A stretch of 64,000 bases of DNA from Desulfosoma sp. (GTDB lineage: Bacteria; Desulfobacterota; Syntrophobacteria; Syntrophobacterales; DSM-9756). Below are positions 1 through 64,000 of this stretch, piece by piece. Under the pieces are notes generated by a model. The model saw only the letters and a list, made by a program, of their open reading frames with translations. It was not told the origin of the DNA and ran no database searches. Within the stretch, counting starts at the first letter, position 1; every line of letters starts with the position of its first letter. The stretch is from contig JBBFKW010000009.1 of assembly GCA_037481835.1 (NCBI GenBank), positions 32,001 to 96,000 of the forward strand. Direction: 5' to 3'. The position numbers and the translations under genes were made by a program.

Positions 1-757
1 TGGCTTCGGCCACGGCCAAGACACGCTCCGTCATGTCCTCGGGCAGGGCGATCCCTTCGGCCCGGGCGACGGCCACGGCTTCGGAAACGGCCGCTTCGCA
101 AAGCCTTCGGGCCGGATCCAGAGCAGCCACGCTGCCGTTGTCGATCCCGCACAAAGCGGTCACGGCGTTTATCCCCACGTTGACGCAGAGCTTATGCCAC
201 AGAAGATCCCGAATATCGGGACGATAGGCGGCTTCAAGGCCTGAAGCGGAAAAAAGATGCAAAAGCTCCGCGATCCCGTTCGGGGGCGATCCCGAAAGGC
301 TTCCAAAGAAGGTAGGACCCACGCCCCCGTGGCGCACGAGGCCCGGGGCGAGTTTCGTCGCCCCTTGGGCCGTCACCCCGACAAGGACTCGGTCCCCGCC
401 CACGAGGCGCGAAAGGATTTCGGCGTTTCCCATGCCGTTTTGAAGGCTGAGAAAAAGAGTGCGGGGGCCGACGGATTGGGGCGAGACGAGTCGCAGGGCC
501 TCTTGCGTAGCGTAGCTTTTGACCATGACGAGGATAAGATCGGCAGGCGGATCCCACGCCATCGGCTCGCAAGAAGCCTCCAGCCGAAAGGTTTTTTCCT
601 CGCCGCTGAGTTCCTTCAGGCGCAAGCCGTGGGTGCGGATGGCCGAAACATGGACGGCATCCACATCCAGCAGAAAAACCGGGGCTCCGGCGGCCGCAAA
701 GCGCGCCCCGAAAAGACTTCCCATGGCCCCGGCCCCGACGATCATGACCCGCATCAT
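1..757 (-). CDS. panE: 2-dehydropantoate 2-reductase (ketopantoate reductase), 3' end beyond the window edge
   Basis: Not in the ORF track. Manual minus-strand translation from ATG at 757 gives MMRVMIVGAGAMGSLFGARF (Rossmann GxGxxG) and later LLWHKLCVNVGINAVTAL (WxKLxxNxxxN motif of PanE/ApbA). GGAAGGA RBS upstream. Confidence 0.9.
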   Translation of the reverse strand, partial: MMRVMIVGAGAMGSLFGARFAAAGAPVFLLDVDAVHVSAIRTHGLRLKELSGEEKTFRLEASCEPMAWDPPADLILVMVKSYATQEALRLVSPQSVGPRTLFLSLQNGMGNAEILSRLVGGDRVLVGVTAQGATKLAPGLVRHGGVGPTFFGSLSGSPPNGIAELLHLFSASGLEAAYRPDIRDLLWHKLCVNVGINAVTALCGIDNGSVAALDPARRLCEAAVSEAVAVARAEGIALPEDMTERVLAVAEA

Positions 758-1158
758 CGCCGTTCCTTCCCTTTGAAAATGAAGCCCGCGGTTCCTGCGG
801 AGCTTATCAAAACGCCTTCCGCAAGATTCATCATGGAGGCTGGTTTTCTTCCACTGCATCGTCGTCCATGCCAGATTGGCATAGATCCTTTCGCGGGGCA
901 AGGGCTCGGGACCTTTCGGGCTCTATGCCGATTCTCGGTCTTCGATCAAACCGGCGACACGCTTCGCAGGCAGGAGGCGCCGCAGGAATTGTGCAGCCAT
1001 CCTTTCAAAGGGGATCGTGCCGACCCTTGGACCAAGTTTTAAGAGCTATGAGTCCCCTTTGGGTAGCGATCTATAACCGGTGGGCGAGGTAAACCCTTTG
1101 CCAGGGCCGATCATCCAATAGGGTGTCACGGGCGAATCCTTTATGGGGAGGATTGGAG

Positions 1159-1500
1159 ATGAAAAAGATCCTGATCCTGGCTTTGCTGATTCCGGCAATG
1201 ATCGTGGTTTGGGCCGTTCCGGCGGCACAGGCTCACAAACCGAAACACCATCGCCATGACGTTTACCACTACGGCCCGCCGCCGTGCCCGCCGCCCGCGG
1301 TGGTCCATCGCTATTATCCATACGCCGGGTACCGGCATGTGCCGCCTCCGCCGCCGCCCCGAAGAGTCGACGTGTACCACCATCACTATTCGTGCTATCC
1401 TTACTGCGGATATTATCCGGCTCCGCGAGGGCCTTACGTTGGCGGCTACGTGGGCGATGCCGGATGGTCCTTGATTTTCGAGACGGGCGGCCGCTGGTAG
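1159..1500 (+). CDS. Small secreted His/Pro/Tyr-rich protein
   Basis: GGAGG RBS; signal peptide MKKILILALLIPAMIVVWAVPAAQA followed by HKPKHHRH and PPPPPP tracts; first gene before an ECF sigma factor. Confidence 0.75.
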   Translation: MKKILILALLIPAMIVVWAVPAAQAHKPKHHRHDVYHYGPPPCPPPAVVHRYYPYAGYRHVPPPPPPRRVDVYHHHYSCYPYCGYYPAPRGPYVGGYVGDAGWSLIFETGGRW

Positions 1501-1557
1501 AACGTCTCCCACGGCGGCTCGTTCGCGCATGATGGACCGCTCACGGAAGGCGTTTCT

Positions 1558-2268
1558 GTGACTCAAAACATGGTGCCGCCGTCTCCCGACGACGCGCCGA
1601 CACCCGGCGAAACCCCCGAGGCCCGCAACAAGGGCAACGGGGCCGACCCGGGCGGCGATGAATTGGGGCTCATTCTCAAAGCCCAAGCCGGCGACCCGGG
1701 CGCTGTCGACGCCCTCATCGCCGCCTACCAACCCATGGTCTTCGCCGTGGCCTATCCCCTGTGCGGGTTCGATCGCGACGAGGCCATGGATGTGACGCAG
1801 GAGACCTTGATCCAGGTTTTTCGAAAGATCGGCCAGTTCGAAGGCCGTTCGTCCCTCGGGGCCTGGATCCGCCGCATCGCCGTCAATACGAGCCTGCTCG
1901 CCTTGAAACGAAAGAGGCGACGGCTCCAGTTCATCATCCCGTGGCGGCTTTTCGAAAAGAACGAGGACGATGAACGGCCCTTCGACATGCCCGGGGACGA
2001 CGGCGCCGGGGGGGACGACCCCCTGGAAGCCCTTTCGGCCAAAGAATTCCGCCGGGATGTGCGCAAGGCCATGGAAGGCCTTTCGGAAAAGCAGCGGACC
2101 GTTTTCGTCCTCAAGGTGTTTGAAGAAATGACCATCACGGAAATCGCCGACATGACGGGCATGGCCATCGGCACGGTCAAAACCCATCTCTTCCGCGCCA
2201 CGCGCGCCGTGAGGGACCGCTTGACGGCCATGGGCTACGGCTCGGATTCCGGGGGGATGACGCCATGA
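1558..2268 (+). CDS. ECF-type RNA polymerase sigma-70 factor
   Basis: Region 2 (DEAMDVTQETLIQVF...WIRRIAVN) and region 4 (LSEKQRTVFVLKVFEEMTITEIADMTGMAIGTVKTHLFRA). Confidence 0.93.
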   Translation: MTQNMVPPSPDDAPTPGETPEARNKGNGADPGGDELGLILKAQAGDPGAVDALIAAYQPMVFAVAYPLCGFDRDEAMDVTQETLIQVFRKIGQFEGRSSLGAWIRRIAVNTSLLALKRKRRRLQFIIPWRLFEKNEDDERPFDMPGDDGAGGDDPLEALSAKEFRRDVRKAMEGLSEKQRTVFVLKVFEEMTITEIADMTGMAIGTVKTHLFRATRAVRDRLTAMGYGSDSGGMTP

Positions 2269-2969
2269 AAGGATGCAAGGACTTTGAAGAAGCTCTCATC
2301 CTGGACGTGTTGGGCGAGCTGGATCTGAAACGGCAGCCCCACTGGGCGGCACACGCGGCCTCTTGTGCCGCATGCCGCGCCGAACGGGAACGCCTTGCTC
2401 GAATGATGCATGACGTGAAAGCCGCCTCCAGCCCGGAGTCTCTCAGCCCGACGGAAGCCGAACGAATGAACGCCCGCATCCGGTGGGCCCTGAGCAACGC
2501 CGGTAGAGCCGCCCACCGTGAACGGAAAACGCCGTTCTGGAAAGGCTTTGGCCCCAAGCCGGCATGGGCCTTCGGTATCCTCGTGTGCCTTGTGCTTGCC
2601 GTGAGCGGCGTGCACTGGAAAGGCCCGTTCAAAGGGACTCCCGAGGCCGACCGTCCACCAACGGTCCTGGCGCCTCAAGCCCCGGAACTATCCGATCGGG
2701 CCAAAAGCGAAGAAGCCCGTTCTTCAGCGTCGACTGTTTCGGATCAGAAACTGGCCGCTGTGACGCCGTCAGCTTCCGAGATCGAAGCCGACCTTCCGGA
2801 ACAAGACCGGGAAATCCTTGAAAACCTCGACTTTCTTAAAGAGCTGGACACCATTAGAAAACTGGTCCATGTGGTGGACCAAGACTCAGATGAACCTTCA
2901 CCGCCGGATGCGTCGGATTCGGCCCATCAGCCCACGTCGCTGGATCCTCGGGATTCGTCCTATGCGTGA
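2265..2969 (+). CDS. Zinc-finger membrane-anchored anti-sigma factor
   Basis: ATGA overlap with the sigma gene; HxxxCxxC (HAASCAAC) ZAS motif; single TM helix WAFGILVCLVLAVSGV. Confidence 0.8.
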   Translation: MKGCKDFEEALILDVLGELDLKRQPHWAAHAASCAACRAERERLARMMHDVKAASSPESLSPTEAERMNARIRWALSNAGRAAHRERKTPFWKGFGPKPAWAFGILVCLVLAVSGVHWKGPFKGTPEADRPPTVLAPQAPELSDRAKSEEARSSASTVSDQKLAAVTPSASEIEADLPEQDREILENLDFLKELDTIRKLVHVVDQDSDEPSPPDASDSAHQPTSLDPRDSSYA

Positions 2970-3465
2970 GACCGCCCTCATAAAGCTCGGCAAGAAATGC
3001 ATGAGAGCGGTTGCGGCGGTCATCGCCTTCGCCTGCCTCTTCGGCGCGGTCTCGGGAAAGCCGGACCCGGCGGGGGCGGCTCCCTTGCCCCGGAAATCCC
3101 AGGGGATGATCGCGGCTCCCAAAGCCGGCGCTCCGGCTCGGCCTTGGCCCATGCTCTTCGCCAAAAGGCCCGAAGGTCGAGAAGACGGATACGCGCCTTT
3201 TGCATGCCCTCGGGATCGCCGCGACGCGCCTCCCCAGTACCAAGAATGGCAGTCCATGCCCCCTCAGGAAAGAGACGCCCTGAGACGGCGCATGGAAGAG
3301 TACCGTAAACTTCCTCCCCAGGAACAAGAACTTTACCGGCAGCGCTATCGCCAGTGGCAGCAGATCCCTCCGGAAGATCGACGGCGTATCGAATCCGACA
3401 TCCAGAGGTGGAACGAACTGTCGCCGGCCCAACGGGAGGCCATCCGGAGACTCTTCAACAGGTAG
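2962..3465 (+). CDS. DUF3106-like periplasmic helical-repeat protein
   Basis: Signal/TM segment, then repeated WxxLPPExRxxLRxR units (WQSMPPQERDALRRR, YRKLPPQEQE, WQQIPPEDRRR, WNELSPAQRE). Typical third gene of ECF/anti-sigma clusters. Start uncertain. Confidence 0.75.
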   Translation: MRETALIKLGKKCMRAVAAVIAFACLFGAVSGKPDPAGAAPLPRKSQGMIAAPKAGAPARPWPMLFAKRPEGREDGYAPFACPRDRRDAPPQYQEWQSMPPQERDALRRRMEEYRKLPPQEQELYRQRYRQWQQIPPEDRRRIESDIQRWNELSPAQREAIRRLFNR

Positions 3466-3477
3466 ACGGGGCCGACG

Positions 3478-3915
3478 ATGAAGGTGCTACGGGCTCCCCG
3501 CATGGAACGCTGTATTGGATGTTATTCCTGCGCCCTGGCGTGCGCCAGGCTGGTGCACCGATGCCTTTCCTGGAAGCACTCGGGAATCCGCATCCGCAGT
3601 TCGGGAGGCCTCAGTACGGGCTTTGACGCCCAACTGTGCCTTGCGTGCGACCCGGCCCCCTGTGTCGCGGCATGTCCTACCGACGCCTTTTCCCAAAGGC
3701 CCGGAGGCGGCGTGAAAGTCACGCGAAGCGCCTGCATCCGATGCGGCGCGTGTTCTGAGGCCTGCCCGGTGGAAGCCGTGTGGATGGACCCCGAAACCCA
3801 CGAACCCATCGTATGCATTCACTGCGGCCGCTGCACGGCCTTCTGCCCTCATGACTGCCTGGAAATGGTGGAAGTGGGCGCAGGCGGACAAAGCTCCAAG
3901 GAAAACGCCCGATGA
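3478..3915 (+). CDS. 4Fe-4S dicluster protein, AOR-associated small subunit
   Basis: CIGCYSCALAC, CLACDPAPCVAACP, CIRCGACSEACP, CIHCGRCTAFCP; ATGA overlap with AOR. Confidence 0.9.
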   Translation: MKVLRAPRMERCIGCYSCALACARLVHRCLSWKHSGIRIRSSGGLSTGFDAQLCLACDPAPCVAACPTDAFSQRPGGGVKVTRSACIRCGACSEACPVEAVWMDPETHEPIVCIHCGRCTAFCPHDCLEMVEVGAGGQSSKENAR

Positions 3916-5678
3916 AAGAGTCCTTCCGCGTCCTCGTCGTGGATTTGGAAACAGGCCGTGGGAAGCCCGCGGATTTCGGCGGCCCTCAGGAGCATCTCGG
4001 GGGAAGCGGTTTAGCGGCGGCCCTTTTCGAAGCCTACGGCGACCCGTCGGCTCCCTGGGACGATCCGAGGCAACCGCTCATTTTTGCCGTCGGTCCCCTG
4101 ACGGGCTATTTTCCTCTTATGAGCAAGGTTGTCCTGGGGTTCAAGTCGCCGTATCACGACCAGTACGCGGAAAGCCACGCCGGCGGGCGCCTGGCCCTGG
4201 CGCTGCGTTTTTCCGGCTATGACGCGCTGGTCGTTCGGGGGGTGGCCCCCAGGCCGACGGGGCTCAGCCTGGGTTATCGCGAATGCCACCTGTGGGACGC
4301 CCATTACCTTTGGGGTATGGACACTTTCGCCACGGGGAAATGGGTCCGAAAAATCCATCCCGGCGGAAGCGGCCATCGAAGCATCCTGCGCATCGGGCCG
4401 GCAGGGGAAAACCAAGTCCCTTGTGCGGCCATCAACGTGGACACTTACCGGCATTTCGGGCGGCTGGGCGGGGGAGCCGCCATGGGCCGAAAGCGGCTCA
4501 AAGCCGTTGTCGTCTCTGGGGACACGAGCGCTCCCGTTCCGGAATCCAAAGCCTATGCGGCGCTCTACAAGAGCGTTTACCAGGAGGCCGTGGCATCCCC
4601 CGTGATGCGCAAATACCACGACCTGGGCACGCCGGAAAACATCTTGCCCCTGAACGCCTTGAAAGCTCTGCCCTGGCGGAATCTGCAGGCCACCCATGAC
4701 CCGCAGGCCGAAGCCATCTCCGGCGAGCGCTTCGCCCGAGAGCTGCTCCTGCGACAGACGGCCTGCGCCGGTTGCCCGGTGGGTTGCATCCACATCGGCC
4801 TCTTGCGGGAACGCTTCGGCGAAGAACACGAATACCTGTACCGACAGGTGTCCTACGACCACGAACCGCTGTTTGCAGCCGGGCCCATGCTGGGCGTCAC
4901 CGATCCGGGACAGGTGCTGCATCTTCTGGAAACCATGGAACGGTTCGGCCTGGACGCCATCAGCGCGGGGGTCTGCCTTTCCTGGGCAACGGAAGCTTTG
5001 GAACGGGGCACGGTCAGCGAAAAGGAAACCCTGGTGCGGCTCCGCTTCGGGGAAGCGGACGCATATCACCACGCTGTGGAACATTTGGCGCGGGGCACCA
5101 ACGACTTCTACCAGGCCTTGGGCCGAGGGGTCCTTTCGGCGGCGGCCTGTTATGGCGGCACCGACTTCGCCTGCGTGCTCGGCCAAGAAATGGCGGGGTA
5201 CGCCACGGGGGAAGTGTTCTTCGTCTCCCAAGCCTACGGCTTTCGCCATTCCCATCTGGACAGCGCCGGCTACGCTTTCGACCAGAGCACCCCCGAAAAG
5301 GATGTGGACAAAGCCCTCGCTTTTCTCCTCGATGAAGAACGCCGGCGGGTGGCCCTCACCTGCATGGTGTCCTGCCTGTTCGCCAGAAAGCTCTATCCCG
5401 AAAACCGCCTTCAGGAAGCTCTGGACGTCTTGGGCTACTCCCAAGCCGCACAAGATCTGGAAAATCTCTCGGAAAAGGTGCGCTGCGCTCGATGGCGTCT
5501 TCGCTTTCGCACGGGATTCGACCCCGACCGCGTGACGGTGCCCCGGCGGTTTTATGAGCTCACCACATGGAAAGGCCCCATTGACGGCACCTTCATGGAA
5601 AGCCTCGCCGCCGCTTACCGTGGTGCGCTCCGACGGCTCGCCGCCCCCACAGCCTCGGGGCCCGAGCTAAAGACCTAA
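3912..5678 (+). CDS. aor: Aldehyde:ferredoxin oxidoreductase family (W/Mo-pterin) protein
   Basis: KSP...ESHAGG, GYDALVVRG, IGPAGEN, GRLGGGAAMGRKRLKAV, CAGCPVGC and GLDAIS motifs of the AOR family. Confidence 0.9.
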   Translation: MKESFRVLVVDLETGRGKPADFGGPQEHLGGSGLAAALFEAYGDPSAPWDDPRQPLIFAVGPLTGYFPLMSKVVLGFKSPYHDQYAESHAGGRLALALRFSGYDALVVRGVAPRPTGLSLGYRECHLWDAHYLWGMDTFATGKWVRKIHPGGSGHRSILRIGPAGENQVPCAAINVDTYRHFGRLGGGAAMGRKRLKAVVVSGDTSAPVPESKAYAALYKSVYQEAVASPVMRKYHDLGTPENILPLNALKALPWRNLQATHDPQAEAISGERFARELLLRQTACAGCPVGCIHIGLLRERFGEEHEYLYRQVSYDHEPLFAAGPMLGVTDPGQVLHLLETMERFGLDAISAGVCLSWATEALERGTVSEKETLVRLRFGEADAYHHAVEHLARGTNDFYQALGRGVLSAAACYGGTDFACVLGQEMAGYATGEVFFVSQAYGFRHSHLDSAGYAFDQSTPEKDVDKALAFLLDEERRRVALTCMVSCLFARKLYPENRLQEALDVLGYSQAAQDLENLSEKVRCARWRLRFRTGFDPDRVTVPRRFYELTTWKGPIDGTFMESLAAAYRGALRRLAAPTASGPELKT

Positions 5679-5925
5679 CGAACTTCCCCCCGGATCTTTC
5701 GTCCCTCTTCCCCTGAAAAGGGAAGATCTCTGTAAAGATCGAGCTCAGGGCGCCTGATGCCTGGACGTTCACCTTTCGTTGTCGCACCCGGCGCCATGCA
5801 AATGTCGGTGGGAATGAACGGGGAGAAATGGTCGGAGCCGAAAAGACAATCCGCTGCCACCCCTTCCCGATGTCCTTGACTCCGGGGGAGAAGGCCGAGC
5901 AGAGAACGGCGACGCCCGAAAAGTC

Positions 5926-6357
5926 CTACGGGAGCGGCTCCCCTTCGTAGGCCTCCACGGCGGCGCGGAGCCGCTCGGGAACCGGCACGGGGCGGCGGCC
6001 TCCTTTTTCCACCGCCACGGCCACAATCCGGCCCGTGCTGATCAAGGCATCGGTATCGGCTTTGTAGATGGCGAACTGGAAGGTGAAACTCGTTCGGCCG
6101 ATGTGCGTGATCCGTGCATGGACGTTCAGAACCTCGTCGAATCGGGCGCTCCCCTTGTAGGTGCATTGGGCTTCCACGTAGAAAAAATCGAAGCCGTCGT
6201 CCAGCATGGCGTCGTAGCCGTAGCCGACGGCTTTGAGGTAGTCCGTCAGGCCTTGATCGAAGTAAACGAGATAATTGGAAAAGAAGACATGGCCCTGGGC
6301 GTCGGTGTCCGCATAGCGCACCCGAACGGGGGTAAAGAATTTGTATTTTTCGCTCAT
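5926..6357 (-). CDS. Acyl-CoA thioesterase (YbgC/FadM hot-dog fold)
   Basis: VRYADTDAQGHVFFSNYLVYFD motif; AGGAG RBS. Confidence 0.9.
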   Translation of the reverse strand: MSEKYKFFTPVRVRYADTDAQGHVFFSNYLVYFDQGLTDYLKAVGYGYDAMLDDGFDFFYVEAQCTYKGSARFDEVLNVHARITHIGRTSFTFQFAIYKADTDALISTGRIVAVAVEKGGRRPVPVPERLRAAVEAYEGEPLP

Positions 6358-6825
6358 GGACGGCTCCTATAACCCGTGCAGGACGTGCTCTCCCGGATGT
6401 GCGGACCGGGCGTCTCCTTGGGAAAAAGTTTGGACCAGCCGAGAACGTATCATGCACCCCATGCGCCTGGGGAAAAACTGTCCAGAGCACCCGTCTAGCA
6501 TAAACTGAGGCGGGCTGTCGACAATTGACGTTTCTTCGGCGTTCGCTGATGCTGTCAGCCAATCCTGTGCACCAATTTTGGCTCCGCATCGTAGGTGTGT
6601 TCTTTCTTGACGTCCAGTGCCGAAGAATGGGGGCGGTGCGGAAGTTTCATTAGCGAGTCATGTCCACAATAGGTTCGACGCCCCGGACCCGCTCATGTTA
6701 CAAGACAGTTAATTCATTCCCGAGCCTCAGAGAAAGCTTCCTTCGGTCCCGTGCGGAAACGGCGCGGTCTTGCCGCGTTTTTTCGCACCCTTTCCCGGGC
6801 ATCGGCCCTACAAGGAGGACTAGCC

Positions 6826-7869
6826 ATGGCTTACCCGTTTCGCAATCTCGTGTTTGAAGGCGGCGGCATGAAGGGCATCGCCTACGTGGGCGCGCTCCAG
6901 GTCTTGGAAGAAAAAGATATCCTGTCCCGAATCCTCCGAGTCGGGGGCACCTCGGCAGGGGCCATCACCGCCGTTATGGTGGGACTGAATTACAGCCCGG
7001 CCGAAATCTGGGATGCGGTGAGTTCCATGGACTTCGGCACGTTCATGGACGACGATTTCGGCGTCGTGCGGGACATGAACCGGCTCATCCACGAATTCGG
7101 TTGGTACAAAGGCAACGCCTTCCGCACCTGGATCGGGGACGTCATCGCCCGAAAGACCGGAAACCCCAACGCCACATTCCTCCAAGTGCAGCAGCAAAAG
7201 AGCGCCAAAGGTTTCCGGGACATGTACTTTATGGGCACCAACATCTGCACCCATTTTTGCGAAGTCTTTTCGCACGAACACACGCCTCGGATGTGCGTGG
7301 CGGACGCCGTCCGCATTTCCATGTCCATCCCCCTGTTTTTCACCTGCCGTCGAAGCCCCCGGGGCGACGTCTATGTGGACGGCGGCGTGCTCGACAATTA
7401 CCCCATCAAGATCTTCGATCGCATGCGGTATCTGGATCCGGCCGTGGCGGACATCCACGGCCGCATGACGGACTATTACCGCCGGCACAACACCAGCTTG
7501 AAGCGCAGGGGGATCGAGGTGAGTCCCTATGTCTACAACAAGGAAACCCTGGGCTTTCGGCTGGATTCGGCGCGCGAAATCGCCGTCTTCCGAGACCAGG
7601 CGGAACCTGTGCCGGAAACCGTGGACGATTTCTTTTCCTACTGCTTCAACCTGCTCCAGACCCTCCTCAACGCCCAGTCCAACACCCACCTCCACAACGA
7701 CGACTGGCAGCGCACCATCTACATCGACACCCTCGGCGTAAAAACAACGGACTTCAAGATATCCAAGGCGCGAAAGACCGCCCTCGTCCAGTCGGGCCGA
7801 AAAGGCACCGAGACCTACTTCGCCTGGTACGACGACCCGGCGAGTAATCCCGTAAACCGCCCGAACTGA
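6826..7869 (+). CDS. Patatin-like phospholipase
   Basis: AGGAGG RBS; EGGGMKG oxyanion loop, GTSAG nucleophile, DGG catalytic Asp. Confidence 0.92.
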   Translation: MAYPFRNLVFEGGGMKGIAYVGALQVLEEKDILSRILRVGGTSAGAITAVMVGLNYSPAEIWDAVSSMDFGTFMDDDFGVVRDMNRLIHEFGWYKGNAFRTWIGDVIARKTGNPNATFLQVQQQKSAKGFRDMYFMGTNICTHFCEVFSHEHTPRMCVADAVRISMSIPLFFTCRRSPRGDVYVDGGVLDNYPIKIFDRMRYLDPAVADIHGRMTDYYRRHNTSLKRRGIEVSPYVYNKETLGFRLDSAREIAVFRDQAEPVPETVDDFFSYCFNLLQTLLNAQSNTHLHNDDWQRTIYIDTLGVKTTDFKISKARKTALVQSGRKGTETYFAWYDDPASNPVNRPN

Positions 7870-8151
7870 GAAGAAGCCATCATCTGCGGACCCGTCGGGG
7901 TCCCGCAACCCTGAAACAACGGGCCGGCTCCGGCCCGTGCGGGCACGGCAGGCCTTATCGCGCACGGGCGTGCACAACTCCTCGTCAAGCAACCGAGCCG
8001 CCGACCATCCATCGGCAAGGAAGGCCATACGCCATGGCTCAATGAAGCACGAAGGGCAACCGATCCGGAGCCGCCGATGGATGTGGGGCTTGACTTTTGG
8101 CGAGCCTTGGTCATTGTGTGCGGGAATCCCTGAGAAAAGGAGGTTCCCGCC

Positions 8152-8895
8152 ATGGCACAAAATCGTCGGTACCGTGCGCTCTTTTCATCGGACTGGAGTG
8201 AATGCCTGGCTCCCAGCGGTCCTTTCGACTGTATTTTTTTCAATTATCCCGACTTGAAAGACCCACTCATCGCGGTTTTTCGCCAATATACGTCCAATGT
8301 GATCACGCTCGGGGAAGCCATCGGGCGCATTGAGGCCCTCATGCCCGGCCCCGTCACCGAAGCCATGATGGACGTCTATCTGGACGCCGCCTACGGGACT
8401 TACCCGGGAGCCGCTGAATTCATCCGCTGGTGCGGCGACAACGACATCCTTTTCATGCTGAACACCACGGGCATGAGGGGCTATTATCAAAGAGTGCTGG
8501 CCAAAGGGCTGCTCCCTTCCGTGCCCGCTCTGTCCGCCCACCCCTTCATCAGCTACCCGGAAAGGTCCAGCGATCCCGAAATCTTCCTTCCCCTTTACGA
8601 AATCCAGGACAAGGCCGCCAATTCCGCCGCAGTGGCGGAAAAGTACGGTATTCCGGCGGGGCGTATCATGGTCATGGGAGACAGCGGCGGCGACGGGCCC
8701 CATTTCGCCTGGGGCGCTCAAGTCAACGCCCTCCTTATCGCCAGCCGCCCCAAAGCCTCCCTGGAAAAGTATTGCGCCGATCGGGGTATTGCCATCCACC
8801 ACCGCATCGGCACCGCCGGGGAACCGCACAAGGCGAACTTCATGGACATGGTGGATTGGGTCGAAAGCTACCTCGCAGCCAGTGAACGTCAATAA
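8152..8895 (+). CDS. HAD-superfamily hydrolase-like protein
   Basis: AGGAGG RBS; N-terminal SSDWSECL (degenerate motif I), NTT (motif II), K, and MGDSGGD (motif IV). Confidence 0.7.
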   Translation: MAQNRRYRALFSSDWSECLAPSGPFDCIFFNYPDLKDPLIAVFRQYTSNVITLGEAIGRIEALMPGPVTEAMMDVYLDAAYGTYPGAAEFIRWCGDNDILFMLNTTGMRGYYQRVLAKGLLPSVPALSAHPFISYPERSSDPEIFLPLYEIQDKAANSAAVAEKYGIPAGRIMVMGDSGGDGPHFAWGAQVNALLIASRPKASLEKYCADRGIAIHHRIGTAGEPHKANFMDMVDWVESYLAASERQ

Positions 8896-8897
8896 CT

Positions 8898-10226
8898 TTA
8901 GATCGTGCCCTGGGCGCGGAGGCGTTGCAGGTCCGACGGGCCCAAGCCCAAGAGCCGACCGTAAACGGCCTCGTTGTCGGCTCCAACGGGACGGCACACC
9001 CACTTGATCCGCGGTGGAGTGCCCGTCATTTTCCACACGGGGCCCTGAAGGGACAGTTCCCCGTAGACCGGGTCCTGGATTTTTCGGAACACGCCCCGAT
9101 CCCACCAGTTTTGTTCTTCGAAGGTCTGAGAAGGCCGGCACACCTTGCCCGTCACCACGGCGGCCGCCCGGCCTTCCTTCTCGGCGATGGCTTCGCCCAC
9201 CTTGTCGATCACCTCATCCACGGTGTATTGCAGGCTCCATTCCTCCAAGATCCGCTGCAGGGCTTCTTCGCTCTCATAGCTCGTGCGCTTCATGAAGGTG
9301 GAAAAGCGGGGATCCTGGGTGAGCTCGGGTCGGCCGATGATTTCCATGAGAGTGGCGAAGGCTTCTTCGTTATAGGCGGCCATGAAGGTATAGCCGTCCT
9401 TGCACTGGATAAAGGTGTAAGGAAACACGGAGGGATCGTAATTGCCGAGTCGCTCCTTGACGCCCCCGCCCATGTGATACCAGCCCAAGTTGTAGTCGAT
9501 GAATTTCATGATGCATTCGGCGCCGGACACATCCACCATCTGCCCCCTGCCGGACTGCTGCCGGTAAAGGAGCGCGGCCAGAATCCCGTAGGCGGCGAAG
9601 AGCCCTTCGGCGTACCAGCCGTACCAGCTGCCTGTTTTGGTGGGCACCGCGTGGGGCGATCGATCCGCGTCTTCCGGTTCCCCGTTGATGTAGATCAGGC
9701 CGGAATAGGCCTGGTTGGCGATTTCGGATGCTTGGCGGCCTTCACGGGCCTTCGGGCCGAATTGGCCGTAGGTGTGCAAAGCGGCATAGATCAGTCGGGA
9801 ATTGATGTCCCGAAGCTGTCGATACCCAATGCCCAGGGTGTCCAAGAAACCCGGTTCGAAGGTTTCGATGATCACATCGGCGTGAGCGGCGAGTTTTTTG
9901 AAGATTTCCCGACCTTCGTCGACTTCCAGGTCCAGGGTGATGTGGTGCTTGTTTCGGCCCTCCGCCAAGTAGGCCAAGCCTGTGTCGTGGTGCATCAAGC
10001 CGAAGGGGCTGAATTCCCGGGCAGGATCGCCCCCCGGGGGCTCGATGCGAATCACACGGGCGCCTAGTTCCGCCAAAACGGAAGAGGCCGTCAGGCCGCC
10101 GAAACTGGCGTAGCTCACATCCAAAACAAGAAGGTCGTCCAAAGCTTCGGAAGACCGGGCGGCAACCCTAGGATCGGAATGGGCTTTGGCCCATTCAAAC
10201 CAGGACATCGTCTTGTCGTCGTTCAT
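8898..10226 (-). CDS. Family III (CaiB/BaiF) CoA-transferase subunit, catalytic Asp apparently missing
   Basis: LAELGARVIRIEPPGGD, RNKHHITLDL, ADVIIETFEPG, GQMVDVS. Start chosen at MNDDKT (GGAAAGG RBS). Confidence 0.88.
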   Translation of the reverse strand: MNDDKTMSWFEWAKAHSDPRVAARSSEALDDLLVLDVSYASFGGLTASSVLAELGARVIRIEPPGGDPAREFSPFGLMHHDTGLAYLAEGRNKHHITLDLEVDEGREIFKKLAAHADVIIETFEPGFLDTLGIGYRQLRDINSRLIYAALHTYGQFGPKAREGRQASEIANQAYSGLIYINGEPEDADRSPHAVPTKTGSWYGWYAEGLFAAYGILAALLYRQQSGRGQMVDVSGAECIMKFIDYNLGWYHMGGGVKERLGNYDPSVFPYTFIQCKDGYTFMAAYNEEAFATLMEIIGRPELTQDPRFSTFMKRTSYESEEALQRILEEWSLQYTVDEVIDKVGEAIAEKEGRAAAVVTGKVCRPSQTFEEQNWWDRGVFRKIQDPVYGELSLQGPVWKMTGTPPRIKWVCRPVGADNEAVYGRLLGLGPSDLQRLRAQGTI

Positions 10227-10304
10227 GGCATACCCTTTCCAAGATCTCGCAATCTCAATGAAAGTCCAACCGATAACCCTCGACGCGAACAAAGCTCTTT
10301 GACG

Positions 10305-11639
10305 TCAAAAGATGCGGCCTCGCTGCCCGTCCCAGTCGTCCGGAGGTTTGGCGCCGATGCGGTCCGCCCACGCGCCGACGATCCCTTCGTCCTCGAGAGC
10401 TTTGACGGCTTCGGAATCGAGGCCTAAAAGATTTCGGAAAACGTAGTCGTTGTGAAACCCTACGGGTTTGGCGATCCACCGCATGCGCCCCGGCGTTTCC
10501 GAGAATTTGGGGCCCGGGCCGTATTCCACCACCGGCCCGTAGAGCGGGTCTTCGAACTCCCAGACAGCCTTGCGAAACCTCAGGTGCTCGTCATCGTAAT
10601 GGTCCCGTGCCGAAGCAACGCGCTGAGCCGAAAAGCCGTGCCGCCGGCCGGCATCTTCCACCTGTCGGACCGTGCATCCGGCAACCCAGCGGGACAGGCG
10701 TGCGTAGATCTTTTCCTGGTTTTCATCCTTGAGGCGCCCTGAAAGGCTCTCCATTTCCGCGTCGTCCTGAAGCTCATCGGCTTCCATGGCGTCGCACAAG
10801 CCCTGGAACGAGCCGTCATCCACGGCCGAGACGGCCACGAACCCGTCCTTGGCGCGGAAGACGCCGGACGGCACCATGGCCACATCCACGTTGCCCACCC
10901 GCCGTCTTTCCTTGCCGAAGAGGCTCCACAGGAGCCACGTCCAGTCCTGAATGCGGATGAGGCTTTCCCCTTGGGAGACATCAATCATTTGACCCGAGCC
11001 GGTTTTGTTGCGGGCGTAAAGGGCGGCGAGGATCCCCAGGGTGGCGAAGAGAGCGCCGGTGTAGTCGCCGATCCAGATGCCGATCTTGAGCGGGGGGCGG
11101 CCCGGGAAGCCCGTCGTGGCCGAAAAGCCACTCATGGCCTGCGATGTGGCGTCATAGGAAGGCCTGTCCCGGTAAGCGCTCCATTGCCCGAACCCGCTGT
11201 TGGCCTGGTAAACGAGCCTGGGATTGACCTCTTTCAGTTGCCGGTAGCCCACGCCCCAGCGGTCCATGGTGCCGGGCCGGAAGTTTTCCACCAGGACGTC
11301 CGATCGGGCCACGAGCTGTTTGAGGAGTTCGGCCCCTTTGGGTTTTCGAATGTCGATGGCCACGTGATACTTGTTGTGGTTCATGTGCGTGAAGGCGGGG
11401 GATATGTTTTTGTAGAAAAAACCTCGAGGGGCCACGTAACGCATGAGGTCCCCTACGCCGGGCAGTTCGATCTTGATGACCTCAGCCCCCAGATCCGCCA
11501 GAAGGTCCGCCGTCACCGGGCCGAAAACCCGGGTGCACAGTTCCAGCACGCGGATGCCCTTAAGGGCTTCCGGTTTGGCGAAAACATTGTCGGGGTCGAA
11601 CAGTTTTTCCGTCCAGTCGAAGTAGTTTTCCGCGTCCAT
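10305..11639 (-). CDS. Family III (CaiB/BaiF) CoA-transferase subunit
   Basis: LADLGAEVIKIE, DVLVENFRPG, SGFGQ, YDATSQAMSG, IGDYTGA (catalytic Asp); AAGGAG RBS. Confidence 0.93.
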   Translation of the reverse strand: MDAENYFDWTEKLFDPDNVFAKPEALKGIRVLELCTRVFGPVTADLLADLGAEVIKIELPGVGDLMRYVAPRGFFYKNISPAFTHMNHNKYHVAIDIRKPKGAELLKQLVARSDVLVENFRPGTMDRWGVGYRQLKEVNPRLVYQANSGFGQWSAYRDRPSYDATSQAMSGFSATTGFPGRPPLKIGIWIGDYTGALFATLGILAALYARNKTGSGQMIDVSQGESLIRIQDWTWLLWSLFGKERRRVGNVDVAMVPSGVFRAKDGFVAVSAVDDGSFQGLCDAMEADELQDDAEMESLSGRLKDENQEKIYARLSRWVAGCTVRQVEDAGRRHGFSAQRVASARDHYDDEHLRFRKAVWEFEDPLYGPVVEYGPGPKFSETPGRMRWIAKPVGFHNDYVFRNLLGLDSEAVKALEDEGIVGAWADRIGAKPPDDWDGQRGRIF

Positions 11640-11828
11640 GTGTCGCTCCTTCGAGGGGTCAATGGGTTGTCCCGTGGAGGCGAGCCGGGGCGGCGCCTCT
11701 GTATTTCCCGCGGCGCCCCGGGCTCTACGGCTTCGCCCCTTCGGAACGATGCCCGCCGCGGCATGAACCCGCCCCCGGCTTGACCCGGTGGGCTACAGGT
11801 GCGGGGTGCCGTGGGCCGGCCGTTCATT

Positions 11829-11873
11829 CCCGGGGCGGTGCCCCGGGCTGGAATCCTACGCCCCTTCGGGGCT
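11829..11873. repeat. REP-like palindromic repeat, class B (CCCGGGGC-N3-GCCCCGGGCT-N~9-CGCCCCTTCGGGGCT)
   Basis: Two-hairpin unit. Related copies near 11707-11743, 22841-22882 (reverse), 30626-30670, 34829-34845 (partial), 34875-34919, 34946-34988 and possibly 63976-64000. Confidence 0.75.
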
Positions 11874-11911
11874 CATTGGGGTAAGGCGCTTTCCTTACGG
11901 TTCTTTTACGG

Positions 11912-12613
11912 TCAGCGCACCCACATCATGACGAGTTTCACCAGAGCCGGGGTGACCAGGGCCGTGGCAATGCCGTTCAGGCAAATGGCAAGGCCGCCCG
12001 CGGCCCCCTGCGCTTCCCCCTCTTCCACCGCCCGGGCCGTGCCGATGCCGTGGGAGGCCGCCCCCATGGCCAGGCCGAAAGCCACGGGATTGCGCACCCC
12101 ACACAACCGAAGGACTCCCGGGCCGATGACCGCCCCCAAAATGCCCGTCGCAATGACAATGGCCGCCGTAAGCGGCGGGATTCCCCCGATCTTTTCTGCA
12201 ATGCCCATGGCGATGGGCGTGGTCACGGATTTTGGGGCCATGGAGGCCACCACGGGCGCCGAAGCACCCAGAAAAGCTGCCGTCCCGGCGGCGCTCAGCA
12301 CCCCCACGACCGCCGCCACGAGGATGGAAAGCCCGATGGCGAGGCCTCGCTTGCGGATTTCTTCCAGCTGCAAATACAAGGGCACCCCCAAGGCCACCAC
12401 GGCGGGGCCGAGAAAGAAGCTGATGATCTGTCCACCCTGGAAATAGTCTTCGTAGCGGATGCCCGAAAGGGTCAAAAAGGCCATAAGCCCGAGGATGGCC
12501 AGGAGCACGGGGTTGAGCCAAAAGTACCGGAATCGCACATAAAGGCGCTGCGCCCCGTAAAAGGCCACAAACGTGATGAAGACGGAAAAAGCTTTGCCGC
12601 TGAAAAAAGCCAT
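11912..12613 (-). CDS. lrgB: LrgB/CidB family membrane protein
   Basis: LGPAVVALGVPLY, PKSVTTPIAM, GAASHGIGTARA signatures; TGATG overlap with lrgA. Confidence 0.93.
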   Translation of the reverse strand: MAFFSGKAFSVFITFVAFYGAQRLYVRFRYFWLNPVLLAILGLMAFLTLSGIRYEDYFQGGQIISFFLGPAVVALGVPLYLQLEEIRKRGLAIGLSILVAAVVGVLSAAGTAAFLGASAPVVASMAPKSVTTPIAMGIAEKIGGIPPLTAAIVIATGILGAVIGPGVLRLCGVRNPVAFGLAMGAASHGIGTARAVEEGEAQGAAGGLAICLNGIATALVTPALVKLVMMWVR

Positions 12614-12951
12614 CACGAGCGCTCCAACTTTTGCATGACCCAGCCGACCCCCACGAGCACCGCCAGGGTGCTCACCACATAGGCCACAACGATGGGCACC
12701 CATTCCCGGGACAAGAGGTCCAGGTAAAGCACAAGGCCCACCCCCGGAGGCACAAAGAAAAAGGCCATGTTTTGCACCAGGAGGTCCGCGGCGGGCTTGA
12801 CGCTTTTTACATCCACCCAGCCTCGGCACAGGGAAAAGGTGAGCAGCATCATGCCGATGACGTTGCCGGGGACGGGAAGGGACAGGGCGAAACTCACCCC
12901 GTCTCCCAACGCCAGAAAGAAGAAGAGGATACACAGACTCCGGATGAGCAT
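12613..12951 (-). CDS. lrgA: CidA/LrgA family holin-like protein
   Basis: LPVPGNVIGMMLL and FFFVPPGVGL motifs; 112 aa, hydrophobic. Confidence 0.92.
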   Translation of the reverse strand: MLIRSLCILFFFLALGDGVSFALSLPVPGNVIGMMLLTFSLCRGWVDVKSVKPAADLLVQNMAFFFVPPGVGLVLYLDLLSREWVPIVVAYVVSTLAVLVGVGWVMQKLERS

Positions 12952-12955
12952 GACC

Positions 12956-13672
12956 CTACGGCGCCTTGCGCGATCTAAAAAATTCCAGCACGAACCCGAT
13001 GTGGCGCCTCATGGCGTTGAGCGCCCCTTCGCTGTCCCGATGCCGTATGGCTTCGTATATGGCGGTGTGTTGCTCCACGATGCGCGAAAGGTTTCCCGGT
13101 TCTTCGTAAAGCTTTTGGAGATTCATGCGGATGCCGAAAAAGAGAAAATCGTAGAGGCTTCGCATCACCTTGATGTGCACGGGATTTCGAGTCGCGTAGG
13201 CAATGGCCATGTGAAAGGAAATGTCCGGCTCATGGCCGATCCCCCCCTCGGCAATGTCCTCCTTCATGGCCTCCAGGCTGGTTCGCAAGTGTTCCATATC
13301 GCGATCGTCGGCCCGCAAGGCGGCCAGAGCCGCCGCCGTGCATTCCAGTCCCAACCGCACTTCCAGGATGTGTTCCAAGGTCACATCCTCCCCATCCATG
13401 AACGTGGCCATGGGGTTTTCGTGCAGCGGGTCCAGGCTCCTGACGAACGTCCCCTGTCCGTGGCGCTGCTCCACAAGGTGCATCACCACAAGCTGGTTGA
13501 TGGCTTCCCTCACCGTGGGGCGACTCACGTGAAGCTGCCGGGCCAGTTCCCGTTCCGAGGGCAGGCGCTCTCCCGGTTTGAGAAACCCACGGTAGATGAG
13601 TTCCGTCAGCTGCTGCGCCACTTCATCGGCGATGCGCTTGGGCTTGACGGGTTTTACGGGAAGGACGGTCAC
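12956..13672 (-). CDS. GntR/FadR family transcriptional regulator (LldR/LutR-like)
   Basis: LKPGERLPSERELARQLHVSRPTVREA wHTH plus FCD domain; GTG start overlaps the upstream stop (GTGA). Confidence 0.92.
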   Translation of the reverse strand: MTVLPVKPVKPKRIADEVAQQLTELIYRGFLKPGERLPSERELARQLHVSRPTVREAINQLVVMHLVEQRHGQGTFVRSLDPLHENPMATFMDGEDVTLEHILEVRLGLECTAAALAALRADDRDMEHLRTSLEAMKEDIAEGGIGHEPDISFHMAIAYATRNPVHIKVMRSLYDFLFFGIRMNLQKLYEEPGNLSRIVEQHTAIYEAIRHRDSEGALNAMRRHIGFVLEFFRSRKAP

Positions 13673-14970
13673 GGTCCCAGAGCCTCCGCGTACAGTTCGA
13701 TGGCATGCCGCACCTGCACGGCATCCCCGGCCTGGGAGAGCCGATCGTGCAACTGGATCATGCAGGCGGGACACCCCGTGGCCACGACCCGGGCGCCCGT
13801 AGCCGCCACCATGTCCCGCTTCCTGCGCCCGACTTGGGACGAAAGGTCGTAATGTTCCAGGCTGAAACTGCCCCCGAGGCCGCAACACCAGTCCGATTGG
13901 GCCATTTCCACGAGGCGGATGTGCCCGTTGGCCCGAAGGAGCGCCCTCGGTTCGGCGAAAACGCCCAGGGATTTTTTCAGGTGACACGGGTCGTGATAGG
14001 TCACGACGACGGCATCCGCACGGGGCGTCGCCGCTTCGGGGTGGATCTCCAGGCGTCTTACAAGAAATTCATGGATGTCCATGGTCTTTTCGCTCAAAGC
14101 CCGGACGCGCTCGACCACGGCGGCGCCGTCTTCGGAAAAAAGAACCGGCCAGACCTTGCGGATGGTGGACGTGCACGTGGCGCAGGACGTCACGAGGACA
14201 TCGAAGCGATGGGCGGGGAATCGCTCCAGGTTGTGGCGCACGAGCTTTTTAAAGGTCACCATGTCCCCCGAAGAGGCCGCGGGAATGCCGCAGCAGGCCT
14301 GGTTGTCGGGAAGATACACGCCGACTCCGTGTTTCTGGAGCACTTTCAGGGTGGCGTGGGCGACGGAGGGAAAAATCTTATCGATGAGGCATCCGACAAA
14401 AAGGGCGACCTTCAGGCCGGACGGGCCCGGCGGGCTGTCCAGGCCGGGCAGATCGGCGTGAAACGGTTTGGGCGCCAGCGGCTTGATGTGCCGCTCTCCG
14501 AGAAGCGGGGTCGTGAACCGGGCGCACGATGTGCCCAAGACCTCGTTGGCCGGCTTGGTGAAAAGCTCCTGAAACCGGGCGCCCCATTCCATGAAGGTGT
14601 CGAAAAAGGCCGGGTTGGCCAACATGCCGCGGAGGATGAGCTTTTTTAACGGCGAAAGCCCCATGTAACCCGCCAGGATGGCGCGGGCTTTGAGGAAAAT
14701 GTCCAGGACCTTTACGCCGCTCGGGCAATTGGCCGCACAGGAGCCGCACAGGAGGCAGCGGTTGAGCCTTTCCGAAACCCCCTTGGGGTCCCGGAACATT
14801 TCCTTGGAAAGGCCTTCCAAGAGGGCGAGTTTCCCGCGGGCCACGTCGGCTTCCCGACCCGTTTCGGCATAAAGCGGACACACCGCCTGGCACATGCCGC
14901 AGCGCATGCACACCACCAGCTGATCTTCCAGTTCCCGCACAAGCCTGGCCAGATCCTTCATGCCGGCCAT
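13669..14970 (-). CDS. glcF: Fe-S subunit of D-lactate/glycolate dehydrogenase (GlcF-like, CCG domains)
   Basis: CMRCGMCQAVCP, CLLCGSCAANCP, QACCG, YHDPCHL, WCCG, TGCPAC. Confidence 0.9.
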   Translation of the reverse strand: MAGMKDLARLVRELEDQLVVCMRCGMCQAVCPLYAETGREADVARGKLALLEGLSKEMFRDPKGVSERLNRCLLCGSCAANCPSGVKVLDIFLKARAILAGYMGLSPLKKLILRGMLANPAFFDTFMEWGARFQELFTKPANEVLGTSCARFTTPLLGERHIKPLAPKPFHADLPGLDSPPGPSGLKVALFVGCLIDKIFPSVAHATLKVLQKHGVGVYLPDNQACCGIPAASSGDMVTFKKLVRHNLERFPAHRFDVLVTSCATCTSTIRKVWPVLFSEDGAAVVERVRALSEKTMDIHEFLVRRLEIHPEAATPRADAVVVTYHDPCHLKKSLGVFAEPRALLRANGHIRLVEMAQSDWCCGLGGSFSLEHYDLSSQVGRRKRDMVAATGARVVATGCPACMIQLHDRLSQAGDAVQVRHAIELYAEALGP

Positions 14971-14971
14971 G

Positions 14972-16357
14972 TTACGCCTCCCCGATGACCTTGCCCGGAT
15001 TGAGAATGTTCTTGGGATCCAGGGCCCTCTTGATCCGCCGAGCGTACTCCAGGCTCGCCCGAGTCGTTTCCTTTTCCATGAAAGGCGCCTTGGCCAGGCC
15101 GATCCCGTGTTCGCCGGAAAGGGTCCCGCCCATGGCCAAGGCCCTGTCGAAAATCTCTTCCACGGCCCGTTCCACGCGGTGCCATTCTTCCGCGTTTCTG
15201 CGGTCGGTGAGGATCGTGGGGTGCAGGTTCCCGTCTCCGGCATGGCCGAAGGTGCCGATGGTGAGGCGGTATTTGGCGGCGATGTCTTGGACCGCCTGGA
15301 CCATGTCCGGAATGCGGCTCCGGGGAACCGTGGCGTCTTCCAAGACCACGGTGGGCTTGAGCTTGGCCAGGGCGGACAGGGCCGCCCGGCGCGCTTCCCA
15401 CACCTTGTCCCGCTCCTGGGCCGTCTGGGCCACGCGAAGGCTGCGGGCCCCCATTTTGCGGCAGATCCCCTCCACCTTGGCGGCATCTTCTTCCACCTGG
15501 GCCGGGTGGCCGTCCACTTCGATCAGGAGAAGCGCGGCGGCGTCGGTGGGAAGGCCTGCACCGGAAAAGGATTCCACGGCCCGGATGGTGAAATTGTCAA
15601 GGAATTCCAGCGTGGCCGGAACGATTTTTTCCGCGATGATGGCCGCCACCGTGCGGGACGCTCCCGATACGGCATCGAAGACGGCCATCATGGATTTTCG
15701 ATGCTGGGGCTGGGGGATGAGCTTCAAGATGATTTTGTAGATGACGCCCAGAGTGCCTTCCGATCCCACGAGAAGGGAGGCCAGGTTGTAGCCCGTAACG
15801 CACTTGACGGTTCGGGACCCCGTTTTCACCACATCGCCGTTGACGTCGAAAAATTCCAACCCCATGACGTAATCGCGGGTGACGCCGTATTTCAGGCCCC
15901 GAAGGCCGCCGGCGTTTTCCGCCACATTGCCCCCCAGAGTGGAAACGGCCTGACTGCCGGGATCGGGCGGATAGAAGAGCCCTTGGGCTTCCACCGCCGC
16001 GGCGAATTTGGCCGTGATGACCCCAGGTTCCACCACGGCGTAGAGGTCTTCCGTGTTGAGTTCCAGGATGCGGTTGAGGGCGTTGGTGAGGATGACCACG
16101 CCGTGGGCTTTGGGCACCGTGCCGCCGCTTAGGTTGGTCCCGGCGCCGCGAACCGTCACCGGCACGGCGTTCTCATTGCACAGCTTGACGATCCGCCCGA
16201 GGTGTTCCGCGTCCCGAGGACGCACCACCGCCGCCGGAACCACAGGGTCCAAGACCGCCGCATCGTAGGCGTACACCGCCCGGTCCGCCTCATCGGTAAA
16301 GACGTTTTCTTTCCCCACCACTTCTTCCAAGGCTTTGAAGAAACGCACCGGCATCAT
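14972..16357 (-). CDS. glcD: FAD-linked D-lactate/glycolate dehydrogenase subunit (GlcD-like)
   Basis: RGAGTNLSGG, YPPDPGS, GGNVAENAGG, GSEGTLG, FGHAGDGNLH, SGEHGIG; AAGGAG RBS. Confidence 0.93.
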   Translation of the reverse strand: MMPVRFFKALEEVVGKENVFTDEADRAVYAYDAAVLDPVVPAAVVRPRDAEHLGRIVKLCNENAVPVTVRGAGTNLSGGTVPKAHGVVILTNALNRILELNTEDLYAVVEPGVITAKFAAAVEAQGLFYPPDPGSQAVSTLGGNVAENAGGLRGLKYGVTRDYVMGLEFFDVNGDVVKTGSRTVKCVTGYNLASLLVGSEGTLGVIYKIILKLIPQPQHRKSMMAVFDAVSGASRTVAAIIAEKIVPATLEFLDNFTIRAVESFSGAGLPTDAAALLLIEVDGHPAQVEEDAAKVEGICRKMGARSLRVAQTAQERDKVWEARRAALSALAKLKPTVVLEDATVPRSRIPDMVQAVQDIAAKYRLTIGTFGHAGDGNLHPTILTDRRNAEEWHRVERAVEEIFDRALAMGGTLSGEHGIGLAKAPFMEKETTRASLEYARRIKRALDPKNILNPGKVIGEA

Positions 16358-16476
16358 GGGGTTCTCCTTCGTGCCGCTCCGATCTAGGCCCGCCCTGCGG
16401 GCGAGCGCCTCATCCATCCTTTTCGACAGCGGCCTTCCGCGGCGACGGCGGGCGGGGTCCCGAGGGGGATGGCAAC

Positions 16477-16487
16477 TGGTTTGACCA
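16477..16487. promoter_or_regulatory. GntR/FadR-type operator TGGT-N3-ACCA (site 1)
   Basis: TGGTTTGACCA in the divergent intergenic region; matches the LldR/PdhR-type palindrome. Confidence 0.65.
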
Positions 16488-16584
16488 CATGACATGTGAA
16501 CCGCACAAGGTCCGATGGGGCCGTGTCGTTCCGCAGCCTAGCAGGCTCCGTTTCGCTTTTCAAGAACTTTTGTGAACTTTTTCC

Positions 16585-16627
16585 TTGACACGGTATGGGA
16601 GCCTGTGCCAAGTGTGTGGTCAAGCCA
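16585..16627 (+). promoter_or_regulatory. Sigma70 -35 (TTGACA) followed by second GntR operator TGGTCAAGCCA
   Basis: TTGACA at 16585-16590; GTGTGGTCAAGCCA closely matches the reverse complement of site 1 (ATGTGGTCAAACCA) and lies over the expected start site. The -10 is weak. Confidence 0.55.
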
Positions 16628-16964
16628 TCAGCCGGATTGGGATCCATGGCATAGAATGCGTGTCGGCGTGTGCTCCACTTCCTGCGCCTGGGGCGGGTCC
16701 AGCCCTCGTGTACCGGCCCATGCGGCGGCCCTTCTCCACCGCTGCGGCCCGCCCCTTACTCCCGCTCGCCCTTCCGCCGCACCCCGCGGCCGCGTCGACA
16801 AGGGAATGAATGGGGAAAGGGGGTGAGAGGTGTCCATCGGGGATGGACCCCGGGGCCTCAGGGCGTTTCCAAGTTCCGAGGCGGTCTTTTTCAAGTCTTC
16901 AGGTGCGGCGTGCCGACGGCGCGTCATTTTGGAAAAGGAAAACCGAAGGGAAGGAGAAGATGCC

Positions 16965-18122
16965 ATGAAGCGATACGCAACCGTCATGATGGCCTGTGTG
17001 CTGACCGTTTTTCTCGCCGTGGGTGTGGCCGTGGCGGCCAAGGAACAGCGCGGCAAATTCGCCGAAGACCCGCGTCACGACATGGCCAAGAAGGTGGATT
17101 TCAAGCCGTCCGACAAGACCTTCCGCTGGAAAATGGTCATGCCGTGGACCAAGGGCCTGCTCTTTTACGATATCGCCCAACATTTCGCCGACAGTGTCCG
17201 GTTGGCCTCCGCAGGACGTTTGGACATTAAGGTCTTTTCCGCCGACGAATTGGTCCCCGCCATGCAGACCTTCGATGCCGTCGCCCAGGGAACGGCCGAA
17301 GTCGGCCACGACTGGCCCGGCTACTGGAAGGGGAAAAACGAAGCCTTCGTCGCCTTTGCCTCCGTGCCCTTCGGTCTGGATGCGGAAGGCTATAATATCT
17401 GGCTCTATGAAAAGGGCGGCCTGGCCATGATGCAGGAACTCTACGGCCGATTCGGCCTCCATGCCCTGCCGTGCGGTCAGGTGGGCCAGGAAATGGGGCT
17501 GTTCTCCAACAAGCGCGCGACCAAGATGGAAGATTTCAAAGGCCTGCGCGTGCGGACCCCCGGCTGGTACATGGACATTATGAACATGCTGGGCGCCTCC
17601 GTGAGCCCCCTCCCCGGCGGGGAAGTCTATCTCGCCTTGGAACGCGGCGTCATCGATGCGGCCGAATTTTCTTCGCCGGCCATCAATTATCCCATGGGCT
17701 TTGACGAAGTGACCAAGTATTCCATTCAGCCGGGTGTGCACCAGCCGGGCTGCCAGTGCGCCGTCTTTTTCAACAAGAAGGCGTGGGATGAACTGCCCGA
17801 AGATCTGAAATGGATCGTGCAGATCGCCGCCATGGAAACTCAGCTGTGGAGCTACAACTGGGTGAACGCCCTGAACGCCAAAGCCATCCAGGAATTCAAG
17901 AAGCGCATCGAATTCGTCCGCATGGACACGGACGCCCTGATCCAATTCCGCAAGACGACCAAGCAATACCTGGATTCGCTCAAGGAGAAATACCCGGACG
18001 TGAAAAAGGTCCTGGATTCCCAGGAAGCCTTCATCGAAGAGTATGCCGTGTGGCGTGACGCCCGAAGCGGCGTGGCTGCATGGCCTTATGAAATCTATAT
18101 TTCCGGGCGCGTGACGGAATAA
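16965..18122 (+). CDS. dctP: TRAP transporter substrate-binding protein (probably lactate/2-oxoacid)
   Basis: Signal peptide; FDAVAQG, YWKGKN, FKGLRVRTPG, EVYLALERGVIDAAEF. Confidence 0.93.
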   Translation: MKRYATVMMACVLTVFLAVGVAVAAKEQRGKFAEDPRHDMAKKVDFKPSDKTFRWKMVMPWTKGLLFYDIAQHFADSVRLASAGRLDIKVFSADELVPAMQTFDAVAQGTAEVGHDWPGYWKGKNEAFVAFASVPFGLDAEGYNIWLYEKGGLAMMQELYGRFGLHALPCGQVGQEMGLFSNKRATKMEDFKGLRVRTPGWYMDIMNMLGASVSPLPGGEVYLALERGVIDAAEFSSPAINYPMGFDEVTKYSIQPGVHQPGCQCAVFFNKKAWDELPEDLKWIVQIAAMETQLWSYNWVNALNAKAIQEFKKRIEFVRMDTDALIQFRKTTKQYLDSLKEKYPDVKKVLDSQEAFIEEYAVWRDARSGVAAWPYEIYISGRVTE

Positions 18123-18152
18123 GAAATCGTTGGAGACGTGACAAGAAACCGC

Positions 18153-18184
18153 GGTCTCAGGGGCGCTTCGGCGCCCCTGAGACC
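18153..18184 (+). terminator. 14-bp perfect hairpin with cUUCGg loop between dctP and dctQ (stabiliser or partial terminator)
   Basis: GGTCTCAGGGGCGC-TTCG-GCGCCCCTGAGACC. Confidence 0.7.
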
Positions 18185-18204
18185 CTTCTGTGGAGATGCC
18201 CGAT

Positions 18205-18705
18205 ATGGCCAACCCCTTCAGCTCCGCCGTGGACGCTTTCATCGACCGCCAGGGGCGGGTGTGTGCGCTGCTCATCCTTCCCCTCAGCGTGGTCGTCATC
18301 TATGAAGTCATCATGCGCTACGTTTTCAACGCCCCCACGATTTGGGGCTTCGAAATGACCACCTTCCTTTACGGCCTCCATTACATGCTGGGCCTGGCCT
18401 ACACCGAACTGTACAACGGGCACGTCAAAGTGGACATCCTCACCGCCCGCATTAAGAAACGGCCCGCCACGATTCTGTCGATCATCACGAGCCTCGTGAT
18501 TTTCGTGCCCATTATGAGCCTCCTCACTTTCTGGACGTGGGCCTTCGCCATCAAGTCCACTCAAATGATGGAAAAGAACGCCACCAGCTGGGCCCCGCCC
18601 ATTTGGCCCATCAAGCTGCTCATGGCCTTGAGCTTTACCTTCCTGTTGCTCCAAGGCCTGTCCAAACTCTTTCGAGACCTGGAATCCTTGAAGAGCGGTT
18701 CCTAA
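18205..18705 (+). CDS. dctQ: TRAP transporter small permease
   Basis: YEVIMRYVFNAPTIWGFE, GHVKVDI; 4 TM segments. Confidence 0.92.
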   Translation: MANPFSSAVDAFIDRQGRVCALLILPLSVVVIYEVIMRYVFNAPTIWGFEMTTFLYGLHYMLGLAYTELYNGHVKVDILTARIKKRPATILSIITSLVIFVPIMSLLTFWTWAFAIKSTQMMEKNATSWAPPIWPIKLLMALSFTFLLLQGLSKLFRDLESLKSGS

Positions 18706-18729
18706 CCCACAGTGTCGAGGTGATATCCC

Positions 18730-20073
18730 ATGAGTCCAGAAGTCCTCACCGTGGCCATGTTCGGCACCCTGGTGGTGGCCGTAGCCCTCGGCCATCCCCT
18801 GGCTTACACCTTAGCGGGCGTGGCCACCCTTTTCGGGTTGATCGATAACGGGTTCAACGTCCAGATGCTTTTCAACATGTACGCCAACCAATGTTGGGGC
18901 ATCATGGACAATTACGTCCTCGTGGCCATCCCTCTCTTTATCTTCATGGCCCAATTGTTGGATCGGTCCAAGGTGGCCGAAAAGCTCTTCGAGTCCCTTT
19001 ATATCGTTTTGGGCAGTGTGAAGGGCGGCCTGGGTCTGGCCGTCGTCGTCGTGTGCACCGTCTTCGCCGCCACAACGGGCATCATTGGCGCTTCCGTGGT
19101 GGCCATGGGTCTTTTGGCGGCTCCGGCCCTGGTGGAAAAGGGCTACGATAAGGCCATGACCTCGGGCATCATTTGTGCCGCCGGCACCCTGGGCATCCTC
19201 ATTCCGCCCAGCATCATGATGGTCGTCTACGGGGGCTTGACGGGACTCAAGGAAACCTCCGTGGGGAACCTCTTCGCGGGAGCCGTCATTCCGGGGCTCA
19301 TCCTTTCGGGCCTTTATTTTGTGTACATTCTTCTGCGCTGCATTATCAACCCGAAGATGGGGCCTCCCATCAGCAAGGAAGAGGCGGGCCGGTATTCCAG
19401 CGCCCAGAAGTGGGCCATGACCATGAAATCTCTGGTGCCTCCCTTGGCTTTGATCTTCATGGTCATGGGAACGATCCTGGGCGGCGTGGCCACGCCGACG
19501 GAAGCGGCGGGGCTTGGCGCCCTCGGCGCCTTCATCCTCGCGGTGGCCAACCGGCAGCTCACCTGGCGGGTGCTCAAGGAATCGAGCTACGCCACCCTGC
19601 GCACCACGGCCATGGTCATGATGCTCTTTATCGGCGGCAAATTCTTCAGCGCCGTCTTCCTTCGCATGGGCGGCGGGGACGTGGTGGCCGATCTTCTCAT
19701 CGGCTCGGGCCTGAGCAAATGGACCATCGTCTGCATCATGATGCTCATCGTTTTCATAATGGGCATGTTCGTGGACTGGGCGGCCATCCTCTTGGTCACG
19801 GTCCCCATCTTTATGCCCATCGTGCTGGAATTGGAAATCGATCCCTTGTGGTTTTCCATGCTCATGTGCGTGAATCTTCAAACATCCTTCCTCACACCCC
19901 CCTTCGGATACGCCCTGTTCTACTTTGCCGGGGTCGCCCCCAAGGGCTACGACATGATGACGATTTATCGAGGCATTGTGCCTTTCGTCGTTTTGCAGCT
20001 CATCGGGCTTTTTATCATCGCCGTGTTTCCGGCAACGATCACATGGCTGCCCAACCTCTTCTTCGGACGGTAG
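18730..20073 (+). CDS. dctM: TRAP transporter large permease
   Basis: LVAIPLFIFM, GTLGILIPPSI, ATPTEAA, SFLTPPFG. Confidence 0.95.
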   Translation: MSPEVLTVAMFGTLVVAVALGHPLAYTLAGVATLFGLIDNGFNVQMLFNMYANQCWGIMDNYVLVAIPLFIFMAQLLDRSKVAEKLFESLYIVLGSVKGGLGLAVVVVCTVFAATTGIIGASVVAMGLLAAPALVEKGYDKAMTSGIICAAGTLGILIPPSIMMVVYGGLTGLKETSVGNLFAGAVIPGLILSGLYFVYILLRCIINPKMGPPISKEEAGRYSSAQKWAMTMKSLVPPLALIFMVMGTILGGVATPTEAAGLGALGAFILAVANRQLTWRVLKESSYATLRTTAMVMMLFIGGKFFSAVFLRMGGGDVVADLLIGSGLSKWTIVCIMMLIVFIMGMFVDWAAILLVTVPIFMPIVLELEIDPLWFSMLMCVNLQTSFLTPPFGYALFYFAGVAPKGYDMMTIYRGIVPFVVLQLIGLFIIAVFPATITWLPNLFFGR

Positions 20074-20095
20074 GATTGGGCGGGGGAGGCATCCC

Positions 20096-20653
20096 GTGAC
20101 CGACCTGGATCTTGTGGCCCTCATGACGGAAAAAGCGCGGTCGGTGCAGACCGTTGTGGAACAGTGCCCCCACTGGGCCGCCGTGGTGAGATACACTGTG
20201 GAACTTACGGCGGCTCAGGGCGGCCCCACCATCGCCCCATGGGGCCTGCCCGAAGAAGTTCGCGACATGCTCGCCAACGGCGCCTCGGAAAAAGGCCTTC
20301 GCCTTCTCGATCCCCCGTTTCGCGCCTCCCTGGAAGAAATCCACACGGCGATCACCCGCGCCGACTGGGGCATCGCCGAAACGGGCACGGTGGTCCTGGA
20401 TTCCACGGCGGAAGATCTCCGCATCGCCACCATGCTGTCCGAAACCCACGTAATCGTGCTTCCTCAAGGCCGCCTCCGGCGCTCCTCTTTTGACGTGGCT
20501 GAAGCCGTCAAGGCTTGGCATCGGGAGCCTCCCCGCTATGTGGCCTTTATTTCCGGGGCGAGTCGCACAGCGGACATCGAACGGGTTCTGACCATCGGGG
20601 TGCATGGGCCTCAGCACCTGCACCTTCTTATCCTCCAGGAGGGGGCCTCATGA
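20096..20653 (+). CDS. lutC: LUD-domain lactate utilisation protein (LutC/LldG)
   Basis: GIAETGT and FISGASRTADIERVLTIGVHGP; GGAGG RBS before GTG. Confidence 0.9.
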   Translation: MTDLDLVALMTEKARSVQTVVEQCPHWAAVVRYTVELTAAQGGPTIAPWGLPEEVRDMLANGASEKGLRLLDPPFRASLEEIHTAITRADWGIAETGTVVLDSTAEDLRIATMLSETHVIVLPQGRLRRSSFDVAEAVKAWHREPPRYVAFISGASRTADIERVLTIGVHGPQHLHLLILQEGAS

Positions 20654-22821
20654 CGACTCAGGCGCCTCAAGACGTGAAAACTTACCGCAGGCAGCTCCGC
20701 CGAGCCCTCGACAACGCCTTTTTGCGTCAGACCCTGGACACTTTCGCGGCGGCGTATCGGGAATCCCGTGCCCGAGCCTTTGAAGGCATCGACCTGGAAG
20801 GGCTCATCGCCGACATCGCCCGCCGGAAAGCTTCGGCGCTGCCGCGGCTGGAAGAGCTTTTTGAGGAATTCAAACGCCGGGCGGAAGCGGCCGGGGCCGT
20901 GGTCCATTCGGCCGCAACGGCCCGGGAAGCTAACGAACTCATTGCCCGGATCGCCAGGGAAAACGGGGTGCGCACGATCATCAAGTCCAAGTCCATGACC
21001 GCCGAAGAAACCTTCCTCAACGCGCACCTGGAAGGGGAAGGCTTTGAGGTGACGGAAACGGACCTGGGCGAATGGATCATTCAGCTGCGCCGCGAAGGCC
21101 CGTCCCACATGGTGCTTCCGGCCATCCACCTGTCCCGCCATCAGGTGGCCGAACTCTTCGAAAAGGTGACCGGGGAGCGACAGGATCCCGACGATATCGA
21201 AAAGATGGTGAAAGTGGCCCGGCGCACCTTGCGCCGAGCCTTCCTGGAAGCGGACATGGGGATTTCCGGGGCGAACTTCGCCGTGGCCGAATCGGGCACC
21301 CTAGGCCTGGTGACCAATGAAGGCAACGCCCGGCTGGTCACCACGCTGCCTCGGGTCCACGTGGCCTTGGTGGGTTACGACAAGCTCCTGCCGGATATGG
21401 AAACCGCTCTGACCATTCTGAAAGCGCTGCCGCGAAACGCCACGGGCCAGATCATTTCCACCTACGTGACCTGGATCACCGGCGCCACGCCCTGTGCGGC
21501 ATCACCCACGGGGCGAAAGATTCTGCACATCATCTTTTTGGATAACGGCCGGCTGCAGCTGGCGAAAGACCCCGTTTTTTCCCAGGCGCTGCAGTGCGTG
21601 CGCTGCGGGGCGTGCGCCAATGTGTGCCCCATCTACCGCCTGGTGGGCGGGCACCATTACGGCCATGTCTACATCGGCGCCATCGGGCTCATCCTCACGG
21701 CCTTCTACCACGGCGTGGAAAACGCCCGCGCCCTGGTCATGAACTGCCTCAACTGCCAGGCCTGCAAAGCGGTCTGCCCCGCTGGGATCGATCTCCCCTA
21801 TCTCATCAAGAACGCCGTGCGCCACGTGCTGGAGCGTGAAAAACGGCGCCCGGTGAAAAACCTGCTCTTGTCCAAGGTGCTCAAGGACCGGAAGCTTTTC
21901 CATTTCCTGCTGCGCCGAGCGGCCCTCGCCCAGAAGCCCTTGGCGGGAAAAGAGCCCCTCATCCGCCATTTGCCGCTCTTTTTCGACAAGACGCACGGGT
22001 TTCGAAGCCTTCCTGTGATCCAAGCCGTGCCTTTTCGGGACCGATGGGAACGGACCCGTCCGCCGGTGGCCGATCCCGCCATGCGGGTCACGTTGTTCGG
22101 CGGCTGCTTGATCGACTTCGTCTATCCGGAGCAGGCGGAAGCAGTGCTTCCGCTTCTTTCGGATCACCGCGTGGCCGTGGACTTCCCCCCGGGCCAAACC
22201 TGCTGCGGCCTTCCGGCGCTCATGGCCGCGGAGAAGGAGACGGCCCGAGATGTGGCCTTGCAGAATCTGCGCGCCGTGGACCTGGACCGCTCCGACTGGA
22301 TCCTGACCCTGTGTGCCTCGTGCGGTTCCCACATGAAGGAAAACTACCCCAAGCTTCTGGGGGACGACCCGGTGTGGGGGGAACGGGTGCGGCGTTTCGC
22401 GGAGAAAGTCATCGATTTCAGCTCGTTTCTCAAAAACGTGTTGAAGGTATCCCCTGAAGATTTCGCCCCGTCGTCGCAAAAGACGGCATACCACGCCCCC
22501 TGTCATCTGTGCCGGGGGTTGAAGGTGGTGGAGGCCCCGCGGGAGCTTCTAAAAACCGCCGGTTGGGATTATGTGCCCACCAAGGACGAAGATGTGTGCT
22601 GCGGCTTCGGGGGATCGTATTCCTTGGAATTTCCGGAAATTTCGGCGGAACTCCTCAAGCGGAAATTGGACCATGTAGAGGCGTCGGGAGCCGACATGCT
22701 GGTGACCGACTGCCCGGGGTGCGTCCTTCAGCTTCGCGGCGGAGCCGACAAGCAGGGCCGCCGTTTCCGGGTCTGCCACATCGCCGAAGCCGTCGCCCGA
22801 ACGTACCGGAAAAGCCGCTAA
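20650..22821 (+). CDS. ldhH: L-lactate dehydrogenase large subunit, LutB-LutA fusion (LldH/LdhH)
   Basis: KSKSMTAEE, ETDLGEWIIQL, PSHMVLPAIH, CVRCGACANVCP, then two CCG domains (QTCCG, DVCCGFGG). Confidence 0.92.
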   Translation: MTTQAPQDVKTYRRQLRRALDNAFLRQTLDTFAAAYRESRARAFEGIDLEGLIADIARRKASALPRLEELFEEFKRRAEAAGAVVHSAATAREANELIARIARENGVRTIIKSKSMTAEETFLNAHLEGEGFEVTETDLGEWIIQLRREGPSHMVLPAIHLSRHQVAELFEKVTGERQDPDDIEKMVKVARRTLRRAFLEADMGISGANFAVAESGTLGLVTNEGNARLVTTLPRVHVALVGYDKLLPDMETALTILKALPRNATGQIISTYVTWITGATPCAASPTGRKILHIIFLDNGRLQLAKDPVFSQALQCVRCGACANVCPIYRLVGGHHYGHVYIGAIGLILTAFYHGVENARALVMNCLNCQACKAVCPAGIDLPYLIKNAVRHVLEREKRRPVKNLLLSKVLKDRKLFHFLLRRAALAQKPLAGKEPLIRHLPLFFDKTHGFRSLPVIQAVPFRDRWERTRPPVADPAMRVTLFGGCLIDFVYPEQAEAVLPLLSDHRVAVDFPPGQTCCGLPALMAAEKETARDVALQNLRAVDLDRSDWILTLCASCGSHMKENYPKLLGDDPVWGERVRRFAEKVIDFSSFLKNVLKVSPEDFAPSSQKTAYHAPCHLCRGLKVVEAPRELLKTAGWDYVPTKDEDVCCGFGGSYSLEFPEISAELLKRKLDHVEASGADMLVTDCPGCVLQLRGGADKQGRRFRVCHIAEAVARTYRKSR

Positions 22822-23045
22822 ATTCTCGTGGATCGATCTTGGAAGGGGGCAAAGAACGTCAGCCCGGGGCGCAGCCCCGGGATCGGGTGCAATCCATCTC
22901 CATCAAATCCTCAGCCCCGGAGAGGCGCAGGACGCCCCGGAATTCGCCAACGCATGGCCGGGACCCGGGGGCGCCCATTGCCTCGTAGATTTCCCCGACC
23001 CGCGCCGACTCATCTCTTGCAACCCCAAAAACGGTCCCTTTACGC

Positions 23046-25040
23046 CTATAATTTCTTAAGGGCCTCGCGGGCTTCTTCGGCCCGCACGTAAATGTGCGGG
23101 GCCACGCCGCGCTTGGCCAAAGCATCTCCCAATTTCATGCGCAGAAAGGCGCTTGTGGTGTATCGCGTGACCCCCGAATAGTAATGGTCCACCAAATACT
23201 TCACCATGTCCGTGTAAGGATCCACCACGTCCGGAAAAATCGTGAAATTGTCATAATTGACGATGGCATAAACCCGGTGTCCCAAGGGCTTGAGAATCTT
23301 CTCCACCGCCTCCCGGATGGTTTCGACTTCTTCCAACGTCTTGACGCTGAACCCTTCGAAATTGACGAAAAAGAGATTCTCCTTTGGATCGTACACGAGC
23401 CGCTCCTCCAACGGCAGGGAAAGGAGATCCGTCTTGAGGTCCATGGGCTCATCCCAAAAGATGCGATCGTCCATGAGGCGCGGTGTGTTTCGGATGATGG
23501 GCGTGAAATCCATGTGGGCCAAGATATCCCGCTCCAGGTCCACGCCGGGGGCGATCTCGATCAATTCCAGCCCTCCCTCGGTCAAGGCGAACACGCACCG
23601 CTCCGTCACATACAGGACGGGTTTCTTGCGACGGCGGGCGTAGGCGCCGCTGAAGGTGACGTGCTCCACCCGATCCACAAACTTTTTCGCCTTTCCCTCT
23701 TGGAGGATGCGCAGCGCGCCGTCCTCCACAATCATCTTTACGCCTCCGGCCGTGAAGGTCCCCATGAAAACCACTTTTTTGGCGCTCTGGCTGATGTTGA
23801 TAAACCCGCCGGCTCCGGCGATCTTCGGCCCGAACTTGCTCACGTTCACATTCCCTTGAGCGTCCGCCTGAGCCATCCCGAGGAACGCGATGTCCAAACC
23901 GCCGCCGTCATAAAAATCGAATTGGGCCGTCTGGTCGATGACCGCGTCGGTGTTGACGGCGGCCCCAAAGTTCAGCCCTCCGGCGGGCATGCCGCCGATG
24001 ACGCCCGGTTCGGCCGTCAGAGTGAGGTATTCCAGGATCTTTTCTTCCACGGCCACGTTGGCCACCCCTTCCGGCATGCCGATCCCCAGGTTCACCACGC
24101 TGTTGGCCTTCAGTTCAAAGGCGGCCCGCCGTGCGATGATTTTCCTTTCGTTCAACGGCATGGGGGGCACGGTAGTCATGGGCACTCGGATCTCGCAGGA
24201 AAACGCCGGGTTGTAGGGTGCGGCGAAGGTCTGCCAATGGTTTTCCGCAGAGGCCACCACGATGCAATCCACCAAGATACCGGGAATCTTGACCTGGCGG
24301 GCGTTCAGGGTGCCACGTTCGGCGATGCGTTCCACCTGGGCGATGACAAAGCCGCCGCTGTTTCGGGCGGCGGTGGCCAAGGAAAGGGTTTCCAAGGTCA
24401 AAGCCTCCCGTTCCATGGTGATGTTGCCGTCGGTGTCCGCCGTCGTTCCCCGGATGATGGCCACATGGATGGGAAAGGTTTTGTAGGCGAGGATCTCTTC
24501 GCCGTCGATGACCATGAGCTCCACCAGGTCTTCTGTGGTAATGTCGTTGAGTTTCCCGCCGCCGTTTCGCGGATCCACAAAAGTGCCGAGCCCCACGGTG
24601 GTGAGGGTTCGTGGCTTCTTTGCAGCGATATCCCGATACATGTGGGTGATGACGCCCTGCGGCAGGTTGTACGCCTCGATCTTGTTCTCCATGGCCAGTC
24701 GCTGCAGCTTGGGCACCAGTCCCCAGTGCCCTCCCACGACGCGCTTCACAAGCCCCTCATGTCCCAAGTGGTTCAACCCCCGTTCTTTGCCGTCGCCTTG
24801 GCCCGCGGCGTAAAAAAGGGTCAGGTCCCGGGGTCTTCCCGTGGTCAGAAACCGTTTTTCCAACGCCACGGCCACCTCCTCGGCAAAACCGATCCCCACG
24901 AACCCCCCCGTGGCCACGGTATCCCCGTCACGGATCACCTGCACGGCCTCCTGGGCGCTGACGATTTTCCCCTTCCGGGTCCTCTGGGGCGGATAGGGAG
25001 AAAGGAAAGGGTGCGTTCCGGAGATGACCTGATCCGTCAT
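23046..25040 (-). CDS. Acyl-CoA:acetate/propionate CoA-transferase (fused family I) with C-terminal extra domain
   Basis: [28 protein letters not shown] (catalytic Glu), [18 protein letters not shown]. Confidence 0.92.
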
Positions 25041-25267
25041 GGGAACTCCTCTAACCAGTTGGTCATTTTCCCAAATGTTCGAGCCAAGCGCCTCTTTGAC
25101 GTGAACAAACCCTGGGAGCACGCGGCAAACTGCATGTGGAACGTGTGACCCTACTTCCAAGCTTGCTCAATATCATCGGTGAATACCTACCAAATCGAGG
25201 CCAGGCTTTCAAACGCAAAGGCTTGGCAAACGCTCCGCATACGTCGCCCTCACCGAGACCGTTCCCT

Positions 25268-25879
25268 TTACGGGACTACCCCGTGCTCTTCCAGGAAAAG
25301 ACTCAAGCCCTGGGGGTCCCGGTAGAGGTGGGAGACAATGCCGAGGGAGCGGGCGGCCTCCACGTTTTCCGGCGCATCATCCACAAAGAGGGCCTGAGGG
25401 GGCGCAACATGGAGTCTTTCAAGAGTCGTGATGTAGGCTTGGGGAAAAGGCTTTCGCACCCCCTCTTCGGCGGAACAAAACACCGCGTGGAAAAAGCACA
25501 GGACGTCCCAACGCTCAAGCCATGCCTTCAACCCTTTGGGCGCGTTGGAAAGGACGGCCAGCGGCACACGGCCGTAGAGGCGCCGGATGATGCGGATGAC
25601 GGGCTCGTTGGGCCGCTCGTCCGCATCGTAACGGGCCCGGAAAGCAGCAACGGCTTCCGCACTGCGCAGGTTCAGGCGCGGTCCCATGATCCGCCAGTAA
25701 TCGTCCAGGCTCAAGCGCCCCGTCAAGGTGTCTTCCCAGGCCGGATCGTCGAACATTATCCGGTTGATACTTCCGCGGGGCAGGCCCAAATCCCGTTCGT
25801 AACTTTCAAAGAGCGAAGCCGGCTTGGGGGCGGAAATGACCCGCCCGAAATCGAAAAGAACCGCCCGCGGTGCGCCCAT
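25268..25879 (-). CDS. HAD-family phosphatase
   Basis: LFDFGRVI (motif I), LSN, KP, FVDDAPENVEAA (motif IV). Confidence 0.88.
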   Translation of the reverse strand: MGAPRAVLFDFGRVISAPKPASLFESYERDLGLPRGSINRIMFDDPAWEDTLTGRLSLDDYWRIMGPRLNLRSAEAVAAFRARYDADERPNEPVIRIIRRLYGRVPLAVLSNAPKGLKAWLERWDVLCFFHAVFCSAEEGVRKPFPQAYITTLERLHVAPPQALFVDDAPENVEAARSLGIVSHLYRDPQGLSLFLEEHGVVP

Positions 25880-25959
25880 CGCCTTGTCATCCTTTCCAAC
25901 AAATCTTAATTTCCCCGTTGCCAATACCGAAACGTGAAATCGGCAAGGGGTTCATCGAA

Positions 25960-27438
25960 ATGGACCGAAACTCAGCCCACGGCGTCTCCCGACCCGCCCC
26001 CATGGGATCCCTGGTCCTCATGGGGTCGGGGGAATTGTCTCCCAGCATGGTGGAAGTCCACAAGGCCCTGCTCCACGCCAAAGGGCCGGGCGCTTCCGCC
26101 GTATTTATTGACACGCCCGCCGGATTTCAACCCAACGTGGACGACATTTCCCGGCGCGCGCAAGACTACTTCAGCACTCGAGTGGGCCGGCCCCTGGAGG
26201 TCGCCTCCTTGAAATCCCGCAAGGACATGGAAACCCTTCAGGGACGCCACGCCCTGAAACTCATGGCGTCCGCGGACTACCTCCTCATGGGTCCCGGAAG
26301 CCCCACCTACGCGGCCCGGCAATGGATCGGATCCCCCGTCCCGGAAATCCTTCGATCCCGGATCCACGACGGAGCGGTGGTGGCGGCGGCCAGCGCCGCG
26401 GCCCTCACCGTGGGATGGAAGACGCTTCCCGTCTACGAAATCTACAAGGTGGGCATGGACCTTCACTGGGCGGATGGAATGGATCTCTTAGGCCCGTGGG
26501 GTTTTCGCCTGGTCGTCGTCCCTCATTGGAACAACGCCGAAGGCGGCACGCACGACACGCGCTTTTGCTACATGGGGGAAGAACGCTTCCGGATCCTGGA
26601 ACGCCTTCTTCCCTGGGACGCCATCGTGGTGGGTATCGATGAGCATACGGCCTTGGTTGTGGATTTCGCCCGGAACCGGGCTGAGGTTCGAGGGCTCGGG
26701 ACGGTGACCCTGCGAAAACCGCCAGGGCCTGGATCCCCGATTATGCCCGCTTCGACGGAATCCGGCACGCCGCCGGCTTTATCCTTGGGAGATGCTATCG
26801 CACAGGCCCGCGGGCCGGCTTTATCCGAACGTGTTGGTGAAAAGGGGGCCGTCCCCGGGATGGAAAGAATTTTTCGGACGGGAGAAACGTTTCCCTTGGA
26901 CCTTCTCCGGGATTTTTCCACGGCCGCCGCCCCGACACAGGACCTGAAAGAGCCTTTGGCATCGCCATGGGCGAGGGACGACGAGCCGCCGGCCGGTCGG
27001 GACGAGCCCACTCCAGAACCGGAAGGAAGCGCCGCCCCATCGGAGGAGGATTTCTGGGGCGAAGTGCGGCGGCTGGAATCGGCTTTCGAACAAGGACTGG
27101 AAGATCGTCTCCCTGAGAATGCCGCCCGGGGACTTCTGGAGCTGGACCGCCTTTTGTGGGACGCCCTCCGGCACGGCGCCGCCCCCGAAGACCTGTCCCA
27201 AGGGCGGGAACTTTTCCGAGAATGGATCGTTTTGGCGGCGCAGCGCCTGCCCCTTTCCCCCAGGGACACCCATGCCGTCCTTTCACCTCTGGTGGACGAT
27301 CTCGTCCGGCTGCGAGGGCGCCTTCGTGAAAAGCGTCTGTGGGATGCCGCCGATGCCGTGCGATCCCTGCTTGCTTCCTACGGCGTCGTCGTGGAAGATA
27401 CGCCGACGGGATCTCGGTGGCGCTGGACGCATGAGTGA
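25960..27438 (+). CDS. Peptidase S51/cyanophycinase-like (class I GATase-like fold) domain fused to a CysRS-type anticodon-binding domain
   Basis: LMGSGE, GPGSP, AASAAA (nucleophile elbow), VPHWNN, GIDEHTA. C-terminus LREKRLWDAADAVRSLLASYGVVVEDTPTGSRWR resembles the CysRS C-terminal AD..R..L...G..+ED...G..W motif. Confidence 0.8.
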   Translation: MDRNSAHGVSRPAPMGSLVLMGSGELSPSMVEVHKALLHAKGPGASAVFIDTPAGFQPNVDDISRRAQDYFSTRVGRPLEVASLKSRKDMETLQGRHALKLMASADYLLMGPGSPTYAARQWIGSPVPEILRSRIHDGAVVAAASAAALTVGWKTLPVYEIYKVGMDLHWADGMDLLGPWGFRLVVVPHWNNAEGGTHDTRFCYMGEERFRILERLLPWDAIVVGIDEHTALVVDFARNRAEVRGLGTVTLRKPPGPGSPIMPASTESGTPPALSLGDAIAQARGPALSERVGEKGAVPGMERIFRTGETFPLDLLRDFSTAAAPTQDLKEPLASPWARDDEPPAGRDEPTPEPEGSAAPSEEDFWGEVRRLESAFEQGLEDRLPENAARGLLELDRLLWDALRHGAAPEDLSQGRELFREWIVLAAQRLPLSPRDTHAVLSPLVDDLVRLRGRLREKRLWDAADAVRSLLASYGVVVEDTPTGSRWRWTHE

Positions 27439-28453
27439 GGACGCACGGGTGAAGGTGGAAACGGAATCTCTCGCGGTGATGCACGCCGATCGGCTGGATC
27501 CGTTGTGGGGTCTGTGGCACGACCGCCGGGATGTGTTTCGGCGGGCGCCTCTTTTCGTCACGCCGCCGTGGCTCGGCGCCTGGAAAGAAACCCTCGGCCG
27601 GGACGCCGCGCTCAGCGTGCTCATCGCATCAGCCCACGATGCCATCATGGGAGTCCTCCCCCTCATGCGGCAAGGACGCCTCGGCGTTTTCGCCGGAGAT
27701 CCCCAGGTGTGCGACTATTTCGATGCAGTAATGGTTCCCGGCGGCGAAGACGCCGCCTGGCGGGCGTTTTTGCGGGAAGCCCGCCGCTCGGGGCTGGAGG
27801 CCTTGGACCTTTTTCCCGTTCGACCCGATTCCGCCGTCTTGACCCATGGCGTGCCGCTGTGCGAGGCTCTGGGCGTTCCCGTTTCCGTGGAACGTTGCGA
27901 TGTCACGGTGGAAATGCCCCTTGCGGGATCGTGGGAGGCGTATCTTTCGGGCCTTTCGGGAAAACAGCGCCACGAAGTGCGCCGAAAGATGCGCCGTTTG
28001 GAAGAAGCGGGCGCGGTTCGGTTCAGGGCTGTGAGCGATGCCGCCGAAACCGACGGGGCTCTGGAAGTTTTTTTCCGCCTGTTTCAAAGCAACCGGGAAG
28101 ACAAGGCCCGTTTTCTCACCCCCGCCGTGAAGGCCTACATGGAAACCCTGTGCCGGGCCATGAGCCGCGAGGGAATGATGCGCCTGTGCTTTCTCGATGT
28201 GAACGGAACGCCGGCGGCGTCCGCCCTTTGTTTTGATGACGGCGAAACGGTTTCCCTTTATAACAACGGCTACGACGCCTCATTGGCTTCCGTGAGCGTC
28301 GGGCTTGTGAACACCATCCACACCATCAAGGACGCCGTGGAACGGGGTCGCCGCCGCTACGAGTTTTTGCGGGGAGACGAAATTTACAAGTTCCGGCTGG
28401 GAGGTCGTGAAGTTCCCTTGTATCGCGTGCGGATCGCTCTCGAGGCCGGCTGA
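27431..28453 (+). CDS. GNAT-fold protein (CelD/BcsL-like, related to the FemAB fold)
   Basis: FVTPPWLGAW, CDYFD, SWEAYLSGLSGKQRHEVRRKMRRL, YNNGYD, YEFLRGDEIYKFRLG; start overlaps the previous stop. Confidence 0.88.
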   Translation: MSEDARVKVETESLAVMHADRLDPLWGLWHDRRDVFRRAPLFVTPPWLGAWKETLGRDAALSVLIASAHDAIMGVLPLMRQGRLGVFAGDPQVCDYFDAVMVPGGEDAAWRAFLREARRSGLEALDLFPVRPDSAVLTHGVPLCEALGVPVSVERCDVTVEMPLAGSWEAYLSGLSGKQRHEVRRKMRRLEEAGAVRFRAVSDAAETDGALEVFFRLFQSNREDKARFLTPAVKAYMETLCRAMSREGMMRLCFLDVNGTPAASALCFDDGETVSLYNNGYDASLASVSVGLVNTIHTIKDAVERGRRRYEFLRGDEIYKFRLGGREVPLYRVRIALEAG

Positions 28454-28464
28454 GGCGCCGGCCC

Positions 28465-29853
28465 ATGGATGGAAAATTCATGCGCGAATCGCCCTTTTTT
28501 TTGGACGAGGCCGTAAACCCCGGGAAAACGGCGCCTCGGCTGCGCATCGCCGTGCTCTGCGCCCATTCCCACCCTTTGGGCCCCCTGGGACGGCGGGATA
28601 CGGGCGGCATGAGCGTCTACATCCGGGAAATGTCGCGGGCCGTGGCCGCCCGAGGACACCGGGTGGATCTCTTCGTGGGCGAGCCCCCTCGGGGGCTGGG
28701 TTCCCAAGGGTCTGAATACACCAAACAGGAACTCGAAGACCACCTCGGGCCCAACGTGCACTGGGTGTCTGTCCCTTGCGAAACCGCAGCGCCTCGCGAC
28801 CCGCTTGAACAGGTGAAGACGGCCGAGGCATTCCGGCGAGCTGTCCTTGGCGCGTGCCGGGGAAGGCGCCCTTTCGACCTCGTTTTCAGTCACTACTGGC
28901 TTTCGGGCCTTGCCGGCCTTTACACCGCCCAGGCCCTTGGGGCGCCGCACGTGGTCATGTTCCATACGCTCGCTCAGTCCAAAACGGAGGCTCTGGGCCG
29001 TTCCGTGGACGCCCCGTGCCGTCTCTGTGCGGAAAGGCTCGTGGCCGCTCGAAGCCATGGGGTCGTGGCGGCCACGGAACGGGAAAAGGACGTCCTGGAA
29101 ACGCACTACGGGGTGCATGCGGAACGCGTCGCGGTGGTGCCTTGCGGCGTCGATATGCATGTGTTCCGTCCCGGGGACGGCTTCGGTGCCCGCAAGCGCT
29201 TGGGACTGCCCCTGGATGCGGCGGTCTTCCTCTTCGTCGGCCGTCTCGATCCCGTGAAAGGGTTGGATCGGCTCTTGGACGCCTTTTCCCGCCTGCCCCG
29301 ATCCGTCCCCGCCCGGCTGGTGGTTGTGGGGGGAGACGCCTCGGAAGAGGAACGGCTCAAAGAATTTCGGGACCTGGCAGAAACGCTGGGCGTCTCGAAG
29401 CAGGTCATTTTCTCCGGGCGCATCGACCATTGCCGCCTTCCGGACTTCTATGCCGCCGCCGACGCGCTCGTCGTGGCCTCCCACTACGAAAGCTTCGGCC
29501 TCGTCGCTTTGGAAGCCTTGGCGTCGGGACGGCCCGTCATCGGCCCTCCCGTGGGCGTGCTCCCCGAAGTGCTCTCGTCACCGGTCTGCGGCGTTCTTCT
29601 GGAGGACAACTCGGCACAGCACCTCCTGGGCGGCATGACGATCCTTCTGGAGCGGAAGGGACGGCAGCGGAACGGCGAGGCGGCGCTTCGCCGTAGGATC
29701 GCCCGCCGCTACAGCTGGGATCGGGTCGCCCACGATCTGGAACGATGCTTTCATCGAGTCTTGGAAACATCAACGTGGCATGAAACACGAAGGACTTCTT
29801 CCCATGGATTCGGTCGATGCTCTGATTATCGCTGCGCATCCGGACGACCCTGA
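28465..29853 (+). CDS. GT4 glycosyltransferase, MshA-like
   Basis: HSHPLGPLGRRDTGGMSVYI, SHYWLSG, MFHTLAQSK, PCGVD, FVGRLDPVKG and SHYESFGLVALEALASG parallel the MshA motifs. Confidence 0.9.
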   Translation: MDGKFMRESPFFLDEAVNPGKTAPRLRIAVLCAHSHPLGPLGRRDTGGMSVYIREMSRAVAARGHRVDLFVGEPPRGLGSQGSEYTKQELEDHLGPNVHWVSVPCETAAPRDPLEQVKTAEAFRRAVLGACRGRRPFDLVFSHYWLSGLAGLYTAQALGAPHVVMFHTLAQSKTEALGRSVDAPCRLCAERLVAARSHGVVAATEREKDVLETHYGVHAERVAVVPCGVDMHVFRPGDGFGARKRLGLPLDAAVFLFVGRLDPVKGLDRLLDAFSRLPRSVPARLVVVGGDASEEERLKEFRDLAETLGVSKQVIFSGRIDHCRLPDFYAAADALVVASHYESFGLVALEALASGRPVIGPPVGVLPEVLSSPVCGVLLEDNSAQHLLGGMTILLERKGRQRNGEAALRRRIARRYSWDRVAHDLERCFHRVLETSTWHETRRTSSHGFGRCSDYRCASGRP

Positions 29854-30496
29854 ATTCGGCGCTGCAGGCACCGTGGCCGCATGGACTCGGGAAGGTCGAA
29901 GCGTCGCCTACGTCATCTGCACGGACGGAGAAAAGGGAACCAACGACCGTCGTGTGGATCCCAAGGATTTGGCCCGGATCCGCCAAGAGGAACAACGGGC
30001 CGCCGCCGCCGTGCTGGGCGTCCGGGATGTGGTCTTCCTGCATTACCCCGATCAGGGATTGGAAGAGACGCCCGAATTTCGAAAAGAGATCGTGCGCTGG
30101 ATTCGGCGGTACCGACCCCGGATTGTTTTGTCCTCGGACCCGTATCGGCGCTATCTGTGGCACCGCGACCACCGCATCGTGGGGCAGGTCGTCATGGACG
30201 CCCTGTTTCCTTACGCCCGGGACCACCTGGCCTACCCCGACCTCCTGGCGGAAGGGCTGGAACCTCACAAGGTGAAGGAAGTGTGGTTTTGGGCGGCGGA
30301 AGACATCAATCACCGGGTGGACATTTCCGAGACCTTCGATGTGAAGATCGCGGCCCTCCAGTGCCACGCCAGCCAGTGGGACGCTCATCCCGCGCGGGAC
30401 ATCCGCGCGTGGGTGGAAGAGCGGTTCCGGAAAATGGCCGAAGGGACGCCTTACACCTACGCCGAAGGATTCCACCGCGTTCTGCTCCCCGATTGA
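29804..30496 (+). CDS. PIG-L family deacetylase (MshB/BshB-like)
   Basis: AAHPDDPEFG, TDGEKG, IRQEEQRAAA, HRDHR, LQCHASQ. Alternative start at 29780. Confidence 0.92.
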   Translation: MDSVDALIIAAHPDDPEFGAAGTVAAWTREGRSVAYVICTDGEKGTNDRRVDPKDLARIRQEEQRAAAAVLGVRDVVFLHYPDQGLEETPEFRKEIVRWIRRYRPRIVLSSDPYRRYLWHRDHRIVGQVVMDALFPYARDHLAYPDLLAEGLEPHKVKEVWFWAAEDINHRVDISETFDVKIAALQCHASQWDAHPARDIRAWVEERFRKMAEGTPYTYAEGFHRVLLPD

Positions 30497-30756
30497 CCCG
30501 CAGAAGCCGAAGCCGCATCCGCGCCGCGACAGGGGGGAAGCGTGTCGTTTCGACCCCTTGGGACGTTGTGCGGGTTGATAGGGGTTTTGGGCAAGCGGGG
30601 ATTGTTGATGGGGGACAGGTTTGTTCCCGAGGCTGCGCTTCGGGCGCGAGTGTTGCGCCCCTCCGGGGCTTTTGGGGGCAGATTGGAATGTCGGGGACCG
30701 GTTTGGCCCTGGCGGGGGCTTGGGGGGGCGCCCGTCGGAAGCGGGGCACACCAACA

Positions 30757-30795
30757 CCCTTTCCCCCTTTAGGGGGAGAGGGCAGGGTGAGGGGG
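30757..30795. repeat. REP-like element, class A (CCCTYTCCCCCTTYAGGGGGAGAGGGCAGGGTGAGGGGG)
   Basis: Near-identical copies at 35067-35105 and 35341-35379; each lies at the 3' end of a minus-strand reading frame. Confidence 0.8.
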
Positions 30796-31431
30796 CGTCC
30801 ACGTGACATCCCCGCAAAGGCCTTCCGGATAGCCTCGACCCACAAACGCCTCATAAGCCGCCCTCTCGTAACCGACGTTGGTGGGCGGCCCATGGCCGGG
30901 AAAGACCAAGACGGCGTCCGGCAACGCAAAGATCTTTTCGGCAAGGGATTGGAGAATCCGCCGGAAGGCTCCAGGCGTTTCCGTGCGGCCAGGACCGTTG
31001 GGGAAAAGCGTGTCCCCGGAAAAGAGGACGCTCCCGAAAAGAAGGCACACGCTTCCCGGCGTGTGCCCGGGGGTGTGCAGGACCCGGAGGCTGAGCGCCC
31101 CTAGGGGAACATCCCGGCCGTCTTCCAGAAAGTCATCGGGCGGCACGGGAAGACGCGGCGCATCCAGGGCATGGGCGAGCACGGGAACGGGTTTTTTTTC
31201 CAGGAAAGCCCGGAGCCCTGCGGTATGGTCTCCATGGCCGTGGGTAAGGACGACCCCTTGGGGCGGCACATCGAACCGAACCCGGGCGACGCCTTCGGGA
31301 GCGTCAATCAAAAGGGCCCGCTGGGTCGCGCGGCACACCACCTGATAGGCATTCACGCCGTAGGGGCCGAGGGTGTATCGAACCACCGCGGCATCCCCCA
31401 AGGACAACACCACCCCGTCTTTCAAAACCAT
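30769..31431 (-). CDS. MBL-fold metallo-hydrolase (glyoxalase II-like)
   Basis: THGHGDH, HTPGHTPGS, FSGDTLF, FPGHG. Confidence 0.92.
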   Translation of the reverse strand: MVLKDGVVLSLGDAAVVRYTLGPYGVNAYQVVCRATQRALLIDAPEGVARVRFDVPPQGVVLTHGHGDHTAGLRAFLEKKPVPVLAHALDAPRLPVPPDDFLEDGRDVPLGALSLRVLHTPGHTPGSVCLLFGSVLFSGDTLFPNGPGRTETPGAFRRILQSLAEKIFALPDAVLVFPGHGPPTNVGYERAAYEAFVGRGYPEGLCGDVTWTPPHPALSP

Positions 31432-31489
31432 GGCGCCCCTCTCTGTTATTGGGCAAGAGCCCGCATAGGATCGTGACCCCATCACCCCC

Positions 31490-33247
31490 TCAAGCCGTTT
31501 CGGGCAACAAGGGCAGGCCCTCCAACGGGGGCATCAGATCCGCGAGGATCTTTTCCACAGCGTCCGCGATCTCGTTCCGGGCATGGAAAGACACCGTCCC
31601 CGTCTTCCGCACCTTGACCTCGTAAGTCCCCTGTTTCAATCCCCGCTGGCTCACCACCACCCGCACGGGAATGCCCAGAAGGTCGGCGTCCTTGAGCTTC
31701 ACGCCGGGGGATTCGTCACGGTCGTCATAGAGTACGTCCCATCGTGCTCGAAATTCTTGGTACAGGCTTTCCGCCGCCGCATCCACTTCGGGGCTCTTGC
31801 CCAGTGTCGTGAGGATCACCTCAAACGGGGCGATGGTCACCGGCCAGATGATGCCCGCATCGTCGTGCCATTGTTCCACCGCCGAGGCCATGAGCCGTTC
31901 CACGCCGATGCCGTAGCAGCCCATGACCAGTCGGTGGTTGTCGCCGTCGGAGCCAAGGTAGGTCACATCCATGGTGTCGGGCGCCGTGTACTTCGTCCCC
32001 AGCTTGAAGGTGTGCCCCAATTCGATCCCCCGGCGGATTTCCAGCCGGCCTGTGCCACACGCGGCGCAGGGATCCCCAGAGCGCACTTCAGCGATATCGG
32101 CACGGTCCAGGATCCGAAAATCCCGGCCCGGCAGCACGTTCTTCACATGGACATCCACGGCGTTGCCCCCGGCGATGTACAGGGTGCGCTCACCCACGGA
32201 AGTGTCCACGACGACTCGCACGCCCGTGTCGGGAAGGTCCACGGGGGACAAGAAGCCGCCGTGCAGGCCGTGCCGCTCCAAGAGCTCTTCGGAGGCCAAC
32301 TCCAGGCGCACGGCCTTCAGGTGGTTGGTGAGTTTGGTGGGAGAGACGGCGAAATCCCCGCGAACCACTCCGAGGACGAGTCGGCCGTCGGCTTCGTAAG
32401 CGACGGTTTTGAGAAAATGGTCTTCGGAGGTGTGGAAGAAATCCATGAGCTGGGCAATGGTTTTGACGCCGGGCGTGGGCACTCTTTCCATGGCCGGGGG
32501 ATCGGCCGAAAGATCGTCCACGGGCGGCTTCACCCCTACCGCCTTTTCCGTGTTGGCCCGATAGTCGCAATGCGTGCAGACCACGAACTGGTCTTCGCCA
32601 TACATGGATTCCAGCATGAATTCATGGGACCCCGTGCCGCCCATGATGCCGGTGTCCGCCTCGATGGGCACGGCGTTCAGCCCGCAGCGCGCAAAGACTC
32701 GAAGATACGCGTTATAAATCCTCGGGTAGTAGCGGTCCAGGTCTTCGAAATCGGGATGAAAGCTGTAGGCGTCCTTCATCTGGAACTCGCGCACCCGCAG
32801 CAGTCCGGCTCGGGGACGGGCTTCGTCGCGGATCTTCGTCTGGATCTGATAGAGCATGACGGGGAGGTCCCTGTAGGAGCGCAGGAACTTCTTGGCGATG
32901 TCTGTCACGATCTCTTCGTGGGTCATGGCCAGGACGAATTCCCTCTGGCGCCGATCGCGGATGCGAAACAGTTCGGGCCCGATGTCGAAGTAGCGCTTGG
33001 TCGCCTTCCACAGTTCCGCCGGGTTCAGCACGGGCATAGTCACTTCCAGCCCGTCGATGCCGTCCATCTCTTCCCGAATGATCTTCTTGACTTTTTCCGC
33101 CACCCGGTGGCCCAAGGGCAGCAGCGAATAGATGCCGGCCGCCGCCGGGTAAATGTAGGATCCCCGAAGCAGCAAAATGTGAGACGGTGTTTCCGCTTCC
33201 TTGGGCACTTCGTACTGCGTGTGGATAAAAGAGCGACTATAGCGCAT
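31490..33247 (-). CDS. proS: Proline--tRNA ligase (bacterial type with INS editing domain)
   Basis: [70 protein letters not shown]. Confidence 0.98.
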
Positions 33248-33430
33248 GGGCTGGACCTCCTTTCGGGGCGGCTGAAGACTTTCCGTTATTTATTAAGGCG
33301 TTAGACATTACCACGGGAGGCGCCCCCTCACAACCTGAAAACACGGCGTGCAGTTCTCACTTGGCCGATTGCTTCCCAGTTGTTATGAAGCGGCACGTTT
33401 GGCTCACACTTCCTCGAAAGAAGGAGCTTG

Positions 33431-34396
33431 GTGAAAAGCATGACGCCTGATCGCAGCGCTTTCGAACCGACAACCGCCGACGCCCGTTCCCCCGCATCCT
33501 GGTCCAAGGAGGCATTTCGGGAAAACGTGTTGGCTTCCGTGCAGGATCTGATGCGCAACCCCGAAAACCGAGTGCCCCCGGAACGCGTGGTCCTGCAATT
33601 GACCCAGGATCCGGATTTTCAGGCCGTCCTAAAGACCTGGGATGCCATGAACGGCGCGGACCGCGTGGACGCCTGGAAAAAGGTGCTCGCTTTGGCCGAA
33701 CACCACGCGAGAGAAGTCCTGCCCGCATGCCTCATGTGCGGGGAATGCTGCCGCATGGGAAGCCCGACCCTGCATGTGGACGATCTGGAACTGCTCCAGA
33801 AAGGGGCCATCCCCTGGGAAGCGGTCTACACCCTGCGGCGCGGCGAACCCGTCCATTCGCCCTTCAAGAAGGACCTCTTCTTCTTGCTGGATGAACGGAT
33901 CAAGGTGCGGGAAAAACCCGGATCGACGGAATGCCTGTTCCTGGACGCACAAACCCAGCGCTGCCGCATCTATGAGGACCGCCCCCTCCAATGCCGCGCC
34001 CAGGCCTGCTGGGATCCGGCGCCGGCCGAAGACCTGAGCAAGCAGCCTTACCTTACGCGGCGAGACATCTTCAAGGACGTGGAGCTCCTGCTGGACGTCA
34101 TGGCCGAGCACGACCGCCGCTGCCGCTTCGACCAGCTCGCCGCCGCCTTCAAGGACATGGAAGCCACGAAAGGCGCCACGGTCGACAATGTGCTGAGTCT
34201 TCTGGCCTACGAGGAGCATTTTCGAACCTTCATGGGGGAGAAATTGGGGATTCCGGACAAAGAGCTGGAATTGGTTTTCGGCCGGAGCTTCGCCGCCCTT
34301 GTCCCCCTTTTCGGCTGCGCCGTGAAAACCGAACCGGACGGCACCCGCGTGCTCGTCCCGGACCGTGCCGACGCCTCGGACCCGCCGCAGAGTTGA
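33431..34396 (+). CDS. YkgJ family cysteine-cluster protein
   Basis: CLMCGECC ... CLFLD ... CRIYEDRPLQCR. Confidence 0.85.
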   Translation: MKSMTPDRSAFEPTTADARSPASWSKEAFRENVLASVQDLMRNPENRVPPERVVLQLTQDPDFQAVLKTWDAMNGADRVDAWKKVLALAEHHAREVLPACLMCGECCRMGSPTLHVDDLELLQKGAIPWEAVYTLRRGEPVHSPFKKDLFFLLDERIKVREKPGSTECLFLDAQTQRCRIYEDRPLQCRAQACWDPAPAEDLSKQPYLTRRDIFKDVELLLDVMAEHDRRCRFDQLAAAFKDMEATKGATVDNVLSLLAYEEHFRTFMGEKLGIPDKELELVFGRSFAALVPLFGCAVKTEPDGTRVLVPDRADASDPPQS

Positions 34397-34466
34397 TCCT
34401 GGAAGGCAGGAGCCTCGGTCCCGGGGCGTCGAAGGGCCCGGGGGTTTTGAGGGTATCGCAGCGGCC

Positions 34467-34697
34467 TTAGGCGAAGGGGTTCGCGCGGATGGCGTTTTTC
34501 TTCATCACCATGTCCGCAACCCGGCGGACGTCTCCGAGGCATCAACGTCCCAGGGGGTGGGTATCGGCACACCGGCAACCGCCGGAACGTTTTTCCTGCA
34601 GGATTTTTTCCAAGATGGTGGAACGCCCGTTCTCCAAGACGTCCCGTTCGATGTCTGAGGCGGTGTATCCGAAACAGTAGCAGATCAAATCGTCCAT
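34467..34697 (-). CDS. Small BFD/CopZ-like 2Fe-2S selenoprotein (UGA read-through)
   Basis: AAGGAG RBS; MDDLICYCFGYT...GGCRCADTHPLGR-UGA(34542-34544)-CLGDVRRVADMVMKKNAIRANPFA-TAA. This family normally has NPxGxCC. A GUCCGC/GCGGAC hairpin starts 12 nt after the UGA. Confidence 0.8.
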
Positions 34698-35037
34698 TAC
34701 GATCTCCTTTGGGATTGGGCAAAAAGCTTTTTTTCCCGTTCGTTTTGGGGCTCCCCCCTGTGATGCCGTCCTCAAGGGGGCTGTCCCGAAGCGGGGCGTT
34801 CCCGGGGCCGCCGGCCGGGAATGGGTCCTTCGCCCCTTCGGGGCTTCTGTTTGGCGATGGCGGCTTGCCCTCGTCCCGGGGCTTTGCCCCGGGCTCGGAT
34901 GTTTCGCCCCTTCAGGGCTGCTCTTTGTTGGCGACCGCCCCTTTTGCGGGGCGCTGCCCCGGGCAGGCATGTTTCGCCCTTTCGGGGCCAGAGCGGCGCC
35001 GACCCTTCGAGGTTCGGGGCTCGTCGGGTCGGGAACG

Positions 35038-35590
35038 GCCCCTCCGAGCCTGCAGAAGCCGACGTTCCCTCTCCCCCTTCAGGGGGAGAGGGCAGGGTGA
35101 GGGGGCCCCTTCACGCCGAAGAAGAACGAAACAGCGTGTAGCACACCCCATCGCCCACTTTGGTCGCCTTGGCCAGTTCCAAGTGCCTCAGGGCCGCAAA
35201 ATCCGCCCGGAACTCGCTTTCGTCGATGCCCAGCTTCTCCAAAATCCTTTCCAAAGGCACCGGGCCGTTCTCCTCAAGGAGCTGCAGGATCTTTTTTTGC
35301 CGATCCGTCAGCCCCCTCTGAGCGTGCGGAAGCCGACGTTCCCTCTCCCCCTTCAGGGGGAGAGGGCAGGGTGAGGGGGCCCCTTCACGCCGAAGAAGAA
35401 CGAAACAGCGTGTAGCACACCCCATCGCCCACTTTGGTCGCCTTGGCCAGTTCCAAGTGCCTCAGGGCCGCAAAATCCGCCCGGAACTCGCTTTCGTCGA
35501 TGCCCAGCTTCTCCAGGATCGCTTCCAAAGGCACCGGGCCGTTTTCCTCAAGGAGCTGCAGGATCTTTTTCTGCCGATCCGTAAGCCCCC
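35038..35590. repeat. Tandem direct duplication with 274-bp period
   Basis: GAAGCCGACGTT begins at 35055 and at 35329; the units are near-identical and include the class A element and the 3' half of the next gene. Confidence 0.95.
35111..35316 (-). pseudogene. Duplicated 3' fragment of the 35385-35756 gene
   Basis: Encodes GLTDRQKKIL...RSSSA* with no N-terminal Zn-ribbon and no obvious start or RBS of its own. Confidence 0.8.
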
Positions 35591-35756
35591 CTTGGCCTTC
35601 TCCGGTTTTCTTGGCGCTATAGACGGCCCACGGATCACACACCTTGGGGACGGCCATGCGATCAAGGTAACAATCCTCGCACAGGGTCTGCCCCGAAAAT
35701 TCGTAACGGTCGTCATCTTGCTTTAAGGCGGCTCCACATCGGCCACAGCGCATCAT
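35385..35756 (-). CDS. Hypothetical Zn-ribbon + winged-helix protein
   Basis: CGRC...LCEDC, CDPWAVYSA, then LTDRQKKILQLLEENG wHTH-like segment; AAGGAGG RBS. Confidence 0.8.
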   Translation of the reverse strand: MMRCGRCGAALKQDDDRYEFSGQTLCEDCYLDRMAVPKVCDPWAVYSAKKTGEGQGGLTDRQKKILQLLEENGPVPLEAILEKLGIDESEFRADFAALRHLELAKATKVGDGVCYTLFRSSSA

Positions 35757-35882
35757 CGCCTCCATCCTCCTTGTCCATTCCAAAAAATTCCCATAAAATC
35801 ACTTCGCTTTCTTGCCGATTATTTCGAGTGAACTTTTTCCCTCTTAAAATAATTCCACCGTCGTCGGCACGAAAGGTTGCGG

Positions 35883-38432
35883 ATGTTGCGAACCCGAAGT
35901 TTCCTCATTTTTCTTGGGATCACGGTGTTCTTGATCCTTTCCGCGGTTCTGACCGCCCGATACACCCTGGTGACCCAGCTGGAACTGCTGGAGCGCCGTT
36001 GGGCGGACGACACTTTGAACGCCGTCCGGACCACCGTCACCGCCGAACTCAAAAAGCTGGCCGGGACGACCCGAGACTGGTCCGTTTGGGACGCCACCTA
36101 CGAGTTCATGGGCGACTTCAATCCCGACTATGTTGAAGAAAACTGCACTCTCGACGCCTTCAAAACCATTCATGTCGATGCCGCGCTCTACTACGACAAA
36201 ACCCATGCGCTTCGTCAGCAGGTGGCTTTCGATTTCCATTCCGACAGCCAAGCGACGCTCCCCGACCCCTTCGTCAATCGCATCCCCTCGGTCCCCGGTT
36301 TCTTCCCGGAAAAAGACGCTCAAGACTGCACCACCGCCCTTCTCATTGACAACGCTACCCCCATGCTTGCAGCCGCCTGCCCCATCCTGACCAGCCACGG
36401 GCAGGGACCCCGCCGCGGAACGCTCGTCTTCCTCCGGAATCTCGGAGACGAGTTTCTGGAGCAGCTCCGAGAAACCATCAACCGGCCCGTCACCCCACGG
36501 GTCATGTCCCTCGTGGACGCTTCGTCCGAAAAGCCCATGGATCTTCCGGCCCTGGATTTTACGGAGGAGCGCATCATCGGCCGGGTCGTTTTTCCCGATC
36601 TGGAGCAGCGCGCCGCCTTGGTCTTGGAAACCACGATGGAACGATCCATCCACCGCCAAGCGGTGCGATCCTTGACCTTCTTCGGCATCGCTCTCGGGAT
36701 CTTGGCCCTGTGGGCCTTGGCCGCCCAGTGGTACTTCTTGGACCGGAAGGTGCTTCGAAGAATCGCCCAGCTCCTGCGCAAGACTCGAGGGCTTTCGTCC
36801 GAATGGGCCATGCCGGAAAAAGATCAAGCGATGGATGAGATCACACTGCTGCAGCGTTCCGTGGACGGCCTGTTGAAAAGCCTGGAAAACGCCGTGGAAA
36901 AGAACCTGGAGCAGCAACGGGAAACCCTCACCATCCTGGAAACCAACCCCGTGGGAATCATCCTCGTGGATGCGGAAACGCGAACGGTTTCTTGGGCGAA
37001 CGCCAAGGCCTTGGAACTCATGGGCCGGGATCTCAAAGACATCCATGGGCGTTCCTGCAAACAACTGGTGTGCCCGTCTCAGGACAGGGACTGCCCCGTG
37101 CTGGATCACAGGCGAGTGGTGCGGGACGTGGAATGTGTCATGCCCACAAAGAACGGAGAGGGTGTGCCGGTGCTGCGCAGCATTGCAAACGTCACGTACC
37201 GTCAACGCCCTCATCTGCTGGAAGCGGTCATGGATCTTCGCCCCCAGAAGGCTCTGGAATCCCAATTGGATCGAGCCAAGAAAATGGAAACCGTCGGTCT
37301 CGTGGCGGGCGGCGTCGCCCATGATTTGAACAACCTGCTCACCACCTTGGTGGGTTATCCGGACATGCTCCTTCGCCGCATTCATGCCGACAATCCCATG
37401 CATCGGCACCTGACCCTCATCCGCGACGCGGGCCTTAAGGCCGGCGCCATCGTTCAGGACCTCCTCACCCTCACCCGGCGCGGCGTGAAGGCCACCGAAC
37501 CTTTCGATCTCGGTGAACTGGTCCTCCGTTTTCTTTCATCCTCGGAATTCGCGGCGCTTCGAAGCACCCATCCCCGCGTGCGTTTTCAAACACAGGTGGA
37601 AAGCCGCCGGTTCCCCTGCCAGGGATCTCCGATCCATCTGGAAAAGGCCTTGTCCAACCTGGTGAGGAACGCCGCCGAAGCCATTGCGGAGACGGGAACG
37701 GTGACCCTTGCCGTGGACGGCGTGACCCTTGAAGAGGCCCACAGCGGCTACGAAACGGTCCCGGCAGGCCGCTGGATCCGCATCCGGATCGAGGACACGG
37801 GGGCAGGCATTCCGGAAGAAGACCTCACCCACATCTTTGAGCCGTTTTACACGAAAAAGAAGATGGGCCGCAGCGGCACGGGGCTGGGCATGACCATCGT
37901 GTGGCACGCCGTCAAGGATATGGGCGGTTTCGTGGACGTGCAGAGCGCTCCGGGCCGAGGGACCACCTTCAGTTTGTATCTTCCCGAAGCCGAGGAACCC
38001 GCCTTAGAAGAGGCGGACCTGCCTCCCCAGGGTTTTCCAAAAGGATCCGGGGAAAGCATCCTCGTGGTCGAAGACATGGAAGACCAGAGAATCCTTGTGG
38101 AAACGATGCTTACGGACTTGGGATACCATGTCTTTACGGCAGCCAACGGTCGCGAGGCTTTGGCGCTGGCGTCCACCCGGAAGTTCGACGCCCTCGTGCT
38201 CGACATGATGCTCACCGACGACATGGATGGCCCCCAAGTCTACCAGGAGATTCTCAAAGTCAACCCCGCTCAAAGAGCCGTCGTCGTGAGCGGGGATGTG
38301 TCAGCCGATCGCGTGGAGGCCATAAAGAACCTGGGGGTCTCTCATTTCGTCCCCAAGCCCTACAGCCTGGAAAAACTGGCGGAAGCCGTCCATGCCGTGC
38401 TGCGCGGGGATTCTCCGCCGCTCCAAGGATGA
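35883..38432 (+). CDS. Hybrid sensor histidine kinase/response regulator (CHASE4-like, PAS, HisKA, HATPase, REC)
   Basis: DWSVWDATYEF, two TMs, AHDLNNLL H-box, NLVRNA, DTGAGI, GTGLG, receiver LVVED...LDMML...KP. Confidence 0.93.
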   Translation: MLRTRSFLIFLGITVFLILSAVLTARYTLVTQLELLERRWADDTLNAVRTTVTAELKKLAGTTRDWSVWDATYEFMGDFNPDYVEENCTLDAFKTIHVDAALYYDKTHALRQQVAFDFHSDSQATLPDPFVNRIPSVPGFFPEKDAQDCTTALLIDNATPMLAAACPILTSHGQGPRRGTLVFLRNLGDEFLEQLRETINRPVTPRVMSLVDASSEKPMDLPALDFTEERIIGRVVFPDLEQRAALVLETTMERSIHRQAVRSLTFFGIALGILALWALAAQWYFLDRKVLRRIAQLLRKTRGLSSEWAMPEKDQAMDEITLLQRSVDGLLKSLENAVEKNLEQQRETLTILETNPVGIILVDAETRTVSWANAKALELMGRDLKDIHGRSCKQLVCPSQDRDCPVLDHRRVVRDVECVMPTKNGEGVPVLRSIANVTYRQRPHLLEAVMDLRPQKALESQLDRAKKMETVGLVAGGVAHDLNNLLTTLVGYPDMLLRRIHADNPMHRHLTLIRDAGLKAGAIVQDLLTLTRRGVKATEPFDLGELVLRFLSSSEFAALRSTHPRVRFQTQVESRRFPCQGSPIHLEKALSNLVRNAAEAIAETGTVTLAVDGVTLEEAHSGYETVPAGRWIRIRIEDTGAGIPEEDLTHIFEPFYTKKKMGRSGTGLGMTIVWHAVKDMGGFVDVQSAPGRGTTFSLYLPEAEEPALEEADLPPQGFPKGSGESILVVEDMEDQRILVETMLTDLGYHVFTAANGREALALASTRKFDALVLDMMLTDDMDGPQVYQEILKVNPAQRAVVVSGDVSADRVEAIKNLGVSHFVPKPYSLEKLAEAVHAVLRGDSPPLQG

Positions 38433-38506
38433 AAGGGCAGCTTCGCTGAGAATCCGGTTACGGCCCCGGTGCAGGCACAAGCCCCACGAGCCAGGCTTGG
38501 CTACCG

Positions 38507-39442
38507 TTACGCATGGGATCCGGCCAGGGCTTCCAGGGCGAGCATGAGCGCCTGCGTGCCTTTTCGCCCGTGGCCTTGGGCCTTGACGGCCACGTAGAGC
38601 TGACGGACCAGGGCCAGACCGGGGAGGCTCAGGTTCATGCGTTCGGCTTCCTTCAGGGCGATGCCCATGTCCTTGAGGAAATGCTCCACGTAGAACCCAG
38701 GGGCAAAGTCCCGCCGCATCATGCGCGGCACCAAGTTATCCAAAGCCCAACAGGCGGCGGCCCCTCGGCTGATGCTCCGGAGCACCTTTTCCGGATCCAG
38801 GCCCGCACGCACCGCATAAAGAAGGCTTTCGCACACGCCGATCATGGTCCCGGCGATGACGATCTGGTTGCACATCTTGGCGTGCTGCCCAGATCCGGCG
38901 GGGCCTTGGTGCACGATGTTTTTGCCTAGGATTTCCAAAAGGGGCCGAACGGCCGCCACCGCAGCTGGATCTCCCCCCACCATGATGGACAAGGTGGCCT
39001 CCCGTGCCCCCACATCGCCTCCCGAAACCGGCGCGTCCACGGCATGGGCGCCCCGCCGTTTCGCCTCCGCGTCGATGGTTTGGGCCAACTGCGGTTCCGT
39101 GGTGGTCAGGTCCACGAGGATCGTCCCTTCCCGAACGCCTTCAAAAACGCCCCCCGACCCGAAATAGACCTGGCGCACATCGTCGGGAAAACCCACCATG
39201 GTGCAGACCACATGGCTCGCCGCGGCCACCTCGGCCGCCGATCCCGCCCATTGGGCGCCGCGCCCAAGGAGCGCTTCCGCCTTGGCTCGAGTGCGCGTAA
39301 AGACCGTGACGGCATATCCGGCATCCAGGAGGTGGCCGCACATGGCCGATCCCATGACGCCGGTGCCGATCCAACCGATGCGCGTCCACGTAGGGTCGCA
39401 CGGCTTCAAAGAAACCTTGAGTGTGGAGTCGTTTTCCGACAT
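38507..39442 (-). CDS. 3-hydroxyisobutyrate/tartronate-semialdehyde reductase family NAD(P) oxidoreductase
   Basis: IGWIGTGVMGSAM, DAPVSGGDVGA, GSGQHAKMCNQ, HFLKDM. Confidence 0.92.
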   Translation of the reverse strand: MSENDSTLKVSLKPCDPTWTRIGWIGTGVMGSAMCGHLLDAGYAVTVFTRTRAKAEALLGRGAQWAGSAAEVAAASHVVCTMVGFPDDVRQVYFGSGGVFEGVREGTILVDLTTTEPQLAQTIDAEAKRRGAHAVDAPVSGGDVGAREATLSIMVGGDPAAVAAVRPLLEILGKNIVHQGPAGSGQHAKMCNQIVIAGTMIGVCESLLYAVRAGLDPEKVLRSISRGAAACWALDNLVPRMMRRDFAPGFYVEHFLKDMGIALKEAERMNLSLPGLALVRQLYVAVKAQGHGRKGTQALMLALEALAGSHA

Positions 39443-39490
39443 CGGCAGTCAAAGCCCTCCGTCACGCGCCCGGTCGGGGCGCCCGAATGT

Positions 39491-40366
39491 TCAGTTCTTT
39501 CCGGGCCGGACCCACGTGCCCGTGTCTTTGTAAGCCCGGGTCACGGCCTTCAGCTGATCGCGCCGTTCCATGAAAAGGTCCTTCATGGACCGGAGCCACT
39601 CCAGATGGGCGACGGCGTCTTCGCGAGTGAGGAAGAGGGGATGTTCGCCCCGGACCGTCTCCACCCCGAAAGAAGACCCGTCCCAGCGCACCACACCCTC
39701 GCTGCTGCACGTCATGCAGCGCACCCGTGCCTCGCCGGCGGCCGTGGAATCCGATGGCGGAAGGAATCGAAAGGTGTCCCCGCCGCACAACGGACATCGC
39801 GGCATTCCGGGGTCGGGCGGCTCAGGACCGTGCTCAAGCGCATGGGCCAATTTTCGGGCGGCGGCCGGCCCCTCTTCACCCAACAGGACTTCTCCGGGAA
39901 GGGCCCCGTACACCACGTGGGATCCTCGATGGTCGGCCAGGATGAGCTTGAGGAAGCTATCCACCATAAGCTTGGTGTAGCCTTCGAGCCCCGTTACTCC
40001 GGCGATGGCCACCCCGACGGCGGGTTTTCCCCAGAGGGCGTCGATGTGAGCGTAAAAACTCAAGCCGCGATCCAAGAGGCGCTTCAGACTGGCGTTGGCC
40101 CCGAGAAAATAGGTGGGGGCGGCCACCACCACGGCGTCAGCCCGAAGCAGAGCCTCCAGGACAAGGCCCAAGTCATCCTCCTGGACGCAGCGCATGGGCC
40201 CGAAAAGGCATTGGTAGCAGGCCAGGCACGGCCGAATGTCCAGTTCGGGAAGCCTGACGAGCCGCAAATCCCACGAACCTTTCAGGCATCGGTGGATTTC
40301 CTTGATGAAGATCTCACTGTTTCCGAATTTCCTCGGGGACGCCACCACTCCCAACAGCGTTTTCAT
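39491..40366 (-). CDS. Flavodoxin-fold iron-sulfur flavoprotein-like protein with C-terminal Zn-ribbon
   Basis: ASPRKFGNSE, PCLACYQC...C, APTYF; C-terminal CPLC...CMTC. Confidence 0.85.
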   Translation of the reverse strand: MKTLLGVVASPRKFGNSEIFIKEIHRCLKGSWDLRLVRLPELDIRPCLACYQCLFGPMRCVQEDDLGLVLEALLRADAVVVAAPTYFLGANASLKRLLDRGLSFYAHIDALWGKPAVGVAIAGVTGLEGYTKLMVDSFLKLILADHRGSHVVYGALPGEVLLGEEGPAAARKLAHALEHGPEPPDPGMPRCPLCGGDTFRFLPPSDSTAAGEARVRCMTCSSEGVVRWDGSSFGVETVRGEHPLFLTREDAVAHLEWLRSMKDLFMERRDQLKAVTRAYKDTGTWVRPGKN

Positions 40367-40686
40367 AGAAGGACGCTCCTTTCTCTCGCACGCCCGATCC
40401 TGCACGGGGCTCCATCGTGTAAAACCTTCGTCCCATCGGGTTTTCACCATAGCGGGAACGCGGCGCGGAGGCAAACGAAGATCACGGCCCCGAGCCCTCG
40501 GGATTGTTGAATGAACGGATTCGGCCCGTTAAGGTTGAAGAAAATAGCGCCTTGGCGGCTTGGCGCGAGGTAAAAGAGGTCTCGCGCAAAGGCGCAAAGA
40601 AAGCATCGTGATCGGAAACGGTAGCGCAGGGCGACCATGATCGTTAAGATGAGACGCTATCCCTGCAACGCCAAGGAGTGGAAGGC

Positions 40687-42015
40687 ATGGTGGAAAAAGT
40701 GATCATCATGGGCGCCGCCGGTCGGGATTTCCACAATTTCAACATCTATTTCCGGAACAATCCCCGCTACCGGGTCGTGGCCTTCACCGCCGCCCAAATC
40801 CCGGACATCGAAGGGCGGCGCTACCCGCCCGAACTGGCGGGACCCGGCTACCCGGAAGGCATTCCCATCTATCCCGAGGCGGCTTTGGCGGCGCTCATCC
40901 GCGAGCATCGCATCGACCTCGTAGCCTTTTCCTACAGCGACGTCCCCCACGTGGATGTCATGCACAAGGCTTCCCTCGTGATGGCCGAAGGGGCCGATTT
41001 CATCCTCATCGGGGCCACTTACACGATGTTGCGCGCCTCCAAGCCCGTCATCGCCGTGTGCGCCGTGCGCACCGGGTGCGGCAAGTCCCAAACCACGCGC
41101 AAGGTATGCGAAATCCTTCGATCCCGAAACGTGCGCGTGGTGGCTGTCCGCCACCCCATGCCCTACGGCGATCTTCGGTCCCAGGTCGTGCAGCGGTTCG
41201 CCCGTTACGAGGATTTCGACCGGTTCCGGTGCACCATCGAAGAACGCGAAGAATACGAGCCCCTCGTGGAACAGGGCATCACGGTCTACGCCGGGGTGGA
41301 TTACGAAAAGATCCTTGGGGAGGCGGAAAGGGAAGCGGACGTCATCGTCTGGGACGGCGGGAACAACGACACGCCCTTTTACTTTCCCGACGTCCACATT
41401 GTTGTGCTGGATCCCCACCGGCCCGGCCATGAGCGACTCTATTATCCCGGGGAGACGAACCTTCGCATGGCCCACATCGCCATCATCAACAAGGTGGACA
41501 CGGCGCCCGCCGAAGGGATCCAGGTGGTGCGGCGAAACATCCAGGAGACGGCCCCGACGGCGGACATCCTCATGGCCGAATCGCCCGTGATCGTCACGGA
41601 CCCCGAAAAGATCCGAAACAAGCGTATCGCCGTCGTGGAAGACGGGCCTACGCTCACGCACGGGGAAATGCCGACAGGGGCGGGAATGATCGCGGCGAAA
41701 AAATTCGGGGCCACCGTCGTGGATCCCAAACCCTTCGCCCGAGGAAGCCTCAGGGAAACTTACGCCCGCTACCCGCACATCGGGCCGGTGGTGCCGGCCA
41801 TGGGCTACAGCCCCCGCCAGATCGCCGACCTGGAAGAGACCCTGAACGCCGTGCCGTGCGATTTGGTGCTTTTCGCCACGCCCATTCAGCTCACCCGCAT
41901 CGTGTCCCTGAAACATCCCACGGTGCGCGTGCGCTACGAATACCGCGACCACGGCGAACCGACCCTGGAGGACGCCCTCAAGCGGCGCCTCCCCCACGTG
42001 TTCGCAAGGAAGTGA
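40687..42015 (+). CDS. arcE: Arginine synthetase-like P-loop NTPase (often annotated cDPG synthase-like/GTPase)
   Basis: IIMGAAGRDFHNFN, FTAAQIP, AVRTGCGKSQ (P-loop), RHPMPYG, EEREEYEP, WDGGNND, EDGPTLTHG; lies directly upstream of carbamate kinase. Confidence 0.78.
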   Translation: MVEKVIIMGAAGRDFHNFNIYFRNNPRYRVVAFTAAQIPDIEGRRYPPELAGPGYPEGIPIYPEAALAALIREHRIDLVAFSYSDVPHVDVMHKASLVMAEGADFILIGATYTMLRASKPVIAVCAVRTGCGKSQTTRKVCEILRSRNVRVVAVRHPMPYGDLRSQVVQRFARYEDFDRFRCTIEEREEYEPLVEQGITVYAGVDYEKILGEAEREADVIVWDGGNNDTPFYFPDVHIVVLDPHRPGHERLYYPGETNLRMAHIAIINKVDTAPAEGIQVVRRNIQETAPTADILMAESPVIVTDPEKIRNKRIAVVEDGPTLTHGEMPTGAGMIAAKKFGATVVDPKPFARGSLRETYARYPHIGPVVPAMGYSPRQIADLEETLNAVPCDLVLFATPIQLTRIVSLKHPTVRVRYEYRDHGEPTLEDALKRRLPHVFARK

Positions 42016-42083
42016 GCCGAAGCGCTGGTTGCGTCGGCGCAGTTTTTCCCGAGGAAAAACAAACACCGCCGCCGGGAGGGACC

Positions 42084-43025
42084 ATGCCCCCTGTATCCCC
42101 TCCAAAACCCGTTCTTCTCGTCGCCTTGGGCGGCAACGCTCTGATCCGAAAGGGCCAAAAAGGCACCATTCAAGAGCAATTCGAGAATTTAAGGGTGCCC
42201 ATGCGCCAAATCGCCAGTCTTACGGAATCCTTTCGGATCGTCATCACCCACGGCAACGGTCCCCAGGTGGGGAACCTCATGCTCCAGCAGGAATGCTGTC
42301 CCGAAGTGCCGCGTCTGCCTCTGGAAATCCTGGTGGCCCAGACCCAAGGACAAATCGGTTACATGATCGAATCCACCCTGGACAGCGAACTCATGGCCCT
42401 TGGGATCGTCACGCAAAAATGCCTGGTGAGCCTCATCAGCTACGTGGTCGTGGATCCCAAAGACCCCGCGTTTGCCGATCCCTCCAAGCCCGTGGGGCCC
42501 GTTTACCCGGAAGAGGCGGTGGCGTCCCTGCCGTTTCCCGTGAAAAAAACGGCCAAGGGATACCGCAGGGTGGTGGCGTCCCCCAAGCCGGTGACCATCG
42601 TGGAACAGCGCGAAATTCGTAAACTCATCGCCATGGATTTCATTGTCATCTGTTGCGGCGGCGGGGGTATTCCCGTGATGCGGGAAGGACGGGGATTTTG
42701 CGGCGTGGACGCCGTCATCGACAAGGACCTGGCCAGCGCCAAACTGGCCCGCCGGGTGGGGGTCGACATCTTTGCCATCGTCACGGACGTCCCCGGCGTG
42801 TTCCTGGACTACGGAACGCCTGGACAGCGCCTCATGAGGCACCTTGGCGTCGACGACGCCGAAGCCTACCTGGCTCAAGGCCAATTCCCCGAAGGATCCA
42901 TGGGCCCCAAGGTGGAAGCCGCCGTAGAATTCGTCCGCGCCACCGGGAAACGTGCCGCCATCGGCTCCATCGACGATATCACCGGAACCGTGGCCGGCAC
43001 TTCCGGCACTCAAATCACCCCCTAG
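42084..43025 (+). CDS. arcC: Carbamate kinase
   Basis: VALGGNAL, THGNGPQVG, PSKPVGP, RRVVASPKP, CGGGGIPV, AVIDKD, GSMGPKV. Confidence 0.96.
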   Translation: MPPVSPPKPVLLVALGGNALIRKGQKGTIQEQFENLRVPMRQIASLTESFRIVITHGNGPQVGNLMLQQECCPEVPRLPLEILVAQTQGQIGYMIESTLDSELMALGIVTQKCLVSLISYVVVDPKDPAFADPSKPVGPVYPEEAVASLPFPVKKTAKGYRRVVASPKPVTIVEQREIRKLIAMDFIVICCGGGGIPVMREGRGFCGVDAVIDKDLASAKLARRVGVDIFAIVTDVPGVFLDYGTPGQRLMRHLGVDDAEAYLAQGQFPEGSMGPKVEAAVEFVRATGKRAAIGSIDDITGTVAGTSGTQITP

Positions 43026-43034
43026 TTCCCTCCT

Positions 43035-44153
43035 TTACGAAAAAGCCCCCGCTTCTTCCCGGCGCCGCAGGCCCCTTTCCACCGTGACGACGAAATCCTG
43101 GACGTTGGTCAGGATGGACCGGGCGGTGAGCGAGCCCCGATTGGCAAGTTTCTGCACGGCAAATTCGGACATGTCCACGGTGTAGAAAAAGACCGGCCGC
43201 ACCGTGCCGTCTTCCAGCACCCGGTAGGACGGAGCCATGTTGCCCGCGGCGATGGCATGGAGCTGGGTGGCCATGGCGACGATGGTCGTCGCGCGCCGCA
43301 CCACGGCCCTCATGCGATCCTGGGCTTCATAGACGTCAGGGACCACTTCCGGAAGGGGACCGTCGTCCCGAATGGAGCCCGCAAGCACCACGGGGATGCC
43401 GCGCCGCAAGGCCGCATGCATGATCCCGTCCGCGACCACCCCCGACGCCACGGCAGCTTCGAGGGATCCCAAGGCGCGGATCCGGTTGATGGCGTCCAAG
43501 TGATGGTAATGGCCCAAGGGCGCCAAGCGTTTGGAATAGATTTCCTGGCCCAGGGCGGTTCCATACAGAGCCGCTTCCACATCGTGTACGGCCAAGGCGT
43601 TGCCGGCAAGAAGCCCATGGACGTAGCCTCGATGGATAAGGGCGCAGAAGGCGTCCCGAGCGTCCCGGTCGAACACCAGGGCAGGCCCCAGGACCCACAC
43701 GATGAACCCATGGTTCCGCTCGTGGTTCAAGAGGTCATAGAACTCGTCATAGTCGATGGAAAAGGACGTCTCCCGAGTGAGCCGGGTTCGGAACGCGAAT
43801 TTGTCCCCCCGGGGCTCCTCTTCGGCGAAGGCCTCGGCGTGCACGTAAATGCCGTCTTCACCGTTTTCCCTTCGGCCAAGGGCCACCCGGTCTCCCACCT
43901 GCAACCGCCGAAATTCCACGACTTCCAATGGGCCATGGGATCGGCGCACGACGACACAGTCCATGCGGGATTCCCGAAGAAGCTCCCACCGGCCGGACTC
44001 CACGTGGAAATACTCGGGAAAGATGGATGTGGCATGGTAGCCTTCCGGGGCCACACCCGCGCGTTCCACTTCCGCGAAACGCACCAGAGGGGCGTCCTTG
44101 AGAGGCGGGCTGGAAAAATTCGGAGCCGTATAGCCGGGAAACCAAAACGCCAT
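43035..44153 (-). CDS. Ornithine cyclodeaminase of the ArgZ/AgrE C-terminal (LOR/SDH conserved-domain) type
   Basis: WVLGPA, LLAGNALAVHDVE...GTALG, GHYHHLDAIN, VLAGSIRDDGPLP, LHAIAAGNM, KLANRGS; GGAGG RBS. Confidence 0.8.
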   Translation of the reverse strand: MAFWFPGYTAPNFSSPPLKDAPLVRFAEVERAGVAPEGYHATSIFPEYFHVESGRWELLRESRMDCVVVRRSHGPLEVVEFRRLQVGDRVALGRRENGEDGIYVHAEAFAEEEPRGDKFAFRTRLTRETSFSIDYDEFYDLLNHERNHGFIVWVLGPALVFDRDARDAFCALIHRGYVHGLLAGNALAVHDVEAALYGTALGQEIYSKRLAPLGHYHHLDAINRIRALGSLEAAVASGVVADGIMHAALRRGIPVVLAGSIRDDGPLPEVVPDVYEAQDRMRAVVRRATTIVAMATQLHAIAAGNMAPSYRVLEDGTVRPVFFYTVDMSEFAVQKLANRGSLTARSILTNVQDFVVTVERGLRRREEAGAFS

Positions 44154-44337
44154 GGCATCCTCCCTTTCCCCACCCGAAGGGCGCCGTAAAAATCCGAAAA
44201 CGGCCGTCGGACACAGTGGGTCCGACCAGGGCCTCCTGTGCGGCCCCCTTCCGGCAGGCTTGACAAGTTTTCGGCTGGACTATAGAAACTGTGCATTCTG
44301 TGCATTGTCAAAACCGATGAAAAACGGAGCGGGAATC

Positions 44338-45285
44338 ATGGACATCCGCCGCCTGGAAGTTTTCTGCAAGGTTGTGGAAATGGGAAGCTTCACCAAAGCC
44401 GCCGAAGCGGTTTTGCTGTCGCAGCCGACCATCAGCGAGCACATCAAGACGCTGGAAGACATGGTCGGCGAGCGGCTCGTGGACCGGCTCGGCCGGGAAG
44501 CTTTGCCCACGCCCGCCGGAAAGATTCTTTACCGATACGCCAAAAAGATCATCCAGATCAAGGACGAAGCCGTCCAGGCCATGGCGGCCTATCGGGGCGA
44601 CCTGACGGGGGCGTTGCAATTGGGGGCGAGCACCATTCCAGGAACTTACATTTTGCCCCGCCTCATCGGCCTCTTCAAGCAGCGGCATCCTGAAGTGCAG
44701 ATCAGCATTCACATCGCCGGGACCAAGGAGATTGCCGAAGCCGTGGCCGACGGCCACCATGAACTGGGCCTTGTGGGGTCGCAGTGGAAGGATCGGCGTT
44801 TGAGCTTCGAGCGGATCTTTTCCGACGAACTGGTCCTGGCCGTGCCCAAAGACCACCCATGGACGCGGCAAAGCCCCATCGCCTTGGAGCAACTGGGCGA
44901 AGAGCCCTTCATCGCCCGGCACCGGGGATCGGGCACCCGCATGGTGACTTACGAAATCCTGGAAAACGCCGGTTTTGACCCGGCACGCCTCAGGGTCGTC
45001 GCCGAAATGGGCACCACGGAAGCCGTTCGGCAAAGCATCAAGGCAGGAATCGGCGTCTCCATCCTGTCGCGACAGGCGGTGGCCGAGGATGTGGCCTACG
45101 GCGCTCTGGCCGTGGTCCCCATCCAGGGGGTGGTCTTCCGGCGCCCCTTTTATCTGGTCAAACGCAAGGGACGAGAAGCCTCCCCGGTATGCGCGGCCTT
45201 TGAAGAACACTTGAGAACCCATAACCACGAGGCTGATTTTTCGCCCGAGCCTTTTTTGGCGATTGAGGCTTCCTATCATTCGTAA
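44338..45285 (+). CDS. LysR family regulator (selenium metabolism-associated, CysL-like)
   Basis: GSFTKAAEAVLLSQPTISEHIKTLE HTH; GASTIPGTYILP; GSGTR. TTGACA at 44260 upstream. Confidence 0.93.
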   Translation: MDIRRLEVFCKVVEMGSFTKAAEAVLLSQPTISEHIKTLEDMVGERLVDRLGREALPTPAGKILYRYAKKIIQIKDEAVQAMAAYRGDLTGALQLGASTIPGTYILPRLIGLFKQRHPEVQISIHIAGTKEIAEAVADGHHELGLVGSQWKDRRLSFERIFSDELVLAVPKDHPWTRQSPIALEQLGEEPFIARHRGSGTRMVTYEILENAGFDPARLRVVAEMGTTEAVRQSIKAGIGVSILSRQAVAEDVAYGALAVVPIQGVVFRRPFYLVKRKGREASPVCAAFEEHLRTHNHEADFSPEPFLAIEASYHS

Positions 45286-45492
45286 GTCCTTTCATTTTTC
45301 TTTCCTATTTGTTTTTCCCCTGCGGTTTTCCTTAACTGTGCGCGGGGCCCGGCTCCGGCGGCCCTCGTGGAAAAACCTTCGAATCCCTGAGGGGGGTTTT
45401 CCCAAAAAGGTGGAGCGGTGGAGCGCAGGGACCCGGGCTTAAGGGTTTCTGAGCCCGGGAGCCGATTGACGAGGCAAGAGGAGGGAGCGTTG

Positions 45493-46584
45493 ATGCCTAT
45501 GAAGAATGTGTTTGCGTCGAGGTGGGGCATTGTTGTGGTGGGGGCGGTCATCGGCATTCTCGCCCCGGTGCTTCAAAAACTGGGCAATCCGGGCAACATG
45601 GGCATCTGTGTGGCCTGCATGGAACGGGACATGGCGGGCGCCCTGGGATTGCACCGCGCCGAAGTCGTCCAGTACATGCGGCCGGAAATCATCGGCTTTG
45701 TCCTGGGATCCCTCATCGCCGCTTACCTTTTCAAGGAATTTCGGCCACGCGTGGGATCCGCCCCCATCGTCCGGTTTATCCTCGGCGTCTTTGCCATGAT
45801 CGGCGCTCTGGTCTTCTTGGGCTGTCCGTGGCGGGCCATGTTGCGCCTTGCGGGAGGCGACGGAAACGCCATCCTGGGCCTTGCGGGTTTGGCTTTCGGC
45901 GTTTGGATCGGCACCCTTTTTCTCAAAAACGGCTACACCCTGGGAAGGACTCAGTCCACCTACGCCTCCGTGGGCTGGATCCTTCCCTTGATCATGCTGG
46001 GATTTTTGGCCCTGCTTTTCGTCTTTCCCCAAGTTCCGGGTGAACCCAAAAGTGGTGTCTTGTTTTACAGTGTCAAAGGCCCTGGGGCCATGCACGCGCC
46101 CGTGGCGCTCTCCCTCGCCGTGGGACTCCTCGTGGGCTTTCTCGCGCAAAGAAGCCGGTTTTGCACCATGGGAGCCCTTCGAGACCTCATCCTTTTCCGG
46201 CATACCCATCTTTTCAGCGGCTTTGTGAGCCTCATCGTCTTCGCCTTCATCACCAACCTTGTCCTGGGCCAATTCAAGGCGGGCTTTGAGGGGCAGCCCG
46301 TAGCCCACACGCAGCATCTGTGGAATTTTCTCGGCATGGCCCTGGCCGGTTTGGCCTTCGCCTTGGCGGGCGGTTGTCCCGGCCGGCAGCTCTTTCTCGC
46401 CGGCGAAGGGGACGGCGATGCGGCCGTGTTTGTTTTGGGCATGATCGTCGGCGCCGCATTTTCCCACAACTTCGGCCTCGCCAGTTCCCCCCAGGGCATC
46501 GGCCCCCATGGGATCGCAGGCTTGGTCGTCGGCTTTGCCGTGTGTCTTTTTATCGGCTTGACCATGCGAAAAAAGGCGGCATAA
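45493..46584 (+). CDS. yedE: YedE family putative selenium/sulfur transporter
   Basis: GNPGNMGICVACMERD, YMRPEI, FLGCP, RSRFCTMG, GGCPGRQ; multi-TM. Confidence 0.92.
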   Translation: MPMKNVFASRWGIVVVGAVIGILAPVLQKLGNPGNMGICVACMERDMAGALGLHRAEVVQYMRPEIIGFVLGSLIAAYLFKEFRPRVGSAPIVRFILGVFAMIGALVFLGCPWRAMLRLAGGDGNAILGLAGLAFGVWIGTLFLKNGYTLGRTQSTYASVGWILPLIMLGFLALLFVFPQVPGEPKSGVLFYSVKGPGAMHAPVALSLAVGLLVGFLAQRSRFCTMGALRDLILFRHTHLFSGFVSLIVFAFITNLVLGQFKAGFEGQPVAHTQHLWNFLGMALAGLAFALAGGCPGRQLFLAGEGDGDAAVFVLGMIVGAAFSHNFGLASSPQGIGPHGIAGLVVGFAVCLFIGLTMRKKAA

Positions 46585-46595
46585 GGAGGATCACG

Positions 46596-46814
46596 ATGGC
46601 TACGACTGTGGACGCCCGAGGATTTTCATGCCCTCAACCCGTACTCATGACTTTGGAGGCCATTAAGAAAGGATCGCCCCAGGATCTCGTCGTTTTGGTG
46701 GATACGGACACGTCCAAGGAAAACGTCATGCGCGCGGCCCAGAGCCAAGGCTACACCGTCCGAGACGTGGCGCCCGAAGGGGAAGGCTACCGCATACACA
46801 TTGTCAAGGGTTGA
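46596..46814 (+). CDS. TusA/SirA family sulfur/selenium carrier
   Basis: VDARGFSCPQPV; AAGGAGG RBS. Confidence 0.92.
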   Translation: MATTVDARGFSCPQPVLMTLEAIKKGSPQDLVVLVDTDTSKENVMRAAQSQGYTVRDVAPEGEGYRIHIVKG

Positions 46815-47374
46815 TGTCGTCCATGCTTCGGTTCTTGAAAAAACTTGCGCCCCGAAAGGACGCCGCTCCTTCGCCGGCTCCCGATCGGGGCATACTCGTC
46901 TTCGAAAACACGAGTGACGTCATCCAGGCCGAAAAGCGGCTCAAGGCCCACGGATTTCCCATCGCCGTCAAGGGGCCGCCGCCTGAAATCCAAAAGGGAT
47001 GCGATCTCGTCATCGAATTCCCCCTCATGGAAAAACTCTCCATCGAACGCCACCTGGAGGCTGCCGGGCTGCACCCGCTGGCCGTGGTGCCGGTGACGGC
47101 CCCGCTCCTTGAGCCCGTCAGCCTCTTTTACGCGAAGGACTTCGGATCGTATCTCATGGTCCGGGCCGCGAACATGAAGATCACGGTGAACAAGGAATCT
47201 TTGCGCATCGTGAACATTTCGGGAGGGGGCTGTCCCGACGTGCCCTATCTCGCCGACCGCCTAGTCGGAAAAACCCTCAACGAGGCCCCGCAACCCAAAG
47301 AGATCGGCCATACGCTGTGCGGGTACGCTCTGCAACTGGCCTACGAGGAGCTGTGCCGTCGATGCTTGCCGTAA
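46814..47374 (+). CDS. DUF3343-like protein with C-terminal extension
   Basis: LVFENTSDVIQAEKRLK...PPEIQKGCDL; SGGGCPDVP, LCG; TGATG coupling. Confidence 0.75.
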   Translation: MSSMLRFLKKLAPRKDAAPSPAPDRGILVFENTSDVIQAEKRLKAHGFPIAVKGPPPEIQKGCDLVIEFPLMEKLSIERHLEAAGLHPLAVVPVTAPLLEPVSLFYAKDFGSYLMVRAANMKITVNKESLRIVNISGGGCPDVPYLADRLVGKTLNEAPQPKEIGHTLCGYALQLAYEELCRRCLP

Positions 47375-48243
47375 TCGGAACGGTCCCCGACCCCTCTCTG
47401 CCTCTGACCACCGGGACGGCTCAGCTCAAGGATGGCAGGCTTCACACGGCCGGCGTGAGCATTCCCATCACTCGAGGCACACCCGCTCTGGCGGCCGCGG
47501 CCGTCGCGGTTGCGGAAAGGCTTTCCCGCACCGAGGTGTTCGTCTTTCTCGTGGGAGACGTGGGTCGAGGGGGCGGCAGCCGGGTCTTGTACCAATTCCT
47601 TGCCGAGAATCTTCCCGGGTTTTCCTTCGACGTCATGGTTTTTCACTATCTGCAGCCGGACGTGGACTGGCACAACAAGGTGCTGTTCGCCGTGGAGGCC
47701 TTGCCACGACGGCCTTTGCTCATCGCCGATGCGGGCTTCATGTACGCCGCAAAGATGAGCGGCCAGGCTTCAGCCTACGACATCTTCACGCCCGATATCG
47801 GGGAAATGGCCTTTCTCGCCGATGAACGCGCCCCGCACCCTTTCTACACCCGGGGCTTCGTCCTGCACGACACCCGAAACGTGCCGGAGCTGGTGGCAAG
47901 AGCTTATGCCCATGAGGATGCGCCCCGCTGGCTCGTGGTCAAGGGAGAAACGGACCATATCGCCGAGGCGGGGCGGGTCGTGGCCACGGTTCGGGAACCC
48001 GTCTGGGAGGCCATGGAAGCCATCGGCGGTACCGGAGACACCTTGACGGGAATCCTCGGGGCTCTGTGCGCCTCGGGAAAAGATCCCCTTGACGCATGCC
48101 GAACAGCCGCCTTAACAAACCGATGGGTCGGCCGCCTTGCCCGTCCCACGCCGGCCACGCAGGTGGCGGAACTCATCCCCGCCATCCCCGATGCGCTGGA
48201 ACAGGTGCAGAATCCCGTCCTTGCGGAGGAAGCGGGTGGATAA
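47362..48243 (+). CDS. Ribokinase-fold carbohydrate kinase / NAD(P)HX-dehydratase-like protein
   Basis: IADAG, FTPDIGEM, VVKG, IGGTGDTLTG (anion hole); overlaps both neighbours. Confidence 0.8.
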   Translation: MLAVIGTVPDPSLPLTTGTAQLKDGRLHTAGVSIPITRGTPALAAAAVAVAERLSRTEVFVFLVGDVGRGGGSRVLYQFLAENLPGFSFDVMVFHYLQPDVDWHNKVLFAVEALPRRPLLIADAGFMYAAKMSGQASAYDIFTPDIGEMAFLADERAPHPFYTRGFVLHDTRNVPELVARAYAHEDAPRWLVVKGETDHIAEAGRVVATVREPVWEAMEAIGGTGDTLTGILGALCASGKDPLDACRTAALTNRWVGRLARPTPATQVAELIPAIPDALEQVQNPVLAEEAGG

Positions 48244-49288
48244 GAGCGACAAAATCCGACTGACGGAAACCGTCACAGGGGCCGGGTGAGCGTCCAAGCT
48301 GGCTCCGGGGGACCTGGACCGAGCCCTGTGCGGCATGCGTTTTCCCACGGACGAAAACGTCCTGGTGGGACTGGATCGAGCCGATGACGCGGGCGTCTAC
48401 AAGGTCAGCGACGATCTCGCGCTCATCCAAACGGTGGATTTCTTCACCCCCATCGTGGACGATCCCTACTGGTTCGGCCAGATCGCCGCAGCCAACGCCC
48501 TGAGCGACGTGTACGCCATGGGGGGCGTTCCCAAGACGGCCATGAACCTGGTGGCCTTCCCGGCCAAGGATTTGGGCTTGGACATTCTGCGGGCCCTGAT
48601 CCAAGGCGGCATCGACAAGCTCGCCGAAGCCCACGTCGCCCTCATCGGGGGGCACAGCATCGAAGACAAGGAATTGAAATACGGCCTTTCCGTCACGGGC
48701 TTCATCCATCCCAACCGCATCCTCACCAAGAAAACCCTCCAGGGCGGCGATCGCCTCATTCTCACCAAGCCCCTGGGAACCGGCATCATCAACACCGCCA
48801 TCAAGGCCCGCATGGCCTCGGAAGACCTCACCGAACGCGTCACCCGCCTCATGGCTACGCTGAACCGAACGGCCGCCCAAGTCATGGCCGACTTTCACGT
48901 CCATGCGTGCACAGACGTGACGGGCTTCGGCCTGCTGGGACATTTGGCCGAAATGGTGGACGGCTCGGGAAAGAGTGTGCGCCTGGCGGCCCATTGCGTT
49001 CCGGTTTTCCCGGAAGCCGTGGAACTCGCCTCCATGGGATTGATTCCCGCCGGAGCCTACAAGAACCGCGACTTCCGAAAGGACATGGTCGCTTTCGACC
49101 CCGATGTTCCCCTGGCCCTCCAAGACATCTTGTTTGACCCCCAAACCTCCGGGGGCCTCCTCATCAGCGTGGCGCCTTCCCACGCCGAAGCGCTCCTCGA
49201 CGCCCTGCGCAGCAAGGGTGTGGAAGCAAGCGCCATCATCGGTGAGGTCCTTGACGATCCCGCCCAACGCATCACCGTGGCGGCCTAA
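48236..49288 (+). CDS. selD: Selenide, water dikinase (selenophosphate synthetase) with selenocysteine at codon 18
   Basis: GGAGG RBS, GTG start: MDKSDKIRLTETVTGAG-UGA(48287-48289)-ASKLAPGDL, in frame with the 48335 ORF (DDAGVY, TVDFFTPIVDDPY, ANALSDVYAMGG, DPQTSGGLL). Confidence 0.96.
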
Positions 49289-49330
49289 CACGCGGCCCCG
49301 CGGCAGCGCTCTTGACTCCCGCCCTGAAAA

Positions 49331-49347
49331 ATGCAAATGAGTTGCAT
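49331..49347. promoter_or_regulatory. Zur box ATGCAA-N5-TTGCAT over the znuA promoter
   Basis: ATGCAAATGAGTTGCAT with perfect 6-bp arms, 13 bp downstream of TTGACT (49312-49317), upstream of an operon ending in a Fur-family gene. Confidence 0.8.
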
Positions 49348-49396
49348 GAAGCGAGCCCGTGGATTTCTCGGCGCGAAGTTCTTTATGGAGGGCAAG

Positions 49397-50272
49397 ATGT
49401 CAAGGCGGGAAAAAATTTTCATTTCGGTCGTTCTGGGGATCCTTTTGGGGTTGGGCGGTGCGGCCGAAGCCGCGGATCCGCTTAAGGTTTTCGTGAGCCT
49501 TCCGCCGCAAAAGCATTTTGTGGAGCGCCTGGGCGGCGATCGTGTCACGGTGACGGTGCTGGTGCCTCCCGGAGCGGACCCTCACACCTTCGAGCCGTCC
49601 CCGGCTCAGATGAAGGCGCTGTCCCAGGCGTCCCTTTACTTCGCCGTGGGCATTCCTTTCGAAAAGGCCCTTCTACCCCGAATCCGCTCCGTGAACCCGC
49701 AACTCACCGTAATTTCCACCGACCGGGCGTTGCCCAAGAGGTTCACGGCCGACCACGGCCACAGCCATGACCACGGCGACGGGGAACCCGACCCTCATGT
49801 GTGGCTGTCCCCCCCGCTGGTCATGGCCATGGCTAGAACCATGGCCCTGGCCCTCATGGATGCGGACCCAGCCCATGGAGACGGGTATGAGGCCCGTTAC
49901 AAGGATTTTCTTTCGGATGTGGCGAGTCTGGACATGGACATTTCCAGAACCTTTCGGGATGCAAAGCCGCCCCGTGCGTTTTACGTTTTCCATCCGTCCT
50001 GGGGCTATTTTGCCGACGCGTACGGGTTGGAACAGGTCGCCGTGGAATGGGAAGGCAAGGAAGCCAAACCCGCACACCTCAAGGAACTCATTGAATCGGC
50101 CCGCCGGGCCGGGGTGAAAGTTCTTTTTGTTCAGCCGCAGTTTTCCCGGCGCTCGGCGGAAATGATCGCCAAGGAAATCGGGGCGACCGTGGAAGTCATC
50201 GACCCGTTGGCCGAAAACTGGACGGAAAATCTTCGGCAGGTGAGCCGGCGTCTTCGAGAGGCCATGCCATGA
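49397..50272 (+). CDS. znuA: Zinc ABC transporter substrate-binding protein
   Basis: GADPHTFEP, His-rich loop HGHSHDHGD, DPHVWLSP, FHPSWGYFA. Confidence 0.93.
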   Translation: MSRREKIFISVVLGILLGLGGAAEAADPLKVFVSLPPQKHFVERLGGDRVTVTVLVPPGADPHTFEPSPAQMKALSQASLYFAVGIPFEKALLPRIRSVNPQLTVISTDRALPKRFTADHGHSHDHGDGEPDPHVWLSPPLVMAMARTMALALMDADPAHGDGYEARYKDFLSDVASLDMDISRTFRDAKPPRAFYVFHPSWGYFADAYGLEQVAVEWEGKEAKPAHLKELIESARRAGVKVLFVQPQFSRRSAEMIAKEIGATVEVIDPLAENWTENLRQVSRRLREAMP

Positions 50273-51054
50273 GCGAGCGGGTTCCCGGGGTGGCGGCGGC
50301 CCTTAGGAGGGTCACCTACGCCTACAACAGCCATCCCGTGCTGGAAGATGTGGACTTAACGATCTACACGGGGGATTTTACCGCTGTAATCGGCCCCAAC
50401 GGCGGCGGGAAGACCACACTCCTGAAACTCCTCCTGGGCCTTCTGAAGCCTCGGACGGGGACGGTCACCCTTTTCGGCGAGGAGCCCGCCAAAACGGCGC
50501 ACCGGGTGGGCTACGTCCCCCAAGACGTTCACATCAACCGCTTCTTTCCCCTGACCGTTTTGGAACTCACCCTCATGGGGCGACTCGGCCCCGGGCACCT
50601 CTTGCGCCACTATTCCGCCAAGGACGTGGCGGCTGCGGAAGCCGCCTTGGACCGCATGGAAATGCTCGCCTACCGAAAGGCCCGCTTGGATGAACTGAGC
50701 GGAGGGCAACGGCAGAGAGTCTTTATTGCGCGGGCCTTGGCGTCGGAGCCGGAGGCGCTTTTCTTGGACGAACCGGCGGCCGGAGTGGATTCGGCGGGCC
50801 AGAAGGATCTCTACAGCCACTTGAAGGAACTCAACGACCACATGACGATCCTCGTGGTGACGCACGATCTTTTGGTTCTTTCCACGTACGTGAAATCCGT
50901 CGTGTGCGTCAACCGCTCCTTGGTCCATCACCCGTCTCCGGAAGTGACGGCGGACATGCTGCGTCTCGGATATCGATGCCCGGTGGAACTTTTGGGACAC
51001 GGGCATCTGCCGCATCGGGTGCTGCCTCTGCACGGAGACAAAGACCGTGGGTGA
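50269..51054 (+). CDS. znuC: Zinc ABC transporter ATPase
   Basis: GPNGGGKT, LSGGQRQR, LFLDEP. Confidence 0.94.
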   Translation: MSERVPGVAAALRRVTYAYNSHPVLEDVDLTIYTGDFTAVIGPNGGGKTTLLKLLLGLLKPRTGTVTLFGEEPAKTAHRVGYVPQDVHINRFFPLTVLELTLMGRLGPGHLLRHYSAKDVAAAEAALDRMEMLAYRKARLDELSGGQRQRVFIARALASEPEALFLDEPAAGVDSAGQKDLYSHLKELNDHMTILVVTHDLLVLSTYVKSVVCVNRSLVHHPSPEVTADMLRLGYRCPVELLGHGHLPHRVLPLHGDKDRG

Positions 51055-51877
51055 ATGGCTGCAACTCGCTTTCGTCCAGAACGCCTTTGCGGCGTCCCTT
51101 TTGGCGGCCGTGCTGTGCGGCGTTGTGGGCACCTATGTGGTGGCCAACCGCATGGCGTATTTGGCGGGCGGCGTGGCCCACGCCGCCTACGGGGGGGTGG
51201 GGCTTGCCTTCTTTATGAAAATCCCCCCCATGGCAGGCATCCTGGGATTCACGTCTGTATCCGCCGTCATCATGGGCATGATCTCCCTTCGCGAAAGGCA
51301 TCGGGCCGATACGGCCATCAGCGTCCTCTGGGCTTTCGGCATGGCCCTGGGCGTCCTTTTGGTGGACCTCACCCCTGGCTACGGGGCCGATCTCATGAGC
51401 TATCTCTTCGGGAGCATCCTCACCGTGTCCCGCACTTCTCTCGCCGCCATGGCCGCCCTCACGGTGCTCGTTCTCCTTTTTACAGCTCTGTTCCACAAAG
51501 AACTGGCGGCCGTCTCCTACGATGAACACTTCGCCCGTGTGCGGGGTCTTCCCGTAACGGCGCTCTATTTGACCCTCATCGGCATGATCGCACTGACGGT
51601 GGTCGTCCTCGTGCAAGTGGTGGGGCTCATTCTCGTCATCGCCCTTCTGACCATCGCACCTTACATCGCCGAAAAGACCAGCCGGTCCTTGCAGGGCATG
51701 ATGTTTCGAGCCATCGTCCTCAACACGATCTTCGGATCCGTCGGGTTGGGGCTTTCCCTCGCCTTGAACGTCACCTCCGGTGCGGCCGTGATTTGTGTCG
51801 CAGCCGCCGGCTATCTCGTCTCTGTGAGCTTGAGTGCGCTGAAACAAAGAATGGGATACGGGCAAGGCCATGTGTGA
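51047..51877 (+). CDS. znuB: Zinc ABC transporter permease
   Basis: GGVAHAAYGG, YLFGSIL, VGLILVIALL. Confidence 0.93.
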   Translation: MGEWLQLAFVQNAFAASLLAAVLCGVVGTYVVANRMAYLAGGVAHAAYGGVGLAFFMKIPPMAGILGFTSVSAVIMGMISLRERHRADTAISVLWAFGMALGVLLVDLTPGYGADLMSYLFGSILTVSRTSLAAMAALTVLVLLFTALFHKELAAVSYDEHFARVRGLPVTALYLTLIGMIALTVVVLVQVVGLILVIALLTIAPYIAEKTSRSLQGMMFRAIVLNTIFGSVGLGLSLALNVTSGAAVICVAAAGYLVSVSLSALKQRMGYGQGHV

Positions 51878-52307
51878 TCGCTGCAACTACAGGAAGCTCA
51901 TGGAAGAGGCGGGCATCCGAGCCACGACCCATCGCCTCGCGGTTTTGCGGATCCTGGGAAGTGCCTCGAGCCCGATGAGCGCCCAAGAAGTTTTCGACGC
52001 CCTTCAAGCCTGCCGATCCATCAATCGCGTCACCGTCTACCGCATCCTGGAATCCCTCGTGGAAGGGGGCGTGGTGGACAAGATCAGCGCGGGGGACCGA
52101 AGCTTTCGCTACGGGCTGGCCCCCAACGAAAATCATCCGCAGCACGCCCATTTCTACTGCCGTCTGTGCGGCCTCATGGCGTGCCTTCCCCCGGAAAGCC
52201 TTCCTCTGCCGTCCCGAAGTTCGTCGTCCATGATGCCGGGCATCGTGGAAAAGTGCGAAATCCGCTTGGACGGGGTGTGCCACCACTGCCGCCTGCGGCA
52301 TCCCTGA
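51870..52307 (+). CDS. zur: Fur-family regulator (Zur)
   Basis: TVYRIL, HAHFYCRLCG, C-terminal CHHC; last gene of the znu operon. Confidence 0.85.
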   Translation: MCDRCNYRKLMEEAGIRATTHRLAVLRILGSASSPMSAQEVFDALQACRSINRVTVYRILESLVEGGVVDKISAGDRSFRYGLAPNENHPQHAHFYCRLCGLMACLPPESLPLPSRSSSSMMPGIVEKCEIRLDGVCHHCRLRHP

Positions 52308-52483
52308 TCCCCCGTTTTTAGCCTTCATCGGAATCTTCGAATGTTTTAGGCTTTTTCGATCGAAACTATCTATTTGTCCCTGAACATTTGTCTTTTCTAT
52401 GCTTTCCCGGGTTTCGAACCCCGGGGCCCACAGCCCCCGGGGCTCTTCAAGAAGGGTGTTCAAGACCGCACATGGAGAAGCGC

Positions 52484-53086
52484 ATGAAGGAAGAACGGGT
52501 GGACTGTCGGGGCCTGGCCTGCCCGGCTCCGGTGCTCAAAGTGAAGGACATTCTGGATCGATCCCCTGTGGAGCGCATTACGGTCTGGGTGGACAATCCG
52601 GCATCGAAGGAAAACGTCAGCCGGTTTCTCATGCGGGCGGGGTTCCAGGTGCAGGTGCAGGAGGAGGCCCAGGGGTTTGCGGTCATCGGAAGCCGCGGGG
52701 CCCAGGAAACCTGCGAAGTCTTCGTGCCGAAAGCCGACGCCGAATCGGCCCGCATTTTGGTGCTCGTGGGCACGTCACGCCTGGGCTCGGGGGACGACGT
52801 CCTGGGGGCCAAGCTCATGGAGAATTTCTTGGGGACGCTCAAGGAAATGGGGCCCGCCCTGTGGCGCTTGGTCTTCTTAAACGGAGGCGTCCACCTTACG
52901 GTGGAAGGTTCTCCTGTGCTGGATATTTTGAAAGAGCTGGAAAGGGACAAGGTGAGCCTCCTTGTGTGCGGAACGTGCCTCAACCACTTCGGCCTATTGG
53001 AAAAAAAGGCGGTGGGAGAAACCACCAACATGCTGGATATCGTCACTTCCATGCAGCTGGCCGACCGAGTCATCAGCCTGACATAG
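52484..53086 (+). CDS. yedF: Sulfurtransferase-like selenium metabolism protein (TusA + DsrE-like domains)
   Basis: VDCRGLACPAPV; LGSGDDVLGAKLM, FLNGGV, CGTCLNHF, TNMLDI. Confidence 0.92.
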   Translation: MKEERVDCRGLACPAPVLKVKDILDRSPVERITVWVDNPASKENVSRFLMRAGFQVQVQEEAQGFAVIGSRGAQETCEVFVPKADAESARILVLVGTSRLGSGDDVLGAKLMENFLGTLKEMGPALWRLVFLNGGVHLTVEGSPVLDILKELERDKVSLLVCGTCLNHFGLLEKKAVGETTNMLDIVTSMQLADRVISLT

Positions 53087-53140
53087 AAGCGCACGACAAA
53101 CGGGCTCCGAAACGCCAAAGGCGCCGCGCCCCGCGGCGGG

Positions 53141-53163
53141 AAAGGCCGGCTCACCGGCTTTTT
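53141..53163 (+). terminator. Intrinsic terminator after yedF
   Basis: AAAGGCCGG-CTCA-CCGGCTTTTT. Confidence 0.65.
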
Positions 53164-53174
53164 CGCTGTAAAGA

Positions 53175-53202
53175 TTGACAAAATCGCGGGCTTTTCTAAC
53201 AT
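53175..53202 (+). promoter_or_regulatory. Sigma70 promoter TTGACA-N16-TAACAT for the DAC-domain gene
   Basis: Consensus -35 and good -10, about 40 bp before the ATG at 53244. Confidence 0.6.
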
Positions 53203-53243
53203 GGGGCGACCATTCATGACCGCATTTTCAGGGAGCGCGCCCC

Positions 53244-54680
53244 ATGCCCACGAAAACCTCGAAAAACCACCTCATCTTCAACGTCTTGGAAGCGCTTCGC
53301 GAAGGGTTTACCCATTTTTCGGGGCCGAGTCGGGTGGCGCTGGTCTATGCGGAAAAGCGCGACGATCCCATGAGGATCTGCGATCCGGAAGATCTCCTCC
53401 GCGGCCATGAACCGAAGTTGAAGGAACTCTATCTGGACAGCGAGGCGTGGCGCGCCGACGCGCCGGATGTGCGCGACATGAAGCGCTTCGGGCAGATTTA
53501 CCCTCTGCCGAACCTTAACCTCTCGGGGCTCATCTCCTACGGCGGCCGATCCCGATCCATTTTCTACCAGATGTGGTTTACGGAACATCACCCCGACATG
53601 TGCTCCGTCCTGCCCACAGAACGGTGGCTCGAGCACGCGGCCTATCTTCTGTCCCACGATTTCGCCACGGCCAAGACATTCTACACGGACTCGTCCCGAT
53701 ACGTCCTTCGCGAATACGCGACCCACGCCGTCCACGACGCCATTTTGGACGGGTTGAACCTCAAAGTCGGCTGGGACAGCCGGCTGCGCATTTACCCCAT
53801 CTTGGACGCCGTTCTGGAAATTTCCAAAACCCCGGAAGAAGGCGCCTGGCCCCGGGGGAAACTCGTCTTTGTGGAAGAAACGTGCCTCAAGGATGTTCCT
53901 TTCATGGCCGTGTTTCCCCAGGGGGAACGTCCAAGTATCAGCAATGCGAAACACATCCGAAAGATCCTGCTGGCGGTGGAACATTCGGAACGCTGGCTCG
54001 TCTCTGAAGGCCGTACCCTTGTGGGAATCGGCAGGGGGCCTTTGCCGGACTGCCGGATCAGCGCCGAATTTTTCGGCAGTTACGGCTTTCTTCGCTTCAA
54101 CGGCCAGCCCATGTGCAGCTTTTCGGAAGGCCGCTTCTACTCCTCGAACCGGCGCGCCAAATTGGTTCAGCTGGAAGAAACCCTCCTCACGTCGGACCTG
54201 GACCCTTCCATGGCCCATACGCTTTTTCAGATTACGGCGGCCCTCGTGCACGGCGCCCAGGAACGCAAGCACGGCTGCACCTTGGTCCTGGATCTGGGGA
54301 CCAACCCCCTTTCCATTTCGGGGCATTTGTTGGAAAACCCGCTGGACCTCCAGGACCCCGCCAATCTGGATCTGGCCAAATCCTTGTCCAAAATGGACGG
54401 GGCTCTGCACATCGGGGCGGACGCCAAACTCCATCGGTTCGCCTGTCTTCTGGACGGGCGCAGTGTGCCGGGCGAAGACCGATCCCGAGGAGCCCGTTAC
54501 AATTCAGCCCTTCGGTTCAGTGCGGAACACGATCAGGCCATCATCGTGGTCGTCTCTTCCGACCGCCCTGTCTCGGTCGTCCACGGGGGAGTAGAACTTT
54601 CGGCCCTGTGCCCTTGGAGCCCATCCTTCACGCTGAGCGGGCTGCCGCCCACCTTGTCCGATTGGATTTCCCTTGGCTAA
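53244..54680 (+). CDS. DisA_N/DAC (diadenylate cyclase-like) domain protein with N-terminal sensor-like region
   Basis: C-terminal KHGCTLVL, SKMDGALHI, RGARYNSALRFS, IVVVSSD. Confidence 0.82.
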   Translation: MPTKTSKNHLIFNVLEALREGFTHFSGPSRVALVYAEKRDDPMRICDPEDLLRGHEPKLKELYLDSEAWRADAPDVRDMKRFGQIYPLPNLNLSGLISYGGRSRSIFYQMWFTEHHPDMCSVLPTERWLEHAAYLLSHDFATAKTFYTDSSRYVLREYATHAVHDAILDGLNLKVGWDSRLRIYPILDAVLEISKTPEEGAWPRGKLVFVEETCLKDVPFMAVFPQGERPSISNAKHIRKILLAVEHSERWLVSEGRTLVGIGRGPLPDCRISAEFFGSYGFLRFNGQPMCSFSEGRFYSSNRRAKLVQLEETLLTSDLDPSMAHTLFQITAALVHGAQERKHGCTLVLDLGTNPLSISGHLLENPLDLQDPANLDLAKSLSKMDGALHIGADAKLHRFACLLDGRSVPGEDRSRGARYNSALRFSAEHDQAIIVVVSSDRPVSVVHGGVELSALCPWSPSFTLSGLPPTLSDWISLG

Positions 54681-54810
54681 TCCCGCCCATGCATCAGGAT
54701 TTCCTATTGGATCGCCCATGGCCCTGGGATTATGGTCCCATGGCCACCCTGGGGGAATGTCCCCTTGGGATGGGACAACGGAGACGATCATTGGGAGGGC
54801 CTCTCAGCTC

Positions 54811-55626
54811 ATGTGGAAACCCAAACTCGCCTGCCCCAATTTCACGAGGGATCTCACGGCGCTTCGCCGTTTCGCTCTGGAATCCGGACTGGACGGCGTA
54901 GATTGGAGCTTCACCCTGCAGGAACTTCCCCAGACCCCCAAAGAGGCCTCGAGGTTGAGTCGCGAATTGGCCGATCTGCGGCCTCTGGCCGTGCGCTACC
55001 ACGCCGCCTTTCCCACCGTGGATCTGGGAGACCGCGACCCGGAAAAAGCTCAAGCCGCCTATCGAATATTCGAACAAGTGTGCCGTTTGGTTTCAAAGCT
55101 GGAAGGAGAAACCCTCACGATCCACGTGGGGCTGGGGCGAACCACCACGGAAGATCTTTCCTGGGAAAGAACGCTGGAAAACCTTTGGCGCCTGAACAGT
55201 TCGGCCCAAAGGCTCGGAATTCGGCTCTGCCTGGAAAACCTCGCCTGGGGATGGACCAGCCGCCCCGAGCTTTTCGAAAAGATGCTTCGCCGAAGCGGCC
55301 TCTGGGGCACCTTCGATATCGGCCATGCCGTGGTCAGTCCGTCTATTGTCTCTGAGCGGTTCGATGTGGAGGACTTCGTCACGCCCCACGGAGAACGCAT
55401 CCTCAACGCCCACGTCTACCACAGGGAATTCGACAATCGTCACTTCCCACCCGAATCCGTGGACGATGTGGCCCAGCGGCTGGATCTGCTTCGAGCCCTT
55501 CCCGCCTGTGAGTGGTGGGTCCTGGAACTTCGGGACGAGCCGTCTTTGCGTTCCACACTTGACGTCATCCTCAGGTATCTGGAAAAAGACAACGGAAACC
55601 TGGGGATGGTCGAATCGACCGCATGA
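54811..55626 (+). CDS. Sugar-phosphate isomerase/epimerase family (xylose-isomerase-like TIM barrel)
   Basis: YHAAF, TIHVG, CLENL, TFDIGHA, HVYH, VLE metal-ligand pattern. Confidence 0.85.
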   Translation: MWKPKLACPNFTRDLTALRRFALESGLDGVDWSFTLQELPQTPKEASRLSRELADLRPLAVRYHAAFPTVDLGDRDPEKAQAAYRIFEQVCRLVSKLEGETLTIHVGLGRTTTEDLSWERTLENLWRLNSSAQRLGIRLCLENLAWGWTSRPELFEKMLRRSGLWGTFDIGHAVVSPSIVSERFDVEDFVTPHGERILNAHVYHREFDNRHFPPESVDDVAQRLDLLRALPACEWWVLELRDEPSLRSTLDVILRYLEKDNGNLGMVESTA

Positions 55627-55653
55627 AGGGCACCACCCAAGAGGAAAGCGCTT

Positions 55654-56343
55654 TTGGCCTCATCGTCCTTGTCGTGGCAGACAAAACCCACCGACCGGTT
55701 TATCCTGCGCTGGATTAAGCGCCACCTTTCGGCCCTCATGACGCCCCATCTGGCCCGCGTTCCCGGCCTCGCTCCGTGGATGGTGACGGTCACTTCTGCC
55801 GCGCTGGGCGTCCTGGCGGGTTTCGTTTTCGGTCTGGGGTGGGGCTTTACGGCAGGCTGTTTGGCCGCCGTCGCCCAGGTTCTGGACGGGGTGGACGGTC
55901 AGCTGGCACGGCTGAAAGGGACAGAAACCGCCTGGGGAGCCTTTTGGGATTCCACGTTGGATCGCTACGCCGACGGGGCCATGCTTGTGGGGATGGGCGT
56001 TTACGTCGCTCGAGAAGTCCCGTGCATTCCTTTGGGGGTGCTTATTCCCTTGGGCGCGGCAGCTGTCATCGGATGCGGTCTCATCAGCTACACCACGGCC
56101 CGTGCGGAAAGCTTGGCGCTGGACCTCGGGCCGCCCACTTTGGTGAGCAAGGGGACTCGAACCACGCTCATGATCCTTTCGGCATGGACGACGGTTTTCT
56201 GGAAAGGGGCCCCGGTGATCGCCCTCGTTGTGCTCGCGGTATGGACCAACGCCGTCGTGGCGCAAAGACTCCGGCGCGTGAAGGACAAGGGCCGGCCCCT
56301 TTCGCCAAAAGGGGGCGCTTCCGATAACGATGCCAAGGAATGA
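55654..56343 (+). CDS. CDP-alcohol phosphotransferase (DIPP-synthase-like)
   Basis: DGVDGQLAR...GAFWDSTLDRYAD signature; TTG start after GAGGA. Confidence 0.9.
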   Translation: MASSSLSWQTKPTDRFILRWIKRHLSALMTPHLARVPGLAPWMVTVTSAALGVLAGFVFGLGWGFTAGCLAAVAQVLDGVDGQLARLKGTETAWGAFWDSTLDRYADGAMLVGMGVYVAREVPCIPLGVLIPLGAAAVIGCGLISYTTARAESLALDLGPPTLVSKGTRTTLMILSAWTTVFWKGAPVIALVVLAVWTNAVVAQRLRRVKDKGRPLSPKGGASDNDAKE

Positions 56344-56347
56344 CGCG

Positions 56348-56896
56348 ATGGAATACGCGGCACCGTGCGGCGTGATCCACGGACGGTTTCAGATCCTCCA
56401 CAACGATCACCTCCGCTACCTCTTGGCGGGAAAGGCCCTTTGCCGCCATCTGGTCGTGGGCATCACCAATCCGGAACCCGCGTTGAGCGCCGACGACGAA
56501 GCGGACCCAAAACGCAGTGATCCAGCCGCCAATCCGCTGACTTACTACGAAAGGCAGGTCATGGTGCGGCGGGCTTTGGAAGCCCACGGAGTTCCGCTCC
56601 AGGAATTCACCATCGTCCCCTTTCCCGTGAACTTTCCCGAGCGCTACCGGTATTACGTTCCCTTGGATGCGGTTTTCTTCCTGACCATCTATGACGAGTG
56701 GGGGAAAAAGAAGCTTCGCATGTTCCAAGCCTTGGGGCTGAAAACCCACGTGCTGTGGGAAAAGCCGCCCCATGAAAAAGGCATCAGCGCCTCGGAGGTC
56801 AGGCGCCGGATCCGAGAAGGGCTGCCGTGGGAACACCTGGTCCCAGAAACCACCGCCGAACTCGTCAAGACCTGGAAGATCGCCGAACGCCTGTAA
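56348..56896 (+). CDS. HIGH-superfamily nucleotidyltransferase (NMNAT/cytidylyltransferase-like)
   Basis: HGRFQILHNDH, VVGITNP, NPLTYYER, ISASEVR. Confidence 0.85.
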   Translation: MEYAAPCGVIHGRFQILHNDHLRYLLAGKALCRHLVVGITNPEPALSADDEADPKRSDPAANPLTYYERQVMVRRALEAHGVPLQEFTIVPFPVNFPERYRYYVPLDAVFFLTIYDEWGKKKLRMFQALGLKTHVLWEKPPHEKGISASEVRRRIREGLPWEHLVPETTAELVKTWKIAERL

Positions 56897-56973
56897 GCGC
56901 CCGCAGGTTCGTGGAAGCGGCTCAGGCGGTTTTTCATGGAAAGGGCTCCGGCTGCCGTGAAAGCAAAGCCGAC

Positions 56974-57345
56974 TTAACCCCTTCCCGAAGGAACTTCCCA
57001 GAGCAAATCCTTGTCCAAATCCCGGAACAAATCTTCCAGCCGGTACAAGAATTGGTCCAGCGCGCGCAATTCCCGCCCAAGGAGCGCCTCGCGGGCCTTG
57101 TCCCGGCACTCGATCAGGTGCGGCACGTGTTTTTCCAAAACCTTTTTCCACAGGCCGGAGACGTTCGGGTCCCTGGCCGTGCGGGCCAACTCTTCCACAA
57201 GATGGTAAAGGGTGAGCGGCTCATCGACGAGGCGCTTCTTGCCCACGTCCCGAAGGAGGGCACTGCAGCCGGGATACTGCTTGGCAAAACCTCCCTCGTC
57301 ATAAACAGGAACCAGTCGGATGTCGATCTGCATGGTGCGACTCAT
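56974..57345 (-). CDS. Hypothetical protein
   Basis: 123-aa ORF with AAGGAGG RBS filling the gap between opposite-strand genes. Confidence 0.7.
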   Translation of the reverse strand: MSRTMQIDIRLVPVYDEGGFAKQYPGCSALLRDVGKKRLVDEPLTLYHLVEELARTARDPNVSGLWKKVLEKHVPHLIECRDKAREALLGRELRALDQFLYRLEDLFRDLDKDLLWEVPSGRG

Positions 57346-57510
57346 GGAAAGTCCTCCTTTCTTGCCAATGGCGAAAGAATGTGTTCAAGATGCGCGGCCA
57401 TTGCGCCGAATTCTCTTGTGGGCTCATACCCCGGTGCACCGAGGTGCGGAAGAACCGCGCAGCCATAGGGTGACGCACAGCTCACGCGCTGAAATGGAGC
57501 CATAGAAGTC

Positions 57511-57987
57511 ATGGACACGCTGAAAGTCTTCGCCACCGAGGATGGGAAAGGAATGATCGTCTGCCCTCAGTGCGGGTTTGCCCGTCAGGTGGATGTCGCC
57601 CGCTTCCTGCCTCAAAACAAACAGGTCAAGGTTCGGTGCCCATGCGGCCATTCTTTCCGGGTCTCCTTGGAAATCCGAAGGACATACCGAAAGTCGGTCT
57701 TCCTCTTTGGAGAATACCGAAAAAAGGCGGACGATGCCAGCAGCCCCTATCGGCAGATGATCGTCCAAGACATTTCGCTGGGTGGCTGCCGTTTTCAAAC
57801 CCCCTTGGCCCACGGCCTAAAGATCGGGGATTTGGTCCATCTTGAATTCCCCTTGACCGATGAACGAAAGTCCCTTGTGAAAGCCGTCGGCGAGGTTCGC
57901 CGCGTGGAAGGAAAAAGCGTCGGCGTCACTTTCGTCAATTTCGACTCCGGCTCCGAAAAAGCCCTCTATTTTTTCCTCTTGCCCTAA
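57511..57987 (+). CDS. Zn-ribbon + PilZ domain protein (c-di-GMP receptor)
   Basis: CPQC...CPC; RRTYRK (RxxxR) and DISLGG (D/NxSxxG). Confidence 0.9.
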   Translation: MDTLKVFATEDGKGMIVCPQCGFARQVDVARFLPQNKQVKVRCPCGHSFRVSLEIRRTYRKSVFLFGEYRKKADDASSPYRQMIVQDISLGGCRFQTPLAHGLKIGDLVHLEFPLTDERKSLVKAVGEVRRVEGKSVGVTFVNFDSGSEKALYFFLLP

Positions 57988-58380
57988 ACGACCATGAGTT
58001 TCCGGAGTCGCCCGAACCGGTCGGCGGCTTTCGGGCGGGCTCCCCATTTCTCAATGGGCGTCTTGACCGCCTTTCCCTCTTTGCGATAAGGTTTGTAAAA
58101 ATTCTCACGCATCAGTGCCGGCAGGGCGAATCGGACGGCTTTACGGCCACCGGAGGGACCGTCATGAAGGCGGGCGAGACGGCACGCGATGGCAGCACAA
58201 AAGCTCTTGCCACAGGGCATGGGCCGGTGATTCCCCTTTCTGTCGGGAGAGCGGCACCCCAAACCCCGGCGCCGCTCGCTCCGGAGCCGTCTTGTCTCAG
58301 CTTACCTGTTTTTGTCCGTTTTTCGCGTCCGTTCCCAGGGCTGAGAGATCCGAAGATCTTTCATGAGGAGGGCAGAAGCC

Positions 58381-60264
58381 ATGATGCTCACAAAGGATGA
58401 GATACAGGCGCGCACCATCACCGAAGACGGCCGGGTTTTTCTCGAAAAGGCCGCCCGAGACGGCCTTGAAACGGTTTGGGACCGCTACGAAGCCCAAAAG
58501 CCGCAATGCGGCTTTTGCGAACTGGGGCTGAGTTGCCGCAATTGCTCCATGGGGCCGTGCCGGATCGACCCCTTCGGGGACGGGCCGCAGCGCGGCGTGT
58601 GCGGCGCCGATGGGGACATCATCGTAGCCCGGAATTTGGGGCGCATGATCGCCGCCGGATCGGCGTCCCATTCCGATCACGGCCGGGACCTGGTGGAAGT
58701 GCTCCGAAAAGTCGGTGAAGGCCGCGCTCCGGGATACACCATCCGCAGCCCGGAAAAGCTCAAGAAGGTGGCCGCGGAATTTGGGATCCCCTCCGACGGC
58801 AAGACGCCCGAAGCCCTGGCGGTGGAGCTGGCCCATGCCATGGAGGAGGAATTCGGCACCCGCAAGAAAGCCCTGACGTTTCTCGGCAGGCTCCCCGAAA
58901 AGCGGCGGGCCCTCTGGGAAAAACTGGGGATCACCCCCCGGGGCATCGATCGGGAAACGTCGGAAATGATGCACCGCACCCACATGGGTGTGGACAACGA
59001 CTGGCAAAGCCTGCTCTTGCACGGCTTGCGCAATGCCCTTTCCGACGGGTGGGGAGGATCCCTCATCGCCACGGAGGTTTCCGATATTCTGTTCGGCATC
59101 CCGCAGCCGGTTTCGTCCGAAGTCAACCTGGGCGTGTTGAAACCGGACCAGGTGAACATCATCCTTCACGGCCACAACCCCATCGTCTCTGAGATGATTT
59201 TCGAGGCGGCCCAGGATGGGGAACTCACGGCGCTGGCGTCTCAAAAGGGGGCGGCCGGCATCAACCTGGCCGGCCTGTGCTGCACGGGCAACGAACTCCT
59301 CATGCGCCGAGGCATTCCCATGGCGGGCAACCACCTCATGACGGAACTGGCCTTGAGCACCGGGCTTGTGGACATGATGCTCGTGGATTACCAGTGCATC
59401 ATGCCGGCCCTGGGAGAAATCGCCAGGTGTTACCACACGCTCATGGTCTCCACGAGCGACAAGGCCAAGTACCCGCACATGGTTCACCACGAGTTCCATC
59501 CGGAAACGGCCCGGGAAAAGGCTCGGGACCTGGTGCGGCAAGCGGTGGAAAATTTCACTCGGCGCATCCCCGCCAAGATCCTCACCCCGCCCAACACCCC
59601 GACGAAAATGATGGCCGGATTCAGTGTGGAAGCCATCCTGGCGGCTCTCGGCGGAAGCCCGACCCCGCTGATCGAGGCCATCAAATCCGGAGCGGTCCAG
59701 GGCGCCGTCGGGGTCGTGGGGTGCAACAACCCCAAAATCCGACACGACTTCGGCCATGTGACCCTGACCCGACGGCTGATCGAAAACGATATCCTCGTCG
59801 TGGACACGGGCTGCGCCGCCGTCGCCCATGCCAAAGCCGGCCTCAAGGTCCCCGAAGCCGCGGCTCAGGCGGGACCGGGCTTGCGGCAGGTGTGTGCGGC
59901 CCTGGGCATCCCGCCGGTCCTGCACATGGGCAGCTGTGTGGATAACGTGCGCATCCTGGACTTGGCCGCCGCCCTTGCCAACACCTTGGGGACGGACATT
60001 TCGGACCTTCCCTTGGCCGCCGCCGCCCCCGAATGGTACTCGGAAAAGGCCGTCTCGATCGCCTGTTACGCCGTGGCCTCCGGCGTGTTCACGGTGCTCG
60101 GCACCCCACCGCCCATTTTCGGCAGCCCCAAGATCGTCAAGCTCCTCACGGAAGATATCCGGGGCCTTCTGGGCGCCTCCTTCGCCGTGGAACCCGATCC
60201 GGAAAAAGCGGCGGGCCTCATCGTGGACCACATCCGCCAGAAGAGGAAAGCTCTCGGGCTTTGA
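58381..60264 (+). CDS. cooS: Anaerobic Ni-Fe carbon-monoxide dehydrogenase catalytic subunit
   Basis: CGFC...CRNCSMGPC...GVCG, SHSDH, HGHNP, GLCCTGNE, DYQC, GCNN, TGC, HMGSCVD, PEWYSEKA. Confidence 0.97.
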   Translation: MMLTKDEIQARTITEDGRVFLEKAARDGLETVWDRYEAQKPQCGFCELGLSCRNCSMGPCRIDPFGDGPQRGVCGADGDIIVARNLGRMIAAGSASHSDHGRDLVEVLRKVGEGRAPGYTIRSPEKLKKVAAEFGIPSDGKTPEALAVELAHAMEEEFGTRKKALTFLGRLPEKRRALWEKLGITPRGIDRETSEMMHRTHMGVDNDWQSLLLHGLRNALSDGWGGSLIATEVSDILFGIPQPVSSEVNLGVLKPDQVNIILHGHNPIVSEMIFEAAQDGELTALASQKGAAGINLAGLCCTGNELLMRRGIPMAGNHLMTELALSTGLVDMMLVDYQCIMPALGEIARCYHTLMVSTSDKAKYPHMVHHEFHPETAREKARDLVRQAVENFTRRIPAKILTPPNTPTKMMAGFSVEAILAALGGSPTPLIEAIKSGAVQGAVGVVGCNNPKIRHDFGHVTLTRRLIENDILVVDTGCAAVAHAKAGLKVPEAAAQAGPGLRQVCAALGIPPVLHMGSCVDNVRILDLAAALANTLGTDISDLPLAAAAPEWYSEKAVSIACYAVASGVFTVLGTPPPIFGSPKIVKLLTEDIRGLLGASFAVEPDPEKAAGLIVDHIRQKRKALGL

Positions 60265-60288
60265 AGAATTCCGCTGAGGGAGTCCGCT

Positions 60289-60834
60289 ATGGAACAAAGC
60301 GTGAAAGAAAGGGTGATGGTGCGACTGGAGCGGTGCGTCGGGTGCCGTTCGTGCGAAATGGCATGTCGGGTGGCTCATTCCCGAGGCGGCACCCTTTTGG
60401 CCGCCGTGTGTGAGGAACCCAGACCCTCACGGCGGATCTTCGTGGAACAGGCGGCGGACAGCCCGGTCCCTTTTCTCTGCCGCCATTGTGAAGATGCGCC
60501 GTGCGTGCGCTGCTGCCCCACGGGGGCCTTGGCCTTCGACGAAGACAGCCGCCTGGTAATCTACACGGGGCAGCGGTGTATCGGCTGCCATGCGTGCATC
60601 ATGGCCTGTCCATTCGGAGTCATCCAAACCGGTGGAGGCGACGGGTACGTGGTCAAGTGCGATCGATGTCCGGGACGGGATCTGCCGGCGTGCGTGGAAG
60701 CCTGCCCCACCCAGGCTTTGGTGTTGGAAGGCCGCTTCGTTTCCGATCGGCGCCGCCGCACTGCGGCCCGGTTCGTGGAGGCCGCCCGCGGGGCCCCGCA
60801 CGTGGAAGACATGCTCGCGTCAGGGAGCCCTTAG
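60289..60834 (+). CDS. cooF: CooF-like 4Fe-4S electron-transfer subunit
   Basis: CVGCRSCEMAC, CRHCEDAPCVRCCP, CIGCHACIMACP, KCDRC...PACVEACP. Confidence 0.9.
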   Translation: MEQSVKERVMVRLERCVGCRSCEMACRVAHSRGGTLLAAVCEEPRPSRRIFVEQAADSPVPFLCRHCEDAPCVRCCPTGALAFDEDSRLVIYTGQRCIGCHACIMACPFGVIQTGGGDGYVVKCDRCPGRDLPACVEACPTQALVLEGRFVSDRRRRTAARFVEAARGAPHVEDMLASGSP

Positions 60835-60839
60835 ACCCC

Positions 60840-62906
60840 ATGAACGCCGCGCCCCCCGTTCGCACCGTGTGCCCGTACTGCGCCGTCGGCTGCCACCTGG
60901 ACCTTCTCGTGGAAAACGGCCGGGTCGCCGGGTTGGAACACGCCGTGGATTCCCCCGTGAACGGCGGCCGTCTTTGCGCCAAAGGCCATGCAGCCTTGGA
61001 AATTGTCAACCACCCCGATCGGCTGCAGAACCCCCTGCAGCGGTCGGCTTCCGGATGGGTGCCCGTTTCGTGGGACCGCGCCTTGGATACGGCGGCGGAA
61101 CGAATCCGGAACATCCTGGCCGCCCATGGCCCTGAGGCTCTCGCTTTTTTGTCCACGGCCAAAGGGTCCAACGAGGAAAACTATCTGGTCCAAAAGCTCG
61201 CCCGAGCTCTCGGGTCCAACAATGTGGACCACTGCGCCCGACTGTGCCATGCCAGCACACTTACCGGCCTCGGGCCCATGCTCGGCATGGGGGCGGCGAC
61301 CAATGCGCTGTCGGATCTTCGCCAATCCGAGTGCCTCTTCTTTGTGGGATCTAACCTGGCCGAAAACCACCCCGTGGCCTTCCGATGGGTGCAGGAGGCC
61401 AAGGACAGAGGAGCGCGGATTCTCGTGGCCGATCCTCGGCGCACCCCCACCGCCTGGATCGCGGACCTTCACCTGCCGCTCAAACCCGGAACAGACCTCG
61501 CCCTTCTCGCCGGCATGCTCCATGTGATTTTTCAGGAAGGGCTTCAAGACGACGCCTTCATCGCCCGTAGGACTCGAGGCGTGGAGGCCCTGCGCGCTTC
61601 CGTTCAGCACACCGACCCGCTGTGGGCGGCGCGCATCACGGGCGTGCCCGCCCGCGACATCGTCCGGGCCGCACGCCTGTATGCCAAAGCCCGCCGAGCG
61701 TCGCTTATCTATTGCATGGGCGTGACCCAACATGTGCACGGCACCGAAACCGTCCGCGCCTGCGCCGATCTCGCTTTGGTCACGGGTCACATAGGCCGGG
61801 CGGGATCGGGCCTGTTTCCGGTGCGCGGTCAGGACAACGTCCAGGGGGCGTGCGACATGGGCGCTTTGAGCGGCCTGCTGCCCGGCTATCGGCCGGTAAC
61901 AGATCCGGACGCTCGCACTTTCTTCGAAAAAGCCTGGGGATTGCCCTCCGGAACCTTGGCCGCCGCCCCCGGCCTTACGGTGACCGAAATGGAACAGGCC
62001 GCGGGGCACAGGGTTCGCGGCCTCATCGCCATCGGGGAAAACCCCGTGGTGACCAGCCCGGATAGCCGAAGGACCAGGGAAAACCTGAAGCGCTTGGATT
62101 TCCTCCTGGTCGTGGACCTCTTTTTGACGGAAACGGCCGAACTGGCCCACTTGGTGCTCCCAGCCGCCGCCTGGGCGGAAAAAAGCGGTTCCCGGACCAA
62201 CACGGATCGACGCGTCCAATGGTCGCCGAAAGCCGTCGATCCTCCTGGGGAAGCCCGACCCGACTGGAAGATCATCACGGACCTGGCCCACCGACTGGGA
62301 TGGGACTCCTTTTTCCCGTACGGTTCTCCGGAAGACATTCTCGAAGAAATCCGCCGGGTGGTGCCCGCTTACGGGGGCATGAGCCCCCGGCGGCTTGCGA
62401 CGGCCGCCGAAGGCATTCCCTGGCCGTGTCCGGATGAGACCCATCCCGGCACGCCGGTTCTCCACGAACATCGTTTCGCCACGGAAGACGGCTTGGCCCG
62501 TCTTTACCCCATAGAGTTCCTGGAGGCGCCCGAGCTTCCCGACGCCGATTTTCCCTATTGCCTGACCACCGGCCGTGTGACCCTCCATTACAACAGCGGC
62601 GCCATGACCCGGCGCAGCCCCAGCCTGGCGTCCCGCTCCCCGTACCTTTTCGTGGAAATCCATCCGGAAGACGCCGCACGGGAAGGGCTCCACCATGGAG
62701 ACCGGGTGCGCGTCGTGACCCGCCGAGGCGCCCTGGAAGCGCAGGCGCACATCACCGGCAGCGTCAGCCGTGGTGTCGTCTTCGCGCCTTTTCACTTTCC
62801 CGAAACCAATGCCCTCACCCAGAACGTGCTCGATCCGTCCGCCAAAATCCCCGAATTTAAAACCGCGGCCTGCCGACTGGAAAAAGTGAAAGGGGCCGGA
62901 CCATGA
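60840..62906 (+). CDS. fdhF: Cytoplasmic formate dehydrogenase alpha subunit (Cys-ligated Mo/W-bisPGD)
   Basis: CPYCAVGC...LCAKG, DHCARLCH, MGVTQH, RGQDNVQG, LTTGR, PEFK; no Tat signal. Confidence 0.93.
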   Translation: MNAAPPVRTVCPYCAVGCHLDLLVENGRVAGLEHAVDSPVNGGRLCAKGHAALEIVNHPDRLQNPLQRSASGWVPVSWDRALDTAAERIRNILAAHGPEALAFLSTAKGSNEENYLVQKLARALGSNNVDHCARLCHASTLTGLGPMLGMGAATNALSDLRQSECLFFVGSNLAENHPVAFRWVQEAKDRGARILVADPRRTPTAWIADLHLPLKPGTDLALLAGMLHVIFQEGLQDDAFIARRTRGVEALRASVQHTDPLWAARITGVPARDIVRAARLYAKARRASLIYCMGVTQHVHGTETVRACADLALVTGHIGRAGSGLFPVRGQDNVQGACDMGALSGLLPGYRPVTDPDARTFFEKAWGLPSGTLAAAPGLTVTEMEQAAGHRVRGLIAIGENPVVTSPDSRRTRENLKRLDFLLVVDLFLTETAELAHLVLPAAAWAEKSGSRTNTDRRVQWSPKAVDPPGEARPDWKIITDLAHRLGWDSFFPYGSPEDILEEIRRVVPAYGGMSPRRLATAAEGIPWPCPDETHPGTPVLHEHRFATEDGLARLYPIEFLEAPELPDADFPYCLTTGRVTLHYNSGAMTRRSPSLASRSPYLFVEIHPEDAAREGLHHGDRVRVVTRRGALEAQAHITGSVSRGVVFAPFHFPETNALTQNVLDPSAKIPEFKTAACRLEKVKGAGP

Positions 62907-63442
62907 ACGCTTTTCTTCACGTGGACTTTCGGCGCTGCACGGGATGTTTCGCCTGCGAGGCGGCTTGCCGAACGGCCCATGGCGGCGCCTGCCGCGTTCA
63001 CCTGGCCTTCGCCGACGGGCTTCCCGTCCCTCTCATGTGCCGCCAGTGTGAAAACAGTCCCTGCGCCGCCGTGTGCCCGGAAGAGGCCCTGGTTTGGGAT
63101 AAAACCCATGGAGTGGTTCTCCTCGTCGAACGATGCACCCGATGCGGCCTGTGCGCCGTCGCCTGCCCTTTCGGGGTATTGAGCGTCGATCCTTTTGGTC
63201 GGCCGAACGTCGTCAAGTGCGACCTGTGCCTGGGTCGCCGCGCCGAAGGAAAACGCCCGGCCTGCGTGCTCACTTGCCCGACGGAGGCCATCACCGACGA
63301 ACCGGACCGTCCTCTGAAGCGCCGTCGCCTCGCCGGGTCGGTTCCGCCTATCGCCGCGCGTCCGTTTTCCGAGAGCCTCCCCGCTCCGATGGGAAAGGAA
63401 GGCGGGGTTCAGGGAGGCTTCAGGGGGAAAAATCCGCGATGA
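62903..63442 (+). CDS. HycB/HydN-like 4Fe-4S electron-transfer subunit
   Basis: CTGCFACEAAC, CRQCENSPCAAVCP, CTRCGLCAVACP, KCDLC...PACVLTCP; ATGA overlap with fdhF. Confidence 0.9.
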   Translation: MNAFLHVDFRRCTGCFACEAACRTAHGGACRVHLAFADGLPVPLMCRQCENSPCAAVCPEEALVWDKTHGVVLLVERCTRCGLCAVACPFGVLSVDPFGRPNVVKCDLCLGRRAEGKRPACVLTCPTEAITDEPDRPLKRRRLAGSVPPIAARPFSESLPAPMGKEGGVQGGFRGKNPR

Positions 63443-63897
63443 AAGAGACTCCAGCCGATCGACGGCTCATCATCGATTTGGAAAAATGCTTCGGGTGTTT
63501 TGCGTGCGCCGCTGCATGCCCGGAAAAGCACATCGCTTTTACGGACCATGAAGGGCTGCGGCGTTTTAGGGCTCCGAGCTTGTGTGGCGCGCAATGCGAC
63601 GCATGCCGAAAGGCCTGTCCCGTGGACGCCATCGTTTTGGAAGAGGTGGCTTCCGAAGAGCCACGACCAGCTCTGATCGAGCTCACATGGGGTCTTCCTT
63701 TGACGCGGTGCCGCACGTGCGGTGAGGCGTTCACCACGGAAAAGATCCGCCAAAGCCTCTCGGACAAACTGGCCGCGCTCCTGGGATCCGCGGACCTTGC
63801 CCTCGACCGGATCCCCCTGTGCCCTTCGTGCCGTCGCGACGATGAAGCCCAACGGATGCGATCCGCCACGCGAACCTTGCCCGATCCCCTGCCCTGA
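63439..63897 (+). CDS. 4Fe-4S protein with C-terminal CxxC...CxxC site
   Basis: CFGCFACAAACP, C..QCDACRKACP, CRTC...CPSC; ATGA overlap with the previous gene. Confidence 0.85.
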   Translation: MKETPADRRLIIDLEKCFGCFACAAACPEKHIAFTDHEGLRRFRAPSLCGAQCDACRKACPVDAIVLEEVASEEPRPALIELTWGLPLTRCRTCGEAFTTEKIRQSLSDKLAALLGSADLALDRIPLCPSCRRDDEAQRMRSATRTLPDPLP

Positions 63898-64000
63898 AGT
63901 TTTGAGTTTCGTTTTTTGCTGCCTCCGACACACGATCTCGGACACGCTCCCAGGAGCCTGTCCGAGAAGGGCTTTTCCCCTGAAAGGGGCAGGAAGGGCG

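Follow-up and report, generated by a model that had tools for sequence, protein, structure and literature searches.

[quoted passage not shown] This gene, here termed S51-CysS_C, stands first in a conserved operon reminiscent of mycothiol synthesis minus the usual cysteine-handling enzymes. Given the combination of these domains, the triad, the conserved anticodon residues, the thiol-type operon and the absence of MshC and BshC, the evidence is best read as pointing to charged tRNA(Cys) as the ligand, and the protein probably serves a thiol pathway by acting on the aminoacylated 3' end of this tRNA.

Architecture of the S51-CysS_C protein

Translation of the window yields a reading frame at 25960-27438 on the plus strand that is free of stops for 492 amino acids. 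The gene and the parts of its product are as follows.

25960..27438, plus strand: S51-CysS_C gene, 492 amino acids, stop codon TGA at 27436-27438 (translation, Pfam, homologues, structure model)
26002..26724, plus strand: S51 (PepE/cyanophycinase-type) alpha/beta domain, residues about 15-255 (profile against PDB, Foldseek)
26392..26394, plus strand: codon of Ser145, predicted nucleophile in AASAAA, invariant and aligned to Ser of 6nqc
26524..26526, plus strand: codon of His189 in PHWNN, invariant and aligned to His of 6nqc
26641..26643, plus strand: codon of Glu228 in GIDEHTA, invariant and aligned to Glu of 6nqc
26725..27039, plus strand: Pro/Ala-rich tether, residues about 256-360, mostly disordered (pLDDT, alignment gaps)
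27040..27279, plus strand: helical bundle corresponding to the helical-bundle/DALR region of CysRS, residues about 361-440 (profile against 8qhp, model)
27280..27423, plus strand: CysS_C anticodon-binding alpha/beta domain, residues 441-488 (Pfam PF23493, TIGR00435)
27325..27363, plus strand: codons of Arg456, Trp461, Asp465 and Arg468, invariant (spacing and profile alignment to 1li5)

The ATG at 25960 is preceded, at a distance of 8 nt, by the Shine-Dalgarno-like stretch AAGGGG, and no such stretch stands in front of the ATG at 26002. A scan for promoters and terminators returned counts no higher than the shuffled level. The AlphaFold model of the protein has a pLDDT of 81.7.

In the N-terminal domain, the motifs AASAAA, VPHWNN and GIDE occupy residues 143-148, 187-192 and 225-228, respectively. 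The Pfam profile Peptidase_S51 (PF03575) matches residues 18-235 at 16.4 bits, which is below the cut-off of 23.9, and covers profile positions 1-199 of 206 despite this low score; NCBIfam TIGR02069 likewise reaches 24 bits against a cut-off of 126.6. A profile built from 40 family sequences matches 6nqc, an S51 peptidase of solved structure (E 9.6e-9), and brings Ser145, His189 and Glu228 in register with the SAG, PH and DE motifs of that enzyme, and the three residues are invariant throughout the 40-sequence alignment as well as in three divergent members. Foldseek searches with the AlphaFold model recover 6nqc, PepE and cyanophycinase at E-values from 9e-14 to 3e-7, with 6nqc at 8.7e-14 (TM-score by target 0.82), PepE 6a4r at 1.1e-10 and cyanophycinase 3en0 at 2e-10; the cyanophycinase 7uqw is also among the matches. 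In addition, the alignment features invariant motifs of the family's own, namely MGSGE, DTPAGF, GPGSPTY, PVYEIYKVG and PHWNNAEGGTHDTRFC. Since the N-terminal domain falls below the Pfam cut-off for S51, it represents a distinct subfamily of the S51 fold and not an orthologue of PepE or CphB. The fold and the Ser-His-Glu triad are shared with the S51 peptidases (PepE, CphB, 6nqc), whereas the tRNA-synthetase tail and the biosynthetic operon set the S51-CysS_C protein apart from these enzymes, which occur in a context of peptide degradation.

The tether is approximately 70 residues longer in the window protein than in typical family members, as judged by alignment gaps. Two of its segments, residues 266-296 and 331-358, have pLDDT values under 50, and a conserved short beta-hairpin in between (residues 302-312) packs on the N-terminal domain in the model.

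From about residue 361 onwards, the protein is homologous to the C-terminal helical bundle and anticodon-binding domain of CysRS (1u0b, 1li5, 8qhp). CysS_C (PF23493) matches residues 441-488 at 26.2 bits, over the curated cut-off of 23, and the family profile finds CysRS chains at E-values from 8.5e-8 to 2.9e-6. Profile positions 289-414 align to residues 356-486 of the CysRS 8qhp, which comprise its helical bundle and C-terminal domain, the model places helices at residues 362-457, and the CysRS-tRNACys complex 1u0b appears among the Foldseek matches. TIGR00435 matches only at its positions 420-464 of 466, and neither a class-I synthetase catalytic domain, nor a tRNA-synt_1e match, nor HIGH/KMSKS motifs were found by Pfam and NCBIfam searches of the protein. 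Because the synthetase core is absent, the protein would be unable to activate cysteine. Hence, in contrast to CysRS, the module lacks the Rossmann-fold core and is joined instead to an unrelated hydrolase fold by a disordered tether. The first-pass annotation had proposed an intact S51-like triad, Pro/Ala-rich linkers and a CysRS-type tail without a synthetase core, and had called for profile and structure searches; these searches recovered both domains and bear out each of the four proposals.

For E. coli CysRS, PMC13449415 describes Arg427, which hydrogen-bonds G34, together with Trp432, Asp436 and Arg439 as targeted residues of the anticodon domain; they are in contact with the GCA anticodon. 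Their counterparts in the window protein, at the same spacing, are Arg456, Trp461, Asp465 and Arg468; the tract WDAADAVRSLLASYGVVVEDTPTGSRW spans residues 461-487. As profile positions 367-415 and residues 412-460 of 1li5 are equal in length, the alignment underlying this correspondence is taken to be ungapped. None of the four residues varies among the 40 aligned members, which come from several phyla, or in the three divergent members, and they are kept even in a short form of the protein that is devoid of most of the helical bundle.

Distribution of the family

The fusion is shared by at least 7,980 database clusters and is encoded by at least 595 stretches in a species-level genome collection, and is thus neither a chance event nor an assembly artefact. 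Clusters of the same architecture are commonest in Actinomycetota according to the Atlas, and cultured, harmless carriers include Desulfosoma caldarium and Desulfacinum hydrothermale. In a sample of 201 genomes of the phylum, 29 carry the family. Database names for its members are of the peptidase E or cyanophycinase-like kind, and a search for longer proteins containing the fusion retrieved none at E<=1e-10, which is weak evidence. The family is large and undescribed in the literature searched outside subscription journals, where neither this architecture nor a GlcN-inositol thiol made in a tRNA-dependent manner was encountered.

An operon resembling mycothiol synthesis

The following genes surround S51-CysS_C in the window.

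25268..25924, minus strand: HAD-IA phosphatase, divergently oriented, candidate for the phosphatase step (Pfam, NCBIfam)
27431..28453, plus strand: homologue of Fem-type tandem-GNAT aminoacyl-tRNA transferases (Acetyltransf_6, Pfam 119.8 bits)
28465..29853, plus strand: MshA-like GT4 glycosyltransferase (TIGR03449 245.8 bits end to end, cut-off 462.5; BshA 100.1 bits)
29780..30496, plus strand: PIG-L family de-N-acetylase, BshB1/MshB-like (Pfam PIG-L 119.7 bits; TIGR04001 118.1 bits, below cut-off)
30769..31485, minus strand: metallo-beta-lactamase-fold (MBL) hydrolase, glyoxalase-II (GloB)-like (TIGR03413 77.5 bits, below cut-off)

The ATG of the Fem-type gene overlaps the stop codon of S51-CysS_C by 8 nt. 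The MshA-like, PIG-L and GloB-like products each score under the curated equivalog cut-off, the PIG-L protein reaching 48.7 bits against the 224 set for TIGR03445. Conservation of this arrangement was tallied over those 47 of 80 loci that extend at least 7.5 kb downstream: GT4 genes are present in 38 of these, Fem-type genes in 36 and PIG-L genes in 33; the complete trio occurs in 32 loci, and eight have no member of it. Genes for Ino1, Gfo/Idh/MocA, a His-phosphatase, HAD, MBL and Grx-TrxR proteins recur nearby, HAD phosphatase homologues being found in 11 and MBL hydrolase homologues in 13 of the 80 loci. Moreover, a stand-alone, tail-less S51 paralogue of 190-283 amino acids lies close upstream in 21 of the 80 loci, in 20 of them on the same strand. 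The genome to which the window belongs (99.4% complete) possesses Ino1, and no GshB over the cut-off was found in it. Candidates for the mycothiol-type set of MshA-type GT4, PIG-L and Ino1 are thus all present, GT4 and PIG-L with scores short of the equivalog cut-offs, and the acceptor proposed below would be the product of this set.

The model of the Fem-type partner has a pLDDT of 91.6 and resembles FemX, FemA, Sbb17 and Sba18 most closely (Z 20.4-21.8, rmsd 3.4-4.0), followed by MprF (Z 17.5-19.2) and MshD (Z 14.6 and 13.1). Sbb17 and Sba18 were solved with an amino-sugar acceptor, according to the entry titles. A profile of the Fem-type protein found no match among PDB sequences, and its kinship to these solved structures emerged from the fold search only. 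A prediction of its complex with the S51-CysS_C protein scored 0.00, which is evidence neither way. Both genes travel together: a Fem-type match, one of them a pseudogene, is present in 26 of the 29 carriers of the phylum sample, also where the two genes are unlinked, and in 46 of 50 further carrier genomes, which represent 50 of the 80 loci and were chosen mainly for long flanks. Conversely, 19 of the 201 genomes possess a Fem-type variant without S51-CysS_C, adjoining GT4 in all six cases inspected, which indicates that S51-CysS_C is not obligatory for the module.

Assignment of the cysteine-handling steps

None of the 29 carrier genomes contains MshC, BshC or MshD over the respective cut-off, and sub-threshold MshC-like genes occur in three of the 29. 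An example of the MshC type is found in locus L148 (positions 1108-2586), with HLGH and KMSKS motifs and an end-to-end match of 376.5 bits to TIGR03447. In the genomes G024 and G062, an MBL gene is followed by an MshC-type gene with HLGH and KMSKS and without CysS_C, which matches the MshC model over its full length at 377 and 372 bits, respectively; next come a Fem-type pseudogene interrupted by in-frame stops and an intact GT4 gene, while their S51-CysS_C genes are intact and reside elsewhere in the genome. The operon of G201 comprises S51-CysS_C, two Gfo genes, GT4, PIG-L and MBL in this order; no Fem-type gene was found in this genome, which has an MshC-like gene of 379.5 bits. In G136, S51-CysS_C, Fem-type and MshC-like genes occur all together. 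Thus, of the four carriers with MshC-like genes, three (G024, G062 and G201) have a decayed Fem-type gene or none that was found, S51-CysS_C remaining intact. Since the Fem-type gene decays where an MshC-like ligase is present, the Fem-type enzyme is the likelier MshC equivalent, an assignment drawn from three genomes of two lineages, two of these genomes being 6-8% contaminated. A different situation is met in G042 (97% complete), where S51-CysS_C is present and no Fem-type, MshA-like or PIG-L match was obtained, which suggests that S51-CysS_C may also work outside the pathway.

The pathway context of the family is like that of MshC and BshC, i.e. MshA-like GT4, PIG-L, Ino1 and a phosphatase. 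MshC and the S51-CysS_C protein are both partly CysRS-derived; however, MshC consists of the ATP-using core without the anticodon domain while S51-CysS_C has retained the anticodon side without the core, rendering the two complementary fragments of the synthetase. In carriers, MshC-like genes appear to replace the Fem-type neighbour and not S51-CysS_C. The slot that we assign to S51-CysS_C, acylation of the cysteine amine, is that of MshD, an acetyl-CoA-dependent tandem GNAT protein, although the two proteins differ in fold and S51-CysS_C would draw on aminoacyl-tRNA instead of acetyl-CoA.

Proposed function and competing explanations

In the scheme that we infer, which extends to tRNA binding, covalent catalysis, transfer in preference to hydrolysis, the acceptor and the product, Ino1, the MshA-like GT4, a phosphatase and the PIG-L deacetylase would successively give rise to GlcN-inositol. 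The first cysteine would be attached to this amino sugar most likely by the Fem-type aminoacyl-tRNA transferase as the MshC equivalent, and S51-CysS_C would then most likely acylate the free amine of that cysteine. To this end, the CysRS-derived module would grip the GCA anticodon of Cys-tRNA(Cys), while the disordered tether, 30 to about 100 residues in length, would allow the domain bearing Ser145, His189 and Glu228 to reach the 3' end of the tRNA. Ser145 may become acylated with the cysteinyl group and pass it on to the amine of the pathway intermediate. The resulting aminoacyl bond would be of the kind that S51 enzymes normally process; in their acyl-enzyme intermediate, the bound amino acid has a free amine, reminiscent of the ester of an aminoacyl-tRNA. 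That S51-CysS_C is such a tRNA(Cys)-docked acyl-transfer enzyme in the MshD slot is a plausible proposal, to which we give somewhat less than an even chance. A relative of mycothiol, either di-cysteinyl (a dithiol) or aminoacyl-cysteinyl, could be the outcome. As a second cysteinyl residue again leaves a free amine, it would be no obvious chemical substitute for the acetyl cap installed by MshD.

The proposed logic, diversion of an aminoacyl-tRNA to an amine acceptor, is the same as in the Fem family and other aminoacyl-tRNA-dependent transferases (FemX, FemA, MprF, Sbb17/Sba18, L/F-transferase). However, the solved enzymes of the Fem group adopt the GNAT fold, as opposed to the S51 fold combined with a synthetase anticodon module in S51-CysS_C, and no aminoacyl-tRNA transferase of the latter composition was found in the literature searched. 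To our knowledge, Fem-type and other aminoacyl-tRNA transferases employ neither a covalent intermediate nor an anticodon-binding domain.

The first-pass annotation, in which the Fem-type nature of the overlapping gene had gone unremarked, had let the S51 domain move cysteine via an acyl-serine to a glucosamine acceptor in place of MshC. Within the present pathway, the acceptor would be the amine of GlcN-inositol, and the Fem-type enzyme would then add a second residue or a cap to the cysteine amine. The operon enzymes fit the mycothiol scheme one-to-one, the S51 triad is invariant and no MshC, BshC or MshD exceeds its cut-off in the 29 carriers, all of which is in keeping with this proposal, and G024, G062 and G201 retain S51-CysS_C, GT4 and PIG-L without an intact Fem-type gene, indicating that the core of the pathway can spare the latter. 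Yet a ligase equivalent should be redundant beside an MshC-type enzyme, and decay has struck the Fem-type gene instead. Moreover, the precedent for amino-sugar acceptors lies with the Fem fold (Sbb17/Sba18), S51 enzymes being known for aminoacyl-amide bonds. Genomes with Fem-type and GT4 genes without S51-CysS_C often carry two or more CysRS-type matches (14 of 19, versus nine of 29 carriers, related genomes not being independent); this enrichment is weak, as 68 of the 153 genomes that have neither S51-CysS_C nor the Fem-type gene show the same, and the additional paralogues are of the full-length CysRS type and not of the MshC type. Hence, the location in a glucosamine/inositol thiol operon of genomes without MshC and BshC agrees with the earlier proposal, while the role of MshC substitute falls more readily to the Fem-type gene, and we regard attachment of the first cysteine by S51-CysS_C as unlikely. 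Pure hydrolysis, by a tRNA(Cys)-specific deacylase that proofreads the donor pool of the Fem-type enzyme or edits mischarged tRNA(Cys) such as Sec-tRNA(Cys), is rather improbable in our estimation; in a variant thereof, S51-CysS_C may assist in delivering tRNA(Cys) to its Fem-type partner. Judging by entry titles, every characterised S51 enzyme is a hydrolase, and an anticodon anchor with a tethered catalytic domain suits a deacylase acting in trans, as do YbaK/ProXp, AlaX and DTD on the aminoacyl end of specific tRNAs. The gene also persists in G024, G062 and G201, where ligation is probably ATP-dependent, and in the pathway-less G042, as would be expected if tRNA(Cys) itself were the target. 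On the other hand, hydrolysis of Cys-tRNA(Cys) would be wasteful inside a cysteine-consuming operon, and linkage to and overlap with biosynthetic genes would be unusual for translation quality control; we know of no free-standing trans-editing deacylase that is operon-linked to small-molecule biosynthesis. The YbaK/INS, AlaX and DTD folds were not among the Foldseek matches listed for the model, a list from which a family may be missing.

As to editing of Sec in particular, which had been suggested along with the deacylase, no phyletic support emerged: SelA is near universal in the phylum sample (188 of 201 genomes, compared with 29 for the family), so that selenium use cannot discriminate between carriers and other genomes, and SelA went without a match in one carrier (G160). 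A tRNASec-like second tRNACys, which belongs to the selC* type described by Mukai et al. (PMC5389517), is encoded in the window's own genome at C21:7235-7326 with a SelB-like gene downstream; BLAST over the 201 genomes gave about 24 strong matches to it, only six of which fall in carriers, and the tie to selC* was rejected. A further explanation sees in S51-CysS_C an ordinary peptidase or amidase of the S51 family within the thiol pathway, employed for instance in trimming or recycling an aminoacyl group (Mca-like turnover), its tail serving protein interaction or stability and binding no tRNA. The S51 fold and triad would agree with this, as do the database names, and the tail-less paralogue close upstream in 21 of the 80 loci implies that S51 chemistry without tRNA binding is also part of the neighbourhood. 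Four invariant residues of the anticodon domain, preserved even in the short form, are nonetheless hard to explain without an RNA ligand, and the sub-cut-off N-terminal domain marks a subfamily distinct from the ordinary peptidases, which makes this explanation quite improbable.

Implications

Extended to the organisms, acyl transfer by S51-CysS_C to the cysteine amine leads to the tentative and rather doubtful suggestion that anaerobes of several phyla (among them Desulfobacterota and Nitrospirota) make an undescribed GlcN-inositol thiol with cysteine drawn from Cys-tRNA(Cys) by the Fem-type enzyme and S51-CysS_C, the latter acting through an acyl-serine as the first aminoacyl-tRNA transferase of the S51 fold. 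If true, this would establish a new class of enzymes that divert aminoacyl-tRNA, in which a covalent serine catalyst is aimed by an anticodon reader of synthetase origin. Alternation of an ATP-dependent (MshC-like) and a tRNA-dependent (Fem-type) route to the same bond would then constitute a natural non-orthologous replacement. Sulfate reducers, syntrophs and Nitrospirota are devoid of the glutathione, mycothiol and bacillithiol ligases; the missing low-molecular-weight thiol that would act as their redox buffer, and its synthesis, would thereby be identified in these groups, and charged tRNA may be the source of the cysteine in a protective thiol of many anaerobes.

Domain architecture of the S51-CysS_C protein

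The S51-CysS_C gene comprises a 492-codon open frame (window 25960-27438, forward strand), the translation of which contains all motifs quoted in the first-pass annotation. AAGGGG lies at Shine-Dalgarno distance 5' of ATG 25960, and inspection of the upstream sequence revealed no Shine-Dalgarno-like site for the in-frame ATG 26002. In Pfam, the CysRS anticodon-binding domain CysS_C (residues 441-488) scores above its curated cut-off (26.2 versus 23 bits) and Peptidase_S51 (residues 18-235) below its own (16.4 versus 23.9 bits); the NCBIfam matches, to cyanophycinase and to the final 45 positions of the CysRS model, are all fragmentary. A family profile, built from 40 aligned homologues and run against solved structures, matched the S51 exopeptidase 6nqc (E 9.6e-9), aligning Ser145, His189 and Glu228 to its SAG, PH and DE motifs, as well as CysRS (five chains, E 8.5e-8 to 2.9e-6; a sixth, 0.012), the match to 8qhp covering CysRS residues 356-486, i.e. 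the helical bundle and terminal domain. In the AlphaFold model made from the same alignment (mean pLDDT 81.7), residues 17-252 form an alpha/beta domain and residues 362-489 a helical bundle with a hairpin at its end, both predicted with confidence; segments 266-296 and 331-358 are disordered. At E 9e-14 to 3e-7, Foldseek paired the N-domain with 6nqc, PepE and cyanophycinase; the CysRS-tRNACys complex 1u0b matched the C-terminal part (E 2.6e-3). The earlier reading of an S51-like domain joined to a CysRS tail is confirmed by these independent routes, and no synthetase core was found by Pfam or NCBIfam.

A 2026 study on redirecting E. coli CysRS mutated its anticodon-domain residues Arg427, Trp432, Asp436 and Arg439, of which Arg427 is hydrogen-bonded to G34 (PMC13449415). 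Profile positions 367-415 align to positions 412-460 of the E. coli CysRS chain 1li5, an alignment taken to be ungapped because both spans are equal in length. In it, Arg456, Trp461, Asp465 and Arg468 fall opposite these four residues and show the same spacing. Not one of them varies among the 40 aligned members or in three divergent members added later, among them a 370-aa form that retains the four residues despite the loss of most of its helical bundle. Judged by this conservation, the anticodon reader looks functional, and we infer that the protein binds tRNA.

At least 7,980 clusters (90% identity) belong to the family, whose members are typically about 415 aa long; the tether of the window protein carries an additional Pro/Ala-rich insert of about 70 residues. 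Named members stem from Desulfosoma, Desulfacinum, Desulfobacterales, Deferrisomatales, Dissulfurispiraceae and Chloroflexota, and genome loci add Nitrospirota, Nitrospinaceae, Aminicenantaceae and Syntrophomonadaceae. Few members of the same-architecture clusters in the Atlas carry a taxonomic label, mostly Actinomycetota or Chloroflexota. Databases name the proteins "type 1 glutamine amidotransferase-like" or "peptidase E", and our literature search found no published work on the family.

A mycothiol-like operon context

The stop of the S51-CysS_C gene and the start of the Acetyltransf_6/FemAB-like (Fem-type) gene (27431-28453, forward strand) overlap by 8 nt, followed 3' by an MshA-like GT4, which matches TIGR03449 end to end at 245.8 bits, under the cut-off, and a BshB1-like PIG-L deacetylase. 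Read from its first ATG, the PIG-L frame overlaps the GT4 3' end by 74 nt (29780-29853); its true start may lie further 3'. A HAD phosphatase and a glyoxalase-II-like hydrolase (MBL) flank the operon, one on each side, on the opposite strand. Judged by eye from translation, the 5' neighbours resemble a fused iron-sulfur/cysteine-rich lactate-utilisation-type oxidoreductase (20515-22821, forward) and an acetyl-CoA hydrolase/transferase-type protein (23046-25160, reverse).

Synteny was assessed at 80 loci from other species, 47 of which extend at least 7.5 kb downstream. Among these 47, GT4 occurs in 38, Fem-type in 36 and PIG-L in 33; all three are present in 32 and none in eight. Recurring neighbours of the family comprise two Gfo/Idh/MocA oxidoreductases, a histidine phosphatase, myo-inositol-1-phosphate synthase and a glutaredoxin-thioredoxin-reductase fusion, the last being a candidate disulfide reductase for the pathway thiol. 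Moreover, a stand-alone short S51 paralogue (190-283 aa) lies close upstream in 21 of the 80 loci, in 20 on the same strand; none exists in the window or its genome. Examples of both, from one locus, are:

L016 6986-7702, forward: short S51 paralogue, Peptidase_S51 48 bits, triad motifs kept
L016 4805-6046, forward: glutaredoxin domain fused to a thioredoxin-reductase-type flavoprotein, upstream of the operon; four more loci carry it

The Desulfosoma genome (99.4% complete) carries Ino1 and lacks BshC, and neither MshC nor GshB was found over cut-off. In a sample of 201 genomes of the phylum, 29 carry the family, and in none of these does MshC, BshC or MshD exceed its cut-off. The operon context is that of a mycothiol-like sugar-inositol pathway without cysteine ligase and without acetyltransferase. 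Because the neighbours score under equivalog cut-offs, the acceptor is only putatively an inositol phosphate. One MshA-like GT4 match (G078, C11:14608-15849, reverse) contains a single in-frame TGA, which may encode selenocysteine, stem from a sequencing error or mark a pseudogene.

The Fem-type partner and candidates for the addition of cysteine

The Fem-type partner was modelled confidently (pLDDT 91.6), with FemX, FemA, Sbb17 and Sba18 as best structural matches (Z 20.4-21.8, rmsd 3.4-4.0). Sbb17 and Sba18, streptothricin-type enzymes solved with an amino-sugar acceptor, are aminoacyl-tRNA-dependent transferases like FemX and FemA. MprF-type synthases follow (Z 17.5-19.2), whereas acetyl-CoA-dependent tandem GNATs including MshD match more weakly (Z 14.6 and 13.1, rmsd 5.4-6.0). 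The shared fold is no proof of the donor, and an aminoacyl-tRNA donor is predicted. With a Fem-type fold and a CysRS-derived module, the operon thus encodes two proteins of tRNA-related ancestry. Of the 29 carriers, 26 have a Fem-type match, one being a pseudogene, as do 46 of another 50 carrier genomes; the two genes co-occur even if unlinked.

An MshC-like gene well over the CysRS cross-match level exists in three of the 29 carriers (G024, G062 and G136) and one of the 50 further ones (G201). In G024 and G062, which belong to one genus, it encodes HLGH and KMSKS without CysS_C, matches the MshC model end to end (377 and 372 bits) and lies between the MBL gene and GT4. The adjoining Fem-type gene is a remnant with in-frame stops, and the S51-CysS_C gene is intact at another site, retaining triad and Arg/Trp/Asp/Arg residues. 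In G201 the operon order is S51-CysS_C, Gfo, Gfo, GT4, PIG-L, MBL, and a search of the whole assembly, whose completeness is not stated, found no Fem-type gene; in G136 the S51-CysS_C, Fem-type and MshC-like genes are all present. Three genomes from two lineages thus indicate that the Fem-type gene becomes dispensable once an ATP-dependent ligase is available, the pattern expected if the Fem-type enzyme takes the place of MshC.

Of the 201 genomes, 19 have a Fem-type variant and no S51-CysS_C. The variant adjoins GT4 in all six inspected, with Ino1, MBL, PIG-L or an ECF sigma/zinc anti-sigma pair nearby in some; hence the S51-CysS_C protein is not required by the Fem-type/GT4 module. ECF sigma genes lie beside the Fem-type-variant/GT4 pair in G092 and G153 (L098 6268-7835 and L101 9797-10546), followed in G092 by a zf-HC2 anti-sigma gene, an arrangement resembling the SigR-RsrA control of actinomycete mycothiol genes. 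Conversely, G042 (97% complete) possesses S51-CysS_C and yielded no Fem-type, MshA-like or PIG-L match; together with the eight loci devoid of pathway genes, this hints at a role beyond the operon.

Other CysRS-derived proteins and tRNACys

Additional CysRS paralogues may be commoner in genomes with Fem-type but without S51-CysS_C (14 of 19), the background being 68 of 153 (hand tally). Several CysRS-type fusions and neighbours were found:

Desulfosoma genome, outside the window, C1:175078-177411 (L082 562-2895), forward: 777-aa PALP-CysRS-like fusion; PALP 246 bits, tRNA-synt_1e 146 bits, DALR_2, CysS_C
L108 7005-9191, forward (G092), and L109 6719-8887, reverse (G153): full-length CysRS paralogue with C-terminal family-2 glycosyltransferase domain
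L107 5968-9243, forward (G025), and L106 7583-10947, reverse (G185): NifS/IscS-type cysteine desulfurase gene directly adjoining a second CysRS paralogue

The PALP domain is of the PLP-dependent cysteine-synthase type, and no HIGH or KMSKS was seen by eye in the translation of the 777-aa fusion, which looks like a pseudo-synthetase and may hold tRNA(Cys) beside a cysteine-making enzyme. G092, G153, G139 and G136 likewise have CysRS-type or MshC-model matches in frames of 771-792 aa. The glycosyltransferase fusions retain HLGN or HIGN and KMAKS, in genomes with the Fem-type/GT4 module and without S51-CysS_C. The desulfurase-linked paralogues are apparently active, keeping HIGN, KMAKS or KMSKS, and CysS_C.

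Among the 46 tRNAs of the Desulfosoma genome, only Cys and Met anticodons are doubled; the second tRNA-Cys and its neighbour lie outside the window:

C21:7235-7326, reverse: second tRNA-Cys(GCA), 92 nt, long variable arm, U73; Rfam tRNA-Sec model 53 bits
C21:4149-6113, reverse: SelB-like GTPase gene, downstream of this tRNA

Such a selC*/selB* arrangement, a selC*-type tRNACys with a SelB-like gene, is reported for Syntrophobacterales by Mukai et al. (PMC5389517). A link to the S51-CysS_C family was rejected, as the tRNA distribution does not track the family: of about 24 strong matches in the 201 genomes, six are in carriers.

Proposed role of the S51-CysS_C protein

The first-pass annotation regarded the protein as an MshC replacement or a trans-editing deacylase, for example of Sec-tRNA(Cys). 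The thiol-pathway context and the lack of MshC over cut-off in all 29 carriers speak for the former, but it is the Fem-type gene, not S51-CysS_C, that is lost or decayed in G024, G062 and G201, all with an MshC-like gene, which renders direct replacement unlikely. Sec editing gains no phyletic support: SelA is present in 188 of the 201 genomes and 28 of the 29 carriers, so selenium use explains nothing about the distribution of the family. A tRNA(Cys) deacylase or proof-reader that only hydrolyses, compatible with the anticodon reader, is slightly less probable than MshC replacement, and a pathway peptidase, in line with the S51 fold, whose tail no longer binds RNA despite its four invariant residues, is the least probable.

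As the likeliest single step, although at somewhat less than even chance, we tentatively propose a second, Cys-tRNA(Cys)-dependent acyl transfer. It would proceed through an acyl-Ser145 intermediate, with the amine of the cysteine that GlcN-inositol already bears as acceptor, fill the slot of MshD and form an aminoacyl-amide, a bond type handled by S51 enzymes. This assignment builds on three genomes from two lineages; unlike the acetyl group added by MshD, a second cysteine would leave an uncapped amine. More broadly, the S51-CysS_C protein probably serves the thiol pathway by acting at the aminoacyl end of tRNA(Cys).
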